In this document: positions 1-64,000 of the stretch, in pieces
How the letters are laid out: every line of letters starts with the position of its first letter
Position numbering within the stretch: position 1 is the stretch's first letter
Origin: a virus
Taxonomy: Duplodnaviria > Caudoviricetes
DNA: 64,000 nucleotides
Direction: 5' to 3' (one strand)
Virus record (IMG/VR): IMGVR_UViG_3300031853_000007
Span: 32,001 to 96,000 of that record
Made by a program: the position numbers and the translations under genes
Notes under the pieces: model-generated
Seen by the model: only the letters and a program-made list of their open reading frames with translations
Told to the model about the DNA's origin: nothing
Databases searched by the model: none

Positions 1-210
1 AATCGTTATTCCATAAAACGCCATAGCATCACTTTGACAAGTGAATGATATTGGAAAAAGATCATCCCCGCTGGGTTCTGTTGCCGGCGGGTTGGGGTCA
101 GAAGATGCACCCGGTGCGCCAAACGACCCTGAACCTGTCGAAAAAATAACCACGTTTCCATTTCTTGGATATACATTCGTGGGGGTCGCCAATGCGTTTC
201 TTCCTGCCAC
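1..210 (-). CDS. Tail/baseplate protein downstream of TMP, N-terminus only (runs off window)
   Basis: Not in the ORF track. GTG start at 210 after RBS AAGGAAGTGG, open to position 1 (MAGRNALATPTNVYPRNG...). Function inferred from position only. Confidence 0.55.
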   Translation of the reverse strand, partial: MAGRNALATPTNVYPRNGNVVIFSTGSGSFGAPGASSDPNPPATEPSGDDLFPISFTCQSDAMAFYGITI

Positions 211-322
211 GATACCACTTCCTTTCTTAAATGTTTTGTATATAGAAAAACCACTGTGGATTCGACACCACAATGGTCTGGATTTTCATAATAAAGAGGG
301 CGAGCGTACCCGCCCTCATAAA

Positions 323-1286
323 TTATCGACCTACAACGAGGTCTTGTTTCGCTTCACGGACATATCTGTCAAAGTATTCTTTAAACTTGTCATAGTTATC
401 AACTATAACAGAACCTTCCATTACCCACGTGCGTTGCTGATTATATGTTGCACCAGAATTGTTTATAACTTTATTCTGAGCGTAATTATAATCTCTGATG
501 GGTAAACCATTGAATACAGTATTAGATTTAGCAAATGCGGAACCTATACTTGTAGGTACAGACTGCATCAGCTTAGAGTTAAGGAACCGATTAAGCTTTT
601 CTTGTGCTGAATCGCTAAGTCTTGAATGAGTAGTCTTCGGTTGAGTTCTAGCGTCATTCAATTCTTTGTTGCTATACTTTTCACCCTGTTTGTCGTACTC
701 GGGATCGAAGTATTTTCTCATTTCATCGTACGACCCAAACATATCCATAAACTTGCTTACATCAAACCCTTCTTTGTTAAGAGCTTGAAGCATAGCACGG
801 AAACGATCAAGTGCGGCAGTTTGTTCATCTGTTGCTTTTGCAAACTCGGCTGAGTAATTCTTGTAGAAATCAAGATACTCTTTCTGGTCATTTCGGAGTT
901 CCTCATAAACCGAAAGTTTCTTTTCAAGCCGCTCGATTTCGTTGTCAATCTCTTTAAGCCGTACATCAGTAATCTCTTTGATTCGGTCTTGTATTTTACC
1001 ATACTCTGTTTGATACTGAGATACTATGCTGAGGTCTTGACTTGCAATTTTCTCACGCCAGTCTTTACCGAAAACGGCGGCGGCGTTCATCTCATCTTGA
1101 CCATTCTTCCAAGCGTCAACCGCCTCTTGCCAAGTTTCCTTGTAATTATTCCATGATTCGATTTGAGCATCATAGTTTGCAAGAGCAGCTTCTTTTTCTT
1201 TTTCAAGGTCTTCGATTTCATACTCACGAACCAAATCGTCATATTCCTTTTGGGCTTTTTCGACTTCTTCGGTGTTGGTTTCTATT
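323..1286 (-). CDS. Tape measure protein, exon 3
   Basis: Coiled-coil frame continues exon 2 once 1287-1575 is removed (...SRGWV|IETNTEEVEKAQKEYDDLVREYE...). Confidence 0.85.
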
Positions 1287-1575
1287 CAATCTGTTACTTT
1301 CCCGTTTTCACGGTACTGACCCTTTCGGGCGGGTAGTCATTTCTGGCTACCTCTCACGTTTCATCGTTAAGTTATAGCGTGAGTTCGGACTGTATCTTCA
1401 CCCTCTATATTAATAGTAGGGGAGTAGCGAAGGTCTGTATGTTACCATACTAACCACTTTACAGTCTCTACGGTTTCTTTGTATAAAGTCTTACCTCGGT
1501 CTTATCTACTTCTAGACTTTAACCGATATAGCTACTTGTTTATAATATATTACTATATTAATGGGCAATATTATT
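1287..1575 (-). ncRNA. Group I intron (IA-like, 289 nt, no ORF): TMP intron 2
   Basis: R element CCGUAGAGACUG and S element GAAGAUACAGUCC (P7 GACUG/CAGUC); P3 AGUAGC/GCUACU; P4 UCGGUU/GACCGA. Guide UAUUGCCC pairs with ligated exons GGGU|AAUA. Ends in G, and removal restores the frame. Confidence 0.92.
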
Positions 1576-4028
1576 ACCCAACCTCTTGATGCTGAATACC
1601 GCCTAACCTTATTGTTTTTAGCCTTTTCAAGAGCAAGCTCCTTTTCACGTAGTTCGTTTATACGGTCACGTTCCTCAGCTTCCTCTTTTAGTGCGTCAAT
1701 CTGGTTGTCGTAGTATTCCTCAACTGCGGCTTTCTGCCGTTCAAGAGCGTCAATCTGCTTGTCGATTTGGCGGGTTACCGCATTAACAGCAGAATCGTAA
1801 AGCGCCGCCTGTTCTTCAAGAGTTTCTTTCTCCTCTTCAAGGACTTCGCGCGCCTCTTTCCGCTTCTTGATTTCCTTGTTGATCTTGTTGATAGTTTCGG
1901 TCAACTTGTCAATATTAGCCTGAATAAGCTCCTTTTCTTTAGCGTAAGCATCGTTTGTATCTTCGACTTCGGTTGTTATATCACGGTCAATTCTGAGCAG
2001 CTCAATCGCTTGCTTGAGAACTGCTTTGATATTTTCGTCGTCGGTAGAATTGTACATGAGAAGCAATTCTTTAAGAGAACTTTCGGTAGTGGTATTGATA
2101 AGCTCCTGCATACGCTGTTTGAGAGTATCGGCATCATTAGCATATTGGAGTAAGTCGGGGAACTGGTCAAAGAAGTCATCGCCGAGAGTTCCACCCTCTT
2201 CAAGAGTTTTGTATGCAGACTTAAGAGGATTGATGGTATTGTCGATAAGGTCTTTGAGTGTATTCTCTGTTCCGTCTATTGTGCGGACACCGTAGAAGTC
2301 GTGCCAATTGAAGGATTCGGCTTTAAGGATACCACTAATTGTACGTTTGATTTGATCCTTGTCGGGATTAAACCAGTTAATCTTATTATTGATTTCACCC
2401 TGAACTAGTTTTAAGAAAACTTCAAGTTCGCTTTCATTAAGTTCAGGAATGATTTCAGCAATGAATCCTCGCTTGTTGCCACTATGGAAACCAAATCTTT
2501 CGTCAAAAGCAGTATTGATTTTACTAATCCAATCATAAATCTTTTGTTGAGTTTGAGCTTCATCGGTATCAATAAAGAATTCACTAAGATCCGGCATACT
2601 ATTTAGAATGGAATCAATAGACGCAACGATAGCTTCATTAGAACCTAAGAAACGATTTTTATATTCATCTACACTGTCGGCAGCAGATAACATATCCTCT
2701 CTTAACTGATTAAATTCCTCTTGAGTTTTAGGTACGCCGTTTTGGTCGGTAATATCCAAGTAAAGCATTTGAGCAACAGCGGAATTTGCAGCGTCTCTTA
2801 ATTCTTTAGCTTTTTCATAGGAGCCTTGTAAATCCTCTTGCTTCTTTAGGATGCTATCCCATAACTTATTACCCTCTAATTCTTGTTGAGTATATAATCC
2901 TTTAATTCTTCCCTCTTCAAGAATCTTTTGCATTTCTAATAATTTTTCGTATGCCTCGATTGCAGAATCTAAATCATCGACTTCGCCAATATCGAAAAAA
3001 TCAATGTTTACATCACGACCACCAGTTAAGAGATCTAGTGGAAATATTCCTGTGCTCATCTTCTTAACTTCTGTTTCATACTCGATTCCTGCTTTTTTAA
3101 GCTGATCAACCATTTTACTAGTGGATTCGTCATCTATATCAAATGTTATTTCATTATATTTTCCACTAATAAATGAATCTTTGGTTTTCTTTTGGAAGTT
3201 TTCTAGTTCTTTAGTGTATCCAGCAAAAGCATCGCTATAATCTTGTTTGAGAGCATCAGTCGTTACCTTATTGATACTACCATCTAAGTCGTCATATTTT
3301 TCTCTAAGAGTTTTAATTTCGTCTTCCTCATAACCTAAAGCTTTCAAAAGAGCGTCGGTTTTATTTGTGAGATTTTCTTTTGAAGCCGCACCCTCGTCGT
3401 ATGCACTTTTAACAGAGGAATATTCTCCATATAGTGATCGAATTTGTTTAATTTCAGATTCCGCTTCCTCGCCTGTTTCTATTATCTGCTCTTTTAATTC
3501 TTTTTGCTTTTGAATTAAATTAGCTACTAAACCGATGGTGGCAGATATAATCATACTGATTCCAGCAGATGCTAACCCAGAAACTATTTGAGCGCCCATA
3601 TTTTTAAGTGCGCTCCAAGCGCTATCTTTCACATAAGCCGCAAGGCTTGCTTTAGCTCCGTTAAGCTGAACCAACTGACTACCTAATGCGTTATTAGTTT
3701 CAAGAATAGCTTCCGCCATCTTACCTCTAGAAACACTGTCGGCTTGTGCGTTATACATATTAATAGCTTTTATGCCACCCCAAAATCCGCTAGTAACTTT
3801 AACCTGAGACTGATAGAAGTCTTTTGCAGAATAATTAGCTGCATCGGTTGTTAGTGCATACTCTTTCAGTCTGTGATTTAATCCATCTTGAAGCTGAATT
3901 TGGTCTTTAGTTAATGTCCCTAACTTGACCAATTCCATCTCCGCTGTTTTATAATCAGGTAACTCTACTCCTCTAATTTGACGAAGGAATATTTTTTCAC
4001 CATCTTTTATGTTGCTAGTGTCGAATAT
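1576..4028 (-). CDS. Tape measure protein, exon 2
   Basis: The frame is open 30 codons upstream of the ORF-track Met (3938) with no RBS there. Helical/coiled-coil. Joins exons 1 and 3 in frame. Confidence 0.85.
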
Positions 4029-4077
4029 CAGACATAGTTAATGTGTAAATTTGTGGATAATAAACACATTTTCAATC

Positions 4078-4106
4078 TTGACAATATATTAATTCAATGA
4101 TATAAT
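4078..4106 (+). promoter_or_regulatory. Consensus sigma-A promoter for the antisense cargo gene
   Basis: TTGACA-17 bp-TATAAT with extended -10 TG. Confidence 0.85.
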
Positions 4107-4141
4107 TATATAAAAACAATAATTAGAAAGAGGTGTGATAA

Positions 4142-4747
4142 GTGAAAAGAAGTATTTACCTTATAATAGTTGGAATAATGCTTGTGATAAGTATGATTCT
4201 GGTTATATTTTTAGTTGTTCAGCGAAAAACATATAGTGGCGCGTATGATTCCTATAGTCATTCTAATCATTTAGATAATGATTTTGAAAAATACATTAGA
4301 GACTCAAATTTTCGCAGTTCTAATCAAACACCTATATTTCTAGCGTATCTCGGAAAAGATAAAACAATTGATAATTCCACCAATATCGTTTTAACTGTAT
4401 GGATCTGGGACGATGTGAATAACCAAAATATAGAAAAAAACTGGTCTGAACTTTCCTCGGAAGAAAAAAAGAATGACCTTCGTGAATGTGCAGAACTGGT
4501 TGAAAAATTCTTGAAAAACAAAGATGTACCTTATAGTTATCATATTTACGTAAACGTTCAAAACACCTCCAAATTAGGAAATTATGTTTACGACAAATCT
4601 CATGATTCAATATGGATACCAAATTGTGAAGAGAAAATAAAAAAAGGTGAATATGATGAACCACCATCATTAAAGGAAGGATATCATGTCTGCATATTAA
4701 ATAGTAAATTCACAGAAGTTGGCAAAGAAGAATCCACCCCATACTAA
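4142..4747 (+). CDS. Membrane-anchored hypothetical protein (moron-like), antisense within TMP intron 1
   Basis: RBS AAAGAGGTG; N-terminal TM helix IYLIIVGIMLVISMILVIFLVV; AT-rich; has its own promoter and terminator. Confidence 0.8.
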   Translation: MKRSIYLIIVGIMLVISMILVIFLVVQRKTYSGAYDSYSHSNHLDNDFEKYIRDSNFRSSNQTPIFLAYLGKDKTIDNSTNIVLTVWIWDDVNNQNIEKNWSELSSEEKKNDLRECAELVEKFLKNKDVPYSYHIYVNVQNTSKLGNYVYDKSHDSIWIPNCEEKIKKGEYDEPPSLKEGYHVCILNSKFTEVGKEESTPY

Positions 4748-4754
4748 CAAGAGC

Positions 4755-4778
4755 CACCCGAAAGGGTGGTTTATTTTT
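4755..4778 (+). terminator. Intrinsic terminator of the antisense cargo gene
   Basis: CCACCC-GAAA-GGGTGG followed by TTTATTTT on the plus strand; no good U-tract on the minus strand. Confidence 0.75.
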
Positions 4779-5202
4779 ACCAATCCACCCCGGACACATC
4801 GCCTGTCACAATCGACTCAATGATACCTACAGAGACAACCATACATTTGCCTTCATCATAAGGATGTTCTATTCTCAGGTTTCCCTTTAACTCGCCGTCT
4901 AAGAATTTCTGATAATCCTCTTCCGATATGTATCCCCAAGGATTACAAGACCAAAAGTCGTTTGTATCAACATAAACTAAAATATATCCGTCGGGTTCTC
5001 TAAGTGATGGTTCATTGGCTTCATTTCCTTCACCTATACAGTATATCCCAATAGTTAGAGCGGCAAATATCAATATAGCTATTATACACCTAAGCCAAGC
5101 GTCTCTGCATTCCTTTTTCTCAGCTTGTCCCCACGTTTCGTCTTCCCATTTTTGTGTTTTACGTTTGGGTTTGGGTTCATCTGATTCACGCCTATAACTC
5201 AT
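4777..5202 (-). CDS. Small single-TM hypothetical protein, sense cargo in TMP intron 1
   Basis: RBS AAAGGAAG; TM segment IIAILIFAALTIGIYCIG; no HNH, GIY-YIG or LAGLIDADG motif. Confidence 0.75.
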   Translation of the reverse strand: MSYRRESDEPKPKRKTQKWEDETWGQAEKKECRDAWLRCIIAILIFAALTIGIYCIGEGNEANEPSLREPDGYILVYVDTNDFWSCNPWGYISEEDYQKFLDGELKGNLRIEHPYDEGKCMVVSVGIIESIVTGDVSGVDW

Positions 5203-5538
5203 TTTAATCTTCCTTTCTTTCTATTCCTTTCGCACTTTCCCACCGTAGCAGCGAATCGCTACGTATGATTTTCTACGTTCCCGTAGTTGTCTGGAGTACC
5301 CCATGACGACTCTCGCCGCCCTACCATTATACTCTCTGAACCTTCCTACTAAGTAGGCTTGGCTGCGGATTATGCGGTATCTCAACCGCCCTTCCCGAAC
5401 GAGATTCATAAAACTCGTTACGCAATGCGCCAGTTTCGGTAGTTTTTCCAAAGCTCTCTTGTCAATTAAATCGACTCGTTCCGTGTTACCACCAGAGCTT
5501 ACTCGGGCATATTCATCGAGGGTAAACATTCTAACCCT

Positions 5539-8500
5539 ACCCGAGCCAGTTTTATCTTTGAGTTTCGCTTGAAGCGCAGTCATTCCGCCGAATGCCAGAA
5601 GTCCTGTACCCAAGCCTTTCATATCTTTGAGAACATCAAGAATATCGTTGAGTCCTCCGCCGAATTTAACAACCCAGTCTAAGCCGTCCTTGACAAGCTC
5701 ACTATCCACGACGTTGGTGGAAAGCGTCTGCCAAACAGACTGGATCTGATTAAGTTTTCCTTGAATGGAGTCGAGCGCGGTTTCTAACTCGCGGTCAGCC
5801 GAACCCTCAGCCATTCCTTCGTTTAATTCCTTGACAACATCTCTTGCGGTCTCGAAGTTTTCAAGCATAGCATAAACGGTGTTAATGCCGACTTTACCGC
5901 CGAGCATTTCGCCGATTCTAGCTTGGTCTGTATCATTGAGGTCTTTCCAAACCTTAGAGAGATCGTTGAGGATATCGTATGTGCTGCGGAAACTGTGCTC
6001 GTCGAGCATGATTTCCACGCCAGAGATTGATTTGATTTCTTCTCTCAACTTCGATACCGTCATGGTCATCTCTTCGCCCTCTTCTTCGAGTTCGCTCTTC
6101 GCGCCACGAATTCGAGCAGAGATGGTCTTAAGGGATGTTCCCATCTTTTCAGGATCTTGGATAATTTCGTTACCTGCCGTTGTTAAAGCAATCGCCTCTG
6201 AAAGCGTATTATTCGCGGCGACCAAAGACGAAGCAGAACGTTGTAAGGATTCGCCTAGCCCTGAGCTGGAAACTGCAAAATTGTTCCCGACATAATTAAA
6301 TTTATCAACAATTTCCTCTGCCGTATCACCCATACTCTGATATGCCTTCATAGTAGAGATAATACTTTCACTCGCCGTACCAATATCCAAATCCTCAGCA
6401 ACCGTCTTGTACTTCGATGCAATCTCACCGAGCTTCTGTGCTTCTTCAAGCTGATAACCCAGCCTGCTGAATGTCGCCGTCGAGTCAATCTGGTCAGTTA
6501 AAGTTGTGCCGAGTGCTATCGAAGATTTCTGAACAGACTTCTGATATTTAAGAAGAGACTGTTCGGAAGCATCTGTGACCTTGCGGAGATTAACCATCGC
6601 GGTATCAACTTCTTTGACCTGAGTAACCATGTCTTTCATCAGTCGGAGACCCTGAGTGATAGTTCTCGTTACAAGCGTCCAGCCACCGAACTTCTTGAAC
6701 ATCGCAGTGAGGACACTACCAGTAGTCTTACCGTTCTTACCGGCTAATACGATTTGGGAATTAAATTCCGCGAAGTCCGCATTAAACCTTCTTAGATCGG
6801 CGTCGCTAGTTATAAGACCATTTCTAAGTCTATCCATGAAGTCCGCATACTTTGCTGCGTTTTCAGGATATGTTAGAGCCTTAGAGTTAAGCTTACCCCA
6901 TGCTTCAAGTTCGGATATTCTATTATCTATCTTTGTTTTAAGTGATACGCCCCTGTTGCTTTCTTTCTCAACTTTAGCAGATTCTTTATTTGCAGAGATA
7001 AGTTGATTAACCGCGTATCTTGCATCATTTACGTTTTCAACATAGACACCCATTGGCTCCACAAGGTTAGCCATTACCTCATCGCGGTACTTTTTAAAAT
7101 CGGACTCGGATGCAAACTGACCCGGAGAATAACTATTTAAAGAATCCTTTGTATTAAAATACCGCCCAATGGTTCTTTCTGCCTCCGCAAGGGTTCTGCC
7201 ATCACCAATCTCAACCGTATTGAGATCTATGTTATTATCTTTAGCTTGCTTAATTAACCTATCAATTTCTAGTATTTTCTTTTCTAACTTTTGGAGACCC
7301 CCGATTGCATCATCAAACGAAAGAATATCCTCCACTTCATCATCCGAATGAGATATAAGTGTATCTACCGATTTGGTTACGTTTCGCAGTGACTCATTAA
7401 CGTTATCTATCGCATCTTCCGCTGCTTTAATTCCGCTAACATCTAATTCCTGAGATAACCAATACTCCTCGGTATTTTTAACTTTCTCGATACCATCGCT
7501 AAGTCTTTTAATTGCATCGTCGTAAGCTGAGGTATCTACATGAGCATTACTAAGTTCGTCTCTTAATGCTATTAATTTTTCAAGCGCTTCTTCGGCAAAG
7601 TTTACTGACGAATCGGTGTTGAACATATCATAGTATTGAGATACAAAACTCGGAACCGAGGTGTTGTTATACTCATTATTAGCCTCAGTTAAAAACGCAT
7701 CGGCTTCCAGTAAAGCTTTAGTAGACGGGTCTTTTCTTGTTGCAACATTATTAACCTTGATTAACTTATCTCTTATTTTCTCAAGTTTAGAGAGTAAGTC
7801 TTGTACGTCGCTATCGGGCAGTAATGTATCTTCAAGACCGCCAGTAGAAGAAAGTAGAAATTGCAATTCTTTAATCTCCCGCTGTACTTCGGGTAATAAA
7901 CCTTCTGTTTCTACGAGCATTTGTCCCGCATTTCGATTAGGTAATTGTGGTGATGCAGGCTGCTTAGGAGGTTTTGGGTTACCACCGCCAGACGGAGTAT
8001 TGGATGGCGGGGTAGCAGGTACGGGTGTATTACCCGAACCATTATTGGTCACTTGTATACCATTGGAAATCTTATTATAGATACCATTAATTATAGCCTT
8101 TGCTTCTTTGATATCCTGCTTGGTTTCATCTACATCCTCGAATATAAGGTCGGTAGAGGCAGACGCTTGTTTAACGTTATTGTCAATATCCAGAAGACTG
8201 TTGCCTATTAGTTTATACTCCGCTTCACTCCAACCTATATTATCATTAGGTTTGCTAGGTGTTATATTGTCGGGAGGATTAGAATTATCCGCATTTATAG
8301 CATAAGATTCTGCTAAACGTTCATTCTGTGCATCAATTTCTGCATCAACAAACTGTTTGATTCTATCGGCTAAGTTATTAACGCTTCTATTTGTTTCGCT
8401 AATAGCTTCACTCATTCTCTTGAAAGCTTCTTTGAGTCCCACGTTTTTGTTTGAGTTTTTATTACTTAAATCATCTGCGGTATTTTTATTGCTCTCTAAA

Positions 8501-9648
8501 TTATTGGATTCCGCAGTAGTATTATTATTTACCGCCTGAGTATTTTCAGAAATAGCATTAGCTAAATCCTGTACAATATCGCTCTTTATGACATTAGTGT
8601 CTATCTTTTCTGGTTTATATCGACTCAAATCTCTACCGGAATCCTGTCTTAGTTCATCCAGCATATCAGAGATTTTGTTTCGGTTATAAATATCGCCAAC
8701 TTGTATTTGTTTGGGCATCTTTGATGCTTCTTTTGTGCTATAAAGACCGTTTTTTACACCGAGATCAACAGCTTGGGTAAATTGATTTTTAAATTCTTTA
8801 GCTATTTGCGTAACGACTTTTTCAATGTTTCGCCCATTTATTTCCGTTCCTTCGGGTATGTATTTCAAGTCCTTTAATTTGTCAACAATTGCAACTCTTT
8901 CTTCTTTGGTAGCCGCCTTGTATTCTGCAAGAATCTCCTTTGCAATCTGAACAGAACCTACATAGTTTGTTTTAAGAACAGAGTCCACACCTTTTTTGCC
9001 AGTCTTATTATCGTCTGTAATAGGTACACGGGCTTTATTGGCATCCTTGTCTAACATACCTTCATACGCATTAGCTACATCATTAACAGTTTTTAATTTT
9101 CGAGCCATCTCATCAAATGACTCATTTATCCGTAAAACCGCTTTTTCAACATACTCAGCGCCTTTTAATGTCTTGATTTCATCAACATTAGAATCAGAAG
9201 ATTGAGACTTAATACTTGATTTAGCGGATTGTGTTTCTTTGGGTTCGGGTCTCTTTGCAACTTGCGGGACTGAATTGGAAGTATTATCCATAAACGGTGC
9301 CAAAGCTTTAATAACCTTCTTTAATTCCTTTAAATCAGATATTAGTTTCGGTAAATCACCAGCTATATTTACCTCTAAATCAATAGAATCTCCATCATAC
9401 GCAGCGTGTAATTCTTTAAATTCTGCATCTACGGATTCTGCGTCGGCTGAAATATTTAATTTTAATTCATTATCGTTTAATGCTTTTGTTAAGTCTTTTA
9501 AAAAATCATCATTGTTAGTAGAAACGTCCAATTTAATGCCTTTTTCTTCAAGTTTCTGTAAAACCTTTTCAAATTCATCAATATTTTTTGCATCTACGCT
9601 AGGTACTATTTCTAAATCAAATATACTTCCATTCATTTCATCTGCCAT
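5539..9648 (-). CDS. Tape measure protein, exon 1 (1370 codons; spliced product ~2508 aa)
   Basis: TP901-type TMP core (VDTAMVNLRKV...IVDKFNYVGNNFAVSSSGLGESLQRSAS...GTSLKTISARIRG). The last 105 codons of the 1475-aa track ORF are read-through into the intron. Confidence 0.92.
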
Positions 9649-9659
9649 ATTATCTCACC

Positions 9660-10133
9660 TCACTTCTTCAATTCTTTTTTTAAACCTTGTTTGATTATAC
9701 TCTTCACATAATCCTTGTAATTATTAGCTATTTTCTCTTTAATAGACACTCTATCATCAATCCAAGAACTCGAAAAAGATGATAGCGGGTATATGCTACC
9801 CTCATCTATCCAATCAATCAACATAGGATTATTCGTGAATTTTGTACCAAACACGCTTTTGTTAGGCACAGTCTTGTTCAATACTCTAATTTGTACGCTA
9901 TCGCCTTGGTTGTATACACCAACAAAAGTGTTATCTGGATCAATCAAACCGCCATTTGTTCCGCGCCTTATATATTCAGTAGGAGAATATCTATGGTAAA
10001 TATACCTTTCAAGATCAGCTCTTACTACGCTAGAAACATTTGGGGCTATATCTTCCCTAAGTGTTTTTGACACCGCCTTTAAAGTCTTAGACTCTAACGC
10101 TTTCTTATAAGCATCAGCATTAAACTTCGCCAT
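9660..10133 (-). CDS. Putative tail/neck morphogenesis protein
   Basis: IYHRYSPTEYIRRG motif; lies immediately before TMP. Confidence 0.5.
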   Translation of the reverse strand: MAKFNADAYKKALESKTLKAVSKTLREDIAPNVSSVVRADLERYIYHRYSPTEYIRRGTNGGLIDPDNTFVGVYNQGDSVQIRVLNKTVPNKSVFGTKFTNNPMLIDWIDEGSIYPLSSFSSSWIDDRVSIKEKIANNYKDYVKSIIKQGLKKELKK

Positions 10134-10638
10134 TGTCCTCCGTCACCGCCTCAGATTCATCAATGGGAATCTGTTCAAGCAACTGCATAAACGACTCGCT
10201 GCCAAGAAGACCAATAAGTGTATCAAGAACCTTTGCATCGGTATTGTTACTCTGCATAGTGTACTTTACTCTATGATCTATATAATCATTGATTCCCTTT
10301 ACAACCATGTCCATGTTGGGCGCAACTTTAAGCGCAACCTCGTTATAAAATCTATTATAAAAATCCGAACAAATGAGGGTATCGAAAAGTTCGTCGATAT
10401 CATTATATTCGTTATCGTCGTTTGTCAGATTAAGCATTACCGTCATAACCGCAAAGCGTACCATCATCTCTCTACTAAGAGGACGGAAAGAGTTATCCTT
10501 TTCGTTGAACAGTGCCGCCACCGCCGCCTTAGTCATGTTCACATAATCACTATACTTAATCTTTTCCAGAACCTCGCAGCCCTCGAACGGATTATCCTTT
10601 TCCATATTTTCCTTAGACATAAACTCTTTCAGTGTCAT
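10120..10638 (-). CDS. Putative tail assembly chaperone
   Basis: Acidic helical protein between major tail and TMP (synteny only). Confidence 0.4.
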   Translation of the reverse strand: MTLKEFMSKENMEKDNPFEGCEVLEKIKYSDYVNMTKAAVAALFNEKDNSFRPLSREMMVRFAVMTVMLNLTNDDNEYNDIDELFDTLICSDFYNRFYNEVALKVAPNMDMVVKGINDYIDHRVKYTMQSNNTDAKVLDTLIGLLGSESFMQLLEQIPIDESEAVTEDNGEV

Positions 10639-10708
10639 AATTATTCCTCACTTTCAATTTCGTAAAATTAAGGCAGCCTCAACCACGATTGAACCTACCT
10701 TTCTTTTG

Positions 10709-11101
10709 TCACTTACGTTTCTTACGATTCCTCGGCTTCTTGTCTATCTCGGTATTGATTTCCTCAATAGCTTCGTCGAGTGTCTTGTTATCTTCAAGAT
10801 ACTCACTGAGTTCCTCCTCAGTGCGCTTTTTTACCTCTTCTTCGGGAGCCTCCAAAAGCTCGATAACTTCGTCTTTTGACTTGTCCGTCCTATTTGGTAA
10901 AACGTCAGTTTTATTCCCCTTGGAACGTGCTTCAAGAACCTCTTGAATATAAAGTTCGTAATGCTCGATGCAACAAGCAGAAGAACGCCACGAATCGGTT
11001 CTGTCACAGTAGTCGCAAGCATAATAATGTTTTGCGCCACCGTCCTCGCCGAGGTTACACTTGCTATACTTGCAAATGTGATTAGGCTTATTTATCTTCA
11101 C
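10709..11101 (-). CDS. Hypothetical Cys-rich protein
   Basis: GTG start with RBS; CKYSKC, CDYC and CC motifs. Confidence 0.6.
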   Translation of the reverse strand: MKINKPNHICKYSKCNLGEDGGAKHYYACDYCDRTDSWRSSACCIEHYELYIQEVLEARSKGNKTDVLPNRTDKSKDEVIELLEAPEEEVKKRTEEELSEYLEDNKTLDEAIEEINTEIDKKPRNRKKRK

Positions 11102-11171
11102 TTAATTCACCGCCTTTTTAATAATAAAGCAAACCGCCCACGAGGGGCGGCTCGCAAATATTAATTCTCGA

Positions 11172-12014
11172 TTAGTCGTCGAGAGCCTCAAACTCGGTCT
11201 TGGTCTTGATTACCTCGTCCTCGTCGTATACTACCATATCCCACAGCAGAGTGGAAGCGCCCTTAGCACAACCGCCAGACAGAGCATCAATGGAGATGTT
11301 GTGAGTCGAGAAGTCAGAACCAAAGGTCAGGCTGAATGTACCAGACATCTTAGCCTTGTAGTATGTAATCTTAGCGTGGAAGCTCTTATCGGTACAGATA
11401 TCCTTAACGAAGCAGTCGAAGATAGCCTCACCAGTCTCGGAGAACTTATTGTTCTCGTTGACAACCCTCTTACCAACCTTAGCCTTAGTGTCATAGAACG
11501 CAACGATTTCGTCGTTAGCAGAGAATACACCAGTAGGCAGAGTGATAGTCTTAGTGTCGGGGTCAAAAGCAAATGCAGTTGCAGATGCAGATGCAGCGAT
11601 AGGATACTTGTCGCCAAGAGAACCGTCGCTATTCTTCTTATAGATGTAAGCAATCTCAGCACCGGTTGCACCTACAGGATAGAACTCAGTAACAGCAGAA
11701 GTGCCGTCAGTAGTGGTCATGATATCCATGTAGTTATTAACGGTCTGTATGCCAACCTCTACGTCGCTACCAACCTGAACAGCCAGAGCACCATCAACGA
11801 TAGTACCATTGGTTGCGGTGAAAGTAGAAGTCTTGTTTCTATCGGTAGCACCGATTCTAGTACCATTCTTACCCTCAGCATAGATGGTCTCAGAGTCAAC
11901 GCTCATCTCAGCTTCCTGAAGGTCATCGAAAATGAACTTACAAACATTGTTACTCAGGTCGAACCAAGTAATGGTCTCGATACCCTGTACAAGATACTTG
12001 TCAGAAACAATCAT
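11172..12014 (-). CDS. Major tail (tube) protein
   Basis: 280 aa, beta-rich, codon bias like the capsid gene, followed by a hairpin; synteny. Confidence 0.7.
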   Translation of the reverse strand: MIVSDKYLVQGIETITWFDLSNNVCKFIFDDLQEAEMSVDSETIYAEGKNGTRIGATDRNKTSTFTATNGTIVDGALAVQVGSDVEVGIQTVNNYMDIMTTTDGTSAVTEFYPVGATGAEIAYIYKKNSDGSLGDKYPIAASASATAFAFDPDTKTITLPTGVFSANDEIVAFYDTKAKVGKRVVNENNKFSETGEAIFDCFVKDICTDKSFHAKITYYKAKMSGTFSLTFGSDFSTHNISIDALSGGCAKGASTLLWDMVVYDEDEVIKTKTEFEALDD

Positions 12015-12017
12015 GTA

Positions 12018-12788
12018 TCATCTCTCCTTTTCTTTATCTTTGTTTTGTTTAGATATACTTCCAAACCATTCTAGTACGGAATTATCAATATCCTTAGGAT
12101 TAATCGTTCCGCCATATATGGCTTGTTTAACATAATGTGATCCGTCGCGCTTCATGACTCTATAAAAACTATCATAAAGCTGACTGATGTGAAGTTCCAT
12201 CACGCCCTCATAAGAGTAGTTCGTGTTGGGTATATTAACCAAAGAAGAAACCAAATTAGCTATATGCTGTTTAGGTTCTTTCTTCGCGTTAAACTCTTGT
12301 TTGCGCCGCATTCTCTTTATAAGGTACTTTTTAGTAGCCAGAGAACCGGGCTTAATTTCATTTTGAATTTCACTGTCAATGTAATTTATAAATCGAACAT
12401 AATCTACTATCTGTTGATAGATATTTCGGTCGATAACAACCTCGCCGTTTGTGATTATCAGTTCCTCATTTTGTGGATTCACGCCCACGCTGAATGTACC
12501 AAAGTCTAAGTCTCCAAATAAAATGCTGGAGTATTTCGGTGTAAAGCCTAACGACAAAACATTCCGTATAAATAATTCAAAGTCGGAAACTGTTTCGTAG
12601 TCAATACCTTCGTCCCAAAGATTAACCATATCGTCATACGGTCGCATAACAATGTAGTTAATCAGAGCCAGATAATTAAATTCGCCGAACTCAGAGATTT
12701 CAGCTATGGTCGGATTATGGATAATGATTTTGTCATTAATCTTGTAATCCTGACCGAGTATCAAATACTTTAACTCGTCAAGCTGCAC
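12018..12788 (-). CDS. Hypothetical virion morphogenesis protein
   Basis: Full ORF within the head-tail operon, overlapping the upstream gene. Confidence 0.55.
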   Translation of the reverse strand: MQLDELKYLILGQDYKINDKIIIHNPTIAEISEFGEFNYLALINYIVMRPYDDMVNLWDEGIDYETVSDFELFIRNVLSLGFTPKYSSILFGDLDFGTFSVGVNPQNEELIITNGEVVIDRNIYQQIVDYVRFINYIDSEIQNEIKPGSLATKKYLIKRMRRKQEFNAKKEPKQHIANLVSSLVNIPNTNYSYEGVMELHISQLYDSFYRVMKRDGSHYVKQAIYGGTINPKDIDNSVLEWFGSISKQNKDKEKER

Positions 12789-13261
12789 AAGTCTACCTCT
12801 TGCGCCATATACCTAAGAACTCTACAACGGTGGTTCTGACCCACGCCCTCTTCCTCATTAGAAATGAGTTCAAGCGGTTTCTTGCCAAAGCCATCACGGT
12901 TGTTAAGAAGTTCTTCAATCTCTTCGCCCATCAAATCAATTCTGGTTGCACCTTCGTCTGTAATCATTTCGCCTTGATGTGAAATAACGTATATCTCAAT
13001 AACAAGTTTCTGATACAGCGAGCTACCCGAAGAAATTTCAGGCATGTAAACTCGATAACAAATGTAGTTGAGTTGCTCCTCTGGTGCTTCGGGAACGCGA
13101 ATGAAGTCAAATATATTTTTATATATCAGATCTTCTGGTAGTTCCACTTCATTATTATTTATAAGTTCAACGATCCTCTCGTCGTTGATAAATAGAGACG
13201 CTAATTGCCTCTTAAACTTAATAACAGTCTTACTGCTATTAGGTTTTTTATTCCTTGCCAT
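12770..13261 (-). CDS. Putative tail terminator/completion protein
   Basis: Start re-placed at MARNKK (RBS AAAGGTGG); size and synteny. Confidence 0.45.
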   Translation of the reverse strand: MARNKKPNSSKTVIKFKRQLASLFINDERIVELINNNEVELPEDLIYKNIFDFIRVPEAPEEQLNYICYRVYMPEISSGSSLYQKLVIEIYVISHQGEMITDEGATRIDLMGEEIEELLNNRDGFGKKPLELISNEEEGVGQNHRCRVLRYMAQEVDLCSLTS

Positions 13262-14268
13262 TACAATACATACACCACCTTTGCAAACAGTTCGCACGAT
13301 GCAGTATAGCTATCCGCAGACAGCTCTATTAGTACTTGCTGTTTAACTATGGACGGTTCGTAGAGTGCCTTAATCTTTAAGGCTCCGTCCTCTTCTGTAC
13401 ATTCATAATAATCCTCTGTACCCGGTACAAACGTAACGTTCCATATTGGTGTGATGCCATCTATAACATTTCCCGCGCCATCATGGAATACCGCAGTGTA
13501 TGTCTTATAGCTACCACCCACTTTAATATTGGGGTTGTCTCCCGAATACTGGATTTCGCAATTGATTCCTTCGATAATCTCTCGTTCCTCTTTATAGTCC
13601 GCAATCTGTAATTCAAGGTTATCTTTATCTTGACTTCGTTCGTCTTGCGACAGAACTATCAGTATAACGCCATGAACCATGTCGGGGTCATATACAGAGC
13701 TAACCACATTTCTATTTGTAACTACGTAGGTGTCAGGGTCTTCGAGATCAACATCGAGAATAAAACGATGATATCGTCTTATCTTCATTGTCTCGCTATC
13801 TAACGGAAGAAAGATAGTATAGTTAGTTTTAACCTTGTCTATAACTGACTTGTAACTAACACCCTGAGTGTTGGTTGCCTTTTCATCAGTAGCACACCAA
13901 CGTTCAATTATTTCACCGTCTGCGTTTTGCCAACGCAGTATTTTATTGCACTGACGGATAGTACCCTTGTACTGTACTTCACAGTCAAGGTCGGTCTCAC
14001 TTACAAGCCAATAATAACCGTCCCACAATACATAGTCACCATCATAAAAGCGTTCATCGGGCATAGAAAGAATCTTCTTAATGTGCATTGAGCTACCAGA
14101 CTCGATGAGCACATCCCGCTCTTCGTCGTTAATTGTAACGTGTTTCAAAGCAAGAGAATCATCGCTTGTAGTAACGTAATCTCTCTTAGCGCGATTCTTA
14201 TTTCTTTCCCGCATGGTGTCGCCATCGGCTGTAATTAGCTTGTCGTATAATTCCCAATTAGCTCTCAC
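13261..14268 (-). CDS. Putative head closure/head-tail joining protein with C-terminal Ig-like region
   Basis: GDYVLWDGYYWLV and CNKILRWQ motifs; synteny. Confidence 0.5.
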   Translation of the reverse strand: MRANWELYDKLITADGDTMRERNKNRAKRDYVTTSDDSLALKHVTINDEERDVLIESGSSMHIKKILSMPDERFYDGDYVLWDGYYWLVSETDLDCEVQYKGTIRQCNKILRWQNADGEIIERWCATDEKATNTQGVSYKSVIDKVKTNYTIFLPLDSETMKIRRYHRFILDVDLEDPDTYVVTNRNVVSSVYDPDMVHGVILIVLSQDERSQDKDNLELQIADYKEEREIIEGINCEIQYSGDNPNIKVGGSYKTYTAVFHDGAGNVIDGITPIWNVTFVPGTEDYYECTEEDGALKIKALYEPSIVKQQVLIELSADSYTASCELFAKVVYVL

Positions 14269-14596
14269 GGCGATTCACCTCTTCTTTCAAATATTCGTTT
14301 AACTGATTAGATATTGAAATACACTTGAATATAGCACGTCGATACTCCGAATGTGTCATATCTTCTTGCCGAACAGATTCCAGTATACACATGATATCCA
14401 TTATCTTCGGATTGTAGTTGGTATCACACATCAAAGAATGATTCCCACCAATCTCGAAAATGAGGTCATCTAGGTACGTGTCTATCGTGTCGGAGTTAGA
14501 CTCCTTTAGAGGTAATATCTTAAAGAGCTTGTCTACCAGTCGGGATAGATAGTTGCAACAAAGAGTATCGGGAATGTCCCCGTGACGACTATTCAT
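14258..14596 (-). CDS. Hypothetical protein
   Basis: ORF translationally coupled to both neighbours. Confidence 0.6.
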   Translation of the reverse strand: MNSRHGDIPDTLCCNYLSRLVDKLFKILPLKESNSDTIDTYLDDLIFEIGGNHSLMCDTNYNPKIMDIMCILESVRQEDMTHSEYRRAIFKCISISNQLNEYLKEEVNRRES

Positions 14597-15036
14597 CTAT
14601 TCATCGCCTCTTTGAGACACTCTTTATAATCCCTATAGGAGTAAGTATAATTCACTGCTAACAGACGAGATTTCTTAACCGTATCATCATACAAAGCATT
14701 AATCTTATCAATGAGATTAGCAGGAGAATACTCAGAGTAATCCTTGGTAGAAAGTCTCTCTCTTAATATTTCGGAAGAATACAGATACGGCTTTAACCAT
14801 TCAACAAGCATGTAGTTACAGATAATATCAATCTCGACATCATCCAATTCTGCTTCAAATGAATCCTCCGTTCTGGCAGATAAATCCTTCCTACAGGTCT
14901 TGCTAAACTTAGAGCAAGCCTTGTTCATTAAAATTGTCATCCAACCGTCACGCTCCTCTTCTGTGAGCACGGTTAGTCTATGTTCAAAAATCATTGTAGT
15001 GAAATCGTCAATTATTTGTGAAAATGGAGTGCCCAT
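14593..15036 (-). CDS. Putative head-tail adaptor
   Basis: Helical ~147 aa with KDYSEYSPANL motif; two genes downstream of capsid. Confidence 0.5.
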   Translation of the reverse strand: MGTPFSQIIDDFTTMIFEHRLTVLTEEERDGWMTILMNKACSKFSKTCRKDLSARTEDSFEAELDDVEIDIICNYMLVEWLKPYLYSSEILRERLSTKDYSEYSPANLIDKINALYDDTVKKSRLLAVNYTYSYRDYKECLKEAMNR

Positions 15037-15049
15037 GATAAACACCTCA

Positions 15050-15625
15050 TTAATTGTCTATCTCTAGTCCGAAAACCTCGCAAAGATATCTAACAGTCTT
15101 CATCGAATCTATCTTTCCAGAGTTGATAAGCTCAGAAGCCTTGTACGCAAATGTGTCGTGCAGACCCTTGGGGAGACTATTAAGTGTAACCTGCATCTCT
15201 TCCAGAGGGAGTTCAAATACACCATCAAAATCCTCATAGGAGGGGATATTCTTATAGTAGCCATCCACACCAAGATATCTGAGAATATCTTCATCAATAC
15301 CAACCCAATTCTTAGAGAAGAACTTAGGCTGAGAGTTTCTCATAGTTATAAGTTCACCAAGCTCAATCTCTTCGATGTCGCCGGGATTACTCCACACAAT
15401 CTTATAACCATTCTGTCTCTTACTAATGTAAATCAGCTTGCCCGCAGTGAGATTCTGACACTCAACCAACATATCATTGGGGAGCTTTTCGCGTCTCTTT
15501 GGGGTAGTAACCTTAGTCTTCTTCTTGGTTGTCGCCTTAGTCTCGACTACTTCCTCCTCTACGGGAGCAACAGTCTCAACTTCCTTTGTAGACTTAGTAG
15601 TCTTTGCAGTATTTCTTGTAGCCAT
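15050..15625 (-). CDS. Hypothetical head-associated protein
   Basis: Strong RBS; directly follows the capsid gene. Confidence 0.55.
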   Translation of the reverse strand: MATRNTAKTTKSTKEVETVAPVEEEVVETKATTKKKTKVTTPKRREKLPNDMLVECQNLTAGKLIYISKRQNGYKIVWSNPGDIEEIELGELITMRNSQPKFFSKNWVGIDEDILRYLGVDGYYKNIPSYEDFDGVFELPLEEMQVTLNSLPKGLHDTFAYKASELINSGKIDSMKTVRYLCEVFGLEIDN

Positions 15626-15701
15626 TATTCATTTCTCCTTTTTTTCTTTCAATAATAAAATAGGGACGCAAAATATAGTGCGCCCCTATAATAAGTTTTA
15701 A

Positions 15702-16718
15702 TTATGCCATGTCGTAAACGCCGATCTTACCAGTCTGTACAACACCAACACCGTATCTATCAATGTAGGTGTAATCCTGAGAGAGGTCAGCATTATCGAG
15801 AGGATTGCCGAGATAAGAGAAAGGCTCACCCTCGTTAATAACCTTGATGGGCTTCTCGTCGCCAGCAATTATGTACAGCTTATCGTTATCGAAGATAAAC
15901 TGGTTGGTACCGGGCTTGTAAGCCTGTCTGATATAAACAGTGTCGGTACCATAGAACTTGCCAAAGTAACCCATGTTATAAAGGTCAGACTTAGCCTCGT
16001 TGGACATGCTAGTAGCAGGATCAACGTTTATCTTAGCCAGAGCGGACTTAGTACCGTAAATCTTAGCGGTCTTGCCAGTAGCAGCCTCTACACGGTCAAC
16101 CAGCTCTCTCAGATCCTCTGCATCATAGCTACCAGTGGAAGGGGGTGCATAGGAGCTTGCGGTGCCTACAGCAGCAGCGAAAGCGTTGAAGCAATCGGTA
16201 AGAATAGCCTGCTTGAAGGACTCAGCAACCTTGTTAATGAAGTAATTCATATCAACCTTACCAGACAGAACTCTATCCAGCTCGTCATAAATCTTGACAG
16301 CCTTGGGAGTAGTCTTGATTCGGATATGCTCACCATCGAGGAATCTCTGTCTGCGGATACCCTGAGTGCCACGAGCAACCTCGGATACGAAGAAGAGGGA
16401 GTTATCCTCGATATAGAAATCGTTCTCGTCGCCCAGAGCAACGCTCTTGAACTCTACGAGGTTAGTGAAGAACTCGTCGCCAGTAAAGCCCTCAACGACA
16501 GTCTTCTGGAGAATGGTCTCAACGATGCTAAACAGACCCTTGCACTCGCCATCGCGGATAGCCTTGATGTTGAGCTTAGTGGAACCGTTGTTAGCCTCAA
16601 TAAGAGCCTTTCTGAGAACGGACATGCTGTCCTTTACGGAGTAATCCTTAACAGGAACTCCATTGTATGCGTCAACTGCGAGATTTATAATATCATCTCT
16701 GGTATATTCATTAGCCAT
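15702..16718 (-). CDS. Major capsid protein
   Basis: 338 aa, strong codon bias, follows protease/scaffold and decoration genes; hairpin at ~15664-15688 downstream. Confidence 0.8.
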   Translation of the reverse strand: MANEYTRDDIINLAVDAYNGVPVKDYSVKDSMSVLRKALIEANNGSTKLNIKAIRDGECKGLFSIVETILQKTVVEGFTGDEFFTNLVEFKSVALGDENDFYIEDNSLFFVSEVARGTQGIRRQRFLDGEHIRIKTTPKAVKIYDELDRVLSGKVDMNYFINKVAESFKQAILTDCFNAFAAAVGTASSYAPPSTGSYDAEDLRELVDRVEAATGKTAKIYGTKSALAKINVDPATSMSNEAKSDLYNMGYFGKFYGTDTVYIRQAYKPGTNQFIFDNDKLYIIAGDEKPIKVINEGEPFSYLGNPLDNADLSQDYTYIDRYGVGVVQTGKIGVYDMA

Positions 16719-16743
16719 TATTGTTATCTCCTTTCTTATTAAA

Positions 16744-17256
16744 TTACTTAATTCTGATTACGAAGTAAGTCTTAGAACCAACTACCTCGACATCAATGAT
16801 AGTACCTACGCCATCAGCGGCAGTAGCGGTGTACTCCCACTTAGTAGTAGTACCCAGCTTAACATACTTGCCCTTTGCAGTGGAAGCAGTAGCGGGAAGG
16901 TTGTTGATAGCGGGTGCAGTTACAGAGAACACGTCGCCAGTCTCAAGGAGATATACTCTCTGAGGCTCGCCGTCTGCCTTGTTGATGAAGTCGGTGAGAT
17001 CGTCAACCAGAACAGTAGCGTCCTTGTTAATCTCTACGGATGCAACGAGACCAACAGTCTTGATGGTATCAGAAGCAGTAGGTGCAGTAGTCTTAAACAC
17101 CTCTCTATCAAGCAGCTCATCGGTAACATGTACAACATTACCATTCTGAATGTCAGTAGCAGTGGTGTCTACATAATATCTTGCGGACAGGAGCTTAGAA
17201 GCATCTGCGGTGCCAGTAACCCTGTCGAGTCGTACAACAGCGTAATTATTAGCCAT
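16744..17256 (-). CDS. Putative capsid decoration/cement protein
   Basis: 170 aa, beta-rich, between scaffold and capsid. Confidence 0.55.
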   Translation of the reverse strand: MANNYAVVRLDRVTGTADASKLLSARYYVDTTATDIQNGNVVHVTDELLDREVFKTTAPTASDTIKTVGLVASVEINKDATVLVDDLTDFINKADGEPQRVYLLETGDVFSVTAPAINNLPATASTAKGKYVKLGTTTKWEYTATAADGVGTIIDVEVVGSKTYFVIRIK

Positions 17257-17279
17257 TTTATTTTCCTCCTTTTTAAAAT

Positions 17280-18920
17280 TTAGTCTTCGTTCAGTAGGTC
17301 AAACAGACCGTTGTAAGGCTTGTTTGAAGCTTTATTCTCATCGTCGTGGCAGCTAAAGCCAACGCGAGTCAAATCACTATTGGTGTTAATAGAGAAAGTA
17401 GAACTAATGCGTCCAAGCATAGCGTAACACTTCTCCTCAACTTCCTCTACGGAATAATCAGAGTTATTCTCTTTGAGGTTTGCGTAATCCTCACACTCAG
17501 CAAGTCTCTCATCAAATGCCTCGAATATTGCATTGACAGCCTCAGCGCGAGCATTAGCCTCCGCTTCGCTCTTGAATTTTCTCAGTTCCTCAACTTCGGT
17601 TTCAAGTGTAGCGAAATCGTTTCGCATCTTATCAAGCTCGTTGCGCTCGTTCTCGGTTACGAACTCCGCGAATACTTCCTCAAACTCGGGATTGACAGCT
17701 ACCTCTTCGTCATTCTTTGTGTAGCCAATCTTATAATACTTTTCGTCTATCCACGCCTGAGCAATGAAATAATCCTCGTAAGTACGGATTATCCAATATT
17801 CGTCGTCGCTAATCTCACCGAGAGCCTTATACAGCTTGGTGCGCTTGTCTTCGTCACTCATAGAAAAAGAAATACTCTTAGTGTCCTCAGAATAAACGCC
17901 AGCCTTTGCAGGCTCAGAATCGGAACTGTCAGCGTCAATAGAATTATCTGCGGCGGGAGCATCGTCAGGTTCACCATCAGGCTCGCCCTCGGGTTCTGCG
18001 TCATTAGACTCTCCATCAGAGTCGCCATCAGGCTCATCCTTGGGTTCGTCACCATCGCCCTCAGCTACGTCAACGGGATCTCCCTCAGTGGGTTCCTCGT
18101 CTACCTTAGCGTTAAGCTCAGCAACCTTAGCTCTCAGCTCATCAACAGTCATATCCTCGTTTATCTCAAAACCAAGTTCAGCTTCGCTTATACCGTACTC
18201 AGCAAGGACATTCTGTATAGTTTCCTTATCCATTCCTATCACTCCTTTCTCTTGTTCTTTATCCGCAATCGAGAATAACTTGGAAATCTCGCTGCGTAAA
18301 TCCTCAACAGTGATAACTCTTGTGCCATCATCTGCCGTAGAATAATTAGTAATAGTAGCACCCGAATTTTGCATTGCGGGTCTTACATCGGTGCCAAGAA
18401 GAGTTATACCTTCATACTTAAAATCAGTGATGATATAGCAATTCTTAGGCTTACTATAATGGTAATCCAAGAACTCTACTTCCATAGAGAGTTTTATCCT
18501 ATCGCTGTTTTGAAGAATATCAACACAGTAATTAGAATAGCCCTTCCATATGTAAGCATCACAATACACATAAGAAATACCATCCTCTTCAACTATCTCG
18601 TAATTGTTAGTCTCGGGAACTAAACCAACGGGTTGTTCTTGGTATATCTTGCGATACTGACCATCATTGAATTTATCTTCCTCGATAGTAAAATCGTGTC
18701 CTCCAAAATCAAGCTGACCATCATCGTTCTCTATAACGTGAGCAAGAATCGCGCTGTTAGCAATAGACGCTTGGGCTTTATAGAGTGCATCTTTGGGGAA
18801 TATTGTGTTGTGAAGACTCTTGGTATCGTGACATACTTTGAGTCGTAGTTTCATGAATTTGTCATTGTCGAAAGTATCATCGACTGCGTATGTTACCGCA
18901 TATGAAATATTATTTAGCAT
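17280..18920 (-). CDS. Prohead protease/scaffold fusion (SPbeta YonD-like)
   Basis: N-terminal domain with LSMEV and ITLLGTDVRPAM; acidic linker; coiled-coil C-terminus. Confidence 0.7.
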   Translation of the reverse strand: MLNNISYAVTYAVDDTFDNDKFMKLRLKVCHDTKSLHNTIFPKDALYKAQASIANSAILAHVIENDDGQLDFGGHDFTIEEDKFNDGQYRKIYQEQPVGLVPETNNYEIVEEDGISYVYCDAYIWKGYSNYCVDILQNSDRIKLSMEVEFLDYHYSKPKNCYIITDFKYEGITLLGTDVRPAMQNSGATITNYSTADDGTRVITVEDLRSEISKLFSIADKEQEKGVIGMDKETIQNVLAEYGISEAELGFEINEDMTVDELRAKVAELNAKVDEEPTEGDPVDVAEGDGDEPKDEPDGDSDGESNDAEPEGEPDGEPDDAPAADNSIDADSSDSEPAKAGVYSEDTKSISFSMSDEDKRTKLYKALGEISDDEYWIIRTYEDYFIAQAWIDEKYYKIGYTKNDEEVAVNPEFEEVFAEFVTENERNELDKMRNDFATLETEVEELRKFKSEAEANARAEAVNAIFEAFDERLAECEDYANLKENNSDYSVEEVEEKCYAMLGRISSTFSINTNSDLTRVGFSCHDDENKASNKPYNGLFDLLNED

Positions 18921-18956
18921 TGCAACCTCCTTTCTAAAAAATGAAACACCGTGTTG

Positions 18957-19136
18957 TTACGCGAAGAAAGTGTTCGTGTATACTATCTTTAAGTCGTCCA
19001 TCTCACTAAATGTGTTAGCAGGGGAGTTCTCAAATACATAGGTGTCACCCGACATAGAAAAGAGTTTATAGCCGTGATTAAGTAATATCTCGGCGGTAGT
19101 ATCGTCTTGTGTCATAATGAAGTGTTTATCATCCAT
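18957..19136 (-). CDS. Small hypothetical protein (59 aa)
   Basis: Below the track cutoff. RBS AAGGTGGTGG; MDDKHFIMTQDDTTAEILL... Confidence 0.55.
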   Translation of the reverse strand: MDDKHFIMTQDDTTAEILLNHGYKLFSMSGDTYVFENSPANTFSEMDDLKIVYTNTFFA

Positions 19137-19150
19137 GCTTGTCCACCACC

Positions 19151-20656
19151 TTAATATTCCTTGTTGATTTCGGCTTCTCTTGTTAATTCACCTGCGTCAG
19201 TAAGCTGTTCGCCTTTTTCCTCTGCCGTAGGTGCGCCACCATCATCACTACCAGATTGAGTGTATGACGTAGCGAGAGGTTCAAATTTGTTTGCCAAATC
19301 AAGTACCTCATTTTCAAGGAAGGTCATACCAAGCATATCTATCGGATTGATACCAAGAGCGGAGCAAGCCATAGTCTTGGTTGGCAGACTAGCCTGAGCT
19401 GCCTTCAAATAACCGTTGATTGCTTCTTCCTTGTTATAGAATGTAATGTCTAATAGTTCAATCTTGAATTTGTACCTGCTAAACCGCAGCTTTAACAAGC
19501 GGTTGATGTTGCGCTCAATCTGACGAGACAAATCAAACACCATCTGCATATCCGCCTTAATAGAAACATTAAGAGTTGCAGAGGTTTTATTCTCGTCGCC
19601 AAATATAAGCGAGCTTACACCGGCATCATTCCAAAATGTTTTAATTGAATTATTGACGTTGTTGTTTTCAGAAGTTCCAGTATTCTCGAAACTGAAATCC
19701 TTAGAGTCCATAGGTGTAAGGAACGCGCCTATGTTTTCGGGAAGAACATCAAGTAAGCCGCTGTAATATTCAAGAAGAATATCGCGGTCAATCAAAAAGT
19801 TCCCGTCGTTATCAACAGGAACCTTCAATGCAATTACTTTATAGTTGTCAGTTTCGGCTTTGGCTTTCTTTAGGGCTTTGTAATCTTCAATGTCGTATAT
19901 ACCCTCAAACACACCAAGGAATGGTACAACGGGGTATGGGACATCATCCATGAGCTTTACACAGAACTGCCGCTTTGAATCGAGAGTTTGCCACCGCACA
20001 CCCTCTTCCTTAAACAATGCAAACCTCTCTTCAAACTCTTCGCCGAAGTATTGTAAATCCTGCGGATAAGTAAGAAAGTACGTGAAGTCGAAGTCGTATA
20101 AGAAACAACCATCTTCTATACGAGTGACCTTACAGTACTCAGGCGGGAGTTGCTTAATATAAAAGGATTCGTTGGACTCATATATGTATCCGTAGAATAT
20201 ATCTTCCTTAAAACATATCTTAGCAATCTTAGCCATCTCGTGACGTATATTCATCTTATCGAGATATGCAAGAGTATTGATATAACTCTTCTCATACTCC
20301 ACCTTATCTATTTTACCCCAAACAGAATTGATCTTATAAGGTGAGACAATATAAGAATAGAGGTGCATTGTAGCGAAATAATTTATCAGTCTCTTATAAT
20401 GAGGGCTAACCTGATATAAGTGGCGAGACATCATTCTCAGCTCGTTCTGATAAGTTGCGGGGTTGTTTATCCAATGCGACACCTTGTACTTTGGGTACTT
20501 CTTAAAGAAGTGCAAAGGATTGCGTACACGTATGTAAGGGTCTTTGTTTAAGTCACGAAGTATAATCTGTTTGAGTGCAGAAAACTTACTCAACTGATTA
20601 ATGACCTCATACCCCGCGCCGTCAGTGCTACTAACGGGAGTAATTAAATCTGACAT
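19151..20656 (-). CDS. Portal protein
   Basis: 501 aa directly after the large terminase; C-terminal PLATSYTQSG. Confidence 0.78.
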   Translation of the reverse strand: MSDLITPVSSTDGAGYEVINQLSKFSALKQIILRDLNKDPYIRVRNPLHFFKKYPKYKVSHWINNPATYQNELRMMSRHLYQVSPHYKRLINYFATMHLYSYIVSPYKINSVWGKIDKVEYEKSYINTLAYLDKMNIRHEMAKIAKICFKEDIFYGYIYESNESFYIKQLPPEYCKVTRIEDGCFLYDFDFTYFLTYPQDLQYFGEEFEERFALFKEEGVRWQTLDSKRQFCVKLMDDVPYPVVPFLGVFEGIYDIEDYKALKKAKAETDNYKVIALKVPVDNDGNFLIDRDILLEYYSGLLDVLPENIGAFLTPMDSKDFSFENTGTSENNNVNNSIKTFWNDAGVSSLIFGDENKTSATLNVSIKADMQMVFDLSRQIERNINRLLKLRFSRYKFKIELLDITFYNKEEAINGYLKAAQASLPTKTMACSALGINPIDMLGMTFLENEVLDLANKFEPLATSYTQSGSDDGGAPTAEEKGEQLTDAGELTREAEINKEY

Positions 20657-20671
20657 GATTCACCACCTTTA

Positions 20672-22408
20672 TTATTTCCTGATTATGGGTTTGCGGTAAT
20701 GCAACCCAAAAGAGTTATTAATTGATTCTTTCTTTTTCTTTGATATATCTAATTCGAGTTCGCTTGCCATATAGTTAGCATACGCTAACGACGAATACCT
20801 ATCCTTCCTATCATTACCTTTCTCACTGAGCTTTACTTTTGCGCCAACAACTTCATATTTCAGATTTATGATTTCATTAATAAGAAGTGTAGTTTGTGTG
20901 TAAGGCATAAGCAACTCAGTCTTCTTTTCAGTTGCTAGGTTTTTGAATCCTTTGATAGAATGGAAATAAGTATCGGCTTCTTGCTCGTTAATTAGCAGTC
21001 TCAATTTACCACGCTTGATGTTATCTTTTAACAACGAAGCGCAGTCACTATTAAATTGCATACTAGCTTTGACACTGTATATAACCTTGGGTGGGTTAGA
21101 AGATTCACCCTTATATCTCGCCGCCATCTCATCATTATTTTTGCAAGTCAGGGCGGGATATACTTCGCCGGTATCGGGATTAGTTAAATCCTTTACAAGC
21201 TCGTCATATACAGACATACCAACACCAGCACAGTCAAGTATAAGATAATCACACTGAAAATCCTCATAAAGCTGTCTTATGCGGATAGCCTGAGTCTCGG
21301 AGTGTCCACCCTCAAAGTTTTCAAGGTACACAACGTTTCTTATATACTGGTTGTTATTAGTGGGTAATAGCTGTAGTATAGTCACAGACGTAGCGTCGTT
21401 CTTGTGCTTCTTACTACCCATGACCGCGATATCAGCAGCGAGCAATCTAATCTCGCCATTCTGCTTGACTGGTGTTTTAAACGTATTGATATTAACCATA
21501 TCGACAATCTCGGCTGGATAAAAAGCTGATTGTACTCTTCTAGCGAATACAAGTTCATCGTAGCTGAAATATGCGTCCTCGGCTTCTCCATGCCAGAGAC
21601 ACTCGTTCTCCATGCGGAAGCTGACCGAGTTAAAGCTGGCTTCGGACATTTCGTCCTCTACGTCCTCGCGCATCATTATGCCCTCTTTAATAGAGAGCTG
21701 ATAGGGGAGACCACATACAAAGTATGCTTTTTTATCATCGAGCATATTTGCTGCATATGATTTAACGTGACTCCAAGACCAGTGTTTTTTAAACCAAGCA
21801 GAACTAAGGTATATTTGTTTATTACGCTCTTTAAGATGTGCGTACTCAGGTTTATCTAAATATCCTGCTTCACGAGAGGAGGTAAGAAACTTTGTAAGTA
21901 CAGTATCTACAATACTCTTTTTGACCATTCTAAATTCATCAATTAATAGAATGTTAGCTCGATTGTGTCTTGCGTTATCACTTGCTGTTACTGTTTTTAC
22001 ATAAGAGCCATTCTTGAATATAACAAATGCGCCACTTGTGTTGTTCTTGTATTCCAATATCTCATTTCTTAATAGCGGAGACCTAGGCATTAGGAAGAGT
22101 ATTATCTTACTAACAATTTCAGCTGCTTGTTCCTTGCTGCCCGCCGCAATACATATCTGCGTGTTTGGGTATAGTATAGCTCGTTGACAGCAAAAAACCG
22201 CTCCTAACAAACTTTTGCCAATTCCCCTACAAGCGCAAAGTATGAATCTATTACTCATATTCATTGCGACCAATAGTATACATTGGAATATTTTCAACTT
22301 AATGTTCAAAAAATCTTCTGCAAATCTATGAGGGTTAGCTCTATAATAACCACACCATTTATTCACCGCTTCCATCTGCTTGGTTTTCTCTTTAGACCAG
22401 TTACGCAT
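20672..22408 (-). CDS. terL: Terminase large subunit
   Basis: Walker A CRGIGKS, Walker B LLIDE, YLSSA coupling motif, nuclease aspartates (AADIA, RKDRYSS). Confidence 0.9.
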   Translation of the reverse strand: MRNWSKEKTKQMEAVNKWCGYYRANPHRFAEDFLNIKLKIFQCILLVAMNMSNRFILCACRGIGKSLLGAVFCCQRAILYPNTQICIAAGSKEQAAEIVSKIILFLMPRSPLLRNEILEYKNNTSGAFVIFKNGSYVKTVTASDNARHNRANILLIDEFRMVKKSIVDTVLTKFLTSSREAGYLDKPEYAHLKERNKQIYLSSAWFKKHWSWSHVKSYAANMLDDKKAYFVCGLPYQLSIKEGIMMREDVEDEMSEASFNSVSFRMENECLWHGEAEDAYFSYDELVFARRVQSAFYPAEIVDMVNINTFKTPVKQNGEIRLLAADIAVMGSKKHKNDATSVTILQLLPTNNNQYIRNVVYLENFEGGHSETQAIRIRQLYEDFQCDYLILDCAGVGMSVYDELVKDLTNPDTGEVYPALTCKNNDEMAARYKGESSNPPKVIYSVKASMQFNSDCASLLKDNIKRGKLRLLINEQEADTYFHSIKGFKNLATEKKTELLMPYTQTTLLINEIINLKYEVVGAKVKLSEKGNDRKDRYSSLAYANYMASELELDISKKKKESINNSFGLHYRKPIIRK

Positions 22409-23484
22409 TAAGTATCACCACCAAACAGTTCGTCTGCATTGATCGCCGAATCATCATCGTCATCATAAGTAGGAGGCTCAACCGTATATTTAGATACTTC
22501 TTCTTCATACTCTTTTTCTAAAGCTTCGGTGTATTTATTCTTTACACCCATCATTCGACAGAAGTGCCCCAGTATCCAAACAAAAATATAATGTTTAATA
22601 CCGTCTACATCGCGGAATCTTTCATCGGGTTCGGATATCGGCTCCTCGTCTTCCCACTCTTTAATCTTCAAACCGAAACACTGATTATCCGTCAGCATCT
22701 CAGAGTCGGACTTCTGCTTAGGTTGCAGATTCGCCGATGCCATACTTGTATTGAACTGGTTAACGAGCTTGGTAATGTCACCGCCTTGTTCAAGTGCGTT
22801 CTGAATTTGTAACTGAATAAAACAGATATTTTTTATGATTGCCTTCTGAGTTATCTCTTCGCACTCTACGCTCTCACTCCATTCCTTATACTTAGTTTCT
22901 AAGAAATGATAGTCTCGATTCTCCAATCCGAAGCCCCAGAAATCCTTAGTCTCCTTGGATACATGTAGTTCCTCGACGGTTTCCGTAACCCTATACTGCT
23001 CCGTTATACTCTTCTCAATATCTTCAAGTATATTGTCAGCGTAAGTCTTATCAAGCAGAGACTCACGATTGTATAACAGCGTCAGATACTTAGTTACGCG
23101 GTTTCCGTCATTAGAATCCGCATACGCACTCTCAGCTAGGAAGTCGTTATAATACACATCAAGCATCATACAAACACGTCTGTATGCGGCATGATAATCG
23201 GGAAACGTTAGTGACGTTACATTAAATAAAGCATTTACACAGTCGCTACAATAAGGCATACGGTTGTGATTATTGACATTCATCACGCTGTAGCTTCGCG
23301 GAAACAGAGACGGATTATCCGAGTCCTTACCGCAAGAGCAACAATGGAATGTTTTCTCAGCCTTGTCACCCGCTTGAATCTTTAACATATCCTCGTTCAT
23401 TTCTCGAACACTTTTACGAACATATGTGCTCTTTGACCCCTTGGGGCGACCCATTGGCTTTTTAGTTAAATCTTGCTTGGGCAT
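22408..23484 (-). CDS. Zn-finger protein upstream of TerL (possible small terminase)
   Basis: Start re-placed at MPKQDL (RBS AAGGTGGGG); CCSC...CSDC; stop overlaps the terL start. Confidence 0.5.
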   Translation of the reverse strand: MPKQDLTKKPMGRPKGSKSTYVRKSVREMNEDMLKIQAGDKAEKTFHCCSCGKDSDNPSLFPRSYSVMNVNNHNRMPYCSDCVNALFNVTSLTFPDYHAAYRRVCMMLDVYYNDFLAESAYADSNDGNRVTKYLTLLYNRESLLDKTYADNILEDIEKSITEQYRVTETVEELHVSKETKDFWGFGLENRDYHFLETKYKEWSESVECEEITQKAIIKNICFIQLQIQNALEQGGDITKLVNQFNTSMASANLQPKQKSDSEMLTDNQCFGLKIKEWEDEEPISEPDERFRDVDGIKHYIFVWILGHFCRMMGVKNKYTEALEKEYEEEVSKYTVEPPTYDDDDDSAINADELFGGDT

Positions 23485-23509
23485 AACACCCCACCTTTCT
23501 TTCTTGTTT

Positions 23510-23555
23510 TGGAAGCTGCGTCGGGGAGTCGAACCCCGATTGAATCCCTCGCAAC
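23510..23555 (-). ncRNA. tRNA-like acceptor + T-arm minihelix ending in CCA
   Basis: GUUGCG-10 nt-UCGGGG UUCGACU CCCCGA-CGCAGC UUCCA; no D or anticodon arm. Confidence 0.45.
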
Positions 23556-23589
23556 AAATAAGCGCCACCGAATGATGGCACTAGTATAA

Positions 23590-24348
23590 TTAAGAGAAAT
23601 CTTCTCTTAGCTTTTCGATTATTGTGATTTGACCTTTACCAGTTACATATGTAGTGTGACCTATCTTGGTAGCATATGGTGTTTCAAATGTGTATTCCTT
23701 TACTTCAAACAACCCGCTATCAATATATCTCTGGTAGGGCTGGTTTTTATGCTTTTCATCAGACATAAGGTATTTCTTATCTCTTAGCCACTTGAATAAT
23801 CTCTTTTGCCCTATACGAATGTTTTCGTCTTTAGCAAGCTTGGCTAGTGTGTTAATATCTATCAAATCGCTGGTGTCGGCAACGTGGTCGGCAAATGCAA
23901 CTTTTGGCTTATCTTCTTCTACTTTACGTTCAAGAGCGAGTTTTTCCTCTTGCTCCTCTATCCAACGCTTTGCTCGCTCAACGGGATCGTCAATCATATA
24001 ACTATCCATTAGCTTATATGTACCAGTCTTGCGAATGGCAGGTAAAACTTCGGAAGTAACCCAATGTTTAAAATATTTAGCTTCGGGAAGCTTGCTGCCA
24101 AAGATAAGAGAGTAGATACCGGATTCGTTAATAATAGTTGCTTTACTTTTGTAGTTGGAACCAGTGTCGGGAATTACGACGGTGGTTTTATCCTCCGAAT
24201 CTACGTGTCTCGCCATGGCATCTCTCGGATTACTATACCCTAACGCTTCCGCCACATCCTTGCCTACAAACCACGGCTCTCCATCAATTATAGTTGTTCT
24301 TACACTGCCAAAGTTCTTGTTTTCAAATACTGTTACGATTTCATTCAT
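23590..24348 (-). CDS. BRO-N / ANT (KilA-C) antirepressor
   Basis: GEPWFVGKDVAEALGY, INESGIYSLI, FKHWVTSEVLP, KPKVAFAD, VTGKGQ. Confidence 0.9.
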   Translation of the reverse strand: MNEIVTVFENKNFGSVRTTIIDGEPWFVGKDVAEALGYSNPRDAMARHVDSEDKTTVVIPDTGSNYKSKATIINESGIYSLIFGSKLPEAKYFKHWVTSEVLPAIRKTGTYKLMDSYMIDDPVERAKRWIEEQEEKLALERKVEEDKPKVAFADHVADTSDLIDINTLAKLAKDENIRIGQKRLFKWLRDKKYLMSDEKHKNQPYQRYIDSGLFEVKEYTFETPYATKIGHTTYVTGKGQITIIEKLREDFS

Positions 24349-24390
24349 AAATAATCATCGACCTTTCTGTTTTGTTTTTTATATTTAGAC

Positions 24391-24576
24391 TTACATACCA
24401 CTAAGAGTAAGTAGATCTTTTCTTAACTTTTCATCGTCTCTAAAGACAAAAACTGTTTTGTCTATATTGTTTTTATCGGGTTTTATATCTATAATAAGAT
24501 TACCCATTCTTAAAAGTCTTCTTGCCGTAGCTGGAGCAAATATAGACTTGCCTTTTACCGATGCTGTATTATTCAT
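24391..24576 (-). CDS. Small hypothetical protein
   Basis: Start re-placed at MNNTAS; ARRLL..G..IIDIKP...KTVFVF pattern. Confidence 0.55.
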   Translation of the reverse strand: MNNTASVKGKSIFAPATARRLLRMGNLIIDIKPDKNNIDKTVFVFRDDEKLRKDLLTLSGM

Positions 24577-24610
24577 TTCTTTTGAGACCTTTCTCTTTTT
24601 AAAGTATCTT

Positions 24611-25321
24611 TTACATCTTATCAGCCCATGCTGATAGTTCGCCCCTATAATTCTTTGTGAGGTGGCAAACCCTCGCCCATTCCTTATTCTGAAAATGTTC
24701 GATACATCTGCCAAGTCCTGAGTCTTCGGGTTTAATTCCCTGTACCTGTAACGATGAGCCAATGACACACACGTAACAATCGTCGTGACATCTCGTGAGA
24801 ACTGCTTTAAGTTGCTCTTTAGTCATACACTGAGCTTCGTCGATAATCACAAATTTCCTAGAGAAATCACTGCCGAGTATATACACATCCGTCATAGGCG
24901 TGAAGATACCAGTTCCCATCTTCTGGTTCATATAAGTATCGTCGTTTATCACAGTTACCGGATTCTCACCAAGATTAATTAGAGTATGAATAAGAGGAGC
25001 CATATAAACCGATTCTTTGTCCGCACGGTCTCCGGGGAGAAATCCTAGCCGTCCTTCTGAACTAGGGGTTCTGATATAGTACGCTTCGTCGCAAATGCCA
25101 TATCTCACATACATAAGAGCTACCGCTACCGCCATAGTGGTTTTTCCTGAACCTGCTACCGCATCAGCTATTACAAGTTTGACATCTCTATCCCAAAGAC
25201 AATCTCTGTAATATAACTGTTCGGAATCACTACAATCGAGACCATAGAAAGGATGGTCTTCGAGTGTCTTGGGCGGTTCACCATATGGTAATGCTATATT
25301 TTTCTTTGTTGATTTAGCCAT
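24611..25321 (-). CDS. phoH: PhoH-like ATPase
   Basis: AVAGSGKT, LGFLPG, IIDEAQ, LTR, YRGELS. Confidence 0.9.
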   Translation of the reverse strand: MAKSTKKNIALPYGEPPKTLEDHPFYGLDCSDSEQLYYRDCLWDRDVKLVIADAVAGSGKTTMAVAVALMYVRYGICDEAYYIRTPSSEGRLGFLPGDRADKESVYMAPLIHTLINLGENPVTVINDDTYMNQKMGTGIFTPMTDVYILGSDFSRKFVIIDEAQCMTKEQLKAVLTRCHDDCYVCVIGSSLQVQGIKPEDSGLGRCIEHFQNKEWARVCHLTKNYRGELSAWADKM

Positions 25322-25953
25322 TAGAATACCTCATTAAGATCATCAATTATTCCAGAAACCACACCTAGTTCAAGCTGCATCGAGCTTGACAGGTACCAAT
25401 CTTTTGTCCAATTAGCGGACAGTCTCTTCTTTGTAATATTGGTACGTTCAATAATGTAATCTGCCATCATCTCAACTGTACGCTTATAATTCTTCTGGCT
25501 TTCTTGTATCTGTTCATAATCGCCGACCTGCTGACTACTACCGGGATGAAACATAGCAGTACTATACTTCATCGCGTATCTCTTATGCCCCGCGAGAAGA
25601 AGCAATGCGCCCATACTCATAGCAATACCAGCATTAACGGTATAAACAGGAGTCTTGCTTGCGGTAATTGCAGAGATAAGAGCGTATCCCTGATGTACGT
25701 CACCGCCGTAGCTATAAATGAATATTACTATCGGCTTTCTCTCTTCGACCGGGAGGTTCTTGTCTGCGCGATTATACTCATAAATCTGTTTAGTGATTTC
25801 AAAAGTATTTTCAGTAATATCATCGTCAATGTAAATAACTCTGTCGTCATAGTCTTTGTAGTACCTCAATATATCTGGGTCGGGTAAGTGTACGTCTGTT
25901 AATTCCTTGGGAATCTTTATATCCAGCGCGTAAACATCGTCCATAAAATCCAT
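25321..25953 (-). CDS. clpP: ClpP-like protease
   Basis: PIVIFIYSYGG, AMSMGALLL (Ser), MFHP (His), DWYL (Asp). Confidence 0.88.
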   Translation of the reverse strand: MDFMDDVYALDIKIPKELTDVHLPDPDILRYYKDYDDRVIYIDDDITENTFEITKQIYEYNRADKNLPVEERKPIVIFIYSYGGDVHQGYALISAITASKTPVYTVNAGIAMSMGALLLLAGHKRYAMKYSTAMFHPGSSQQVGDYEQIQESQKNYKRTVEMMADYIIERTNITKKRLSANWTKDWYLSSSMQLELGVVSGIIDDLNEVF

Positions 25954-25987
25954 ATACCGTATCTACCTTTCGTTCTTTAAAATTTTA

Positions 25988-26588
25988 GCATCGTAGGATA
26001 CCACATTTATATTTACACAGACCTTCGCCTTACCTCCATTAACTTTCCATGTTGTTCGACCACTGAGAAGTCAAGGCTGAATATAAAGGAGCTACCTTTA
26101 TACTTCTTGACTACTTATAAACCTCAGGCGGGACTGTTACCCACAAATTTCACCAAACGTTCAGCATTACCCCCGAAGAGGATTTATTCATCTTAAATTC
26201 TATAATACTTTAGAAGAATAAACTTTACTTGTGATATGGCTACTCTAACTGGCGACTTGTCTTATACCCCGTTTGACCGAGTTCAACACAAATGCGATTG
26301 CTTGGATTACCCAAGGAACCCCACGGTTTCCACGCCGCAGGTTTTGGGCTTATTCTACACACGTAGCGTCTATTACTCGCACGACAAGTTCCATGTCTTA
26401 CACAACGTTAACTCTTAGCACCACCACTAATATCAAGGGTTTCCCTTTCTTGCTTATACGTCACCGCATAAGAATCGACTTATCATCACAAGTATCCTTG
26501 CAATAATATTCGGTTAAGTAGCGTCTCGGCAGGGTGTTAACCATCTGCACCGAGTTGTTGTAAATATAAATCTAGCATCCTACAATGC
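25988..26588 (-). ncRNA. Large (~600 nt) highly structured ncRNA, ROOL-like
   Basis: Ends closed by 12-bp (25988-25999/26577-26588) and perfect 13-bp (26005-26017/26559-26571) helices, plus an internal 10-bp helix (26226-26235/26485-26494). A G-U wobble favours the minus strand. Starts just 3' of tRNA-Asn. Family assignment is from size and context. Confidence 0.65.
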
Positions 26589-26592
26589 CAAG

Positions 26593-26665
26593 CTCTCCGA
26601 CTAGGACTCGAACCTAGAACCGACTCGTTAACAGCGAGCTGCACTACCGCTTGTGCTATCGGAAA
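26593..26665 (-). tRNA. tRNA-Asn (GTT)
   Basis: Full cloverleaf, anticodon loop CT GTT AA, T-loop TTCGAGT; CCA not encoded. Confidence 0.9.
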
Positions 26666-26723
26666 GTATATGAGCTTTTTATCCTCATGCTCAGGAGCAA
26701 AAAGAGGTGAAAACATAAGAGAA

Positions 26724-26795
26724 TTGCGCGCTCAAGAATCGAACTCAAAACCGTAGGTCATGACCCTACTCGTGTTACCATTACACCAACGCGCG
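26724..26795 (-). tRNA. Atypical/degenerate tRNA with CAT anticodon (fMet-like C1:A72)
   Basis: Acceptor CGCGCGT/GCGCGCA, D-stem GTGT/ACAC, anticodon stem GTAGG/CCTAC with loop GTCATGA; weak T-stem. Confidence 0.5.
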
Positions 26796-27032
26796 ATATA
26801 ATAAAATGAGGGCGGGAATAAGTCGAACCTATTCTCCGCCCACTAAATCCAAAGGATTCAGAATGAAGAAAATGGTGACAGCAACGAGTAATTACCTCCG
26901 GCTATATTTGTCATGCAAGCATGAGCGTCCTTTGATTGCTGCCATATAATGCGGTGACAATCGCCACCGCTGATACGTAATATGTGAACTCACCCGCCGA
27001 GTTGAAATTGTTGCGGGGTCACACAATAGTAT

Positions 27033-27314
27033 TTACTTATCGTTGATTGCCTGATTAAGCTTGTGGGAAATCTTAAAGGTATAAGCTACTCTCTCAGGTA
27101 CCTGAATCTTCTCGTCAGTCTGAGGGTTTCTACAAACTCTCGCCTTACGCATTCTACGTCTGAAAGTACCGAGATCGGAAAGCAGAATCTTTTCCTCGTC
27201 TCCCATCATAGCCTCACGCAGAACCTCAATAAACGCAGTGTATGCGATATCACAGTTCTCCAGTGTAAAATTAGTCTTCTTAGAAATAGCTCTAAGTATG
27301 TCAATCTTTGTCAT
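27033..27314 (-). CDS. HU/IHF-family DNA-binding protein
   Basis: MTKIDIL, LGTF, RKARVCRNPQT, FKIS. Confidence 0.9.
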   Translation of the reverse strand: MTKIDILRAISKKTNFTLENCDIAYTAFIEVLREAMMGDEEKILLSDLGTFRRRMRKARVCRNPQTDEKIQVPERVAYTFKISHKLNQAINDK

Positions 27315-27340
27315 GTCGTTCTCTCCTTTTGTTCTTGTTC

Positions 27341-28570
27341 TTATAGAATAATCTTATGTGTCTCGTTAAGCCCGAATTTTTTATCGAACCCAAATATCAT
27401 AGCAGCGGGCTTGCTTGACTTCATCAACTGCTCTGCGTATGGGTCGTTACCGACGATAGATGGAACTACGACAACTTCTGTGTCATATGCGCCGCAACTA
27501 TTGCCAGCTATAGTCTTACTAGAATGGTAATGTCCCAAGAATGCGTAGTCTATAAACTCCCGACGATAAGATGAGATATCATTCAGGTAGTTATCGACAC
27601 TCTTGATGCCATGACCATGATGTGCGATTATCTTGAATCCGAAGATGGGTATATCAATATACCCACGGTCTGAGGTTGAGTGGATTCGCACGTTTGGATT
27701 CTCAGACAGAACGTCAATTAGATAATGGTCAATTATGTAAGTGACATCCTCAGCGGCAAGCTCACTTGCTTTGCTACCGAGAGGTCTTGTCTGATTATGA
27801 TTAGAACGAGGTACGCTATAATAGTCTATTACGCATTCTTTACTAATCTCGTAAAGGAAGTTTGCTAGAAGTCGGCAGACACCTATGATAGACTTAACAA
27901 CGCTTGTCTCATTAATCTGTAAATCCGTAAGTCTCAATATACCCTGAATCTCATCTCCGAGGTTGAGTATGTTGAGATGCTTCAAATTCTTTTCCCAGAT
28001 AAAAGCTCTGGTGTATTCAATCAGTTCCTTGAATCGCTTGTTACACTCCTCGATACTGTAACTATTGGTTTCGGTAACGAAGTGTGAACCATAATGGATA
28101 TCGGCAATAGTAAGCAGGTATTCCTTTTCGTCTACGCCGAGGAAGCAGTGACCCGAAAAATCCATAGGCGGAGAGGGTAGCTTCTGCAACCCCTGACCTA
28201 TCTTTTCGTAGAACAAATCAAATCTCGCGTCTTGTCTCTTATACCGATTGAGTTCAATCTTTTCCGCATTGACCTTGTAACGTTCAGTTCTAAGGTCTTC
28301 GATACGCTTCTGGATTCTTTCTGAATCGTCGTTCATATCGTCCTTGGTGAACACATCATTATAGAACTGCTTGGCGGCAGCATATCTCTTACGATATGCA
28401 GACTCGCCCTTGTAGCAGTCATCGTCCTCATTATAAAGATTGTAGTTCACGTCAGACAAAACTTCCGTCCAATTCTTATAGTACCCGTCGTCAATCATAT
28501 TTCCAACGCGCCACAGATATTGATTCTCGTTTTCGTCGTCTCGCTTCTTTAGGTTATTATCCATCTCCAC
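27341..28570 (-). CDS. Calcineurin-like metallophosphoesterase
   Basis: ADIHYG, LGD, SNH, HHGH, GHYH. Confidence 0.85.
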   Translation of the reverse strand: MEMDNNLKKRDDENENQYLWRVGNMIDDGYYKNWTEVLSDVNYNLYNEDDDCYKGESAYRKRYAAAKQFYNDVFTKDDMNDDSERIQKRIEDLRTERYKVNAEKIELNRYKRQDARFDLFYEKIGQGLQKLPSPPMDFSGHCFLGVDEKEYLLTIADIHYGSHFVTETNSYSIEECNKRFKELIEYTRAFIWEKNLKHLNILNLGDEIQGILRLTDLQINETSVVKSIIGVCRLLANFLYEISKECVIDYYSVPRSNHNQTRPLGSKASELAAEDVTYIIDHYLIDVLSENPNVRIHSTSDRGYIDIPIFGFKIIAHHGHGIKSVDNYLNDISSYRREFIDYAFLGHYHSSKTIAGNSCGAYDTEVVVVPSIVGNDPYAEQLMKSSKPAAMIFGFDKKFGLNETHKIIL

Positions 28571-28736
28571 CCTCCGATCTTCTTATATCGTCGAGGGCTT
28601 TCTTGATATGCTTTCCTTCCTCACAATAGTATGTCTTGCTGCCAGCGCCCTTCTTGCGGCGCGAGCAAACCTTAATACTGATGTTCGGAAACATCTTTCG
28701 CAGTTCAAAGCTTTCCTTCTGTGTAATTGTATACAA
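28557..28736 (-). CDS. Small basic hypothetical protein
   Basis: TTG start after AAAGGGGA; overlaps the next gene. Confidence 0.5.
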   Translation of the reverse strand: MYTITQKESFELRKMFPNISIKVCSRRKKGAGSKTYYCEEGKHIKKALDDIRRSEGGDG

Positions 28737-28890
28737 ACCTGTATCCCCTTTGTTTCGTAGTAAGAGCGCAAAAATCCGCACCCTTCCATAATCATCGAGT
28801 TAGAAATTTCTTAAAACGTGAAAGTTTCGGGCGTTTCCAACAAAAATGGAAAGTTGCGGAATGAAAATATGCGCTGTTTTTGTAATTTTT

Positions 28891-29566
28891 TTACTGCTTA
28901 ACTTCTATGTAATTGATTCCGTACAGATGAATAATACCATTTGCGTCCTCTTCGAGATGACCAACAGGCTCCTTGCTAGTTAGTATCAAATCAAAGAAAG
29001 CTCCGTTACGCGAATTAAATAGTATGTTGAGCAGAGACATAGTGATATCTTTGTTCTCAGGCTTCTCTAATTCTTTGAGCAGGAAGTACATTGTACTCGT
29101 TGTCATTTTCAGGTTGGTGATGAAGTCGGAGCAACGTTCCTTAATCTCGGAAACGGCGCGGTACTTCTCTTCACCGCTTGAATGGTTGGCGGCATATACC
29201 ATCTGTATGTCAGCCTTGGCTTCGCGTACTACATCCAGTACTCGACGTATCTGGCTGTAGTTCTGCTGACCTTTTTCATACATAGACCTATCTACAATAG
29301 CAAGGAATGGGATCTGAGCTGTTGTACCATCCCATCTATAGCGGGGGATATGAAATCTACGTATCGCCGTCTGTACGTAATCCATTGTCGTGTGATGCTT
29401 CTTATAGTTCTTACGCTTAGAGTTGTAGTACCCTTTGGTTCGGGCAAGGTGTCCGAAGAAGTTAGGTTTGATATACCTATCCTTTTTGTCTTTGCGGAGA
29501 TACTTCTTTTTGAGTATCCCGATTTCCTCGGTACTGTCAAGCTGGTATTCTTTCTTTGCTTTATCT
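28891..29566 (-). CDS. YonO-like RNA polymerase, exon 2
   Basis: Frame open from 29565 (DKAKKEY...KPNFF...TTMDY) through the 164-aa track ORF. Confidence 0.85.
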
Positions 29567-29926
29567 CTTTTGTGTTTGCCGGTGTCGCTAATACCGACGG
29601 TTTCCCCTCATGCTTTCACATGAGAACAGACTATATCTTCACCATATAAAGGTGTACACCATAGCAGGATGTCAATAGCTTACATTCCCACACTCTTTCG
29701 AGTTAGTCGTTGAGCCTTTCCCTATTCGGGACTTGGTTGCGCGGTTGCCGATTATACCACACTTAGGATTTAACCTTATGCTATACACATTGTTCTTTCT
29801 GCTTTCGCCGCTATCACGCTCAGACATATTTCATTCTCACGTTGTAGCCAATGTGTCTTTACGGGTTTCCCGCAGTTAGATGTATTTATTTATGCACACA
29901 TTTCTGTATACCGAGACCAATAATCA
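29567..29926 (-). ncRNA. Group I intron (IA-like, 360 nt, no ORF) in the RNA polymerase gene
   Basis: P AACUGCGGGAAA, Q GCAACCGCGCAACCAAG, R GGCUCAACGACUA, S GAAGAUAUAGUCU; P1 GAGAU/GUCUC; terminal G. Ligation GAG AU|A GAU AAA gives EIDKAKK. Confidence 0.92.
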
Positions 29927-32031
29927 ATCTCTACATTAGAAAGAATTGCCAATTTAACTATATCATCATACAACTCCTGATTATCTTCAAACGTCTGTCC
30001 ACTATGTATATTGTTCCAGAATAACGTGTTGAGTTCCTGAGACAGATTAACTATCTCACCGATTTTGTTTACGCTGGTCTTTATATCAAGGTCACACTTG
30101 TCGCTATTGTTATAGTAGCGCTTTCTCTTGATAGCAGAAACCAGAGATGTGGGGATGGCAAACTTAGAGTAATTGCGTTCTGCGGCAGCTATCAACAACT
30201 TGTTATTAGTGAGCATCATTGTATCACTATCAAAATCGGCGCCGTTGAGCTTCTCTAATAGATTCTCATTTATGCTATTCACACACACAATTTCTTCGGT
30301 AAGGAAGAAGTAATCGTCTATATGCTTGCTCTCCACGTTATTCGCCAATAGTATGTTACCCGCGCAGATATGCGGACTTCTCGATCCGAGTAACTTCTTT
30401 CCATACTCGAACCGCACGTTATGTATGTTTCCCACACCCAAATCAGATTCGCCGTTGAATCTTCCGATAGACTGCAACAGCATCTCATATGGATTGCCAA
30501 GTAGCGTACTGTAATTGCCATTTACCAGAACGTGACCCGACATAAGGTTCTTCTTGAACGATACAAGCAAGTCCTTTAGAAAGTCGTGGTACAGTTTAGT
30601 CTCGGTAAACTTCTCATTGATACCAAGGAGCTGATACACTATGTCGTTCTTATTTGCTATCTCCTCTAAGTTAATGGGCGGATTCTCGGGGTACTTAATA
30701 TGGTGACGCACGACAGCAGGATTGTACCGCAGGTTAGACATATACTCGAAGGACTCCGCAAGTAAACGATCAACTTCCTTTTCCGAAAGCTGTAAAGTGT
30801 TGAGCAACTGATAGTGTGTCTGAACTAATCTACCATCGAAATAGTGTGTAGGCTTTTCATGCTTTACTACACCAAACGTGGTTTCGAGGTTATCGAGCCA
30901 CTGGTCGAGCGTTCCGAACTTTAAGAACTTGATGCTACTCGGCGTGGTTATCAACTTGATGTCCTCAATTGATTTAGCGCGGGTATAACCGTTAAGCTGC
31001 GAAACCTCGGTGATTCCATTATCGGCAAAGAACTTCTGAATGTGGGTAGAAAACGCGGCAGTCTTGAAGAAGCGGTTACGAAGCAGGAGCATACTGTAGT
31101 GGCTGTATTTTCCGTACATCGAATAGTCCATAAGAGTCTGACCGTCCCATATACTGTTGTTTACCTCAACAAAGTCGTTGGTTGTCTGGAGCGAAGTTCC
31201 ATCATATGAGACAGCGGCGGCTCTATCCTTAAACACGCTATTGTAATCGTCGATCACCAGAATGTTTTCAGGCTGTATCTCAATCGTGTCAATGATACTA
31301 CTGAGTGTCAGCGATATGTAAGCTTCAAAAGCAGCGAGGTCTATCTCGTCACCGTCGCGGATTTTTAAACCACAGCATTCCCATTTGTGCATACGGCTGT
31401 ACAGCTTCTCGTCGATGAACAGACACTTGCCAACGCGGGAGCTACCACTACTGCGCTTGAAACGGATATATTTGATACCGTCGCAGTAGAACCCATTATT
31501 ATAGAGTTCGTTACGCAGGTCAGCAACACTATTCAGTACCAAAATATTATCTTTAGCGTAGTACTTCTTATCCTTGACGTAGAAGAACTTACCGAGAACT
31601 TCGGGGTCGTCCACAATCTTGTCCATTTCCTTATTGGTTTGGATAGCAATAAGTTCGCCGTCTTCTATGCAGATACCGTCGGTAAGCGTGATGTCGTTTA
31701 TGTCGTAGCCGAACTTAACGTAGATGTCAGAAGTGATTCGGTTATAGAGTTTGTTGCTGTAGTTAAAGTTGACGTTGATGATGCGCTGGGTATACTCCTT
31801 TTCGCCTATAAAAAAAGAAAACCGCTTGTTGCGGTAGACTTTAGTGTATACGTCTCGGAGTTTAAATAGGTCGAGACAGTAATCGAGGTCGCCCGAAAAC
31901 TTGCGGGGACTGATTGAACCATCGCGGCGGCGGATATTATAACCAAGAGGATTTGGCTTGTTATAGTGGTTGGCTATGTAGATATCCTTAGCGTCGAGGT
32001 TCAGTATTTTGATTGACTTGGGTTTACTCAT
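29927..32031 (-). CDS. YonO-like single-subunit RNA polymerase (cellular RdRP-like fold), exon 1; spliced ~926 aa
   Basis: RSSGSSRVG, WDG, RNRFFK, RSPH, catalytic GADFDSD, IGEIVN; SPbeta-like synteny with HU and phosphoesterase. Confidence 0.8.
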
Positions 32032-32046
32032 GTTATCACTCTCCAT

Positions 32047-32073
32047 AAAAAAAGAACGAGCGTTAACTCGTTC
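32047..32073 (-). terminator. Intrinsic terminator between rep and RNA polymerase
   Basis: GAACGAG-TTAACG-CTCGTTC followed by T7. Confidence 0.7.
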
Positions 32074-32095
32074 GGTCGTGTTATTGTTTTTCCTA

Positions 32096-32887
32096 TTATA
32101 GTGGCTGCCAATCGTCTGGCAAATCATTTGATAACCTTTCTATTTCTCGCCGTTCCTTTTCACTATCATAGACTCTAAATACAACAGAAGTTACTTTACC
32201 ACTCGTTATGACTTCTTCGTACTTCACCGAAATATCAGTTTTGGTGTTAATCTCGTCTACGGCAACTCCGAGAACTTTGGTGCGAAACCTATTAAAATCC
32301 TTTTTGTATCTTGAAGTCTTAACTCTAAACACATCTTTCATTAAACTATCTACCTGAATCTTCCAAGAAGAACGAAATGCGTTATCTTTTAAATACTGAT
32401 AAAGATATATTGAGTACAAACTCTTCATCGTAATAACATTACGTAGCTGATATCTTACATATCCGATTTGGTCTAAATTAAAGAATAACGGTTTTGCGGT
32501 TTCACTACACTTTAAGTAAATATACTTTTCGTCTGTTATTTCATCTCTTTTTACTCCTGCACTATCAAATAGATTACAAACAAGAAATCCATCTTCGCTA
32601 TCTTCAAAAGGGACTGTTACTTGTAATTTAATAAGGTCTGATAAACTCTTCTGTAACTCCTCAGTTCTAAGTCTTGATACACCAAGCATGTTCTCGTATT
32701 CCGATACTTTGAATGAAACAATAGTCTCGTCTGGATTGTGAGAGTTAATACAACTCATGTATGTATCGAGTACTTTGAATTGACCGATGGTATAATTAAT
32801 ATCCGTAGCTAGAAGTAGCGGTCTGCTCTTTTGAACTATATGGTTGGAATTAAGTATGGTGGGCTTTGATTCATTTTTCTCTTTCAT
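32096..32887 (-). CDS. Plasmid-type replication initiator (Rep_3/RepB family)
   Basis: HIVQKSRPLL, MKSLYSIYLYQYLK, FNRFRTKVLGVAVDEINTKTDI; iterons upstream. Confidence 0.85.
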   Translation of the reverse strand: MKEKNESKPTILNSNHIVQKSRPLLLATDINYTIGQFKVLDTYMSCINSHNPDETIVSFKVSEYENMLGVSRLRTEELQKSLSDLIKLQVTVPFEDSEDGFLVCNLFDSAGVKRDEITDEKYIYLKCSETAKPLFFNLDQIGYVRYQLRNVITMKSLYSIYLYQYLKDNAFRSSWKIQVDSLMKDVFRVKTSRYKKDFNRFRTKVLGVAVDEINTKTDISVKYEEVITSGKVTSVVFRVYDSEKERREIERLSNDLPDDWQPL

Positions 32888-32999
32888 ATTATCATATCCT
32901 TTCATACATCGCTCGACATTCTATACACTGACTATACTGTACAAAAAAACGGACTTAAAAGTGAAACTCCGAAATTTTGGGATTTTGCTGGTCGATTTT

Positions 33000-33083
33000 G
33001 GATTCTAGGGGGGAATGCTTGGATTGTAGGGGGGAATGCTTGGATTGTAGGGGGGAACGTATGGATTTCAGGGGGGAATACTC
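33000..33083. repeat. Iterons: 4 x 21-bp tandem repeats (GGATTgtAGGGGGGAAtgctt)
   Basis: Units start at 33000, 33021, 33042 and 33063, upstream of rep. Confidence 0.88.
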
Positions 33084-33123
33084 CCTTGAGAATGCCCAGA
33101 ATGTTTACGTTTTCGATACCCCG

Positions 33124-33160
33124 TAATCAAGTATATAATCAAGTATATAATCAGGTTATA
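33124..33160. repeat. AT-rich 3 x 12-bp repeats (TAATCAAGTATA), likely origin unwinding element
   Basis: Tandem repeats next to the iterons. Confidence 0.7.
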
Positions 33161-33219
33161 ATATTATTAAATCACGTCTCGCAACTGTGTAAATAATTGG
33201 ACTGTTATTCTCTTGTAAC

Positions 33220-33243
33220 AAAAAAGTCACCTCGCGGGTGACT
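33220..33243 (-). terminator. Intrinsic terminator
   Basis: AGTCACC-CGCGA-GGTGACT then T-tract. Confidence 0.75.
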
Positions 33244-33685
33244 GAACTTCTATGTCTTTGTATCCTTGACAAGTATACTTGGCAAGGTCGGGTAAGCGTT
33301 AGCTTGCACGAAATAAGCCTCTTATAAATAGAGGGCATGGAGTCACACTATATCGTCGGCGTGACGTATAGCATGACCTCTTAACGTGCGACTCTTACTC
33401 TCAATAACTGCTCATAAGATGATTCCTCTGGTACTAACCCTTTAGCCGCAGTTATTTCGAGTAGTAAGTACGTCACAGCCGAATAAAACTGAGAACGCTC
33501 TGAGACGCACTGTGCGCGCTTCTGAGTGGTACTTCTCAAAGTAGGGTAAACTTGACGGTCAGTACACGGAAAGCTTGCTGTGGTTGATTCTGGTAGCCTC
33601 AGCGTGTACGTTGCTTTCCTATTGGCGACAGACGTTGTATCGCTCCTTTTCAAGAGCGGCGGTATTCAATTGTAAGGTGCGGTGT
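33244..33685 (-). ncRNA. Candidate structured ncRNA between recombinase and origin
   Basis: Nested helices 33356-33368/33469-33482, 33403-33411/33448-33456 and 33562-33568/33603-33609, among others; no credible ORF. Confidence 0.5.
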
Positions 33686-33688
33686 TAA

Positions 33689-34420
33689 TTAGTCGAACAG
33701 ACTATCTGCCTGATCGTAGTACTTGTCCGTTTCGTCGCGGGTGATGCCGCAGTAATTCAGGGTTACACTCGTGCTGCTGTGGTTGAACATATCCTGTAGG
33801 TGAATCAGTGCCTTGTTGTCGTTGGGGTTATTGTGTATCGTGTTGTAACCGTAGGTCTTCCTCATGGTGTGGGTTCCCATGCTACCAGTGAAGCCGACTT
33901 CCTTTGCGGCTTTCACAAGGATACGGTAGAACTGAGTCTCGTCCATCTTACCCTTGCGTTCGGACTGAATAAGGTAATCATCGAGGGTGTAGGAGTCCAA
34001 CTCGGCAAGGTAATCGGCAATTGCCATTTTCACGTTGTTACCAAGGCGGGGGTCGTTATGCTTGTGGGTCTTCTTCTCGCGGATGCTCAGGTAGTTGACG
34101 AACGAGCCGTCGCGGTTAAGTACATCACCGATTCTGAGGTTCAGCAGGTCGCTGACTCTGAGTCCGGTGGTACAGCCGAGCATCCAACCCATGCGGTTGC
34201 GGAGCTTGTGCTTCTTGGACTTACCGTGGGTGCCGAGATAATTAGCGATGGCGGCAACCATCTTTGGGTCACGTATGGGGTCGGAAGCGGTAGCCTTTCT
34301 CCTGCCATCTGAGGTATAGCGCGGATCCCAATTGTCGTGTCTGACGTACTGGCTGATGTCTACCTTCGCGGTAATCGTGGGGTGAACTTCGGGTGTCTTT
34401 AATTCATAAGCTGTGTTCAT
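33689..34420 (-). CDS. Tyrosine recombinase (catalytic-domain type)
   Basis: TGLRVSDLL, EKKT, HTMRKT, FNHSS, TLNY; start re-placed at MNTAYE (RBS AGAGGAG). Confidence 0.9.
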   Translation of the reverse strand: MNTAYELKTPEVHPTITAKVDISQYVRHDNWDPRYTSDGRRKATASDPIRDPKMVAAIANYLGTHGKSKKHKLRNRMGWMLGCTTGLRVSDLLNLRIGDVLNRDGSFVNYLSIREKKTHKHNDPRLGNNVKMAIADYLAELDSYTLDDYLIQSERKGKMDETQFYRILVKAAKEVGFTGSMGTHTMRKTYGYNTIHNNPNDNKALIHLQDMFNHSSTSVTLNYCGITRDETDKYYDQADSLFD

Positions 34421-34500
34421 AGTTTTCTCCTCTTTCTTTATAACTGTACTTGGTCGGCGGCACCTGTGGTTCGGGGTGTCGCTCTTTCTTCTATGATACA

Positions 34501-34529
34501 ATTATACCACAACTCGGCGGAAATGTCAA
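34501..34529 (-). promoter_or_regulatory. Consensus sigma-A promoter of the recombinase
   Basis: TTGACA-17 bp-TATAAT with TG extension. Confidence 0.85.
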
Positions 34530-35372
34530 GAGAAATCTGCAATTTTATACCGCAACTTTTGAAAAAATCAGGGCTGGAATTTGGGCGTGAGACGAACTGA
34601 GCGGGCTTATGCGGCGTGGTTTTTAAACTGATACCCCGCCTCTAATTTTGCGGTAGCGTAGCTTCTGGGAGCTTGTAGGTGCGTTATTTGGCAAAATTTT
34701 GCGCGTCGTGAAATGCGGTTGGCAAAAAACGGCGGTTCCGCGTTAACGAAAAGTTTACATTTTAGTTGAGGTGTAATTTTGTTTGCGAGTTGCAGTAGTT
34801 GGGTGGGAGTGAAAAATGAAAAAGTTGGGGTGAGAAATTGGGGGTTGGAGATAGAGGGGAGTAACTTTCTCTATTAACGCGCGGGTTCCTTTTAGGTATT
34901 TTTTATCCACCCCGCCCTCTTACAATATATGTGCATTAGTTTGCGAGTGTGTTCATGTTGTGGGGTTGCAATATGTGGGGGTATATGATATAATGCAATT
35001 GTCGGAAGCGACATATCGGACAGTGAAAAGACAAGTAACTGTCCCGCCCGCCGTGAAATGATAGTAACGGCAAAGATATCCCGCCCCGCGGAAGCCCCGC
35101 GGAAGCCGTGAAGTGATAGTAACGGCGGCGGCTATCATCTTTAAAGGGTAAACGAAAGACCCCGCCCCGCGGGTGTGACGTATTCACGGAAGCTGAAAAG
35201 TTTATAGACAGTTAATAACGGAAGCCCCGCCCCGCGGGGTATACCGATATTATATAGGGCGGTGTAAAGCCGCCCTCATACCGCGCCGCCCGCCGTGTTA
35301 GGCGGGGAGCGTGTACCATATCAACCCCGCCGCGCTTTGCGTGGTAATACAAATTTTTTGGAGGTATATACA

Positions 35373-36347
35373 ATGTATGCAAATGTTAATGTAAACGCAA
35401 AGGAAGCCCGCCCCGCCCGCCGTATCATCACCGCAAAGGAAGCCGCCGCGCTTTGCGCTAAAGTCCGTGCCGCCGCAAAGGAAGCCGCGGAAGCCGCCGC
35501 CGCCGCCGCGGAAGCGGTAAAGCCTTTAGGAACGGAAGGCGCAGTAATTTACTGGGAAATAGCCGCAAAGACTGCAAAGGCAAAGGCAAAGGAAGCCGCC
35601 GCGGAAGCCGCCCGCGCCGCTGATATCGCAAAGGAAGCGGCAAAGCTAGAAACTCTTAGCCGCTTTACCCCCCGCGCCGCCGCCGCCTTTGCAAAGGAAG
35701 CGGAAGCCGCCGCCGCCGTTGCACGTAATGCCGCAAAGGAAGCCGCGGAAGCCGCCGCGGAAGCGGTGAGGAAGCCCACAACGGCAGAAAAACGCGCCGC
35801 CGCGGAAGCCCGCATTTATGCGGCAATACATGAAGGCGATAAGCCCGCTAACGTTTGGGCGGCTATTTCTGCCGAAGGTTATATTTTGATAAAGCGGGAT
35901 TATTTTACCGCGGCTATCGGTGAGGAAGCGGCGAAGGCATACTATGGAAGTATTACCGCACTTTGCGGCAAAGTAACCTCCGCACTTCTTACATATCATA
36001 CCGCGCCGAATGATAGCAACGAAAATAAAGCCTTTGCGGCTTTACGTGAATTTATCAACCGTATCGGCGTTGAATATGGATTTACTACTAATACTGTAAA
36101 GGTGTTAGCCGCCCGCGCCTATACCTTCCGCCGCACATACGGCGAAGGGTACACCGCCGCCGCTTTAGGTAATGCGGGGATAATGCGTGAAGTGTTGGCA
36201 CATATCACCGCCGCCGACACCATCAAGGAAGCCGCCGCCGCTAAAGCGGAAGCGGAAGCGCGGAAGGAAGCCCGCCGCCGTGAGCGTAAAGCGGCAAAGC
36301 GTGCAAAGGCGGCAAAAAAAGCCGCCGCCGCAAAAAATAACAAGTGA
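35373..36347 (+). CDS. Ala/Lys/Glu-rich hypothetical protein, first gene of the rightward arm
   Basis: RBS GGAGG at 35360, ATG at 35373; terminator directly after. Confidence 0.7.
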   Translation: MYANVNVNAKEARPARRIITAKEAAALCAKVRAAAKEAAEAAAAAAEAVKPLGTEGAVIYWEIAAKTAKAKAKEAAAEAARAADIAKEAAKLETLSRFTPRAAAAFAKEAEAAAAVARNAAKEAAEAAAEAVRKPTTAEKRAAAEARIYAAIHEGDKPANVWAAISAEGYILIKRDYFTAAIGEEAAKAYYGSITALCGKVTSALLTYHTAPNDSNENKAFAALREFINRIGVEYGFTTNTVKVLAARAYTFRRTYGEGYTAAALGNAGIMREVLAHITAADTIKEAAAAKAEAEARKEARRRERKAAKRAKAAKKAAAAKNNK

Positions 36348-36351
36348 TATC

Positions 36352-36372
36352 AGACCCCTTCGGGGGTCTTTT
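36352..36372 (+). terminator. Intrinsic terminator
   Basis: AGACCCC-TTCG-GGGGTCT TTT. Confidence 0.8.
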
Positions 36373-36374
36373 AT

Positions 36375-36578
36375 TACGCGCGCGCACATATACGCGCCCA
36401 CACGCCTACATACATGGAATTTATCCCACATTATGCGCGTGCTATTCAAAATCCCCGCATAGGGGTATACTGTAATAACGCGGGTATAATTAAATTCCCG
36501 CGTTTTTGTTACGCGCGCACATATACGCGCAAAATTTCAAAATCCCCGCCGACTGTCGGGGTATATTACGCGGGTATG
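36375..36578. repeat. Two imperfect copies of a CGCG-rich unit
   Basis: CGCGCGCACATATACGCGC, AAAATCCCCGC...GGGGTATA and ACGCGGGTAT each occur twice, in the same order. Confidence 0.6.
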
Positions 36579-36696
36579 AAAAAAAATCCCGCTATAACGC
36601 GCCCGAAGCTTAAAATGCCGAAGGCGCGCCCATTTTCAAATAAAAAAGCGTTACGGGTGAAGTGCGCCCAAACGCGGAATTGGAGGAATTACCATA

Positions 36697-36840
36697 ATGA
36701 TAATTATAATATGTAAAAAGGGCGTAGAACGCCTTATGGAAATAGACAGGCAGATTCTGCCTAAACTGTTGGCAGAACTGACAGAAGATGAGTCCGTCAA
36801 TTATGTTCTTGACGGAGAAACTGGCGAAGTTATCGCCTAA
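36697..36840 (+). CDS. Small hypothetical protein (47 aa)
   Basis: RBS GGAGG; below the track cutoff. Confidence 0.4.
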   Translation: MIIIICKKGVERLMEIDRQILPKLLAELTEDESVNYVLDGETGEVIA

Positions 36841-36860
36841 TCAGAAAGGAGAAAACAACT

Positions 36861-37247
36861 ATGAATATGCCGACTTTTAGGAAGAATAAGAACGCGTATA
36901 CCCTCTGCGAAGGCAGACATACTATCTCCCTGCCCGCAGAAGTACAGGGCAGTATTTTCCCCGCAGAAGTTGACCCGACAGACATCGGGGGTCTGACAGA
37001 ATACTGTCAGAAGAATATCCCCGCAACTTGTAACGAACTGATCCTGTACGTTACAGGTCTGTCCGTTGCCCTTCTCGCAGTAGTCCGCTACTGTGACGGT
37101 AACGGCATATCCCTGACCTGTATGCACTATAACCGTGCTACAGGCGAATACTACCCGCAGAAGGTGTTGAAGTTCATCACCTGCCCCCATTGTGGGTATA
37201 GAATGCCCTCAACAGCTTGGCATTGTCCGGGCTGTGGCGCGTCTTAA
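36861..37247 (+). CDS. Hypothetical protein with C-terminal zinc ribbon
   Basis: RBS AAAGGAG; LYVTGLS; CPHCG...CPGCG. Confidence 0.7.
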   Translation: MNMPTFRKNKNAYTLCEGRHTISLPAEVQGSIFPAEVDPTDIGGLTEYCQKNIPATCNELILYVTGLSVALLAVVRYCDGNGISLTCMHYNRATGEYYPQKVLKFITCPHCGYRMPSTAWHCPGCGAS

Positions 37248-37263
37248 AAAGGGAGGGATTATC

Positions 37264-37677
37264 ATGGCAAGAATTCGTGAATGCCACTATGCCCAAAAGT
37301 GGCACGGCTTCAACATGAAGCCCGGCTTTTTGTTCGGCTCCACCGACAGAAGCGGAGTCGAAGGCTTCGTCTGGACAGGCTCTGTCCGTGACAAAAGACG
37401 GAAGGACGGCTCTGTCTGCGGGAAAGAAGTCCGCATATTTAAAGCCATTCTGCCCGCCCACTGGGAACAGGGCAAAAGAGCGGAATGGTATTCCGAATGG
37501 ATATCCGCCACTTCGGGACTTGGACAGGCTATATTGGAGAAGTCTGTCCGCCGTCAGAACGAAATAGTCCCCGACTACAGACCGAAGGGAAGATCTGAAA
37601 AGGGGTTCTACTTCAAGTCGGATAAAACCCGATATCCGACATACACCGCCGACGCTTGGCGGTATCAGAATAAGTAA
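37264..37677 (+). CDS. Hypothetical protein
   Basis: RBS GGGAGGG; start MARIRE. Confidence 0.65.
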   Translation: MARIRECHYAQKWHGFNMKPGFLFGSTDRSGVEGFVWTGSVRDKRRKDGSVCGKEVRIFKAILPAHWEQGKRAEWYSEWISATSGLGQAILEKSVRRQNEIVPDYRPKGRSEKGFYFKSDKTRYPTYTADAWRYQNK

Positions 37678-37942
37678 CAGCCTGCATTTTGTTAAAGCAG
37701 AAAGAAGTGATGTTTATGCTTTAAAGCAAGCGTGAAGGGTAACAGCGCAAGAAGTGACCCCGACCTACACACACACCCGAACCGAATCAGCTATAAGGTG
37801 CTGTGATGTGTTTGTTCGTTGAAATTATTAGGCGGTTTTAGCAGCCGCAAGAAAGGGAATGATAATCGTATGATTGTGTGATACTCGTTTGATAGTGCGA
37901 GAATAAATAATACTGTCGTAGCCGTCAGCTAACAACTGGCGG

Positions 37943-38006
37943 CTTTTCTAATGCGGCTCTGCATTGCAGAACAGTCCAAAGCCTGTGTAAACGCAGATGG
38001 GAAAAG
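37943..38006 (+). ncRNA. Twister ribozyme (type P1)
   Basis: P1 CUUUU/AAAAG, L1 CUAA, P2 UGCG/CGCA, P3 CUGC/GCAG, P4 ACAG/CUGU with loop UCCAAAGC, conserved GA, pseudoknots UCCA/UGGG and GC/GC. Confidence 0.85.
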
Positions 38007-38158
38007 AGATTGTCTAAAGGGTAACTGATAGACAGGTGCCAACATTGGATTTGTTGCAGAAACGTCACTATGGGCTTTCCAACATCTACGGAGAATCGGA
38101 CGGAGTGTTGACAGAATCTCTATGTCAAAATTAAAAATCTTTAAGGAGGTAGTTACAA

Positions 38159-38365
38159 ATGGGTAACGGTGTAACTTTTCAGGTAATCAAGGAACTTCCC
38201 CTGTCCATAGGCAGAAGTTCCGTAGCTATCGGCGGCAGAAGATATTCTCTGCTGAGAACCTATATCAACAAGGGCATCCGCCACTTCACGGCGGAAGCGT
38301 TCGCAACTGGCGAGCGAATCGACTTTGTTGTCAAGGGCAAGAATGCCCTAATCTGCACACACTAA
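38159..38365 (+). CDS. Small hypothetical protein
   Basis: RBS AAGGAGG. Confidence 0.65.
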   Translation: MGNGVTFQVIKELPLSIGRSSVAIGGRRYSLLRTYINKGIRHFTAEAFATGERIDFVVKGKNALICTH

Positions 38366-38377
38366 GGAGGAATAATT

Positions 38378-38584
38378 ATGAACCGCAGAATACCTAGAAA
38401 ACCCAAAGTTGTAATTTACAACGAGAGACTCGCTAATGGCAAAACTCGGCGGGTCTCTTTTTTGTTTACATCTGTTAAAAATGGAGAAGAATTTTCCCGC
38501 TTCTCCAATACCAAAAGAACCGCAATCGTTCCGACCGCAGACATAGTAGCTCTGTATTATGGTCGGGTCAGAATAGGAGGATAA
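38378..38584 (+). CDS. Small hypothetical protein
   Basis: RBS AAGGAGG. Confidence 0.6.
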   Translation: MNRRIPRKPKVVIYNERLANGKTRRVSFLFTSVKNGEEFSRFSNTKRTAIVPTADIVALYYGRVRIGG

Positions 38585-38682
38585 TCATGTGTAAGTGCGG
38601 TGGAAAGGGTGAATGCAAGAATTGCCCGCATAAGAAGTCGCAGGAGAGCGCGACAATAAAAAAATAATAAGGAGGAATTATC

Positions 38683-38898
38683 ATGTCAGAACATCCGAAA
38701 TTTAAACTCGCCAAACAGCTTTGTGCCGATTACGGTCTTCGCTGTAAGATTGTTGGCGTAGATGGCGCACTGTGGGTGTATATCCCCGCAATTGGCAAAT
38801 TTCAGCAGGCTTGTTTTTCCCTTCTGAATCTCTCAGAAGACCAGATTAGGGAGATGATAAAGCACGTTGACGACGGTTCAGCATGGGGAGGTTTTTGA
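38683..38898 (+). CDS. Small hypothetical protein
   Basis: RBS AAGGAGG. Confidence 0.65.
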   Translation: MSEHPKFKLAKQLCADYGLRCKIVGVDGALWVYIPAIGKFQQACFSLLNLSEDQIREMIKHVDDGSAWGGF

Positions 38899-38899
38899 T

Positions 38900-39088
38900 A
38901 TGTTGTACTACAGAATCACGGCAGATGCAGACCAGAGACCCCGCCGTGATGGTTCTATACTGGTCGAGAACGAACTCTATACTCCTGAAGAGATAGAGCG
39001 GTACCGGATCAAACCGCAGTTTTATGAAGCGGTTGAGGTAGCAGAAGGCGATACCTACTATATGTTCGGCGCGAGATTCGCCGAGTAA
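38900..39088 (+). CDS. Small hypothetical protein
   Basis: RBS GGAGG; start MLYYR. Confidence 0.65.
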   Translation: MLYYRITADADQRPRRDGSILVENELYTPEEIERYRIKPQFYEAVEVAEGDTYYMFGARFAE

Positions 39089-39203
39089 GGAGGAAAATAA
39101 ATATGGATACAATGTTGTTTATATTAGTGATGGGCGCTTACATCACTGGTATTATACACGGTCAGATGGTGACCGAAAGAGAAATGGAAGGAGATGAATT
39201 TTA

Positions 39204-40094
39204 ATGGCACACCGTTTTAATGTGGGTGACCGCGTTACGGTTCGCCCCGACCTTACTGCGGGGTATTATAGTTCCACATACTTTAACCCATCAATGGCAA
39301 AATTCAGGGGTAAAACATTCGTTGTAGATGATTTAATTGATCCAGACGAATATCGCCTCACATCTACCGACGATGAATTACGCGATGTATCATCTTGGTG
39401 CTTTAACGAATACATGGTACACCCCGAAGGTGAGAAGTATCTTCTTCCGGGACATCATGTGCTCCTTAACGGCGAAGAGGTTGTTATCTCAGAAAGAGAC
39501 AATTACAATTGCTTCACGGTCAATAAATACAGAGATTATTTTTATGAGAGGGATTTTACCCTGATTGAAGGGTATGATTACACCAAGCCACCCCCGACCA
39601 TAAACGTTGGGGATGTGGTCAAAATTGTGTGTCTCTATACCCTCCACAATTACGGCAGAACATCCATAAACAGTTGTATGGCTGACAGATTCGGCGAATT
39701 CGCCATTGTTACATCTATTGTAGACGGCAAATATTTCCTTACTCAAGAGGGAATTTATAATCGTTCCCTTCGGAACGGGGTCGAGAAATGGACTTGGACA
39801 AGACCTATGTTAGACCCCGTTAATGGGAATAATGAGCTGTTCAAATGCGGCGAAACCGCAATGGCTTTAACTTATTCGACAGATTTACTTCTGCCGATAA
39901 CAGAAGAATGTCTTCTCCCTCACTATGAGAAGACAGAAGAAGTGAAAATAAAGCTAAACGCCGACGTTTTTGGTATCGGCGAAAAAGACACAACTCTGAC
40001 TGCATACAGAGGTGCTATCAGTCAGAGAGTTGTGACACAAACAGTAGCACCGATAATAGGAGCGCTCTATGAGGGCGAATACACGGAGGTATAA
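39204..40094 (+). CDS. Multi-SH3/KOW-like repeat protein (paralog 1 of 4)
   Basis: Repeated (F/Y)xVGDxV units; similar to the three genes at 47199-49895. Confidence 0.6.
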   Translation: MAHRFNVGDRVTVRPDLTAGYYSSTYFNPSMAKFRGKTFVVDDLIDPDEYRLTSTDDELRDVSSWCFNEYMVHPEGEKYLLPGHHVLLNGEEVVISERDNYNCFTVNKYRDYFYERDFTLIEGYDYTKPPPTINVGDVVKIVCLYTLHNYGRTSINSCMADRFGEFAIVTSIVDGKYFLTQEGIYNRSLRNGVEKWTWTRPMLDPVNGNNELFKCGETAMALTYSTDLLLPITEECLLPHYEKTEEVKIKLNADVFGIGEKDTTLTAYRGAISQRVVTQTVAPIIGALYEGEYTEV

Positions 40095-40096
40095 AA

Positions 40097-42625
40097 ATGA
40101 AAATATTAATAAACAAAATCTATAGATATAACAAGCTCAATGTTTTGACCCGTATCCACGAGGTCAAGGAGTCTGATGGCGTGGCTTATTCCCCCGATTT
40201 GGGTACAATTGAGCTGTCCTACATCAAGCCCGCTCTTAATAAGGGACAGCGGTTTGTGTATAACGGCACTTTATATAAAATCGTCGAGAATTATGAATAC
40301 CTCGATGATACATCCGTTATATCTGCTATAAATATGGAAACAGGGGAAATCAAGGATATCCCTTTTCTGGGAGAATCCTTTATGGGCAAACCGGTGCCTA
40401 ATCTCGAATATCTCACCGCCAACGCCGACGAAGATGATGAAGAGGTTAAAGAACCCGCTCCTTTTCAGAATGAGATGGAGTCTTATATAGACTCCTGCTA
40501 CATCCCCTTCTCATCAAACGTTATCAACAAGATAGCGAAAATAGCCGAGGAGAATAAGAAAAAGTTAGTTTCTTTACTCAGCAAGTCTGAGTATTGGGAT
40601 GAAGAAAACCTCTGCATCAACACTATAGTGGATGTACCTAACCCTTCCTCTATCGACAGCGCAGAGGGCGTGTTTGGTAGAATCATTGATATCTATAAAC
40701 GCGAATACTCAAACGATTATAAGCGGCTGATTCGCTGCTACGACCTCATGAAGCTTAACATCTTTATGGATGTTACGGCAGAAAGAGCCGCCGAGTTTAA
40801 AGCTCTCGGTCTTCATATCGCCAAGGGTATGAAACCTAGTAGAGCGATTAACAAGTTTTTTACAGAGACAGGCATGTCTCGTATTAGTAATTATGAAAAA
40901 CTCTTCGCAGAACTATCTGATTACCTCACAAATAACACGATACAGAGAAGAATAACTCTTTCTGTAAATCCCATGGACTTCCTCAGAATGTCAGAGGGTA
41001 ACTCGTGGAAGTCGTGCCACCTCGTAAGAGACCACGGCTGTTATTCCAACGGCGTTTTCTCGTACATGATGGACGAGCAGTCTATGGTTCTTAGTCTGCT
41101 CAATCCCAAAAGCACAGAGAAGCCGTATCTCCAGAAGAAGATTAATCGCATGATGTTCTTCATAAACGAGAACAACGACATTCTCCAGTCTCGCCTGTAT
41201 CCTCAGACGAGAATTCCCGCTATCGAAGATTTCCTTGCTAACTGGGTTAATGAGGAGATAAGCAAGTGTCTGAAAATCGAGAACCTTTACAAGGTTGCAA
41301 TTGAGGACTCTACATGTGCGTCCTATGTCACATCAACAGGTATGCATTATAGAGACTACGGATGCACAAATTTCGGGCAGAGAATATTCACCCCCGAAGG
41401 CAAGAAACCTGAACAGTTCCATATAGGACACGAATCCTATTGTGTTAAGTGCGGCTCAGTAAACGACCGCACTGGAGAGATTCGTTGCCACAACTGTGAG
41501 AACGATTCTAATACCTATTTAGAATTCAGGATAAATTATTTTTGCCCGAACACACACCGTTGCTTTATTGATACAAGCGACGCGAAATTCAACGAAGAGG
41601 ACGGACACTGGTATCTCAAGTGGTACGAGTGCAGAGACTGCGGCAAGATATTCTTCGATAAGCATATCTACTGCGAGGATTGCCGTGGCAATCACGAGGT
41701 ACCCATTTGTGAAGAGTGCGGCGAACCTATAGTTGGCGCAGTCATCGAGGTAGATGGTAAACTCTACTGCGAAGATTGTTACGACGAAAACTTTTTCGTA
41801 TGCAATAAATGCGGAAAAATAGAAAGAAAGGTAAACGGATATTACATAGAAGATACCGGAGAGGATCTCTGCGCAACTTGTTATGAGGAGGGAGAGGATG
41901 ACGGAATATACTTCTGTTGTGAAGATTGCGGAGGATATTTCTCTGAAAACTCACGAACTTATGTAGAGGACTACGGTGATGTCTGCAACTCTTGCATCGA
42001 CGATTACTACTACTGCGAGGACTGCGGTAATTACTACCGTGGTATAGATGTTGATTGGGTAAACGACGTAGACGCTTATGTCTGCAATGATTGCATAGAA
42101 CGTTACTATGTTTATTGTAATCATTGTGAGGAATATGTTCGTGAAGATAACGCACAGCAGGTAGACGGTACTTGGTACTGTGACTACTGCATAGAGAACT
42201 ACGCTCATAGATGCGACCACTGCGGTGAGCTTTATATGGGTGACGATTACAGCATTGTAGACGACGAGCTTCTCTGCCCCGACTGCTACGAACATGGCAC
42301 GGAAACATGCTACGAATGCGGTGACGTTCATCTTAGAGCGAATATGGTCGAAGTAGACGGAGAATGGTACTGTGAAGACTGTGTTCCCGAGAGAGATGAA
42401 TCAGAAGATGAAGCTACAGAATCGAATTCAACACAAACCTCACCAGACCATCTTGTGTTTGACAACGGAAGGGAAGTAACCCTCACAATGTCAATTGATA
42501 GATTCGACGAAGGAACAGCAGCCGTGGTACTGTCATATGACGCTTCGTCTGAGCAGTACGTAATCCAGATAAACACCGGAGACCATACATACTACAGGTC
42601 GGTCGGTAGAGATCAGATAGCATAA
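40097..42625 (+). CDS. Large protein with >10 CxxC zinc-ribbon repeats
   Basis: SVNPMDFLRMS...WKSCH...SRLYP core followed by tandem C-x2-C...YC-x2-C units. Confidence 0.75.
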   Translation: MKILINKIYRYNKLNVLTRIHEVKESDGVAYSPDLGTIELSYIKPALNKGQRFVYNGTLYKIVENYEYLDDTSVISAINMETGEIKDIPFLGESFMGKPVPNLEYLTANADEDDEEVKEPAPFQNEMESYIDSCYIPFSSNVINKIAKIAEENKKKLVSLLSKSEYWDEENLCINTIVDVPNPSSIDSAEGVFGRIIDIYKREYSNDYKRLIRCYDLMKLNIFMDVTAERAAEFKALGLHIAKGMKPSRAINKFFTETGMSRISNYEKLFAELSDYLTNNTIQRRITLSVNPMDFLRMSEGNSWKSCHLVRDHGCYSNGVFSYMMDEQSMVLSLLNPKSTEKPYLQKKINRMMFFINENNDILQSRLYPQTRIPAIEDFLANWVNEEISKCLKIENLYKVAIEDSTCASYVTSTGMHYRDYGCTNFGQRIFTPEGKKPEQFHIGHESYCVKCGSVNDRTGEIRCHNCENDSNTYLEFRINYFCPNTHRCFIDTSDAKFNEEDGHWYLKWYECRDCGKIFFDKHIYCEDCRGNHEVPICEECGEPIVGAVIEVDGKLYCEDCYDENFFVCNKCGKIERKVNGYYIEDTGEDLCATCYEEGEDDGIYFCCEDCGGYFSENSRTYVEDYGDVCNSCIDDYYYCEDCGNYYRGIDVDWVNDVDAYVCNDCIERYYVYCNHCEEYVREDNAQQVDGTWYCDYCIENYAHRCDHCGELYMGDDYSIVDDELLCPDCYEHGTETCYECGDVHLRANMVEVDGEWYCEDCVPERDESEDEATESNSTQTSPDHLVFDNGREVTLTMSIDRFDEGTAAVVLSYDASSEQYVIQINTGDHTYYRSVGRDQIA

Positions 42626-42643
42626 ATATAGGAGGACTTTATC

Positions 42644-43948
42644 ATGAAAAACTTTTACGAAATTCTTAAAGCAACACAGGACGAGTTAAAGGCAAAGCTC
42701 CCCGAGATTCTCACCAAGAACGGATACACTCCGCAGGTTGAGGATGGGTTTATATATGCAGAGGGTGAAATCCCTGTGCTTCTGATAGCACATATGGACA
42801 CGGTACACAAAGAGCCTGTTAAGTCCATCTGTGTATCGGATGACGGCATTCTCATGTCGCCGACAGGTATCGGCGGTGATGACCGATGTGGCATCTTCAT
42901 GGTTCTTGAAACCATCAAGACACATAAGTGCCACGTTCTCTTTACAGAAGATGAGGAGATAGGTCTTATAGGAGCAGGTAAGTTTGCAAGTTCGGGAATC
43001 ACACCAGAAGTCAACTGGATTCTGGAGTATGACCGCAAGGGTAACAACGATGCGGTATTCTACAGTTGTGATAATCCTGAGTTCACAGAGTTTATCACGG
43101 ACAAGGAGATAGGTTTTGTGTTCGCAAGTGGCTCGGCTTCGGACATATCGAGAGTTGCTCCCGCTATTAATAGAGCGGCTGTGAATCTTTCCTGTGGTTA
43201 CTACAATCAGCACCATCTCAATGAGTATGTTGTTGTATCGGAGATGATGAACAACATCGAGCGCGGCAAGATGCTTATAGATAAGCCAGTAGACAAGCCG
43301 TTTGAGTACATTGAGAAGGTGTACACATACAAGTCGTACAAAAACAGTGATTATAGCTTTAGCGTCTACGATGATTACGGTTACGGAAGCTACTATCGTA
43401 AGCCGTATATGTCATACTATAACGACGGCTATACTAAGAACGACGAGAACTCGAATGTCAGTAATGACGAAACCGAATCGCGTGAAGATCTCGCTGACAT
43501 CGCTCGTGAAGCGATTTATGACCACATTGACGAAAATGCGTTAAGGTGGTTTAGTGAATTCTACGGAGTTGATATGCCCCGCAAGAGTTCGCTTATCGTA
43601 CCCGAGAACATCCTTGATTTCAACACCGAGGAGTTCGTGATAATAGACGGAGATGAAACTATCCCTTATAATGATTTCTACTTTGAGCAGATAGGGGATA
43701 TCTTCATAGATAAAGACACCTATGTCTACATCCTTAAATATGATGATGAGTATGGTGTAGAAGTCGCTGTCAAGACGGATAAATACCTTGCACGGAATGG
43801 CGGAAAGGACATTCTGTACTATCCTGACCAGATGGAACTTCATTACTCTATGACCGAGTTAGAGTTTGCTACATTCTGTGAGTATACAGAGTGTTACCTC
43901 GAATCGGAAATAGAGTCTCGGGTGTTTACTGAGGTCGGTATCTACTGA
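42644..43948 (+). CDS. M20/M28-like zinc metallopeptidase
   Basis: AHMDTVH, GGDDRCG, EEIG, YDRKG, SDIS, GYYNQH. Confidence 0.8.
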   Translation: MKNFYEILKATQDELKAKLPEILTKNGYTPQVEDGFIYAEGEIPVLLIAHMDTVHKEPVKSICVSDDGILMSPTGIGGDDRCGIFMVLETIKTHKCHVLFTEDEEIGLIGAGKFASSGITPEVNWILEYDRKGNNDAVFYSCDNPEFTEFITDKEIGFVFASGSASDISRVAPAINRAAVNLSCGYYNQHHLNEYVVVSEMMNNIERGKMLIDKPVDKPFEYIEKVYTYKSYKNSDYSFSVYDDYGYGSYYRKPYMSYYNDGYTKNDENSNVSNDETESREDLADIAREAIYDHIDENALRWFSEFYGVDMPRKSSLIVPENILDFNTEEFVIIDGDETIPYNDFYFEQIGDIFIDKDTYVYILKYDDEYGVEVAVKTDKYLARNGGKDILYYPDQMELHYSMTELEFATFCEYTECYLESEIESRVFTEVGIY

Positions 43949-44045
43949 TACATCAGACACCCAAAATCATAAGTAACGCCAACCAATTATAACCAAAATG
44001 AAGAAAACAAAAATCTAAGACTTTAAATTCAAAGGAGAATGAATT

Positions 44046-44957
44046 ATGAAAAACTTTACTATTGCTAACCTGATGACCGGCGACCTCGTAACCCTGAGAA
44101 ACGGCAAGACCGGAACCGTAATGCTCAACACCCCCATCGGCGATATCATTCGCTACCACAGCGAGAAGAATAGCTTCTCTTACATAGCGAAGCGTTTCAA
44201 CGCCGACCTGACCCACAACAAGCACACCAACATGGACATCATGAAAGTGTACAGAATCGACCCCGCCAAGGTTCCCATGAACAAGGTGGGTGACCTCGTT
44301 GCTAACCCCGTGAAGATGCTTGACGCTGGAACCGTAGTCTTCGATAGAGATGCAGTTTCTGCAAAGCCCAAGCTCGGCGACCTTATCACTGGCGACCTGC
44401 TGATCCACAGAAACGGCAAGGTGTCTACCGTGTATAAGGACACTCCCATCGGCGACATCATCAGATACTACACCGAGAACAACTCGTTCAGCTATCTGAG
44501 AAGATATAACGACGACCTTGTTCACGAGTCTAAGGACAGCTTCGATATCGTTGCGGTACTGAGAGTTCCCGACAGTATCGACTCTACACAGATTGGTGAC
44601 TATATCGCCAACCCTGTAAAGGTGCTGACCGCAGATGATGTGAGTGATTACATTGTTTGGTCTGACGGAGACATACAGGCTTCGTTATACTACGATGGTG
44701 ACAATTACGAGACATCTCTTTCTGCGGATTATCTCGGCTCGACAACTTCTGATTCCGATGATTCTTCTGATTCGTCTGTGATAGAGCGTCTCGTGAGAGT
44801 CTTCGGTATTGACCTCTCCGACGATAGTGACGGCGGTTGCCATTGCGGTTGCAGTGGTTGCCAGAGTGATGATGATGATGATGACCGTGCTGACGAAATC
44901 GAAGAGCTGAGAGACCTGCTCGACGAAATCGCTGACAGACTGGACGACCTTAGCTAA
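44046..44957 (+). CDS. Hypothetical protein with duplicated ~110-aa domain and acidic tail
   Basis: L.TGDL...RNGK..TV...TPIGDIIRY..E.NSFSY occurs twice. Confidence 0.75.
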   Translation: MKNFTIANLMTGDLVTLRNGKTGTVMLNTPIGDIIRYHSEKNSFSYIAKRFNADLTHNKHTNMDIMKVYRIDPAKVPMNKVGDLVANPVKMLDAGTVVFDRDAVSAKPKLGDLITGDLLIHRNGKVSTVYKDTPIGDIIRYYTENNSFSYLRRYNDDLVHESKDSFDIVAVLRVPDSIDSTQIGDYIANPVKVLTADDVSDYIVWSDGDIQASLYYDGDNYETSLSADYLGSTTSDSDDSSDSSVIERLVRVFGIDLSDDSDGGCHCGCSGCQSDDDDDDRADEIEELRDLLDEIADRLDDLS

Positions 44958-45274
44958 TGGGTCGAAGCATAAGCAGAGACCTAAAAGAACAGATACCCTC
45001 TGAAAGATGTTATTATTGTGGTTGTGAGTTGGATTCAAGTAATCGAACTTACGACCACGTAATACCTCGTGGGAAAGGCGGTGAAGATACAACAAGTAAT
45101 CTTGTAGCTTGTTGTGACAAGTGTAATGGTATCAAGAAGGATTACACTTTGTATGAGTTGATTAATGCACTGGATTGTCAAAGAAAGTTCTGTGACGATG
45201 AAGAGCGAATGGTTAAACTCGACTACTACAAGATGATATTCTCCGACGCTAGAAAGCGTTTGAGAGCTAGATAA
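44957..45274 (+). CDS. HNH endonuclease
   Basis: CYYCG...DHVIPRGKGG...NLVACCDKCNGIK. Confidence 0.88.
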   Translation: MGRSISRDLKEQIPSERCYYCGCELDSSNRTYDHVIPRGKGGEDTTSNLVACCDKCNGIKKDYTLYELINALDCQRKFCDDEERMVKLDYYKMIFSDARKRLRAR

Positions 45275-45279
45275 TACGA

Positions 45280-45306
45280 GCGCCCGATATATAGTCGGGC
45301 GTTTTT
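45280..45306 (+). terminator. Intrinsic terminator
   Basis: GCGCCCGA-TATATAG-TCGGGCGT TTTT. Confidence 0.65.
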
Positions 45307-45388
45307 GCTCCTATGGTGGAATAGGCAGACACGCCAGATTTAGGTTCTGGTGCTGAAAAGCGTATCGGTTCGAGTCCGATTAGGAGCA
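45307..45388 (+). tRNA. tRNA-Leu (TAG)
   Basis: Cloverleaf with long variable arm, anticodon loop TT TAG GT. Confidence 0.92.
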
Positions 45389-45410
45389 TTCGACAATAAT
45401 TAAAGGAGGA

Positions 45411-45881
45411 ATGTATATGTCGAATTTAAAAAGAAGTCTTGCAGAAATGAAAGCAATCTGCAATCAGAGAGGTTCATTTTACTTTGAACCTGACACGGTT
45501 AAATTCTGGGGCGCAACAGTTCACGCTCCCGCAAATAGGTGGGGTTTATTTGTGGAGAGCTTTGATAGTTTCAACAGAGAATATAAACTCTATGCTGTCA
45601 AGTTCTTCTCTCCTACAGGTTTTGTCACGACGATAGAACCCGCCGACATCGAAAGAACACATGAGCATTTCAAGACGCTCGAAGACGCGATGAGTTTTAG
45701 AGATAAGCTGTCTGCTGCTCTCGACGAAGCTGCAAAGTCTTACCGTGAAAACGTAGTACTCAGCTCTCTCACTAAGGTCTGCGAAGACGGTCTTTGTTCT
45801 GGGATTTATGTTCTTCGTAACGACAATGATGATAGTATTATGATTAACACAAATAACCTCGGTAGGTTTATCTGTGGTTGA
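45411..45881 (+). CDS. Hypothetical protein
   Basis: RBS AAAGGAGG. Confidence 0.7.
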   Translation: MYMSNLKRSLAEMKAICNQRGSFYFEPDTVKFWGATVHAPANRWGLFVESFDSFNREYKLYAVKFFSPTGFVTTIEPADIERTHEHFKTLEDAMSFRDKLSAALDEAAKSYRENVVLSSLTKVCEDGLCSGIYVLRNDNDDSIMINTNNLGRFICG

Positions 45882-45895
45882 AAAGAGGTGAAAAT

Positions 45896-46153
45896 ATGAA
45901 TACAAGAGAAAGACACAGAGGGCGAAGAGAAAGGAGAGTGTTGACAGCCCGAAAGATTAATGCTCGGGTAACTGTGAGACGTTGCTGTATCGACGATGCT
46001 TTCACGGTTGATAAAGGACGACTCGCCAAGAAGCTGATATATCGCACAAAGCAGAGGTGGGAATACTACATGATACCGTCTGTATCTACAAGACGTAAAC
46101 TGGATACAATCAAATCTAAAATGGAGGATTATAACTATGAAGCTGTTTGTTAA
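45896..46153 (+). CDS. Basic hypothetical protein
   Basis: RBS AGAGGTG. Confidence 0.55.
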   Translation: MNTRERHRGRRERRVLTARKINARVTVRRCCIDDAFTVDKGRLAKKLIYRTKQRWEYYMIPSVSTRRKLDTIKSKMEDYNYEAVC

Positions 46154-46553
46154 TGTACGCAAGGGAGATATCAAGGACGACAACACCTACAAGTGTGCGA
46201 TAGCTCGCTATTATCTGTCGGAAGCAACAAAGAAACCTAAGAAGAGTAATCTCGATGAGCTGGCACACCGCTGGTCTTACATTCCCGAAGCTGCGAGGGT
46301 CGTTAAGGATTTAGTTGACGACGAGACATACTACTTCATGATGGGGTTGAATCGTGTTGCTTCGTTTGAAACGGCAATTGATATGTTAAAGGACGCTATG
46401 GATTATAGAAGCCCCGCATTTTATCCAGACTTTCGTGTGCTTTCAAGCGCGGCGAATGCGTTCAATAAGTTCGATGATGTACCTTGGGTGGAGACGCTTA
46501 GAGAGGTTAATAAGGAAAGAGAACAGCTTGGACTGTTTACATACACTGTTTAA
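46137..46553 (+). CDS. Hypothetical protein
   Basis: RBS GGAGG. Confidence 0.7.
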   Translation: MKLFVNVRKGDIKDDNTYKCAIARYYLSEATKKPKKSNLDELAHRWSYIPEAARVVKDLVDDETYYFMMGLNRVASFETAIDMLKDAMDYRSPAFYPDFRVLSSAANAFNKFDDVPWVETLREVNKEREQLGLFTYTV

Positions 46554-46664
46554 TATAAAAATACAAGGAGGAATAAATATGTACAACTACAAGACAGACG
46601 AGGAAATCAACCGCGAAGAATTTCTGGAAGAGATATTCTCTTTTAGTTACTGAGAGGTGATATC

Positions 46665-46907
46665 ATGTATGTGGTAGGACGATTTAATATCATAGAGCGC
46701 GGTTACTCTTGGCGTGACAGAGAGTTCAGTGAAGTGATAATCTGTGAGTATGATAACAACGAAAGAGAGGTGGCGCGGAAACTTTTCTACTTCAAGGGTA
46801 GAGTTCCGAAGTTTGAGACTGAGCGTCAAGTAGACGCAGTATTTAAGTATCCCGGAAACAGCAAGTTATGTATCGCACCGGGTTTATTCATCAGACGAGT
46901 GGCTTGA
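46665..46907 (+). CDS. Hypothetical protein
   Basis: RBS GAGGTG. Confidence 0.6.
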   Translation: MYVVGRFNIIERGYSWRDREFSEVIICEYDNNEREVARKLFYFKGRVPKFETERQVDAVFKYPGNSKLCIAPGLFIRRVA

Positions 46908-46941
46908 TAAGTGATAAAAAATAATATGGGAGGTTACAATC

Positions 46942-47175
46942 ATGGACGAGAAGTCTTTAATCTTTTATCATATAGTCAACGATAATAGACAGCGTAAGGA
47001 AGAGGAGTGGGCGAACGAGTGCGGGTGTGTGCTCGTTCCTGTCTCCAATGACATCTGTGAGTCTAAATTTAGCAAGTTTAAAAGAGCAATAGTGTTTGCC
47101 ATACAAGGAATCGGCGCGGTAATTACTGCGGTTCTCGGGTTCGGGTTTATGGCTATTATGACTCTCATAGTGTGA
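46942..47175 (+). CDS. Small membrane protein
   Basis: RBS GGAGG; C-terminal hydrophobic helix. Confidence 0.6.
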   Translation: MDEKSLIFYHIVNDNRQRKEEEWANECGCVLVPVSNDICESKFSKFKRAIVFAIQGIGAVITAVLGFGFMAIMTLIV

Positions 47176-47198
47176 GTCAATAATACAAGGAGGTTAAG

Positions 47199-48143
47199 AT
47201 GAAATATAAAATAGGTGATAGAGTTAGAATAAAACCCAACATTACTGATGAACTTCATTACGAATGTTGTGTCGTAGAAGAGATGGTTAGGTATGCTGGA
47301 TGTTCAGCGACGGTTCTTGAATGTACTGGCAAGACTTATCGTTTAAGTGCTGATGACGGTAGTTGGGCTTGGAGTCCCGATACGCTTGAGGGTTACACTG
47401 GGTTCTATATAGGCAATCACGTTATAGTTAACGGTGTAGAACGTGTAATTATTGATATAAAAACAACCATATCCGAAAGTAAAGGGGTTGATCCTCAGCG
47501 TACTTATCAGCTCGAAGATGGTAATTGGTATTCCGAGTCTCAACTTGGTCACATAGAGTGTTTTGATTATTCCAAACAAACTCTTCCGGAAGGTTTTAAT
47601 GTGGGAGATTATGTTATTGTCCGCGTAAATAGATCAATCGGAATATATGGTGGTTCTTATTCGCATAACGGTGTTGTTACTAACTCTAGCCACAGGGAAA
47701 ATAATAACAGGATGGCAAAAATTATAGAACACGGTATCGGTTATAAGTATTTTATAGATATTGATAGCGAAAATGCTTATTCTGGATATATGCTAGAGAA
47801 AATCTCTTTTGTCTCGCCTAAACCCGGAGATACGGTTCTCCATATGAGATCAGAAAAAATTTTGACAGTCGAAACAGTTAGCGATGAAACTTGTGTTTTG
47901 TCTTGTTGTACATCAGACGAAACAATTACTGAGAATATCAGGGATGTGATGGTTATGAAGCCAGCGAGTGCAATGCTTTACCAAGATGTGTATGGTGTTG
48001 GTAAAGCGAGAGACGTGATATCTGGTTATTATCAACCTGAAATTCGTAAGTTTGTTGTTGAAACTGCGAACTTTATATCTGGTGAGTTATTCCCCGAAGA
48101 GATACGTATTGTATATATGGACGATAGCAGGAGGTTACAATGA
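47199..48143 (+). CDS. Multi-SH3/KOW-like repeat protein (paralog 2)
   Basis: MKYKIGDRVRI...W.WS...LE and further VGD.V units. Confidence 0.65.
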   Translation: MKYKIGDRVRIKPNITDELHYECCVVEEMVRYAGCSATVLECTGKTYRLSADDGSWAWSPDTLEGYTGFYIGNHVIVNGVERVIIDIKTTISESKGVDPQRTYQLEDGNWYSESQLGHIECFDYSKQTLPEGFNVGDYVIVRVNRSIGIYGGSYSHNGVVTNSSHRENNNRMAKIIEHGIGYKYFIDIDSENAYSGYMLEKISFVSPKPGDTVLHMRSEKILTVETVSDETCVLSCCTSDETITENIRDVMVMKPASAMLYQDVYGVGKARDVISGYYQPEIRKFVVETANFISGELFPEEIRIVYMDDSRRLQ

Positions 48144-49024
48144 AATTAAAATATAAGGTTGGAGACGTGGTTACTATTAACCCGAATCTGATATATGGAT
48201 TCTCTTATTTACACGGTTTAGCAGAAGATATGATGGAATATCGCGGCGAGACTTGTGTGGTTACTAATATCGACTATAATGGATACATCCTTGAAAATAT
48301 AGATCATTTCCTTTGGTCTGATGAAATGCTTGAAGGTTATGACGGTTTCTTTCTTGGTAATGTAGTCATCCTTCCTGATGGGACTCAAGGTATGATTGCA
48401 AGTAAAGACCCTCTTGACGAAACATATCTTGTTAATGGACATCTATACTCAAAAGAATCTCTTGGACGTATAGACGGCTATGATTATACTCGCCCGACTG
48501 TTTTAAGAAAGTATGAGGTTGGTGATTTTGTAAAGATAGCCATTAATACAGACAACGAACAATACGGTAGACTTTATGTTAGTACAAAAACAAAATACTA
48601 TAATCACAGAATAGGTCAAGTGGTTAAAATCAATAGCGAACATATAGACGGCGGCGAATATACAATAAGTGTTGACGGCATAAATATATTATGTAACAGT
48701 CTTATGATTGTTCCCGTAAAGACACCAAAATTTAAAGTCGGTGATAAGGTTTATTGTGATGGTGTCGCCACTGTTATCTCAATAGGTGAAGCTTTATGTG
48801 GTTTATTATTAGCCAACGGAAAAATAGCAACGGTTCCGATGCGGTCATTAGAGCCTTTGAATGAGAAAGAGGTTACGTTGACAAATGATATTTTTGGAAT
48901 CGGTAATGCTGGTGATAAAGTGAGTGGGTATTATGCCGAGATTAGTCACAGACTGTTCGTACAATCGAAATTATCATACGTGTCTGGAATTTTACAGCGA
49001 GATGAATTTATAGTAGGAGGTTAA
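48140..49024 (+). CDS. Multi-SH3/KOW-like repeat protein (paralog 3)
   Basis: Colinear similarity to its neighbours. Confidence 0.65.
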   Translation: MKLKYKVGDVVTINPNLIYGFSYLHGLAEDMMEYRGETCVVTNIDYNGYILENIDHFLWSDEMLEGYDGFFLGNVVILPDGTQGMIASKDPLDETYLVNGHLYSKESLGRIDGYDYTRPTVLRKYEVGDFVKIAINTDNEQYGRLYVSTKTKYYNHRIGQVVKINSEHIDGGEYTISVDGINILCNSLMIVPVKTPKFKVGDKVYCDGVATVISIGEALCGLLLANGKIATVPMRSLEPLNEKEVTLTNDIFGIGNAGDKVSGYYAEISHRLFVQSKLSYVSGILQRDEFIVGG

Positions 49025-49025
49025 T

Positions 49026-49895
49026 ATGGGTTTAAAATATAGAATTGGAGACACTGTTACCATTAATCCGAATTTAAAACGCGGATTTCCTTATCGTGCT
49101 GGTCTAACGTCTGAAATGACACACTTCGCAGGGGAAACTCATACTATCGTAGACATTTTTTGCGGGCATTATAAGCTTTATGGTAATGGGTGGTGTTGGT
49201 CTGAGGATATGCTTGAAGGTTACGACGGTTTTTTTGTCGGTAACTCCGTAATTCTTCCTGATGGAAGCGAAGGTGTAATAGCTAAGAAGATTAGTGACGA
49301 AGACTATATTATTAACGGAAGGGTATATTCAAGAGAAGACCTCAGGCGCATAGATGGTTTTGATTATACTTGTCCTACTTTTCGCCGGTATTGCGTTGGC
49401 GAATATGTAAAAATAGACATCAATATTGACAATGATATTTATGCATCAGTTGGCGTAACTGAAAATATTAGGCGTTGCAACAATAAAATAGGTCAAATAA
49501 TTGGTGTCATAAACGAGCAGGATGGCGGGATATACAAGATAGTTGTTCAAGGAGAACATATCATATGCAATAGTCTTATGCTTTCCCCCATCGAAATGCA
49601 GGAAATTAAAGTTGATGATAAAGTATACTGTGGTGGTGTAGCTACGGTCTTGTCGATAGAAGAGGATTGTTGCAAACTCTTATTAGATAATGGCATCACC
49701 ACGTCTGTATCAAAAACTTCGTTAGAGCGTTTAGACGAGAGAAACGTAACGCTTAAAAAAGATATATTCGGCATCGGAAATATTCATGATAAAATAGATG
49801 GCTTCTACTCAAACGTAAGCGGAAAGCTGTTTGTTTCGTCAAAACTACCATATGTACACGGCGTTTTGTTGTCGGGCGAATATACAGAAGATTAG
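49026..49895 (+). CDS. Multi-SH3/KOW-like repeat protein (paralog 4)
   Basis: Shares WS.DMLEGYDGFF.GN.VILPDG and DIFGIGN with paralog 3. Confidence 0.65.
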   Translation: MGLKYRIGDTVTINPNLKRGFPYRAGLTSEMTHFAGETHTIVDIFCGHYKLYGNGWCWSEDMLEGYDGFFVGNSVILPDGSEGVIAKKISDEDYIINGRVYSREDLRRIDGFDYTCPTFRRYCVGEYVKIDINIDNDIYASVGVTENIRRCNNKIGQIIGVINEQDGGIYKIVVQGEHIICNSLMLSPIEMQEIKVDDKVYCGGVATVLSIEEDCCKLLLDNGITTSVSKTSLERLDERNVTLKKDIFGIGNIHDKIDGFYSNVSGKLFVSSKLPYVHGVLLSGEYTED

Positions 49896-49914
49896 TTTTA
49901 GCGGAGGGATATTT

Positions 49915-50121
49915 ATGAAATGGTATAGTATCAACGGAGAGGGGTGGACAAAGTACGTCAGGGGAATTAAAGCTGTAAGACAGTTTTTAGCCGAACGAGG
50001 TTTGAAATTACCGAAAGGGTGTAGAATTCCCACAAATAGGTGCGATTGTACGTCAGAAGTTGTTTATTTTGTATACAATTTAGACAAGTTATATGTGACA
50101 GTAACACCTTGCCATCACTAA
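49915..50121 (+). CDS. Small hypothetical protein
   Basis: RBS GGAGG; start MKWYS. Confidence 0.55.
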   Translation: MKWYSINGEGWTKYVRGIKAVRQFLAERGLKLPKGCRIPTNRCDCTSEVVYFVYNLDKLYVTVTPCHH

Positions 50122-50165
50122 TCACAAGCTGACCTATCGGTATGACGGGGAGAAAGGATAAGACT

Positions 50166-50387
50166 ATGGAAACAATCAAGCTTTATATTCAATCATATGG
50201 AAATATGTGCAGGATTGTAGCAAGGGATTGTAGGACGTGCTATAAGAAATATAACACAGCCTGTATTAGTGATATGAAAACATTGCTTTATTCAATGCAC
50301 TTTATCAAATCAGATATAGAGAAACACTATGGCAACGACGTTTCTTTTGAGTACGTTGACATGACGTCGTATGACGAGAAAGGATGA
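50166..50387 (+). CDS. Small hypothetical protein
   Basis: RBS AAAGGA. Confidence 0.55.
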   Translation: METIKLYIQSYGNMCRIVARDCRTCYKKYNTACISDMKTLLYSMHFIKSDIEKHYGNDVSFEYVDMTSYDEKG

Positions 50388-50398
50388 AAAAATGAGTA

Positions 50399-50725
50399 AT
50401 GAGTGCAGATTATAATTTGTATATAAAGAAAGACTATCCCGAACCTGACGAGTGTATTTTTGGGATATTTGCAGACGCTTGTTTTGAAAAATGTATCATT
50501 AATTTACTCCTTCATAAGAGAATCCCGGAGCATGATTGTATACGTGATGAATGGGGTGATATTCGTCTTTGTAAAGTTTGCAAGCATGATTTTATAGCCG
50601 TTCGAGAACTTTTATTATACGATGATAATATAGACGAATTTGACCGAGAAATTGCATTGGAGCAATTAGACGAGATAATGGATAGTTGTTCTGATGAAGA
50701 TAGACTGATTTTGGAAATCTGTTAA
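50399..50725 (+). CDS. Acidic hypothetical protein
   Basis: ORF within the operon. Confidence 0.6.
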   Translation: MSADYNLYIKKDYPEPDECIFGIFADACFEKCIINLLLHKRIPEHDCIRDEWGDIRLCKVCKHDFIAVRELLLYDDNIDEFDREIALEQLDEIMDSCSDEDRLILEIC

Positions 50726-50738
50726 TAGGAGGTACTTT

Positions 50739-51575
50739 ATGGTAAAAAATAATAAAAGAGATAGTCTCGGCGACCGAATGAAAACTTACGAGGACGTGAC
50801 TCGCACACATTTAACACGCAGAACTCCTGTAATCATCAGACTGGATGGCTGTCATTTCCACACCTTTACACGAGGAATGGACAAGCCGTATGATGAAATA
50901 CTTTGTAAGAGTATGCAGGATACAATGAAGTATCTTTGTGAAAACATTCAGAACTGCGTACTTGGATATACTCAGTCCGACGAAATAACACTTGTATTGT
51001 GTGACTATAAAAAGATAAACACAGCCGCATGGTTTGATAATAATGTTAGAAAGATGTGTAGTGTATCGGCAAGTCTTGCGACGTTGGCATTCAATCAAAA
51101 GTTTGCCGAGAATGTGCAGGAAGCTCTGTATGATTGCTGTCTTGATCCTCTTAATGATAATTTCGGGGATGAGGTTTTGCCAGACCGTCAAGATGATTAT
51201 AACAGATACGTTAAATATGCGGACACCAAAATAAACAGGGCTACATTTGATTCTCGTGTATTTAATATTCCTAAAGAAGAAGTATGTAACTGCTTAATAT
51301 GGCGACAGAAAGATGCTATAAGAAATTCTATCCAAGGATTAGGTCAGAAACACTTTTCTCACAGACAGCTTGAAGGAAAGAGTTGTAGTCAAATTCAGGC
51401 TATGCTCTTTGCTGAAAAAGGAGTGGATTGGAACAATGTGACGACCAAATTTAAGTGTGGATCATGTTGTGTTAAGACTGATGACGGTTGGATAATTGAC
51501 AACGAGATTCCTATTTTTACACAGGATAGGAATTATATTGAGAGTAGAATAATATTTGAAGGGGATAACAAATGA
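50739..51575 (+). CDS. thg1: tRNA(His) guanylyltransferase Thg1-like protein
   Basis: RMKTYE, IIRLDGCHFHTFT, YTQSDEI, FDSR, WRQKDAIRNS. Confidence 0.92.
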   Translation: MVKNNKRDSLGDRMKTYEDVTRTHLTRRTPVIIRLDGCHFHTFTRGMDKPYDEILCKSMQDTMKYLCENIQNCVLGYTQSDEITLVLCDYKKINTAAWFDNNVRKMCSVSASLATLAFNQKFAENVQEALYDCCLDPLNDNFGDEVLPDRQDDYNRYVKYADTKINRATFDSRVFNIPKEEVCNCLIWRQKDAIRNSIQGLGQKHFSHRQLEGKSCSQIQAMLFAEKGVDWNNVTTKFKCGSCCVKTDDGWIIDNEIPIFTQDRNYIESRIIFEGDNK

Positions 51576-51949
51576 ACGATATAATTCTGCTATTGTCAAT
51601 GGTATTCTTGCATATAGTAGATGATTATTATTTGCAAGGTATACTGGCACAAATGAAACAGAAGCAGTGGTGGATAGATAATGCACCTAAAGAATTGTAC
51701 AAGCATGATTACATCATAGCTCTGATCGAACACGCATTTTCGTGGACATTTATGATTCATGTTCCTTTGTTTTGGGTGTATCATTCCAACATGAACATAT
51801 ACTTATTTGTAATCCTGTTTGTGTCGAATTGGATTATTCACGCAGTAGTTGATAACGCTAAAGCAAATAAACTAATCATAAACCTATGTCAAGATCAGAT
51901 AATACACATCATACAGATAATTGTATTGTGGGTTTTCTATGTAAAATAA
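51572..51949 (+). CDS. DUF3307-like membrane protein
   Basis: HIVDDYYLQ, H, HAVVD..K, DQIIH. Confidence 0.75.
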   Translation: MNDIILLLSMVFLHIVDDYYLQGILAQMKQKQWWIDNAPKELYKHDYIIALIEHAFSWTFMIHVPLFWVYHSNMNIYLFVILFVSNWIIHAVVDNAKANKLIINLCQDQIIHIIQIIVLWVFYVK

Positions 51950-51962
51950 GGGAGGACTAATT

Positions 51963-52304
51963 ATGAATACCATCGAACAGCTTGAAGAAAGAATCGCACA
52001 GCTTACAGAACTTGTAAAGACTGGTAGTGAAGCAATAAAGAATATGGAAACTGCACTGAAAGCAGCAGAGGAAGAAAGGGACAGGCTTGCGGATCAGCGG
52101 AGAGAACAGGAACCGAAGTTTGAGAGGGTTTATAGTTTTGAAAACTATTATTCTCTATATTTTGATGGTGCGGCTAGGGTTTATGAAGACAGAGATAAGG
52201 GTCAAGATTGCTTTGACGATACAAACAATTTTGAACAGAATAATTACTTCAAAACTGTGCAACGTGCCAAAGAAGTTGCCGATAAAATTAACCTTTTATG
52301 GTGA
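51963..52304 (+). CDS. Hypothetical coiled-coil protein, possibly truncated
   Basis: RBS GGAGG; ends abruptly where another frame becomes protein-like. Confidence 0.55.
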   Translation: MNTIEQLEERIAQLTELVKTGSEAIKNMETALKAAEEERDRLADQRREQEPKFERVYSFENYYSLYFDGAARVYEDRDKGQDCFDDTNNFEQNNYFKTVQRAKEVADKINLLW

Positions 52305-52527
52305 GGAGACAGTTGCAAAGGATTGTGAAGCTCTGGACAAAGCAATATCCGCAGTGAAAAAAACTATTCCCCAGAAAGTAAAGCGTGACCCATTTGGTGT
52401 AGAATGTCCTAATTGTGGAAGTCGTATAGTATTACCAAGCACTTATACCTTTGATGGAAAAAAGATTGGTATACGTTGCGATTATTGTTATAGTTGCGGA
52501 CAGGCTTTAGATTGGAGTGAAGAATAA
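52300..52527 (+). pseudogene. Start-less zinc-ribbon gene fragment
   Basis: EALDKAISAVKKTIPQKV...CPNCG...CYSCGQALDWS with no credible start or RBS. Confidence 0.45.
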
Positions 52528-52907
52528 TGAAACCAATTCAAGGTGAAACGTTCACAACAGTCGATAATACTAGCAATATAGTGAGAGTAATGGAAGTCAA
52601 GGAAGCTGTTCGGCGCATAAGAGAACACAACAGGATTCATTATGCCGCAGAAAGAAACGCTCTGATTATCACAGAGATACTTGAAAGTTGTGCCAGATTA
52701 CTTGAAGATATAGATGCTGGAAAGGTGAAGTATGTAGAATACGGAGAATGGAAAATCAATTGTGACGGGTATTACCCCTATTGTTCTAATTGTATGAGTG
52801 AACCGCCGGGGAGAGTAATGACCGATTTTTGTCCCACATGCGGAGCAGATATGAGAGGTAAGGGAGTGAAAAGGAATGAAGATAGTTCTCAACCAATCGG
52901 AAATTGA
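52527..52907 (+). CDS. Hypothetical protein with zinc ribbon
   Basis: GEW...CSNC...FCPTCGADMR. Confidence 0.7.
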   Translation: MKPIQGETFTTVDNTSNIVRVMEVKEAVRRIREHNRIHYAAERNALIITEILESCARLLEDIDAGKVKYVEYGEWKINCDGYYPYCSNCMSEPPGRVMTDFCPTCGADMRGKGVKRNEDSSQPIGN

Positions 52908-53013
52908 TAGTATAGTGGAATATATAAGGGTAAGACAACGCAATCCATGTTTGGGCTGTCGTGACATACACGTATGTTGCGGCTGTCCTAAACAGCAAGA
53001 GTATGCCAGTGCA

Positions 53014-53245
53014 GTCAACCACCCCGACCTACGGCTAATGCCTTAGAGGTCGGAGCTTGTAAAAGCTCTGATTGACTACTCTAAGTTCTTTAAGAACTAC
53101 GTTATTTGTGTTATCACACCTGCGGATGATTCCCAAGTCTGCAGCAACTGTGGAGGCTCTGTAAACAGTTCTGATGGGCAGGAACAGTCAACCTCAAGTG
53201 ACCGATTACGGCAAGCACTTATAACATTGAGGAAGGGAAACAAAC
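53014..53245 (+). ncRNA. omegaRNA scaffold of IscB
   Basis: GTCAAC...TTGACTA, CTACGTT, CCCAAGTC, TAAACAG, AACATTGAGGAAGGG pattern upstream of iscB; 3' end approximate. Confidence 0.8.
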
Positions 53246-53295
53246 TTTCATAAGAAAGGGATACCACTCGTGAGTAGGTATCAAAGGTAGCAACT

Positions 53296-54579
53296 ATGCA
53301 ACAGGGGAACAGAGTATTTGTACTCAATATGCGAGGTGAACCACTAATGCCTTGTAGTCAAAGAAAAGCCCGAATACTTCTAAAAGAAGGCAAGGCTATA
53401 ATCAATAAATACAATCCTTTCACCATTCAACTAACTTATGCTACGGGTGAAACTAAGCAGGATTGTCATATTGGTGTAGATACAGGGGCTAAACATATTG
53501 GTATTGCTGTTACATCAGAGAATAAAATTCTCTATAAGGCAGAAATAGAATTAAGACAGGATGTTAGTTCCAACCTTGATTCTAAACGCATTTATCGTAG
53601 AAGTCGCAGAAATCGCAAATGTAGGTATCGTAAGCCACGTTTTCTAAATCGTAAACGTACAGATAAATGGCTTCCGCCAAGTTTACAGAACAGAATTAAC
53701 CATACTTTTACATGGATAAATAAGTTTTCTGCATTAGTACCAAACCCCATATTGCATATAGAGGTTGGTAAATTTGATACGGCAAAAATGATAAATCCTG
53801 ACATTAACGGTGTAGATTATCAATATGGTCAGACATATGGCTTCTTCGATGAAAGATATTTTGTCTTTGCGAGAGATAATTATACTTGTCAGGTGTGCGG
53901 TAAGTCTAAAGACAAGATTTTTCAAACGCATCACATAATCTATCGTAGTAACGGTGGTACTAACAGAGTAGATAATCTTATTACAGTATGTACGGATTGT
54001 CATACATCTGCAAACCATAAAAAAGGCGGTATCCTTTACAAATGGCAGGCAGAGCATAAAAAAGTAAAGCAGTACAAAGAGCCACTATTTATGAATACAC
54101 TTCGCAAATGGATTTTCGCTAAATATCCTAATGCAGTTATCACTTATGGTTCAGAAACAACACCGAAACGAAAGGATATTGGTTTAGAGAAAACTCATTA
54201 TAATGATGCTATTGTCATAAGCGGTATCAAAACTATAAAAGAAAATCCCAATGAGTGGTTGCTGATAAGGCAATTTCGTAAGAAAAAGCGTTCTTTGCAC
54301 GAAGCAATAGCCCGTAAAGGACGCAAAGAACCAAATCGTACACAGAAACGAAATAGTAAAAACACACCGTTTTATAAAGGATTTTGGCTTAATGACAAGG
54401 TTTCTGTATTAGGACAGTTTGGTTACATTACTGGATTTACTTCTGGCGGTGCTTATATCAAAAACTCAGATGATGAATATATCACACTACCAAGTAAATC
54501 TTATAAACAAGTCGGTGTTGCTAATTTGAGACTGGTTTCTCATAATAACAATTGGCAATATATAAGAAACGCCGTGTAA
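53296..54579 (+). CDS. iscB: IscB RNA-guided endonuclease
   Basis: PLMP domain, RuvC-I GVDTG, Arg-rich bridge helix, RuvC-II EVGKFD, HNH (CQVC..HHI..N.ITVCTDCH), RuvC-III HYNDA. Confidence 0.95.
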   Translation: MQQGNRVFVLNMRGEPLMPCSQRKARILLKEGKAIINKYNPFTIQLTYATGETKQDCHIGVDTGAKHIGIAVTSENKILYKAEIELRQDVSSNLDSKRIYRRSRRNRKCRYRKPRFLNRKRTDKWLPPSLQNRINHTFTWINKFSALVPNPILHIEVGKFDTAKMINPDINGVDYQYGQTYGFFDERYFVFARDNYTCQVCGKSKDKIFQTHHIIYRSNGGTNRVDNLITVCTDCHTSANHKKGGILYKWQAEHKKVKQYKEPLFMNTLRKWIFAKYPNAVITYGSETTPKRKDIGLEKTHYNDAIVISGIKTIKENPNEWLLIRQFRKKKRSLHEAIARKGRKEPNRTQKRNSKNTPFYKGFWLNDKVSVLGQFGYITGFTSGGAYIKNSDDEYITLPSKSYKQVGVANLRLVSHNNNWQYIRNAV

Positions 54580-54943
54580 AACGCAATTCATCCCACCGCC
54601 TACGCTTCGCTTAGAGGTGGGGGACTTCTTGCTCACGGCTCATTTAAAGAAATCAGAACCATCAAATCGGGAGTTGCTAGATATTAAGACTTTAGTATCG
54701 TATGCAGAAACCATTGTTGCTATGGAAAATATTCCGAGTCAAATAAATAAACTAAAAAGAGAGTATGAAGAACTTAATAAAAAATCTGTGGAACTTAAAA
54801 GTTTATTCGTTATCGAAACCAGTATCGAGGAGGAATGATGCTAATGCGTGACCCAAGTGGAAGATGATACGTTGAAAGAAGCGTTGAAAATGAATTTGCA
54901 GATAACGAGCTGAGTGGATTTTTCTTTTCAAAGGAGGATAAAG

Positions 54944-55840
54944 ATGAGCGAGTGGAAGATATATAATAACGGAAATTATAGGGTTGGAATTGATTTGGCT
55001 AATGGAACTAAGATAAGAGAAACCGAGGACGATGTGTTTATCTCAGAGTTTCCCGAGAACATAGACATTAAGATAACCAATCAGTGTGATATGGGCTGCC
55101 CCATGTGTCATGAGAATAGCTACCCCGAAGGCAAACACGGCAACATAATGAAGGCGAAGTTTATTGATACGCTTAGACCTTACACAGAGATTGCAGTCGG
55201 CGGCGGCGATGCACTATCTCATCCAGACCTTATTCCATTCCTTAAAAAGCTGAGGAGTCGAGACATTATCCCGAACCTAACAGTTAATCAGGTTCACTTT
55301 ATGAAGAACAAGGAGCTTCTGAAATCACTTGTAGACCGTCGGCTTATCTTTGGACTCGGAGTTTCTCTTTATAATGCAACAGCGGAGTTCATAGATTCGA
55401 TAAAGGAATTTGACAATGCGGTGATTCATGTAATCAATGGTATCGTAACACCGGGTCAGATGGAAGCTCTTGCAGATAACGACCTTAAAGTTCTGATTCT
55501 TGGGTATAAAGATTTCAGGCGCGGGGAATCATATAAGAAATCGGCGCAGGGTTATATCGAAGTCAATCAGTTAAATCTCAAGATGTATCTGAAAGACTAC
55601 GTGCCTCGATTCAAAGCGTTAAGTTTCGATAACCTTGCTATCGAACAGCTCGATGTAAAGAGTCTTATGACGCAGGAACAGTGGGATGAGTTCTACATGG
55701 GAGACGATGGACAGTTCACTATGTATATTGATATGGTAACTGAGACGTTTGCTAAGAATTCGGTGGCAGCACTCACCAAGAGATACAAGATGCTTAACAA
55801 TATAGACGATATGTTTAAAAGAATTAAGGAGGAATCGTAA
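54944..55840 (+). CDS. Radical SAM protein
   Basis: CDMGCPMC (CxxxCxxC), GGGD; RBS AAAGGAGG. Confidence 0.9.
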   Translation: MSEWKIYNNGNYRVGIDLANGTKIRETEDDVFISEFPENIDIKITNQCDMGCPMCHENSYPEGKHGNIMKAKFIDTLRPYTEIAVGGGDALSHPDLIPFLKKLRSRDIIPNLTVNQVHFMKNKELLKSLVDRRLIFGLGVSLYNATAEFIDSIKEFDNAVIHVINGIVTPGQMEALADNDLKVLILGYKDFRRGESYKKSAQGYIEVNQLNLKMYLKDYVPRFKALSFDNLAIEQLDVKSLMTQEQWDEFYMGDDGQFTMYIDMVTETFAKNSVAALTKRYKMLNNIDDMFKRIKEES

Positions 55841-56463
55841 TGAAGAGAGTAGTTCGCAGAGGTGTATTCGAGACTAATTCATCCTCGATGCACAGTATTG
55901 TGGTGACAAACAATAACATTAATAATGTATCTATGGAAGATTATTTCTATGTATGGAAGTCTCCGTGTAACGATAAGATTAGTTTCTGGCACAGTGATAT
56001 AGAATTTGGTCGCTCTCCATTCGATGTCCTCAGCACGGCGTATGATAAAATAAAATATGCTTATGCTTCATTATTCGGGTATGAGGCAGAGGAACACGTA
56101 GATGATAATGGCGAACCCGATGATGAGTTAAAGGAGCGTATGCGGTCATTCGATTCCGTTGTTGCTTCGGTATTTGAAGGCTGTACCGGTGTTGATTATC
56201 CAGAAGACCTAAGAGACGCAGAATGGGGATATATTGACCACGAGAGTTGTAATCTTCTTAGGCGGTTCTTAAACAAGAAAGATGTTTCTCTTGAAGAGTT
56301 TATCCGTAACCCGAAGTATATCGTCGTTGTAGATGGCGACGAATATCAAGTATTTAAATCAATGAAAGAAGCAAATCTAATTAACGAGAGCAATATAGCT
56401 ATGGAGATGTGTAATGATGATTACGGTTACAAGTTCACACACGAAGAAGATAAGGAACTATGA
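55840..56463 (+). CDS. Hypothetical protein with RRGVFETNSSSxHS N-terminal motif
   Basis: Coupled to the radical SAM gene; paralog at 61544. Confidence 0.7.
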   Translation: MKRVVRRGVFETNSSSMHSIVVTNNNINNVSMEDYFYVWKSPCNDKISFWHSDIEFGRSPFDVLSTAYDKIKYAYASLFGYEAEEHVDDNGEPDDELKERMRSFDSVVASVFEGCTGVDYPEDLRDAEWGYIDHESCNLLRRFLNKKDVSLEEFIRNPKYIVVVDGDEYQVFKSMKEANLINESNIAMEMCNDDYGYKFTHEEDKEL

Positions 56464-56526
56464 CGAAAGGATGATGTGACGAGTTTTACGAAGACGGAAC
56501 GGTAACTGAGACATACGAAAGGTGAG

Positions 56527-56754
56527 ATGTACATGATAGACACAACAAATTGTACCCCTGAAATGAAGCCCATAATTGAGTCATTCAATGAGACGCTCGC
56601 AAGGCTTGATGCTATCGAGGAGATACTTAATACTCCGGGGATATCACGAGAGGAAGCAAATAGACGAGTGGCGGAACTCGGTTTCGATTATGACGACGAT
56701 GATGATTGCGATGAAGATGATTACGATGATGAAGATGAAGAATACGACTATTAA
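56527..56754 (+). CDS. Small protein with very acidic tail
   Basis: RBS AAGGTGAG; poly-D/E C-terminus. Confidence 0.6.
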   Translation: MYMIDTTNCTPEMKPIIESFNETLARLDAIEEILNTPGISREEANRRVAELGFDYDDDDDCDEDDYDDEDEEYDY

Positions 56755-56757
56755 TTA

Positions 56758-56877
56758 GAATGTGAACTTCGGTTTATAATGATATACGAAAAAGTGAACT
56801 TCGTTTTGTTCAATACGTAGAAGTTATTCTTGAATGTGAACTTCGGGGTTGACAAGTTCTAATTTATGATGTATCAT
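56758..56877 (+). promoter_or_regulatory. Promoter with three upstream direct repeats (GTGAACTTCG)
   Basis: Repeats at ~56762, 56794 and 56836; TTGACA (56849)-17 bp-TATCAT. Confidence 0.65.
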
Positions 56878-57034
56878 GTAGTCAGTCAAAAATAATCGCA
56901 AAAAGTTAACGTTTTTTCATTCCTCGTGAAACCGAGAGGTAGCTAAAACGTAGAGATTTCCACTGTTTGAGACGAGCGGTAACTCGATGATAAGGGAACC
57001 CTCGTCCAAAAGTGGAACATTTAAGGGGGTTTGT

Positions 57035-57406
57035 ATGTTTGGATTAATAGGATTCATTTTAACAGTAAGTGCGGGAGCTGCTTGGCGAGCTAACGATAAG
57101 GCGAGCAGAGCTAAATACCGAAGAGAATGGCATGAAACATACGATGGTACAGATTTAGAAAAACAGTATCATTACTTTGGTATGTTTGCTGGTGGGTTAG
57201 ACCCGCAAGGTAACAAAATTAAAGAAGCTCATAAGTATCAACCTGAAATAAATAGATTAACTAAGTTACAGTTAGAAAAAGAGGGGATACGATATTACGA
57301 TAAGAACTCGTGGAACATTAGTAAATGCACATTTAATGAGAACAACGAACTGCTGACAGTTGGCGGTAAGAAGTTTGATAGGAGATTAGGACGTACATTA
57401 TATTAG
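57035..57406 (+). CDS. Hypothetical protein with N-terminal hydrophobic helix
   Basis: Start re-placed at MFGLIG (RBS AAGGGGG). Confidence 0.6.
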   Translation: MFGLIGFILTVSAGAAWRANDKASRAKYRREWHETYDGTDLEKQYHYFGMFAGGLDPQGNKIKEAHKYQPEINRLTKLQLEKEGIRYYDKNSWNISKCTFNENNELLTVGGKKFDRRLGRTLY

Positions 57407-57437
57407 AAAGATGGCTGACAAAAGAAAGGGTGATTAA

Positions 57438-57854
57438 ATGAAACTTATTGGCAGTAATTATACAGCTAATGACATATCATTTGGTTCGGTAACGAACGGA
57501 GAAGACTTTCTGTTAGCAACCCTTGATTGGCGTGATTTCGACTTCAAGATACAATACGAAATATGTGATAAGATTGGTTACGGCGAATATGCAGACGAGC
57601 TTTCGGGAGACGACATCAGTATTTCTTTAGTCGTACCCAGAGTTGGCGGTGTGCTTGATTTTGACCATTGCTATTTACATATTTTAACAATCGGGATAGT
57701 TGCAATCGAGGATGTAACAAAATTAGTTAAGAGTCAGATTAATGTGGATATAAATGCTGATACTTCTTTAATAGAGGTTAAGCTGAATCCATACGAAAGA
57801 ATTGATTTGCTTAACGGAATTATTGAGCCTACGGATTTGAGAAAGGTGGTTTGA
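57438..57854 (+). CDS. Acidic hypothetical protein upstream of MazF
   Basis: RBS AAAGGGTG; abuts mazF. Confidence 0.65.
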   Translation: MKLIGSNYTANDISFGSVTNGEDFLLATLDWRDFDFKIQYEICDKIGYGEYADELSGDDISISLVVPRVGGVLDFDHCYLHILTIGIVAIEDVTKLVKSQINVDINADTSLIEVKLNPYERIDLLNGIIEPTDLRKVV

Positions 57855-58274
57855 ATGTGTGACAATGGAGCCTATAGAATGGGTGATATTGTGTTGGTTG
57901 ACATACCTAATAACATCGGACACCAACAGGGCGGTATAAGACCCGCAGTGGTTGTCTCAAATAATATCGGAAATTCTGTTAGCCCTACTATTAAGGTTCT
58001 ACCAATCACTACAAAAAGAACAATAAGTAAACAACCTACCCACGTTCATTTTAAGAAAGGTACTGTTGTGGGGTTAATAAAAGATTCAACCGTTGAAGCT
58101 GAGTCAACTTGGGTTATAAACAAGTGGCAAATTAAAAAGCGACTCGGGCGGTTCAGTGATGAACAGCTTGATAAGATTGCTTACGCTATGGTGTTTGCTG
58201 ATCCTTTGGTGGTGAGAGCTTTCGACAAAGGTATAAGAGCCGACACGGAATTTGTAAAATTATACGTAAGATGA
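57855..58274 (+). CDS. MazF/PemK-family endoribonuclease
   Basis: GDIVLV, GHQQGGIRPAVVVSNNIGN, VLPITT, PTHV. Confidence 0.88.
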   Translation: MCDNGAYRMGDIVLVDIPNNIGHQQGGIRPAVVVSNNIGNSVSPTIKVLPITTKRTISKQPTHVHFKKGTVVGLIKDSTVEAESTWVINKWQIKKRLGRFSDEQLDKIAYAMVFADPLVVRAFDKGIRADTEFVKLYVR

Positions 58275-58277
58275 GTA

Positions 58278-58306
58278 TTGACGTTGTGGTAAAAAAATGT
58301 TATAAT
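58278..58306 (+). promoter_or_regulatory. Sigma-A promoter
   Basis: TTGACG-17 bp-TATAAT with TG extension. Confidence 0.75.
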
Positions 58307-58353
58307 GAAACTATCTTGATTGTTAAGATGTACTTTTGAAAGGTGGTTTGATT

Positions 58354-59283
58354 ATGAAGTTATCCACTTCGCCTGAGTCTATTACTAGATATAATATTAA
58401 AGATAAATTCTTAGAACATTATAATAACACTGATGATTATGATTTATACAGCGAACTACTTCATAGGATTGATGCTTATGAACAGCTATTTGATAGAGAT
58501 TTTTTATTCTTTACGAAGAGTATGTTAATATCATTTACAGAAAGTGAGTTTTGTAAACCTGAACAGTTTGCGGCGTTTACTAGATTATTGAAGGATTATT
58601 ATTCGTTTCACGGAAAGCAGCCGCCTGTCATCGAGGCGGTTCACTTTATTACTGAGAATTTACGACAACATATTGTAGCCAATGAATCTGAGTTACGAAC
58701 AATTTTAGATTCGGTTTTTTTACCAGACGAAGAACGTACATTAGATGTTATGCGTAAAGCGTGTTTGATTTTACTTTATTATGGTATTAATAAAAATGAC
58801 ATTCCTAGTGTTAAAAAGGAACAAGTCTCTGATACCTTACCTTGTGTCTTATATCCTGATGGTGGGGTATTTAGAGAGAACATACCCGAATACTTCATGG
58901 AAACCTTGCGACTATGTAAGGTTATGACATTTGCGGTTTCGACGAATCAACAATACACGAGTAGTGAATCGCGGAACAGACCTTTGCAGAACAACGGTTA
59001 TCTCATTCGTGCCGAAGCTACTACAAGTAAATCACCGATGGTAGCCACGGCGTTCATTGACAAGATATTCGCTCGGAGTGACTTTAATAAGGTCAACAAA
59101 AACCTCAACAGTAGCCGCCTAATAGAATCGGGCTTTTATTCGTGGATTAAGGCTCGAAAAGGTGAAAGTTTTAGGGGTGAATTTTCTGACTTCAAGGTGC
59201 TTTACGAGGAATATTTTGGAAAACTTACGAGTAGATACAGAATCTACCATGACAATTATCAAATTTGGCGAAACATAACATAA
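58354..59283 (+). CDS. Degenerate tyrosine-recombinase-fold protein (candidate repressor)
   Basis: KACLILLYYGINKNDIPSVK and SSRLIESG resemble recombinase boxes I and II without the catalytic R/H; own promoter and terminator. Confidence 0.5.
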   Translation: MKLSTSPESITRYNIKDKFLEHYNNTDDYDLYSELLHRIDAYEQLFDRDFLFFTKSMLISFTESEFCKPEQFAAFTRLLKDYYSFHGKQPPVIEAVHFITENLRQHIVANESELRTILDSVFLPDEERTLDVMRKACLILLYYGINKNDIPSVKKEQVSDTLPCVLYPDGGVFRENIPEYFMETLRLCKVMTFAVSTNQQYTSSESRNRPLQNNGYLIRAEATTSKSPMVATAFIDKIFARSDFNKVNKNLNSSRLIESGFYSWIKARKGESFRGEFSDFKVLYEEYFGKLTSRYRIYHDNYQIWRNIT

Positions 59284-59302
59284 CAACATAATATTGGTAA
59301 CG

Positions 59303-59333
59303 AGGAGTCGTCTCATTCGGGGCGGCTCCTTTT
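59303..59333 (+). terminator. Intrinsic terminator
   Basis: AGGAGTCGTCTC-ATTC-GGGGCGGCTCCT TTT. Confidence 0.75.
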
Positions 59334-59360
59334 GTTATATCTGAAAGAAAGGAATGATGC

Positions 59361-60194
59361 TTAACGGAAAATGAAAAACAATGGGTTGTGTATTGCCATA
59401 AGAATCTCAGCAATCAGAAAAAGTACATAGGGATAACTTGCCAAAAGCTGAATGAAAGATGGAGAAGTGGTAAGGGATATAAGAGCTGTCCATACTTTTT
59501 TCGGGCAATTGAAAAATACGGATGGGACGGATTTAGTCACACCGTATTGTATGAAAACCTATCGGAAGATGAGGCTAAACAGAAAGAGGTAGAATTAATA
59601 AAGAAGTACAATACACAAGATGAAAGATATGGGTATAATTTAACTCCCGGTGGTCAAGGTTATTGTGGCAAAGATAACCCTTGGTTTGGACAACATCATA
59701 CTTTAGAGACAAGGCGTAAAATGAGCGAAGCAAGAAAAGGTAGGGTTGTTAGCGAAGAAACTAAACGTAAAATGAGTGAGATAATGAAAGGTCGTATTAT
59801 TTCCGAAGAGACAAGAAGAAAAATGAGTGAAAACCATGCAGATTTTAAAGGAAAAAATAACCCAAGATATGGAAAAAAGAATGATCCTGAACATCAAAGA
59901 AAGATGGTAGAGGCTTCTAAAACCCCAGAGGCTATCGAAAAAATGAAACAGAATAAAACTTGGTATAGCGGAAAAGATAATGCTAATTCTAAACGAGTTA
60001 TATGTTTAGATACGGGGATAGTATATGATACGGTCAACGAAGCTGCTGCTGAAAACGGAGTTTTGCCAAGTAAAGTTTCTTTGGTTTGTCATGGGCATAG
60101 AATTCATACTGGTGGCTTACATTTTGCTTTTTATAATGATGAGTATTATAAAGATGGAAGATTGATTGATAAAGAAAAGAAGGAGGCTTCATAA
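59361..60194 (+). CDS. Free-standing GIY-YIG homing endonuclease with NUMOD3-type repeats
   Basis: VVY...[15 protein letters not shown], (S/T)xETRRKMSE x3, [10 protein letters not shown]-terminal domain; start codon unclear. Confidence 0.85.
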
Positions 60195-60805
60195 TGCGTA
60201 GTTGGTTTGAAGAATTAAGTTCGGTGGACGTTAACGACCACGTTGAAGAAAAAAATGGTTTACGGTATTTACCTTGGATGTGGGCGTGGCAGGAATTAAA
60301 GAAAAGATATCCTCTTTCATACTCAACTGTGTATGAGACAGAAGAAGGTATGCTTGTTTGGAAAGACCCTGTTGGGTGTCATGTAAAAACATCCATAACG
60401 ATAGTGTGGGAAGAAGGTGGAGAAACAAAACAGCATACGGTTACAGAATACTTACCTTGTATGGACTTCAAAAACAAATCTGTGCCATACGACAATGTAG
60501 ATTCCATGTTAGTAAACAAAACAGTACAGAGAAGTCTTACCAAATGTATTGCTAGATTGGGTTTGGGTTCGTATTTGTTTTCAGACGAAGATTTGCCCGA
60601 AGCTGTGGCACAACTACAGGAAGTCAACGACGCTAACTTCAAACTGGCGGTGGAGATATCCAACATCAGCGATGCTAAGAAAAAGGCTGTTGGTGACCTG
60701 CTTGATAAGTACATAGAGTCTCATGACCCTCGAAAGATTGAGGATATTGATACAGCGAATGAGATTTACAAGGAACTGATGAAGCTCAAGAAAAGTAAGA
60801 AGTAA
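60194..60805 (+). CDS. Sak3/DUF1071-like single-strand annealing protein
   Basis: VDVNDHVEEKNGLRYLPW.WAW, LPCMDFKN, QRSLTKCIARLGLG.YLF.DEDLP. Confidence 0.85.
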   Translation: MRSWFEELSSVDVNDHVEEKNGLRYLPWMWAWQELKKRYPLSYSTVYETEEGMLVWKDPVGCHVKTSITIVWEEGGETKQHTVTEYLPCMDFKNKSVPYDNVDSMLVNKTVQRSLTKCIARLGLGSYLFSDEDLPEAVAQLQEVNDANFKLAVEISNISDAKKKAVGDLLDKYIESHDPRKIEDIDTANEIYKELMKLKKSKK

Positions 60806-60821
60806 CAAAGGATGTGTAACT

Positions 60822-61115
60822 ATGTTTATACCCGAGAATGATGATAATGAGACAATCCTAAAGGAAATTTCTTTTACACTAAACGACCACGGCGCGACAT
60901 GGATATTATCAGATGAAGACGATGAAGAAGATGATTGCTCCGTAGATTATACTGACTTCACTAGAATGGTTTGTACTCTGACGGATGTCCACTGTAAATT
61001 CACAGCGGAAAATAACTTCATCGAAATACATCCTGATAGTATGACTTCCTTTGGTGGAGTCTGCATAGAGTTCTACGATGATGGCTCTTTCAAAGGTTTT
61101 ATTGCAAGTGAATAA
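60822..61115 (+). CDS. Acidic hypothetical protein
   Basis: ORF between sak and ssb. Confidence 0.6.
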   Translation: MFIPENDDNETILKEISFTLNDHGATWILSDEDDEEDDCSVDYTDFTRMVCTLTDVHCKFTAENNFIEIHPDSMTSFGGVCIEFYDDGSFKGFIASE

Positions 61116-61130
61116 AAGGAGAGATGGTTT

Positions 61131-61529
61131 ATGATTAATTTTAACAATTCTTATGGCTCTGTTTTCAAGGTTGAGGACAAGGGTAACTACGTAAAGGCTG
61201 ACTTTAGTACAGGACGCAAGGATCAGGACGGCAACTTTGTGAACTCCTATTGGAAGGCAGTATTCCTCGGTAAAGCAAAGGACGCTGCTAAGGAACTGAC
61301 CGACAAGGACAGGATTCACGTAACTTCTGGTGGCGTAGCTAACGAGCCGTACACTAATGCTGATGGAGAGAGACGTTCTTATCCTAGCGTAAAGATATTC
61401 GAGTTTGAAAAGCTCGGTTCTAGCAACGGCGCAGCTAAGGAAGATAAGAAGCCCACAAAGAAGACAACCAAGAAGTCTACTAAGAAGGTAGAGGTCGAGG
61501 TTGACGACGACGATGAAGTTCCGTTCTAA
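61131..61529 (+). CDS. ssb: Single-stranded DNA-binding protein
   Basis: OB-fold size, acidic tail ending DDDDEVPF, near Sak. Confidence 0.8.
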   Translation: MINFNNSYGSVFKVEDKGNYVKADFSTGRKDQDGNFVNSYWKAVFLGKAKDAAKELTDKDRIHVTSGGVANEPYTNADGERRSYPSVKIFEFEKLGSSNGAAKEDKKPTKKTTKKSTKKVEVEVDDDDEVPF

Positions 61530-61543
61530 TATAACAGGAGATT

Positions 61544-61843
61544 ATGATGAAGAGAACTATAAGACGTGGTGTATTTGAGACAAATAGCAGCTCCGTTCAC
61601 TCCATGGTTATCTGTAACGACGAGGAGTGGAGGAAGTGGCAACTCGGTGAGTTAGTTTACGATTATTGGAGTGATAGACTTATTGAAGTTACCGACGAAA
61701 CTAAACCTAACGGAGACCGTTATTGTGATTTTGAAGATGTAATTGAGTGTAGTTGGTTTAAAGATTACTGTACTTTCAGTGAGGAATACACTACAGAGAG
61801 TGGAGACCTAGTCCATATCTTTGGATACTACGGTCACGATTGA
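61544..61843 (+). CDS. Hypothetical protein with RRGVFETNSSSxHS motif
   Basis: Paralogous N-terminus to 55840-56463. Confidence 0.7.
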   Translation: MMKRTIRRGVFETNSSSVHSMVICNDEEWRKWQLGELVYDYWSDRLIEVTDETKPNGDRYCDFEDVIECSWFKDYCTFSEEYTTESGDLVHIFGYYGHD

Positions 61844-61877
61844 TGAAATCTGACAGCCCGGAAAGACGGGCATTTAT

Positions 61878-61948
61878 TTCGGCTTAGTTTATTGGTAGAA
61901 CAAGAGTTTTTGGCACTCTAGGAAAAGGTTCGAGTCCTTTAGCCGAAG
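61878..61948 (+). tRNA. tRNA-Gln (TTG)
   Basis: Cloverleaf, anticodon stem AGAGT/ACTCT, loop TT TTG GC. Confidence 0.85.
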
Positions 61949-62093
61949 TTTGCGTGAACACCTCCTAGACGATTCGACTCCGCCGTCGAAGAATAGTAGA
62001 CGGCGGGCATCGAGTCGGGTTGCATCACGCATGTAAGTTTACTTTTCCTTTTCATAAATCTATGTAAAGGAGTTGTTTAAAATGTAATTATTT

Positions 62094-62167
62094 CGGGGCA
62101 TACGTCAATTTGGTAGACGGCGACATTTGGGATGTCGAGGCTGTGGGTTCAAGTCCCGCTGCTCCGA
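62094..62167 (+). tRNA. tRNA-Pro (TGG)
   Basis: Cloverleaf, loop TT TGG GA. Confidence 0.92.
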
Positions 62168-62173
62168 TTTTTT

Positions 62174-62256
62174 GCAACAGTAGCTTAACGGGAAAGCAGC
62201 GGGTACCCCTTAAAAACAAGTATAGCAAGTTGTTGGTTCGAGTCCAATCTGTTGCA
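62174..62256 (+). tRNA. tRNA-like gene with enlarged, irregular anticodon arm (identity undetermined)
   Basis: Intact acceptor, D and T arms; 28 nt where 17 are expected. Confidence 0.55.
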
Positions 62257-62336
62257 TTGCTTTATGTTAAAAAAGCATACATTTAGCGTCTGACTTCTTG
62301 GAAAGACAAGATGACAGCTCGAAAAGACGAGCATTC

Positions 62337-62411
62337 GCTCCCTTGGTGGAATTGGCATACACATCGGTTTTAAGTCCCGTTCATTTGCGAGTTCGAGTCT
62401 CGCAGGGAGCA
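62337..62411 (+). tRNA. tRNA-Leu (TAA), atypical short variable region
   Basis: Leu-type D arm, loop TT TAA GT, two anticodon-stem mismatches. Confidence 0.65.
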
Positions 62412-62414
62412 TAT

Positions 62415-62494
62415 GCCCTCATGGTGGAATAGGAAGACACGGCGGCTTCAAGTACCGCTTCGTAAGAGTATCGGTTCGAGTCCGATTGGGGGTA
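62415..62494 (+). tRNA. tRNA-Leu (CAA)
   Basis: Cloverleaf with variable arm, loop TT CAA GT. Confidence 0.85.
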
Positions 62495-62552
62495 TTAAAT
62501 GCGAGAAAGTCTCGCATATTTTTTACGAATATTACAGAGGTGTTAATTGATT

Positions 62553-63152
62553 ATGACAGAAGAGAAAAGAAAAGAACTCGAAGAAAGATTTGACTCACTG
62601 CTGATTAGTGTTCAGCGTGACGGTGTAGGTAAGCTGATTGAGTATCTGCATACTACAGATTTCTACACGGCTCCCGCAAGCACCCGCTTCCATTCATCAT
62701 ACGAGGGTGGACTTCTTGCTCACTCGCTCAATGTTTATGATATGTTGAAGGCGAAGATGGAGACTCCTACTTGGAAGGATTACGGTTACGCCGATTCTAC
62801 TATTGCAATCGTAGCTCTGTGTCACGATTTATGTAAGGTTAACTTCTATGATGTCGAGATGCGAAATCGTAAGAACGATGCAGGTAAGTGGGAACAGTAT
62901 CCTTTTTACATAACCAACGATAAGAGTCCTTACGGTCATGGTGAGAAGAGTGCAATGATGACTCAGCACTTTATCAAGCTGACAGCCGAGGAGATGTATG
63001 CAATTCGTTGGCATATGGGATTTAGCGAACCGCGAGAGAATTATGGTTATCTTGGAAAAGCTATGGAACTTTATCCACTGATAGTTGCCTTGCATGAGGC
63101 TGATTTGGAAGCGACCTATTTGATCGAGAGCAAGGAGGGTTCTGATGAATGA
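62553..63152 (+). CDS. HD-domain phosphohydrolase
   Basis: APASTRFH, GGLLAHS, CHDLCK, GHGEKS, IRWHMG, HEAD. Confidence 0.85.
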   Translation: MTEEKRKELEERFDSLLISVQRDGVGKLIEYLHTTDFYTAPASTRFHSSYEGGLLAHSLNVYDMLKAKMETPTWKDYGYADSTIAIVALCHDLCKVNFYDVEMRNRKNDAGKWEQYPFYITNDKSPYGHGEKSAMMTQHFIKLTAEEMYAIRWHMGFSEPRENYGYLGKAMELYPLIVALHEADLEATYLIESKEGSDE

Positions 63153-63891
63153 TATTCAGCTATTCGTAAATGAAGAATTAGGTAATCTTAGAGGAACTAA
63201 TATAAAAGGTGAACCTTGGGTGGTAGGAAAAGATGTAGCAGAAGCACTTGGGTACAAAGAAACGGCAAAGGCAATTAGAACCCATGTTGACGAAGAAGAT
63301 AAAGGGGTGTCTGTTTTGGACACCCCCGGCGGAAAACAGAAAGTGGTAGTAATTAATGAGTCGGGTTTCTATTCATTAGTTATGAGTAGTAAACTTCCCG
63401 ACGCAAAAAGGTTTAAGCGTTGGGTTACATCAGAGGTTCTTCCGACTCTCCGTAAGAACGGCACTTATTCGATAGCTGCTAAGCCTGACAGCTATACTAT
63501 TGAAGACCCCGCTGCTAGAGCGAGACGTTGGGCTGAGGAATACGAAGAGAAGAGGGCATTGGAGATGAAAGTCGAGAAAGATGCTCCGATGGTGGCATTT
63601 GCGGAACAAGTAAGTGTAGCTAAGGATTCTGATTGCATTGACTTCTCTGCGATGGCTAAGATAATAAAAGACCACGATATTCCTATGGGTAGAAATAAGC
63701 TGTTCGATTTAGCAAGAAAATTCAAGTGGCTTCGTCCCAACAACGAACCTTATCAGCAGTACATAAATCAGGGATATTTTACAGTGGTGGAATACCTGAG
63801 AAATGGGAAGCCTATGACCAAAACTCTTATTACGGGCAAAGGTCAGCTTTACATAACACAGAAAATTCTTGACTATTATAGAGGTGATTGA
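63145..63891 (+). CDS. BRO-N / ANT antirepressor (second copy)
   Basis: GEPWVVGKDVAEALGY, INESG, FKRWVTSEVLP, ITGKGQ. Confidence 0.9.
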   Translation: MNDIQLFVNEELGNLRGTNIKGEPWVVGKDVAEALGYKETAKAIRTHVDEEDKGVSVLDTPGGKQKVVVINESGFYSLVMSSKLPDAKRFKRWVTSEVLPTLRKNGTYSIAAKPDSYTIEDPAARARRWAEEYEEKRALEMKVEKDAPMVAFAEQVSVAKDSDCIDFSAMAKIIKDHDIPMGRNKLFDLARKFKWLRPNNEPYQQYINQGYFTVVEYLRNGKPMTKTLITGKGQLYITQKILDYYRGD

Positions 63892-63892
63892 T

Positions 63893-64000
63893 ATGGCAAG
63901 TCAGAAACTCGTTAAGTGCAGATACACACATTGCAGACATAAGGATGATTTGTTTCCACCGGATCAAATGGTTCAAGGTGGTCGGGGAACTTATTATCAT
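63893..64000 (+). CDS. Hypothetical protein, N-terminus (runs off window)
   Basis: RBS AGAGGTG; MASQKLVKCRYTHC... Confidence 0.55.
   Translation, partial: MASQKLVKCRYTHCRHKDDLFPPDQMVQGGRGTYYH

Follow-up and report, generated by a model that had tools for sequence, protein, structure and literature searches.

The interrupted tape measure gene and its ribozyme core

The window analysed here, a 64,000-nt stretch of DNA, belongs to a ~112-kb phage from the cattle gut that encodes three tyrosine recombinases and is probably temperate. Its tape measure protein (TMP) gene lies on the minus strand in three pieces. Exon 1 (5539-9648; 1,370 codons) encodes a PhageMin_Tail domain (Pfam PF10145, E = 1.6e-21), ends in ...KTGSG with GGT, and has a tail that can be aligned to the TMPs of Sundance, SPbeta and many metagenomic phages. 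Next comes a 1,510-nt element (4029-5538, minus strand), which comprises a 5' ribozyme core and a long 3' arm holding two genes, ORF A (4777-5202) in the sense orientation and ORF B (4142-4747) antisense to the TMP. Exon 2 (1576-4028, minus strand; 817 codons plus 2 nt) starts with IFDTSNIKDGEK, and exon 3 occupies 323-1286 on the same strand. Joined, the three exons form a 2,508-aa ORF with 0 internal stops and with ...TGSGIFDTSNIK and ...ASRGWVIETNTEEVEK as its predicted splice-junction peptides.

Between exons 2 and 3 lies a second group I intron of the same gene (1287-1575, minus strand), which is absent from the original prediction for this locus. It is ORF-free, scores 35.5 bits against the Rfam model RF00028 (Intron_gpI) and forms P1 from UGGGU/GCCCA; an alignment to P0104 spans its ligated junction (E = 2e-34).

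In the larger element, the original prediction had placed a group I core at ~5240-5538, and we found it intact: the catalytic helices P1 to P9a extend over 5244-5545 on the minus strand, with 5244-5538 in the intron and 5539-5545 in the exon. P1 pairs exon CUCGGGU (5539-5545) with GCCCGAG (5502-5508), places a U.G at the cut and is accompanied by a P1 extension. GCCCGAG is the P1 part of an internal guide (5502-5514, minus strand) whose P10 part is GAAUAU (5509-5514). P2 carries an invariant loop, GGUGGUAACACGGAAC (5478-5493). Between P3 (5438-5442/5321-5325) and P4 (5394-5397/5366-5369), two extra hairpins are inserted, Ha (5421-5429) and Hb (5398-5419). P5 and P6 (5340-5363) follow, and P7 (5330-5336/5293-5298) reads G(A)GAGUA/UACUCC with a bulged A. 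P8 (5305-5320), P9 (5273-5286) and P9a (5244-5263) complete the core, in which J7/3 consists of UAAU only and P7.1/P7.2 are lacking.

Comparative evidence for these helices came from alignment A1 (15 members of the intron family), the basis of the core covariation figures. Core pairing held in 92.3% of cells, against 36-46% when the partners were slid, and compensatory changes occurred at 30 of the 49 core pairs. P3, P4, P6, P7 and P8 were each paired in 92-100% of cells, with compensatory changes seen, and covariation likewise backed the P3/P7 pseudoknot. The U.G at the 5' splice site was kept in all 15 members, three P1 pairs covaried, and across subtypes both P1 and P10 covaried with the exon sequences. 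The minimum-free-energy fold alone (z = -2.3) recovered P1, P2, P4/P5, P6a, P7, P8 and P9.

An Infernal search with a group I model, suggested as a check on the original prediction, went against it. A cmscan of intron 1 with RF00028 gave no match at the gathering threshold or at E<=10, and a partial match to P4-P6 (5333-5399) reached 19.4 bits, far under threshold. The model was likewise silent on this intron family in five relatives; the subtype, with its two additional P3-P4 hairpins, is not covered by it. Translating ribosomes could interfere with folding, as the exon 1 frame stays open for 105 codons through the entire core before it reaches a normal stop.

The predicted remote 3' splice site

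At the far end of the arm, the predicted 3' cut falls between 4029 and 4028. Directly after the 3' strand of P7, AGACA (5288-5292, minus strand) pairs as P9.0 with UGUCU (4030-4034, minus strand), ~1.25 kb off and immediately before the terminal G (4029). The GAAUAU of the guide pairs as P10 with the exon 2 sequence AUAUUC (4023-4028) at 6/6 positions; when all in-frame downstream G positions were scanned, 6/6 P10 pairing was found at G4029 only. Ligation there is in frame and joins ...KTGSG to IFDTSN..., with GGCTCGGGT meeting ATATTCGAC at the nucleotide level. The guide complementary to the ligated exons, the P9.0 pairing and the in-frame junction had all been foreseen in the original prediction, and each withstood our comparisons. 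Uninterrupted TMPs align across the junction and show G-IFD..DG at the homologous position; one of them, P0057, spans it in a single HSP (E = 3e-36). The exon 2 frame opens just 3 codons upstream of the splice site. Ahead of residue 31 it offers no start codon preceded by a usable RBS, and this stretch contains IFD..DG, which is conserved TMP sequence.

The same signals recur in 23 relatives, where remote sites 1.5-4 kb off show the terminal G, a P10 of 5 bp or more and a P9.0 with no fewer than 4/5 pairs. P9.0 and P10 both covary in these relatives, with AAAUC/GAUUU and GGACU/AGUUU as P9.0 variants. L037, the closest relative with DNA sequence, has no G before ATATTC. In the window, a 3'-terminal hairpin (AAUGUGU/ACACAUU; 4040-4070, minus strand) with UCCACAA in its loop stands 5 nt upstream of the 3' strand of P9.0, and hairpins with UCCACA or GACCAC loops precede the 3' splice site in relatives. 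One idea is that the P2 loop GGUGGU pairs with these CCAC hairpin loops; in the window no more than 4 bp would form, and as the P2 loop sequence does not vary, covariation offers no means of probing the pairing.

The ligated-junction 17-mer had 0 matches in viral contigs. Its 28 matches in metagenome contigs were all rejected as chance, their flanks being 31-43% identical. None of the sequencing runs listed as containing the locus was an RNA run, and contigs of four cattle-gut runs showed no joints, a result uninformative on splicing or intron-less alleles.

Cargo genes in the window and in its relatives

ORF A encodes 141 aa behind an RBS, with a charged N-terminus, a transmembrane (TM) segment at residues 39-57 and a C-terminal domain of ~85 aa. 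Its homologues share 95, 78 and 55% identity, and indels in a variant preserve the frame. The predicted model (pLDDT 55) was too poor for a fold search.

ORF B, on the plus strand, encodes 201 aa with an N-terminal signal-anchor TM at residues 8-26 and an alpha/beta domain of ~170 aa. It has an RBS and a GC content of 31%, compared with 41% across the window. Upstream lies a predicted promoter (4078-4106, plus strand) of the form TTGACA, 17 nt, TG-TATAAT, matching the consensus at 12/12 positions. A GC-rich hairpin between the convergent ORFs (4751-4772) makes a good intrinsic terminator for ORF B on the plus strand, with a poor U-tract on the minus strand, where the hairpin (4754-4769) and the weak U-tract after it might attenuate read-through to exon 2. 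Its own predicted promoter and terminator around one gene, together with its deviant composition, mark ORF B as moron-like, and antisense promoters resembling its own were found in L037, L009, L019 and L039. ORF B homologues share 71 and 52% identity, and 34-35% in two other phages. Its AF2 model (pLDDT 63) had no Foldseek match in PDB or BFVD at E<=0.001, and the best VIA Z-score was 6.7, to generic alpha/beta domains. The weak Foldseek list includes some PD-(D/E)XK nucleases at probability <=0.3, and the ESM Atlas returned unnamed clusters only (0.83).

As originally described, the cargo comprises two single-TM proteins, one per strand: a single hydrophobic segment is present in each ORF (KD19 2.6 at residues 39-57 in ORF A; 3.4 at residues 8-26 in ORF B), and most of each protein is predicted outside the cytoplasm. 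The description of both as free of nuclease motifs also found support: neither matched any family, nuclease or other, in Pfam, PHROGs or PADLOC. No transposase domain was found in the window cargo with Pfam. Neither homology to the Sie and Ltp proteins nor, for ORF B, any fold similarity to them was seen.

The original prediction had proposed comparing related TMP loci for an intron core that is conserved and cargo that varies, and this is the pattern we found in the 23 relatives: introns of 1.5-4 kb sit at the same TMP site and carry differing multi-gene cargo. The exon 1 tails of all subtypes align to residues ~1060-1370 of the window TMP; the host TMPs share only 26-56% identity. In the close relatives P0002-P0009, the TMP ends by read-through of the same intron (P0002-P0005 are 97-98% identical). 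Cargo turns over between close variants, and further cattle metagenomes contain variants that carry different cargo. Representative cargo ORFs encode aspartyl proteases, Zn ribbons, a MazF toxin and PBECR4; none of the 49 examined contains a LAGLIDADG, GIY-YIG, HNH or His-Cys domain, 47 cargo ORFs from relatives gave no Pfam, PHROG or PADLOC match to these families or to PD-(D/E)XK, and PADLOC found nothing above noise in the family cargo. An antisense gene with a C-terminal CPxC...CxxC zinc ribbon adjoins the 3' splice site in six subtypes; ORF B lacks this motif. Among the 23 introns whose 3' end is defined, none was cargo-free, and the window intron itself, at 1,510 nt, was the shortest. 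In two genomes, G001 and G002, 10-14 kb separate the TMP halves, and the intervening DNA includes GmrSD, a type I specificity subunit and a transposase.

The intron locus had no megablast match in phage records, and exon 2 had none in phages or viral contigs by tblastn or related-locus search. The same intron and cargo arrangement is present in independent metagenome runs and is thus not an assembly artefact. A 16-mer scan of genome contigs returned mostly chance matches; the family members were L201, an Oscillospiraceae MAG, and L225, and with only these two real no firm host can be assigned.

Interpretation, alternatives and significance

Every sequence hallmark of a group I intron is present at 4029-5538. 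We consider it likely that this segment represents an entire group I intron of the TMP gene, that its 3' arm is an accessory-gene site and that ORFs A and B are its cargo; from the sequence signals, we infer that intron 1 splices. P9.0 (AGACA/UGUCU) and P10 (GAAUAU/AUAUUC) would bring the far end of the arm back to the core, and guanosine-initiated splicing would join ...KTGSG to IFDTSN..., yielding the 2,508-aa TMP once intron 2 is also removed. The remaining 1.2-kb 3' arm would tolerate foreign DNA and so offer a safe site for accessory genes. ORF A, a predicted single-pass membrane protein, would presumably be translated from late pre-mRNA or from the excised intron. An AT-rich antisense unit of moron-like character would be formed by ORF B, with a terminator of its own and a perfect promoter of the sigma-70 type. 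Host RNA polymerase would presumably transcribe it irrespective of late transcription, in lysogens for instance; these timings of expression follow from the predicted signals. The ORF B product would be a membrane-anchored extracytoplasmic protein. Both proteins may act at the cell envelope, with superinfection exclusion as our leading guess, a fit limited to the predicted topology (one TM, external domain) and the promoter.

The locus could instead hold a relic ribozyme that no longer splices, in which case two or three TMP fragments, each translated separately, would make up the tail and the ORFs would merely lie between two genes. The 105 codons that the exon 1 frame reads into the core before a normal stop would fit such a state, as would L037, with its missing terminal G, and the divided TMP of G001 and G002, whose halves are so far from each other (10-14 kb) as to strain belief in splicing. 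A relic, however, would hardly keep all core helices intact, nor retain a terminal G, P10 and P9.0 that covary 1.5-4 kb from the core across 23 relatives; exon 2, moreover, would need a start codon served by a usable RBS, which it lacks before residue 31, and the IFD..DG ahead of that point is conserved. We regard this reading as highly improbable.

Two other explanations each seem to us improbable. One is an ordinary mobile intron with an unrecognised mobility protein, in which ORF A, ORF B or the antisense zinc-ribbon protein of the relatives is a new homing endonuclease or maturase. Its appeal lies in a family without homing endonuclease genes (HEGs) that nevertheless occupies the same site in such divergent TMPs and, in six subtypes, keeps the CPxC...CxxC gene beside the 3' splice site; the weak PD-(D/E)XK matches of ORF B, its want of a clear fold match and the low-confidence ORF A model leave room for it. 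Both window ORFs, however, have a TM anchor and a predicted extracytoplasmic bulk, three libraries gave no nuclease family match, the best structural matches of ORF B are generic alpha/beta domains (Z <=6.7), and cargo differs among close variants, with no zinc ribbon in ORF B. The other accepts that the intron splices but casts the cargo as neutral hitchhikers, a recent and decaying insertion of no benefit, so that 'cargo bay' would over-read tolerance. Homologues of both ORFs are rare, cargo turns over between variants and ORF B is foreign in composition, all as expected of hitchhikers; yet both ORFs are intact, with 52-95% identity over their full length and in-frame indels, ORF B retains a perfect promoter, RBS and terminator, and no intron with a defined 3' end was free of cargo. 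Under the reading that we prefer, an intron with an accessory-gene site in its 3' arm, linkage of the cargo to the TMP may be selected rather than merely tolerated.

A wider proposal is more tentative, and we think it somewhat less likely to be right than wrong: the TMP site would belong to an intron lineage that large Clostridia gut phages use as an integration platform for accessory and defence genes, with cargo from 1.2 kb to perhaps 10-14 kb (G001, G002), CCAC-loop hairpins tethering the distant splice site to the core, and the antisense promoter giving lysogen-time expression inside a late structural gene.

Parts of this arrangement have precedents. The T4 nrdD (sunY) intron, which Michel and colleagues are said to have described in 1992, reportedly recruits a remote 3' splice site through P9.0 and P10. 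It shares with the window intron a compact 5' core and a long ORF-bearing 3' extension, but its ORF is a sense-strand homing endonuclease, I-TevII, whereas the window holds two membrane-protein genes, one of them antisense. Organellar group I introns can host non-HEG genes, such as rps3 in the fungal mt-LSU intron. That gene too is unrelated to intron mobility, but it is a lone housekeeping gene of the host, placed in a peripheral loop, unlike the variable multi-gene phage cargo of this family. A general statement on non-HEG genes in group I introns has been made (PMC4227781).

Group I introns are also known from TMP genes, as TMP-IVS1/2/3 of Bacillus cereus-group prophages (Tourasse & Kolsto 2008, PMC2504315). 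These share temperate Firmicutes phages as hosts, an interrupted TMP, several introns per gene and P1/P10 that fit the site, but they belong to the compact IA1/IA2 types, and some keep HEG remnants (PMC2504315); in the window intron, two non-nuclease genes instead occupy a 1.2-kb 3' arm, two additional hairpins stand between P3 and P4, and P7.1/P7.2 are lacking. In IStrons, a group I intron is fused 3' to an IS200/IS605 element, and as in the window a 5' ribozyme precedes kilobase non-HEG cargo and a remote 3' splice site in Firmicutes, with splicing neutralising the insertion (PMC4227781). Their cargo, however, is a moving element, the tnpA/tnpB transposon, at many insertion sites, and the intron is of type IA2 with P7.1/P7.2 (PMC4227781), whereas the window intron has no transposase, one fixed TMP position and, in its family, variable accessory cargo, some of it antisense with its own promoters. 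The Ltp family comprises superinfection-exclusion proteins (PMC3952083); morons, Ltp and Sie2009 resemble ORF B in being AT-rich, having their own promoter and terminator in a late operon and encoding a small membrane-anchored, surface-exposed product (predicted for ORF B), but morons are located between genes, not within an intron of a gene. TMP introns, remote 3' splice sites and IStrons are thus already known; we came across no description of a phage intron family that serves as a variable site for accessory genes.

Phage accessory genes (morons, defence and counter-defence) cluster in intergenic hot spots. Here the hot spot would be the interior of an essential structural gene, with insertion made harmless by a ribozyme if splicing is confirmed. 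Rfam-based automatic annotation overlooks this intron subtype, and confirmed splicing would explain many gut-phage TMPs annotated as truncated or split. It would also provide a natural case of splice-site recruitment across 1.5-4 kb or more, and phage group I introns would then be platforms for variable cargo, not HEG vehicles alone.

The split tape measure gene

The source virus record (112,310 bp, with the window at bases 32001-96000) has an estimated completeness of 96%, and several bovine-gut metagenome runs contain near-identical DNA. It encodes three tyrosine recombinases, making a temperate life style plausible from gene content. Its tape measure protein (TMP) gene begins as a 1,475-aa ORF with a PhageMin_Tail domain (5221-9648, minus strand; ORF list and Pfam), and the related TMPs of Sundance (2,528 aa) and SPbeta (YomI), both large Firmicutes phages, extend more than 1,400 residues past this first ORF's end. 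Two ORFs come next: ORF A (141 aa; 4777-5202, minus, as the TMP ORF) and ORF B (201 aa; 4142-4747, plus, opposite to TMP). Beyond ORF B, a long open frame (exon 2) runs from 4037 down to 1512 on the minus strand. Joining 9648-5539, 4028-1576 and 1286-323 gave a single 2,508-aa frame with no stop, interrupted by proposed intron 1 (4029-5538, minus; 1,510 nt) and by intron 2, a small ORF-less group I intron (1287-1575, minus; 35.5 bits to Rfam model RF00028). The end of the exon-2 ORF is read-through into intron 2, and a contiguous TMP (P0104) aligns across the intron-2 junction (E 2e-34).

Relatives also mark the intron-1 junction. Close relatives P0002-P0009 (55-98% identity) all read through into this intron and end soon past ...KTGSG. 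At the corresponding position, uninterrupted TMPs (2,000-2,400 aa) carry ...KNLG-IFDVVDGKIG, ...GKNFG-IFDVVDG and ...TG-IFDVMTD, and the ligated KTGSG-IFDTSNIKDGEKI matches them; contiguous TMP P0057 spans the junction in one HSP (query 1-399, junction 200/201, E 3e-36). A related locus with the same guide, L101, is predicted to splice to G-IFKIVDGD.

Related TMPs (P0018, P0069, P0120; P0010-P0017) also show a cut elsewhere, inside the PhageMin_Tail domain, with intron-2-like read-through, and some have a different read-through type (EPKNQ..ICPEF) at the intron-1 site, which points to further intron families in these TMP genes. A third group I intron in the window passed the Rfam threshold (29607-29936, minus; 73.7 bits), and neither flanking ORF (29890-32127 and 28891-29385) has a Pfam family. 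A fourth, sub-threshold match lies outside the window (G000:100782-101044, plus; G000 being the source record). We also observed a ROOL RNA (325 bits) adjoining tRNA genes, a HEARO RNA (125 bits) and a tRNA gene cluster (26001-26578, minus; 53014-53245, plus; 61878-62494, plus).

Ribozyme core and predicted splice-site pairings

In the group I model search proposed as a check of the original prediction, Rfam Intron_gpI did not find the intron-1 core, and a genome-wide RF00028 pass gave only a partial match, P4-P6 at 5333-5399 (19.4 bits). In L002, a scaffold from a gut phage whose TMP is 39% identical, homologous sequence lies at the matching position, and P7 there differs by a compensatory change. 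Querying viral contigs with an invariant 16-mer from the P2 region, GGTGGTRACACGGAAC, retrieved more than 100 loci of several subtypes in 80-150-kb contigs. We aligned 15 representatives and imposed the standard group I fold, in which P3 crosses P7. In this alignment, pairing cells reached 92.3%, versus 36-46% with the 3' partners slid; 30 of 49 pairs changed on both sides, a degree of covariation that none of 500 shuffles matched. P1 covaries with the exon (CUCGGGU, CAAGGGU, UGUGGGU and GCUGGGU among variants) around an invariant U.G pair, and thermodynamic folding of the window sequence alone recovered most helices (z = -2.3). Comparative sequence evidence thus marks the core as a genuine structured RNA that is conserved. 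In the Rfam consensus, three bases join the P3 5' strand to P4; at this point the family carries two covarying hairpins (5398-5429, minus), one with a conserved UUUxxGUAAUU loop, and its core lacks P7.1/P7.2; these departures probably explain why Rfam misses the family. The exon-1 frame meets no stop for 105 codons, a stretch that spans the whole core (5221-5538, minus); in 77 distinct family cores, the median open length is 44 codons for the exon frame, versus 3 and 16 for the other frames.

The splice-site pairings fared as predicted, with one guide complementary to both exons. On the minus strand, the exon end CUCGGGU (5539-5545) pairs with GCCCGAG (5502-5508), with U.G at the cut (P1), and the hexamer GAAUAU, adjoining this guide on its 5' side, is the exact complement of AUAUUC (4023-4028) after G4029 (P10). 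AGACA (5288-5292), directly 3' of P7', is complementary to UGUCU (4030-4034), just before the terminal G (P9.0). Ligation is in frame, and the exon-2 frame opens only three codons upstream of 4028. When we scanned every G downstream of the core giving an open frame of at least 120 codons, G4029 was the sole site with a full 6-bp P10.

The same arrangement recurs in relatives. All subtypes occupy the homologous TMP position, their exon-1 tails aligning to window TMP residues ~1060-1370. Among 23 loci with enough flank, we looked for a terminal G with P10 of at least five contiguous pairs, P9.0 of at least 4/5 pairs and an open exon frame. All 23 had such a site, separated from the 5' splice site by 1.5-4.0 kb, and none was a compact cargo-free member; the window intron is the shortest of the defined introns. 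Both P9.0 (AGACA/UGUCU in the window; AAAUC/GAUUU and GGACU/AGUUU in relatives) and P10 (GAAUAU/AUAUUC, GAUUGU/ACAAUC, GAAAAC/GUUUUC, UGAUGU/GCAUCG) covary. From these sequence patterns, we infer that a remote 3' splice site is characteristic of the family. In the closest relative with DNA examined (L037:3620-3660, minus), ATATTC is in frame with no preceding G, and the -35 box of an antisense promoter overlaps the P9.0' position.

A terminal hairpin (4040-4070, minus; loop UCCACAA) adjoins the 3' splice site upstream. Such UCCACA(A)-loop hairpins number one in the window, three in L122 (2360-2440) and four in L123 (2985-3075), and type A relatives have GACCAC-loop hairpins before the 3' splice site; these may be RNA tethers or protein-binding sites.

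Accessory cargo on both strands

As predicted, both cargo proteins appear to be single-TM and lie on opposite strands. Each ORF is preceded by an RBS. In ORF A, a charged N-terminus and a single hydrophobic segment (39-57) come before an 85-aa C-terminal domain; in ORF B, an N-terminal signal-anchor (8-26) leads into a domain of ~170 aa. The ORF B promoter (4078-4106; TTGACA-17-TATAAT with upstream TG) matches at 12/12 positions, and an intrinsic terminator (4751-4772) has a good U-tract on the plus strand and a poor one on the minus strand. With a GC content of 31%, versus 41% for the window, ORF B is by these signals a self-contained antisense unit. Each ORF has a handful of full-length homologues (ORF A at 95, 78 and 55% identity; ORF B at 71 and 52%), and a variant from another run keeps the ORF A frame through several indels. 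The AlphaFold model of ORF B was moderate (pLDDT 63), with only generic alpha/beta domains as structural matches (best Z 6.7); that of ORF A was too poor to use.

Searches of Pfam, PHROGs and PADLOC matched neither ORF, so at the level of profiles the expected lack of a nuclease motif holds, and the predicted membrane anchors argue against a DNA enzyme; a new kind of mobility protein seems unlikely. Relatives offered a wider test: the 23 defined introns yielded 91 ORFs of 80 aa or longer, which clustered into 47 groups, and in a scan of these with ORFs A and B none matched LAGLIDADG, GIY-YIG, HNH or His-Cys. The anticipated conserved core with variable cargo was evident in the differing gene sets of these introns, which include retropepsin-like aspartyl proteases with a small partner, a 110-aa coiled-coil protein, one PemK/MazF toxin and one PBECR4 RNase-toxin domain. 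Cargo length differs even within one subtype (for example, 2.6-4.0 kb), and in contigs from other cattle samples the sequence differs immediately past the core or past ORF A.

Six subtypes carry an antisense gene that adjoins the 3' splice site and encodes a conserved C-terminal zinc ribbon (CPxC...GK..C.NC; L037:3663-4130, plus; L101:2499-2966, plus; L019:9117-9734, minus; L009:6474-7088, plus; L038:4269-5027, minus). Near-consensus antisense promoters precede such genes in L037, L009, L019 and L039; in L019 and L039, the -10 falls within the end of the intron and the -35 within exon 2. ORF B takes this antisense position in the window, without the ribbon. The zinc-ribbon gene may be tied to intron maintenance or mobility.

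Two other phage records, G001 (L122/L124) and G002 (L123/L125), contain distant homologues of ORF B (34-35% identity), antisense and just upstream of a TMP second half starting ...agtatG-ATATTC, with the ATATTC exon-2 start seen in the window. The PhageMin_Tail half lies ~10 kb and 14 kb away, respectively, with a GmrSD-type restriction gene, a DDE transposase and a type I specificity subunit between the halves. In L124, a good P1 (ACAGGU/GCCUGU) with the same GAAUAU guide comes after the PhageMin_Tail half; among these candidate long introns, one P7 has a mismatch and the L125 P1 is weak.

Proposed splicing route and relation to known introns

As late transcription passes through the gene, the 5' 300 nt would fold into the ribozyme, and P9.0 and P10 would catch the 3' end, perhaps assisted by the terminal hairpin, whose loop resembles the UCCACA/GACCAC loops of relatives. 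Splicing would restore TMP. ORF A would be carried on the sense transcript, and convergent transcription of ORF B would start at its own promoter, with host RNA polymerase as the most likely enzyme and lysogens as a possible setting. Prophage-made single-pass envelope proteins are typically exclusion factors, and by analogy we would guess at such a role for the cargo proteins.

The T4 sunY intron likewise has a core, then an ORF, then a remote 3' splice site, an architecture shared by the window intron. For temperate Bacillus phages, group I introns within TMP genes have already been published (PMC2504315). IStrons are typified by kilobase-sized non-HEG cargo at the 3' end, in their case an IS element (PMC4227781), whereas the cargo here comprises variable accessory genes and antisense promoter-driven genes. 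In full-text literature on group I introns with tape measure, cargo or phage, we found no phage intron lineage with such cargo described. Relative to published systems, what appears new is this combination within a lineage of phage introns.
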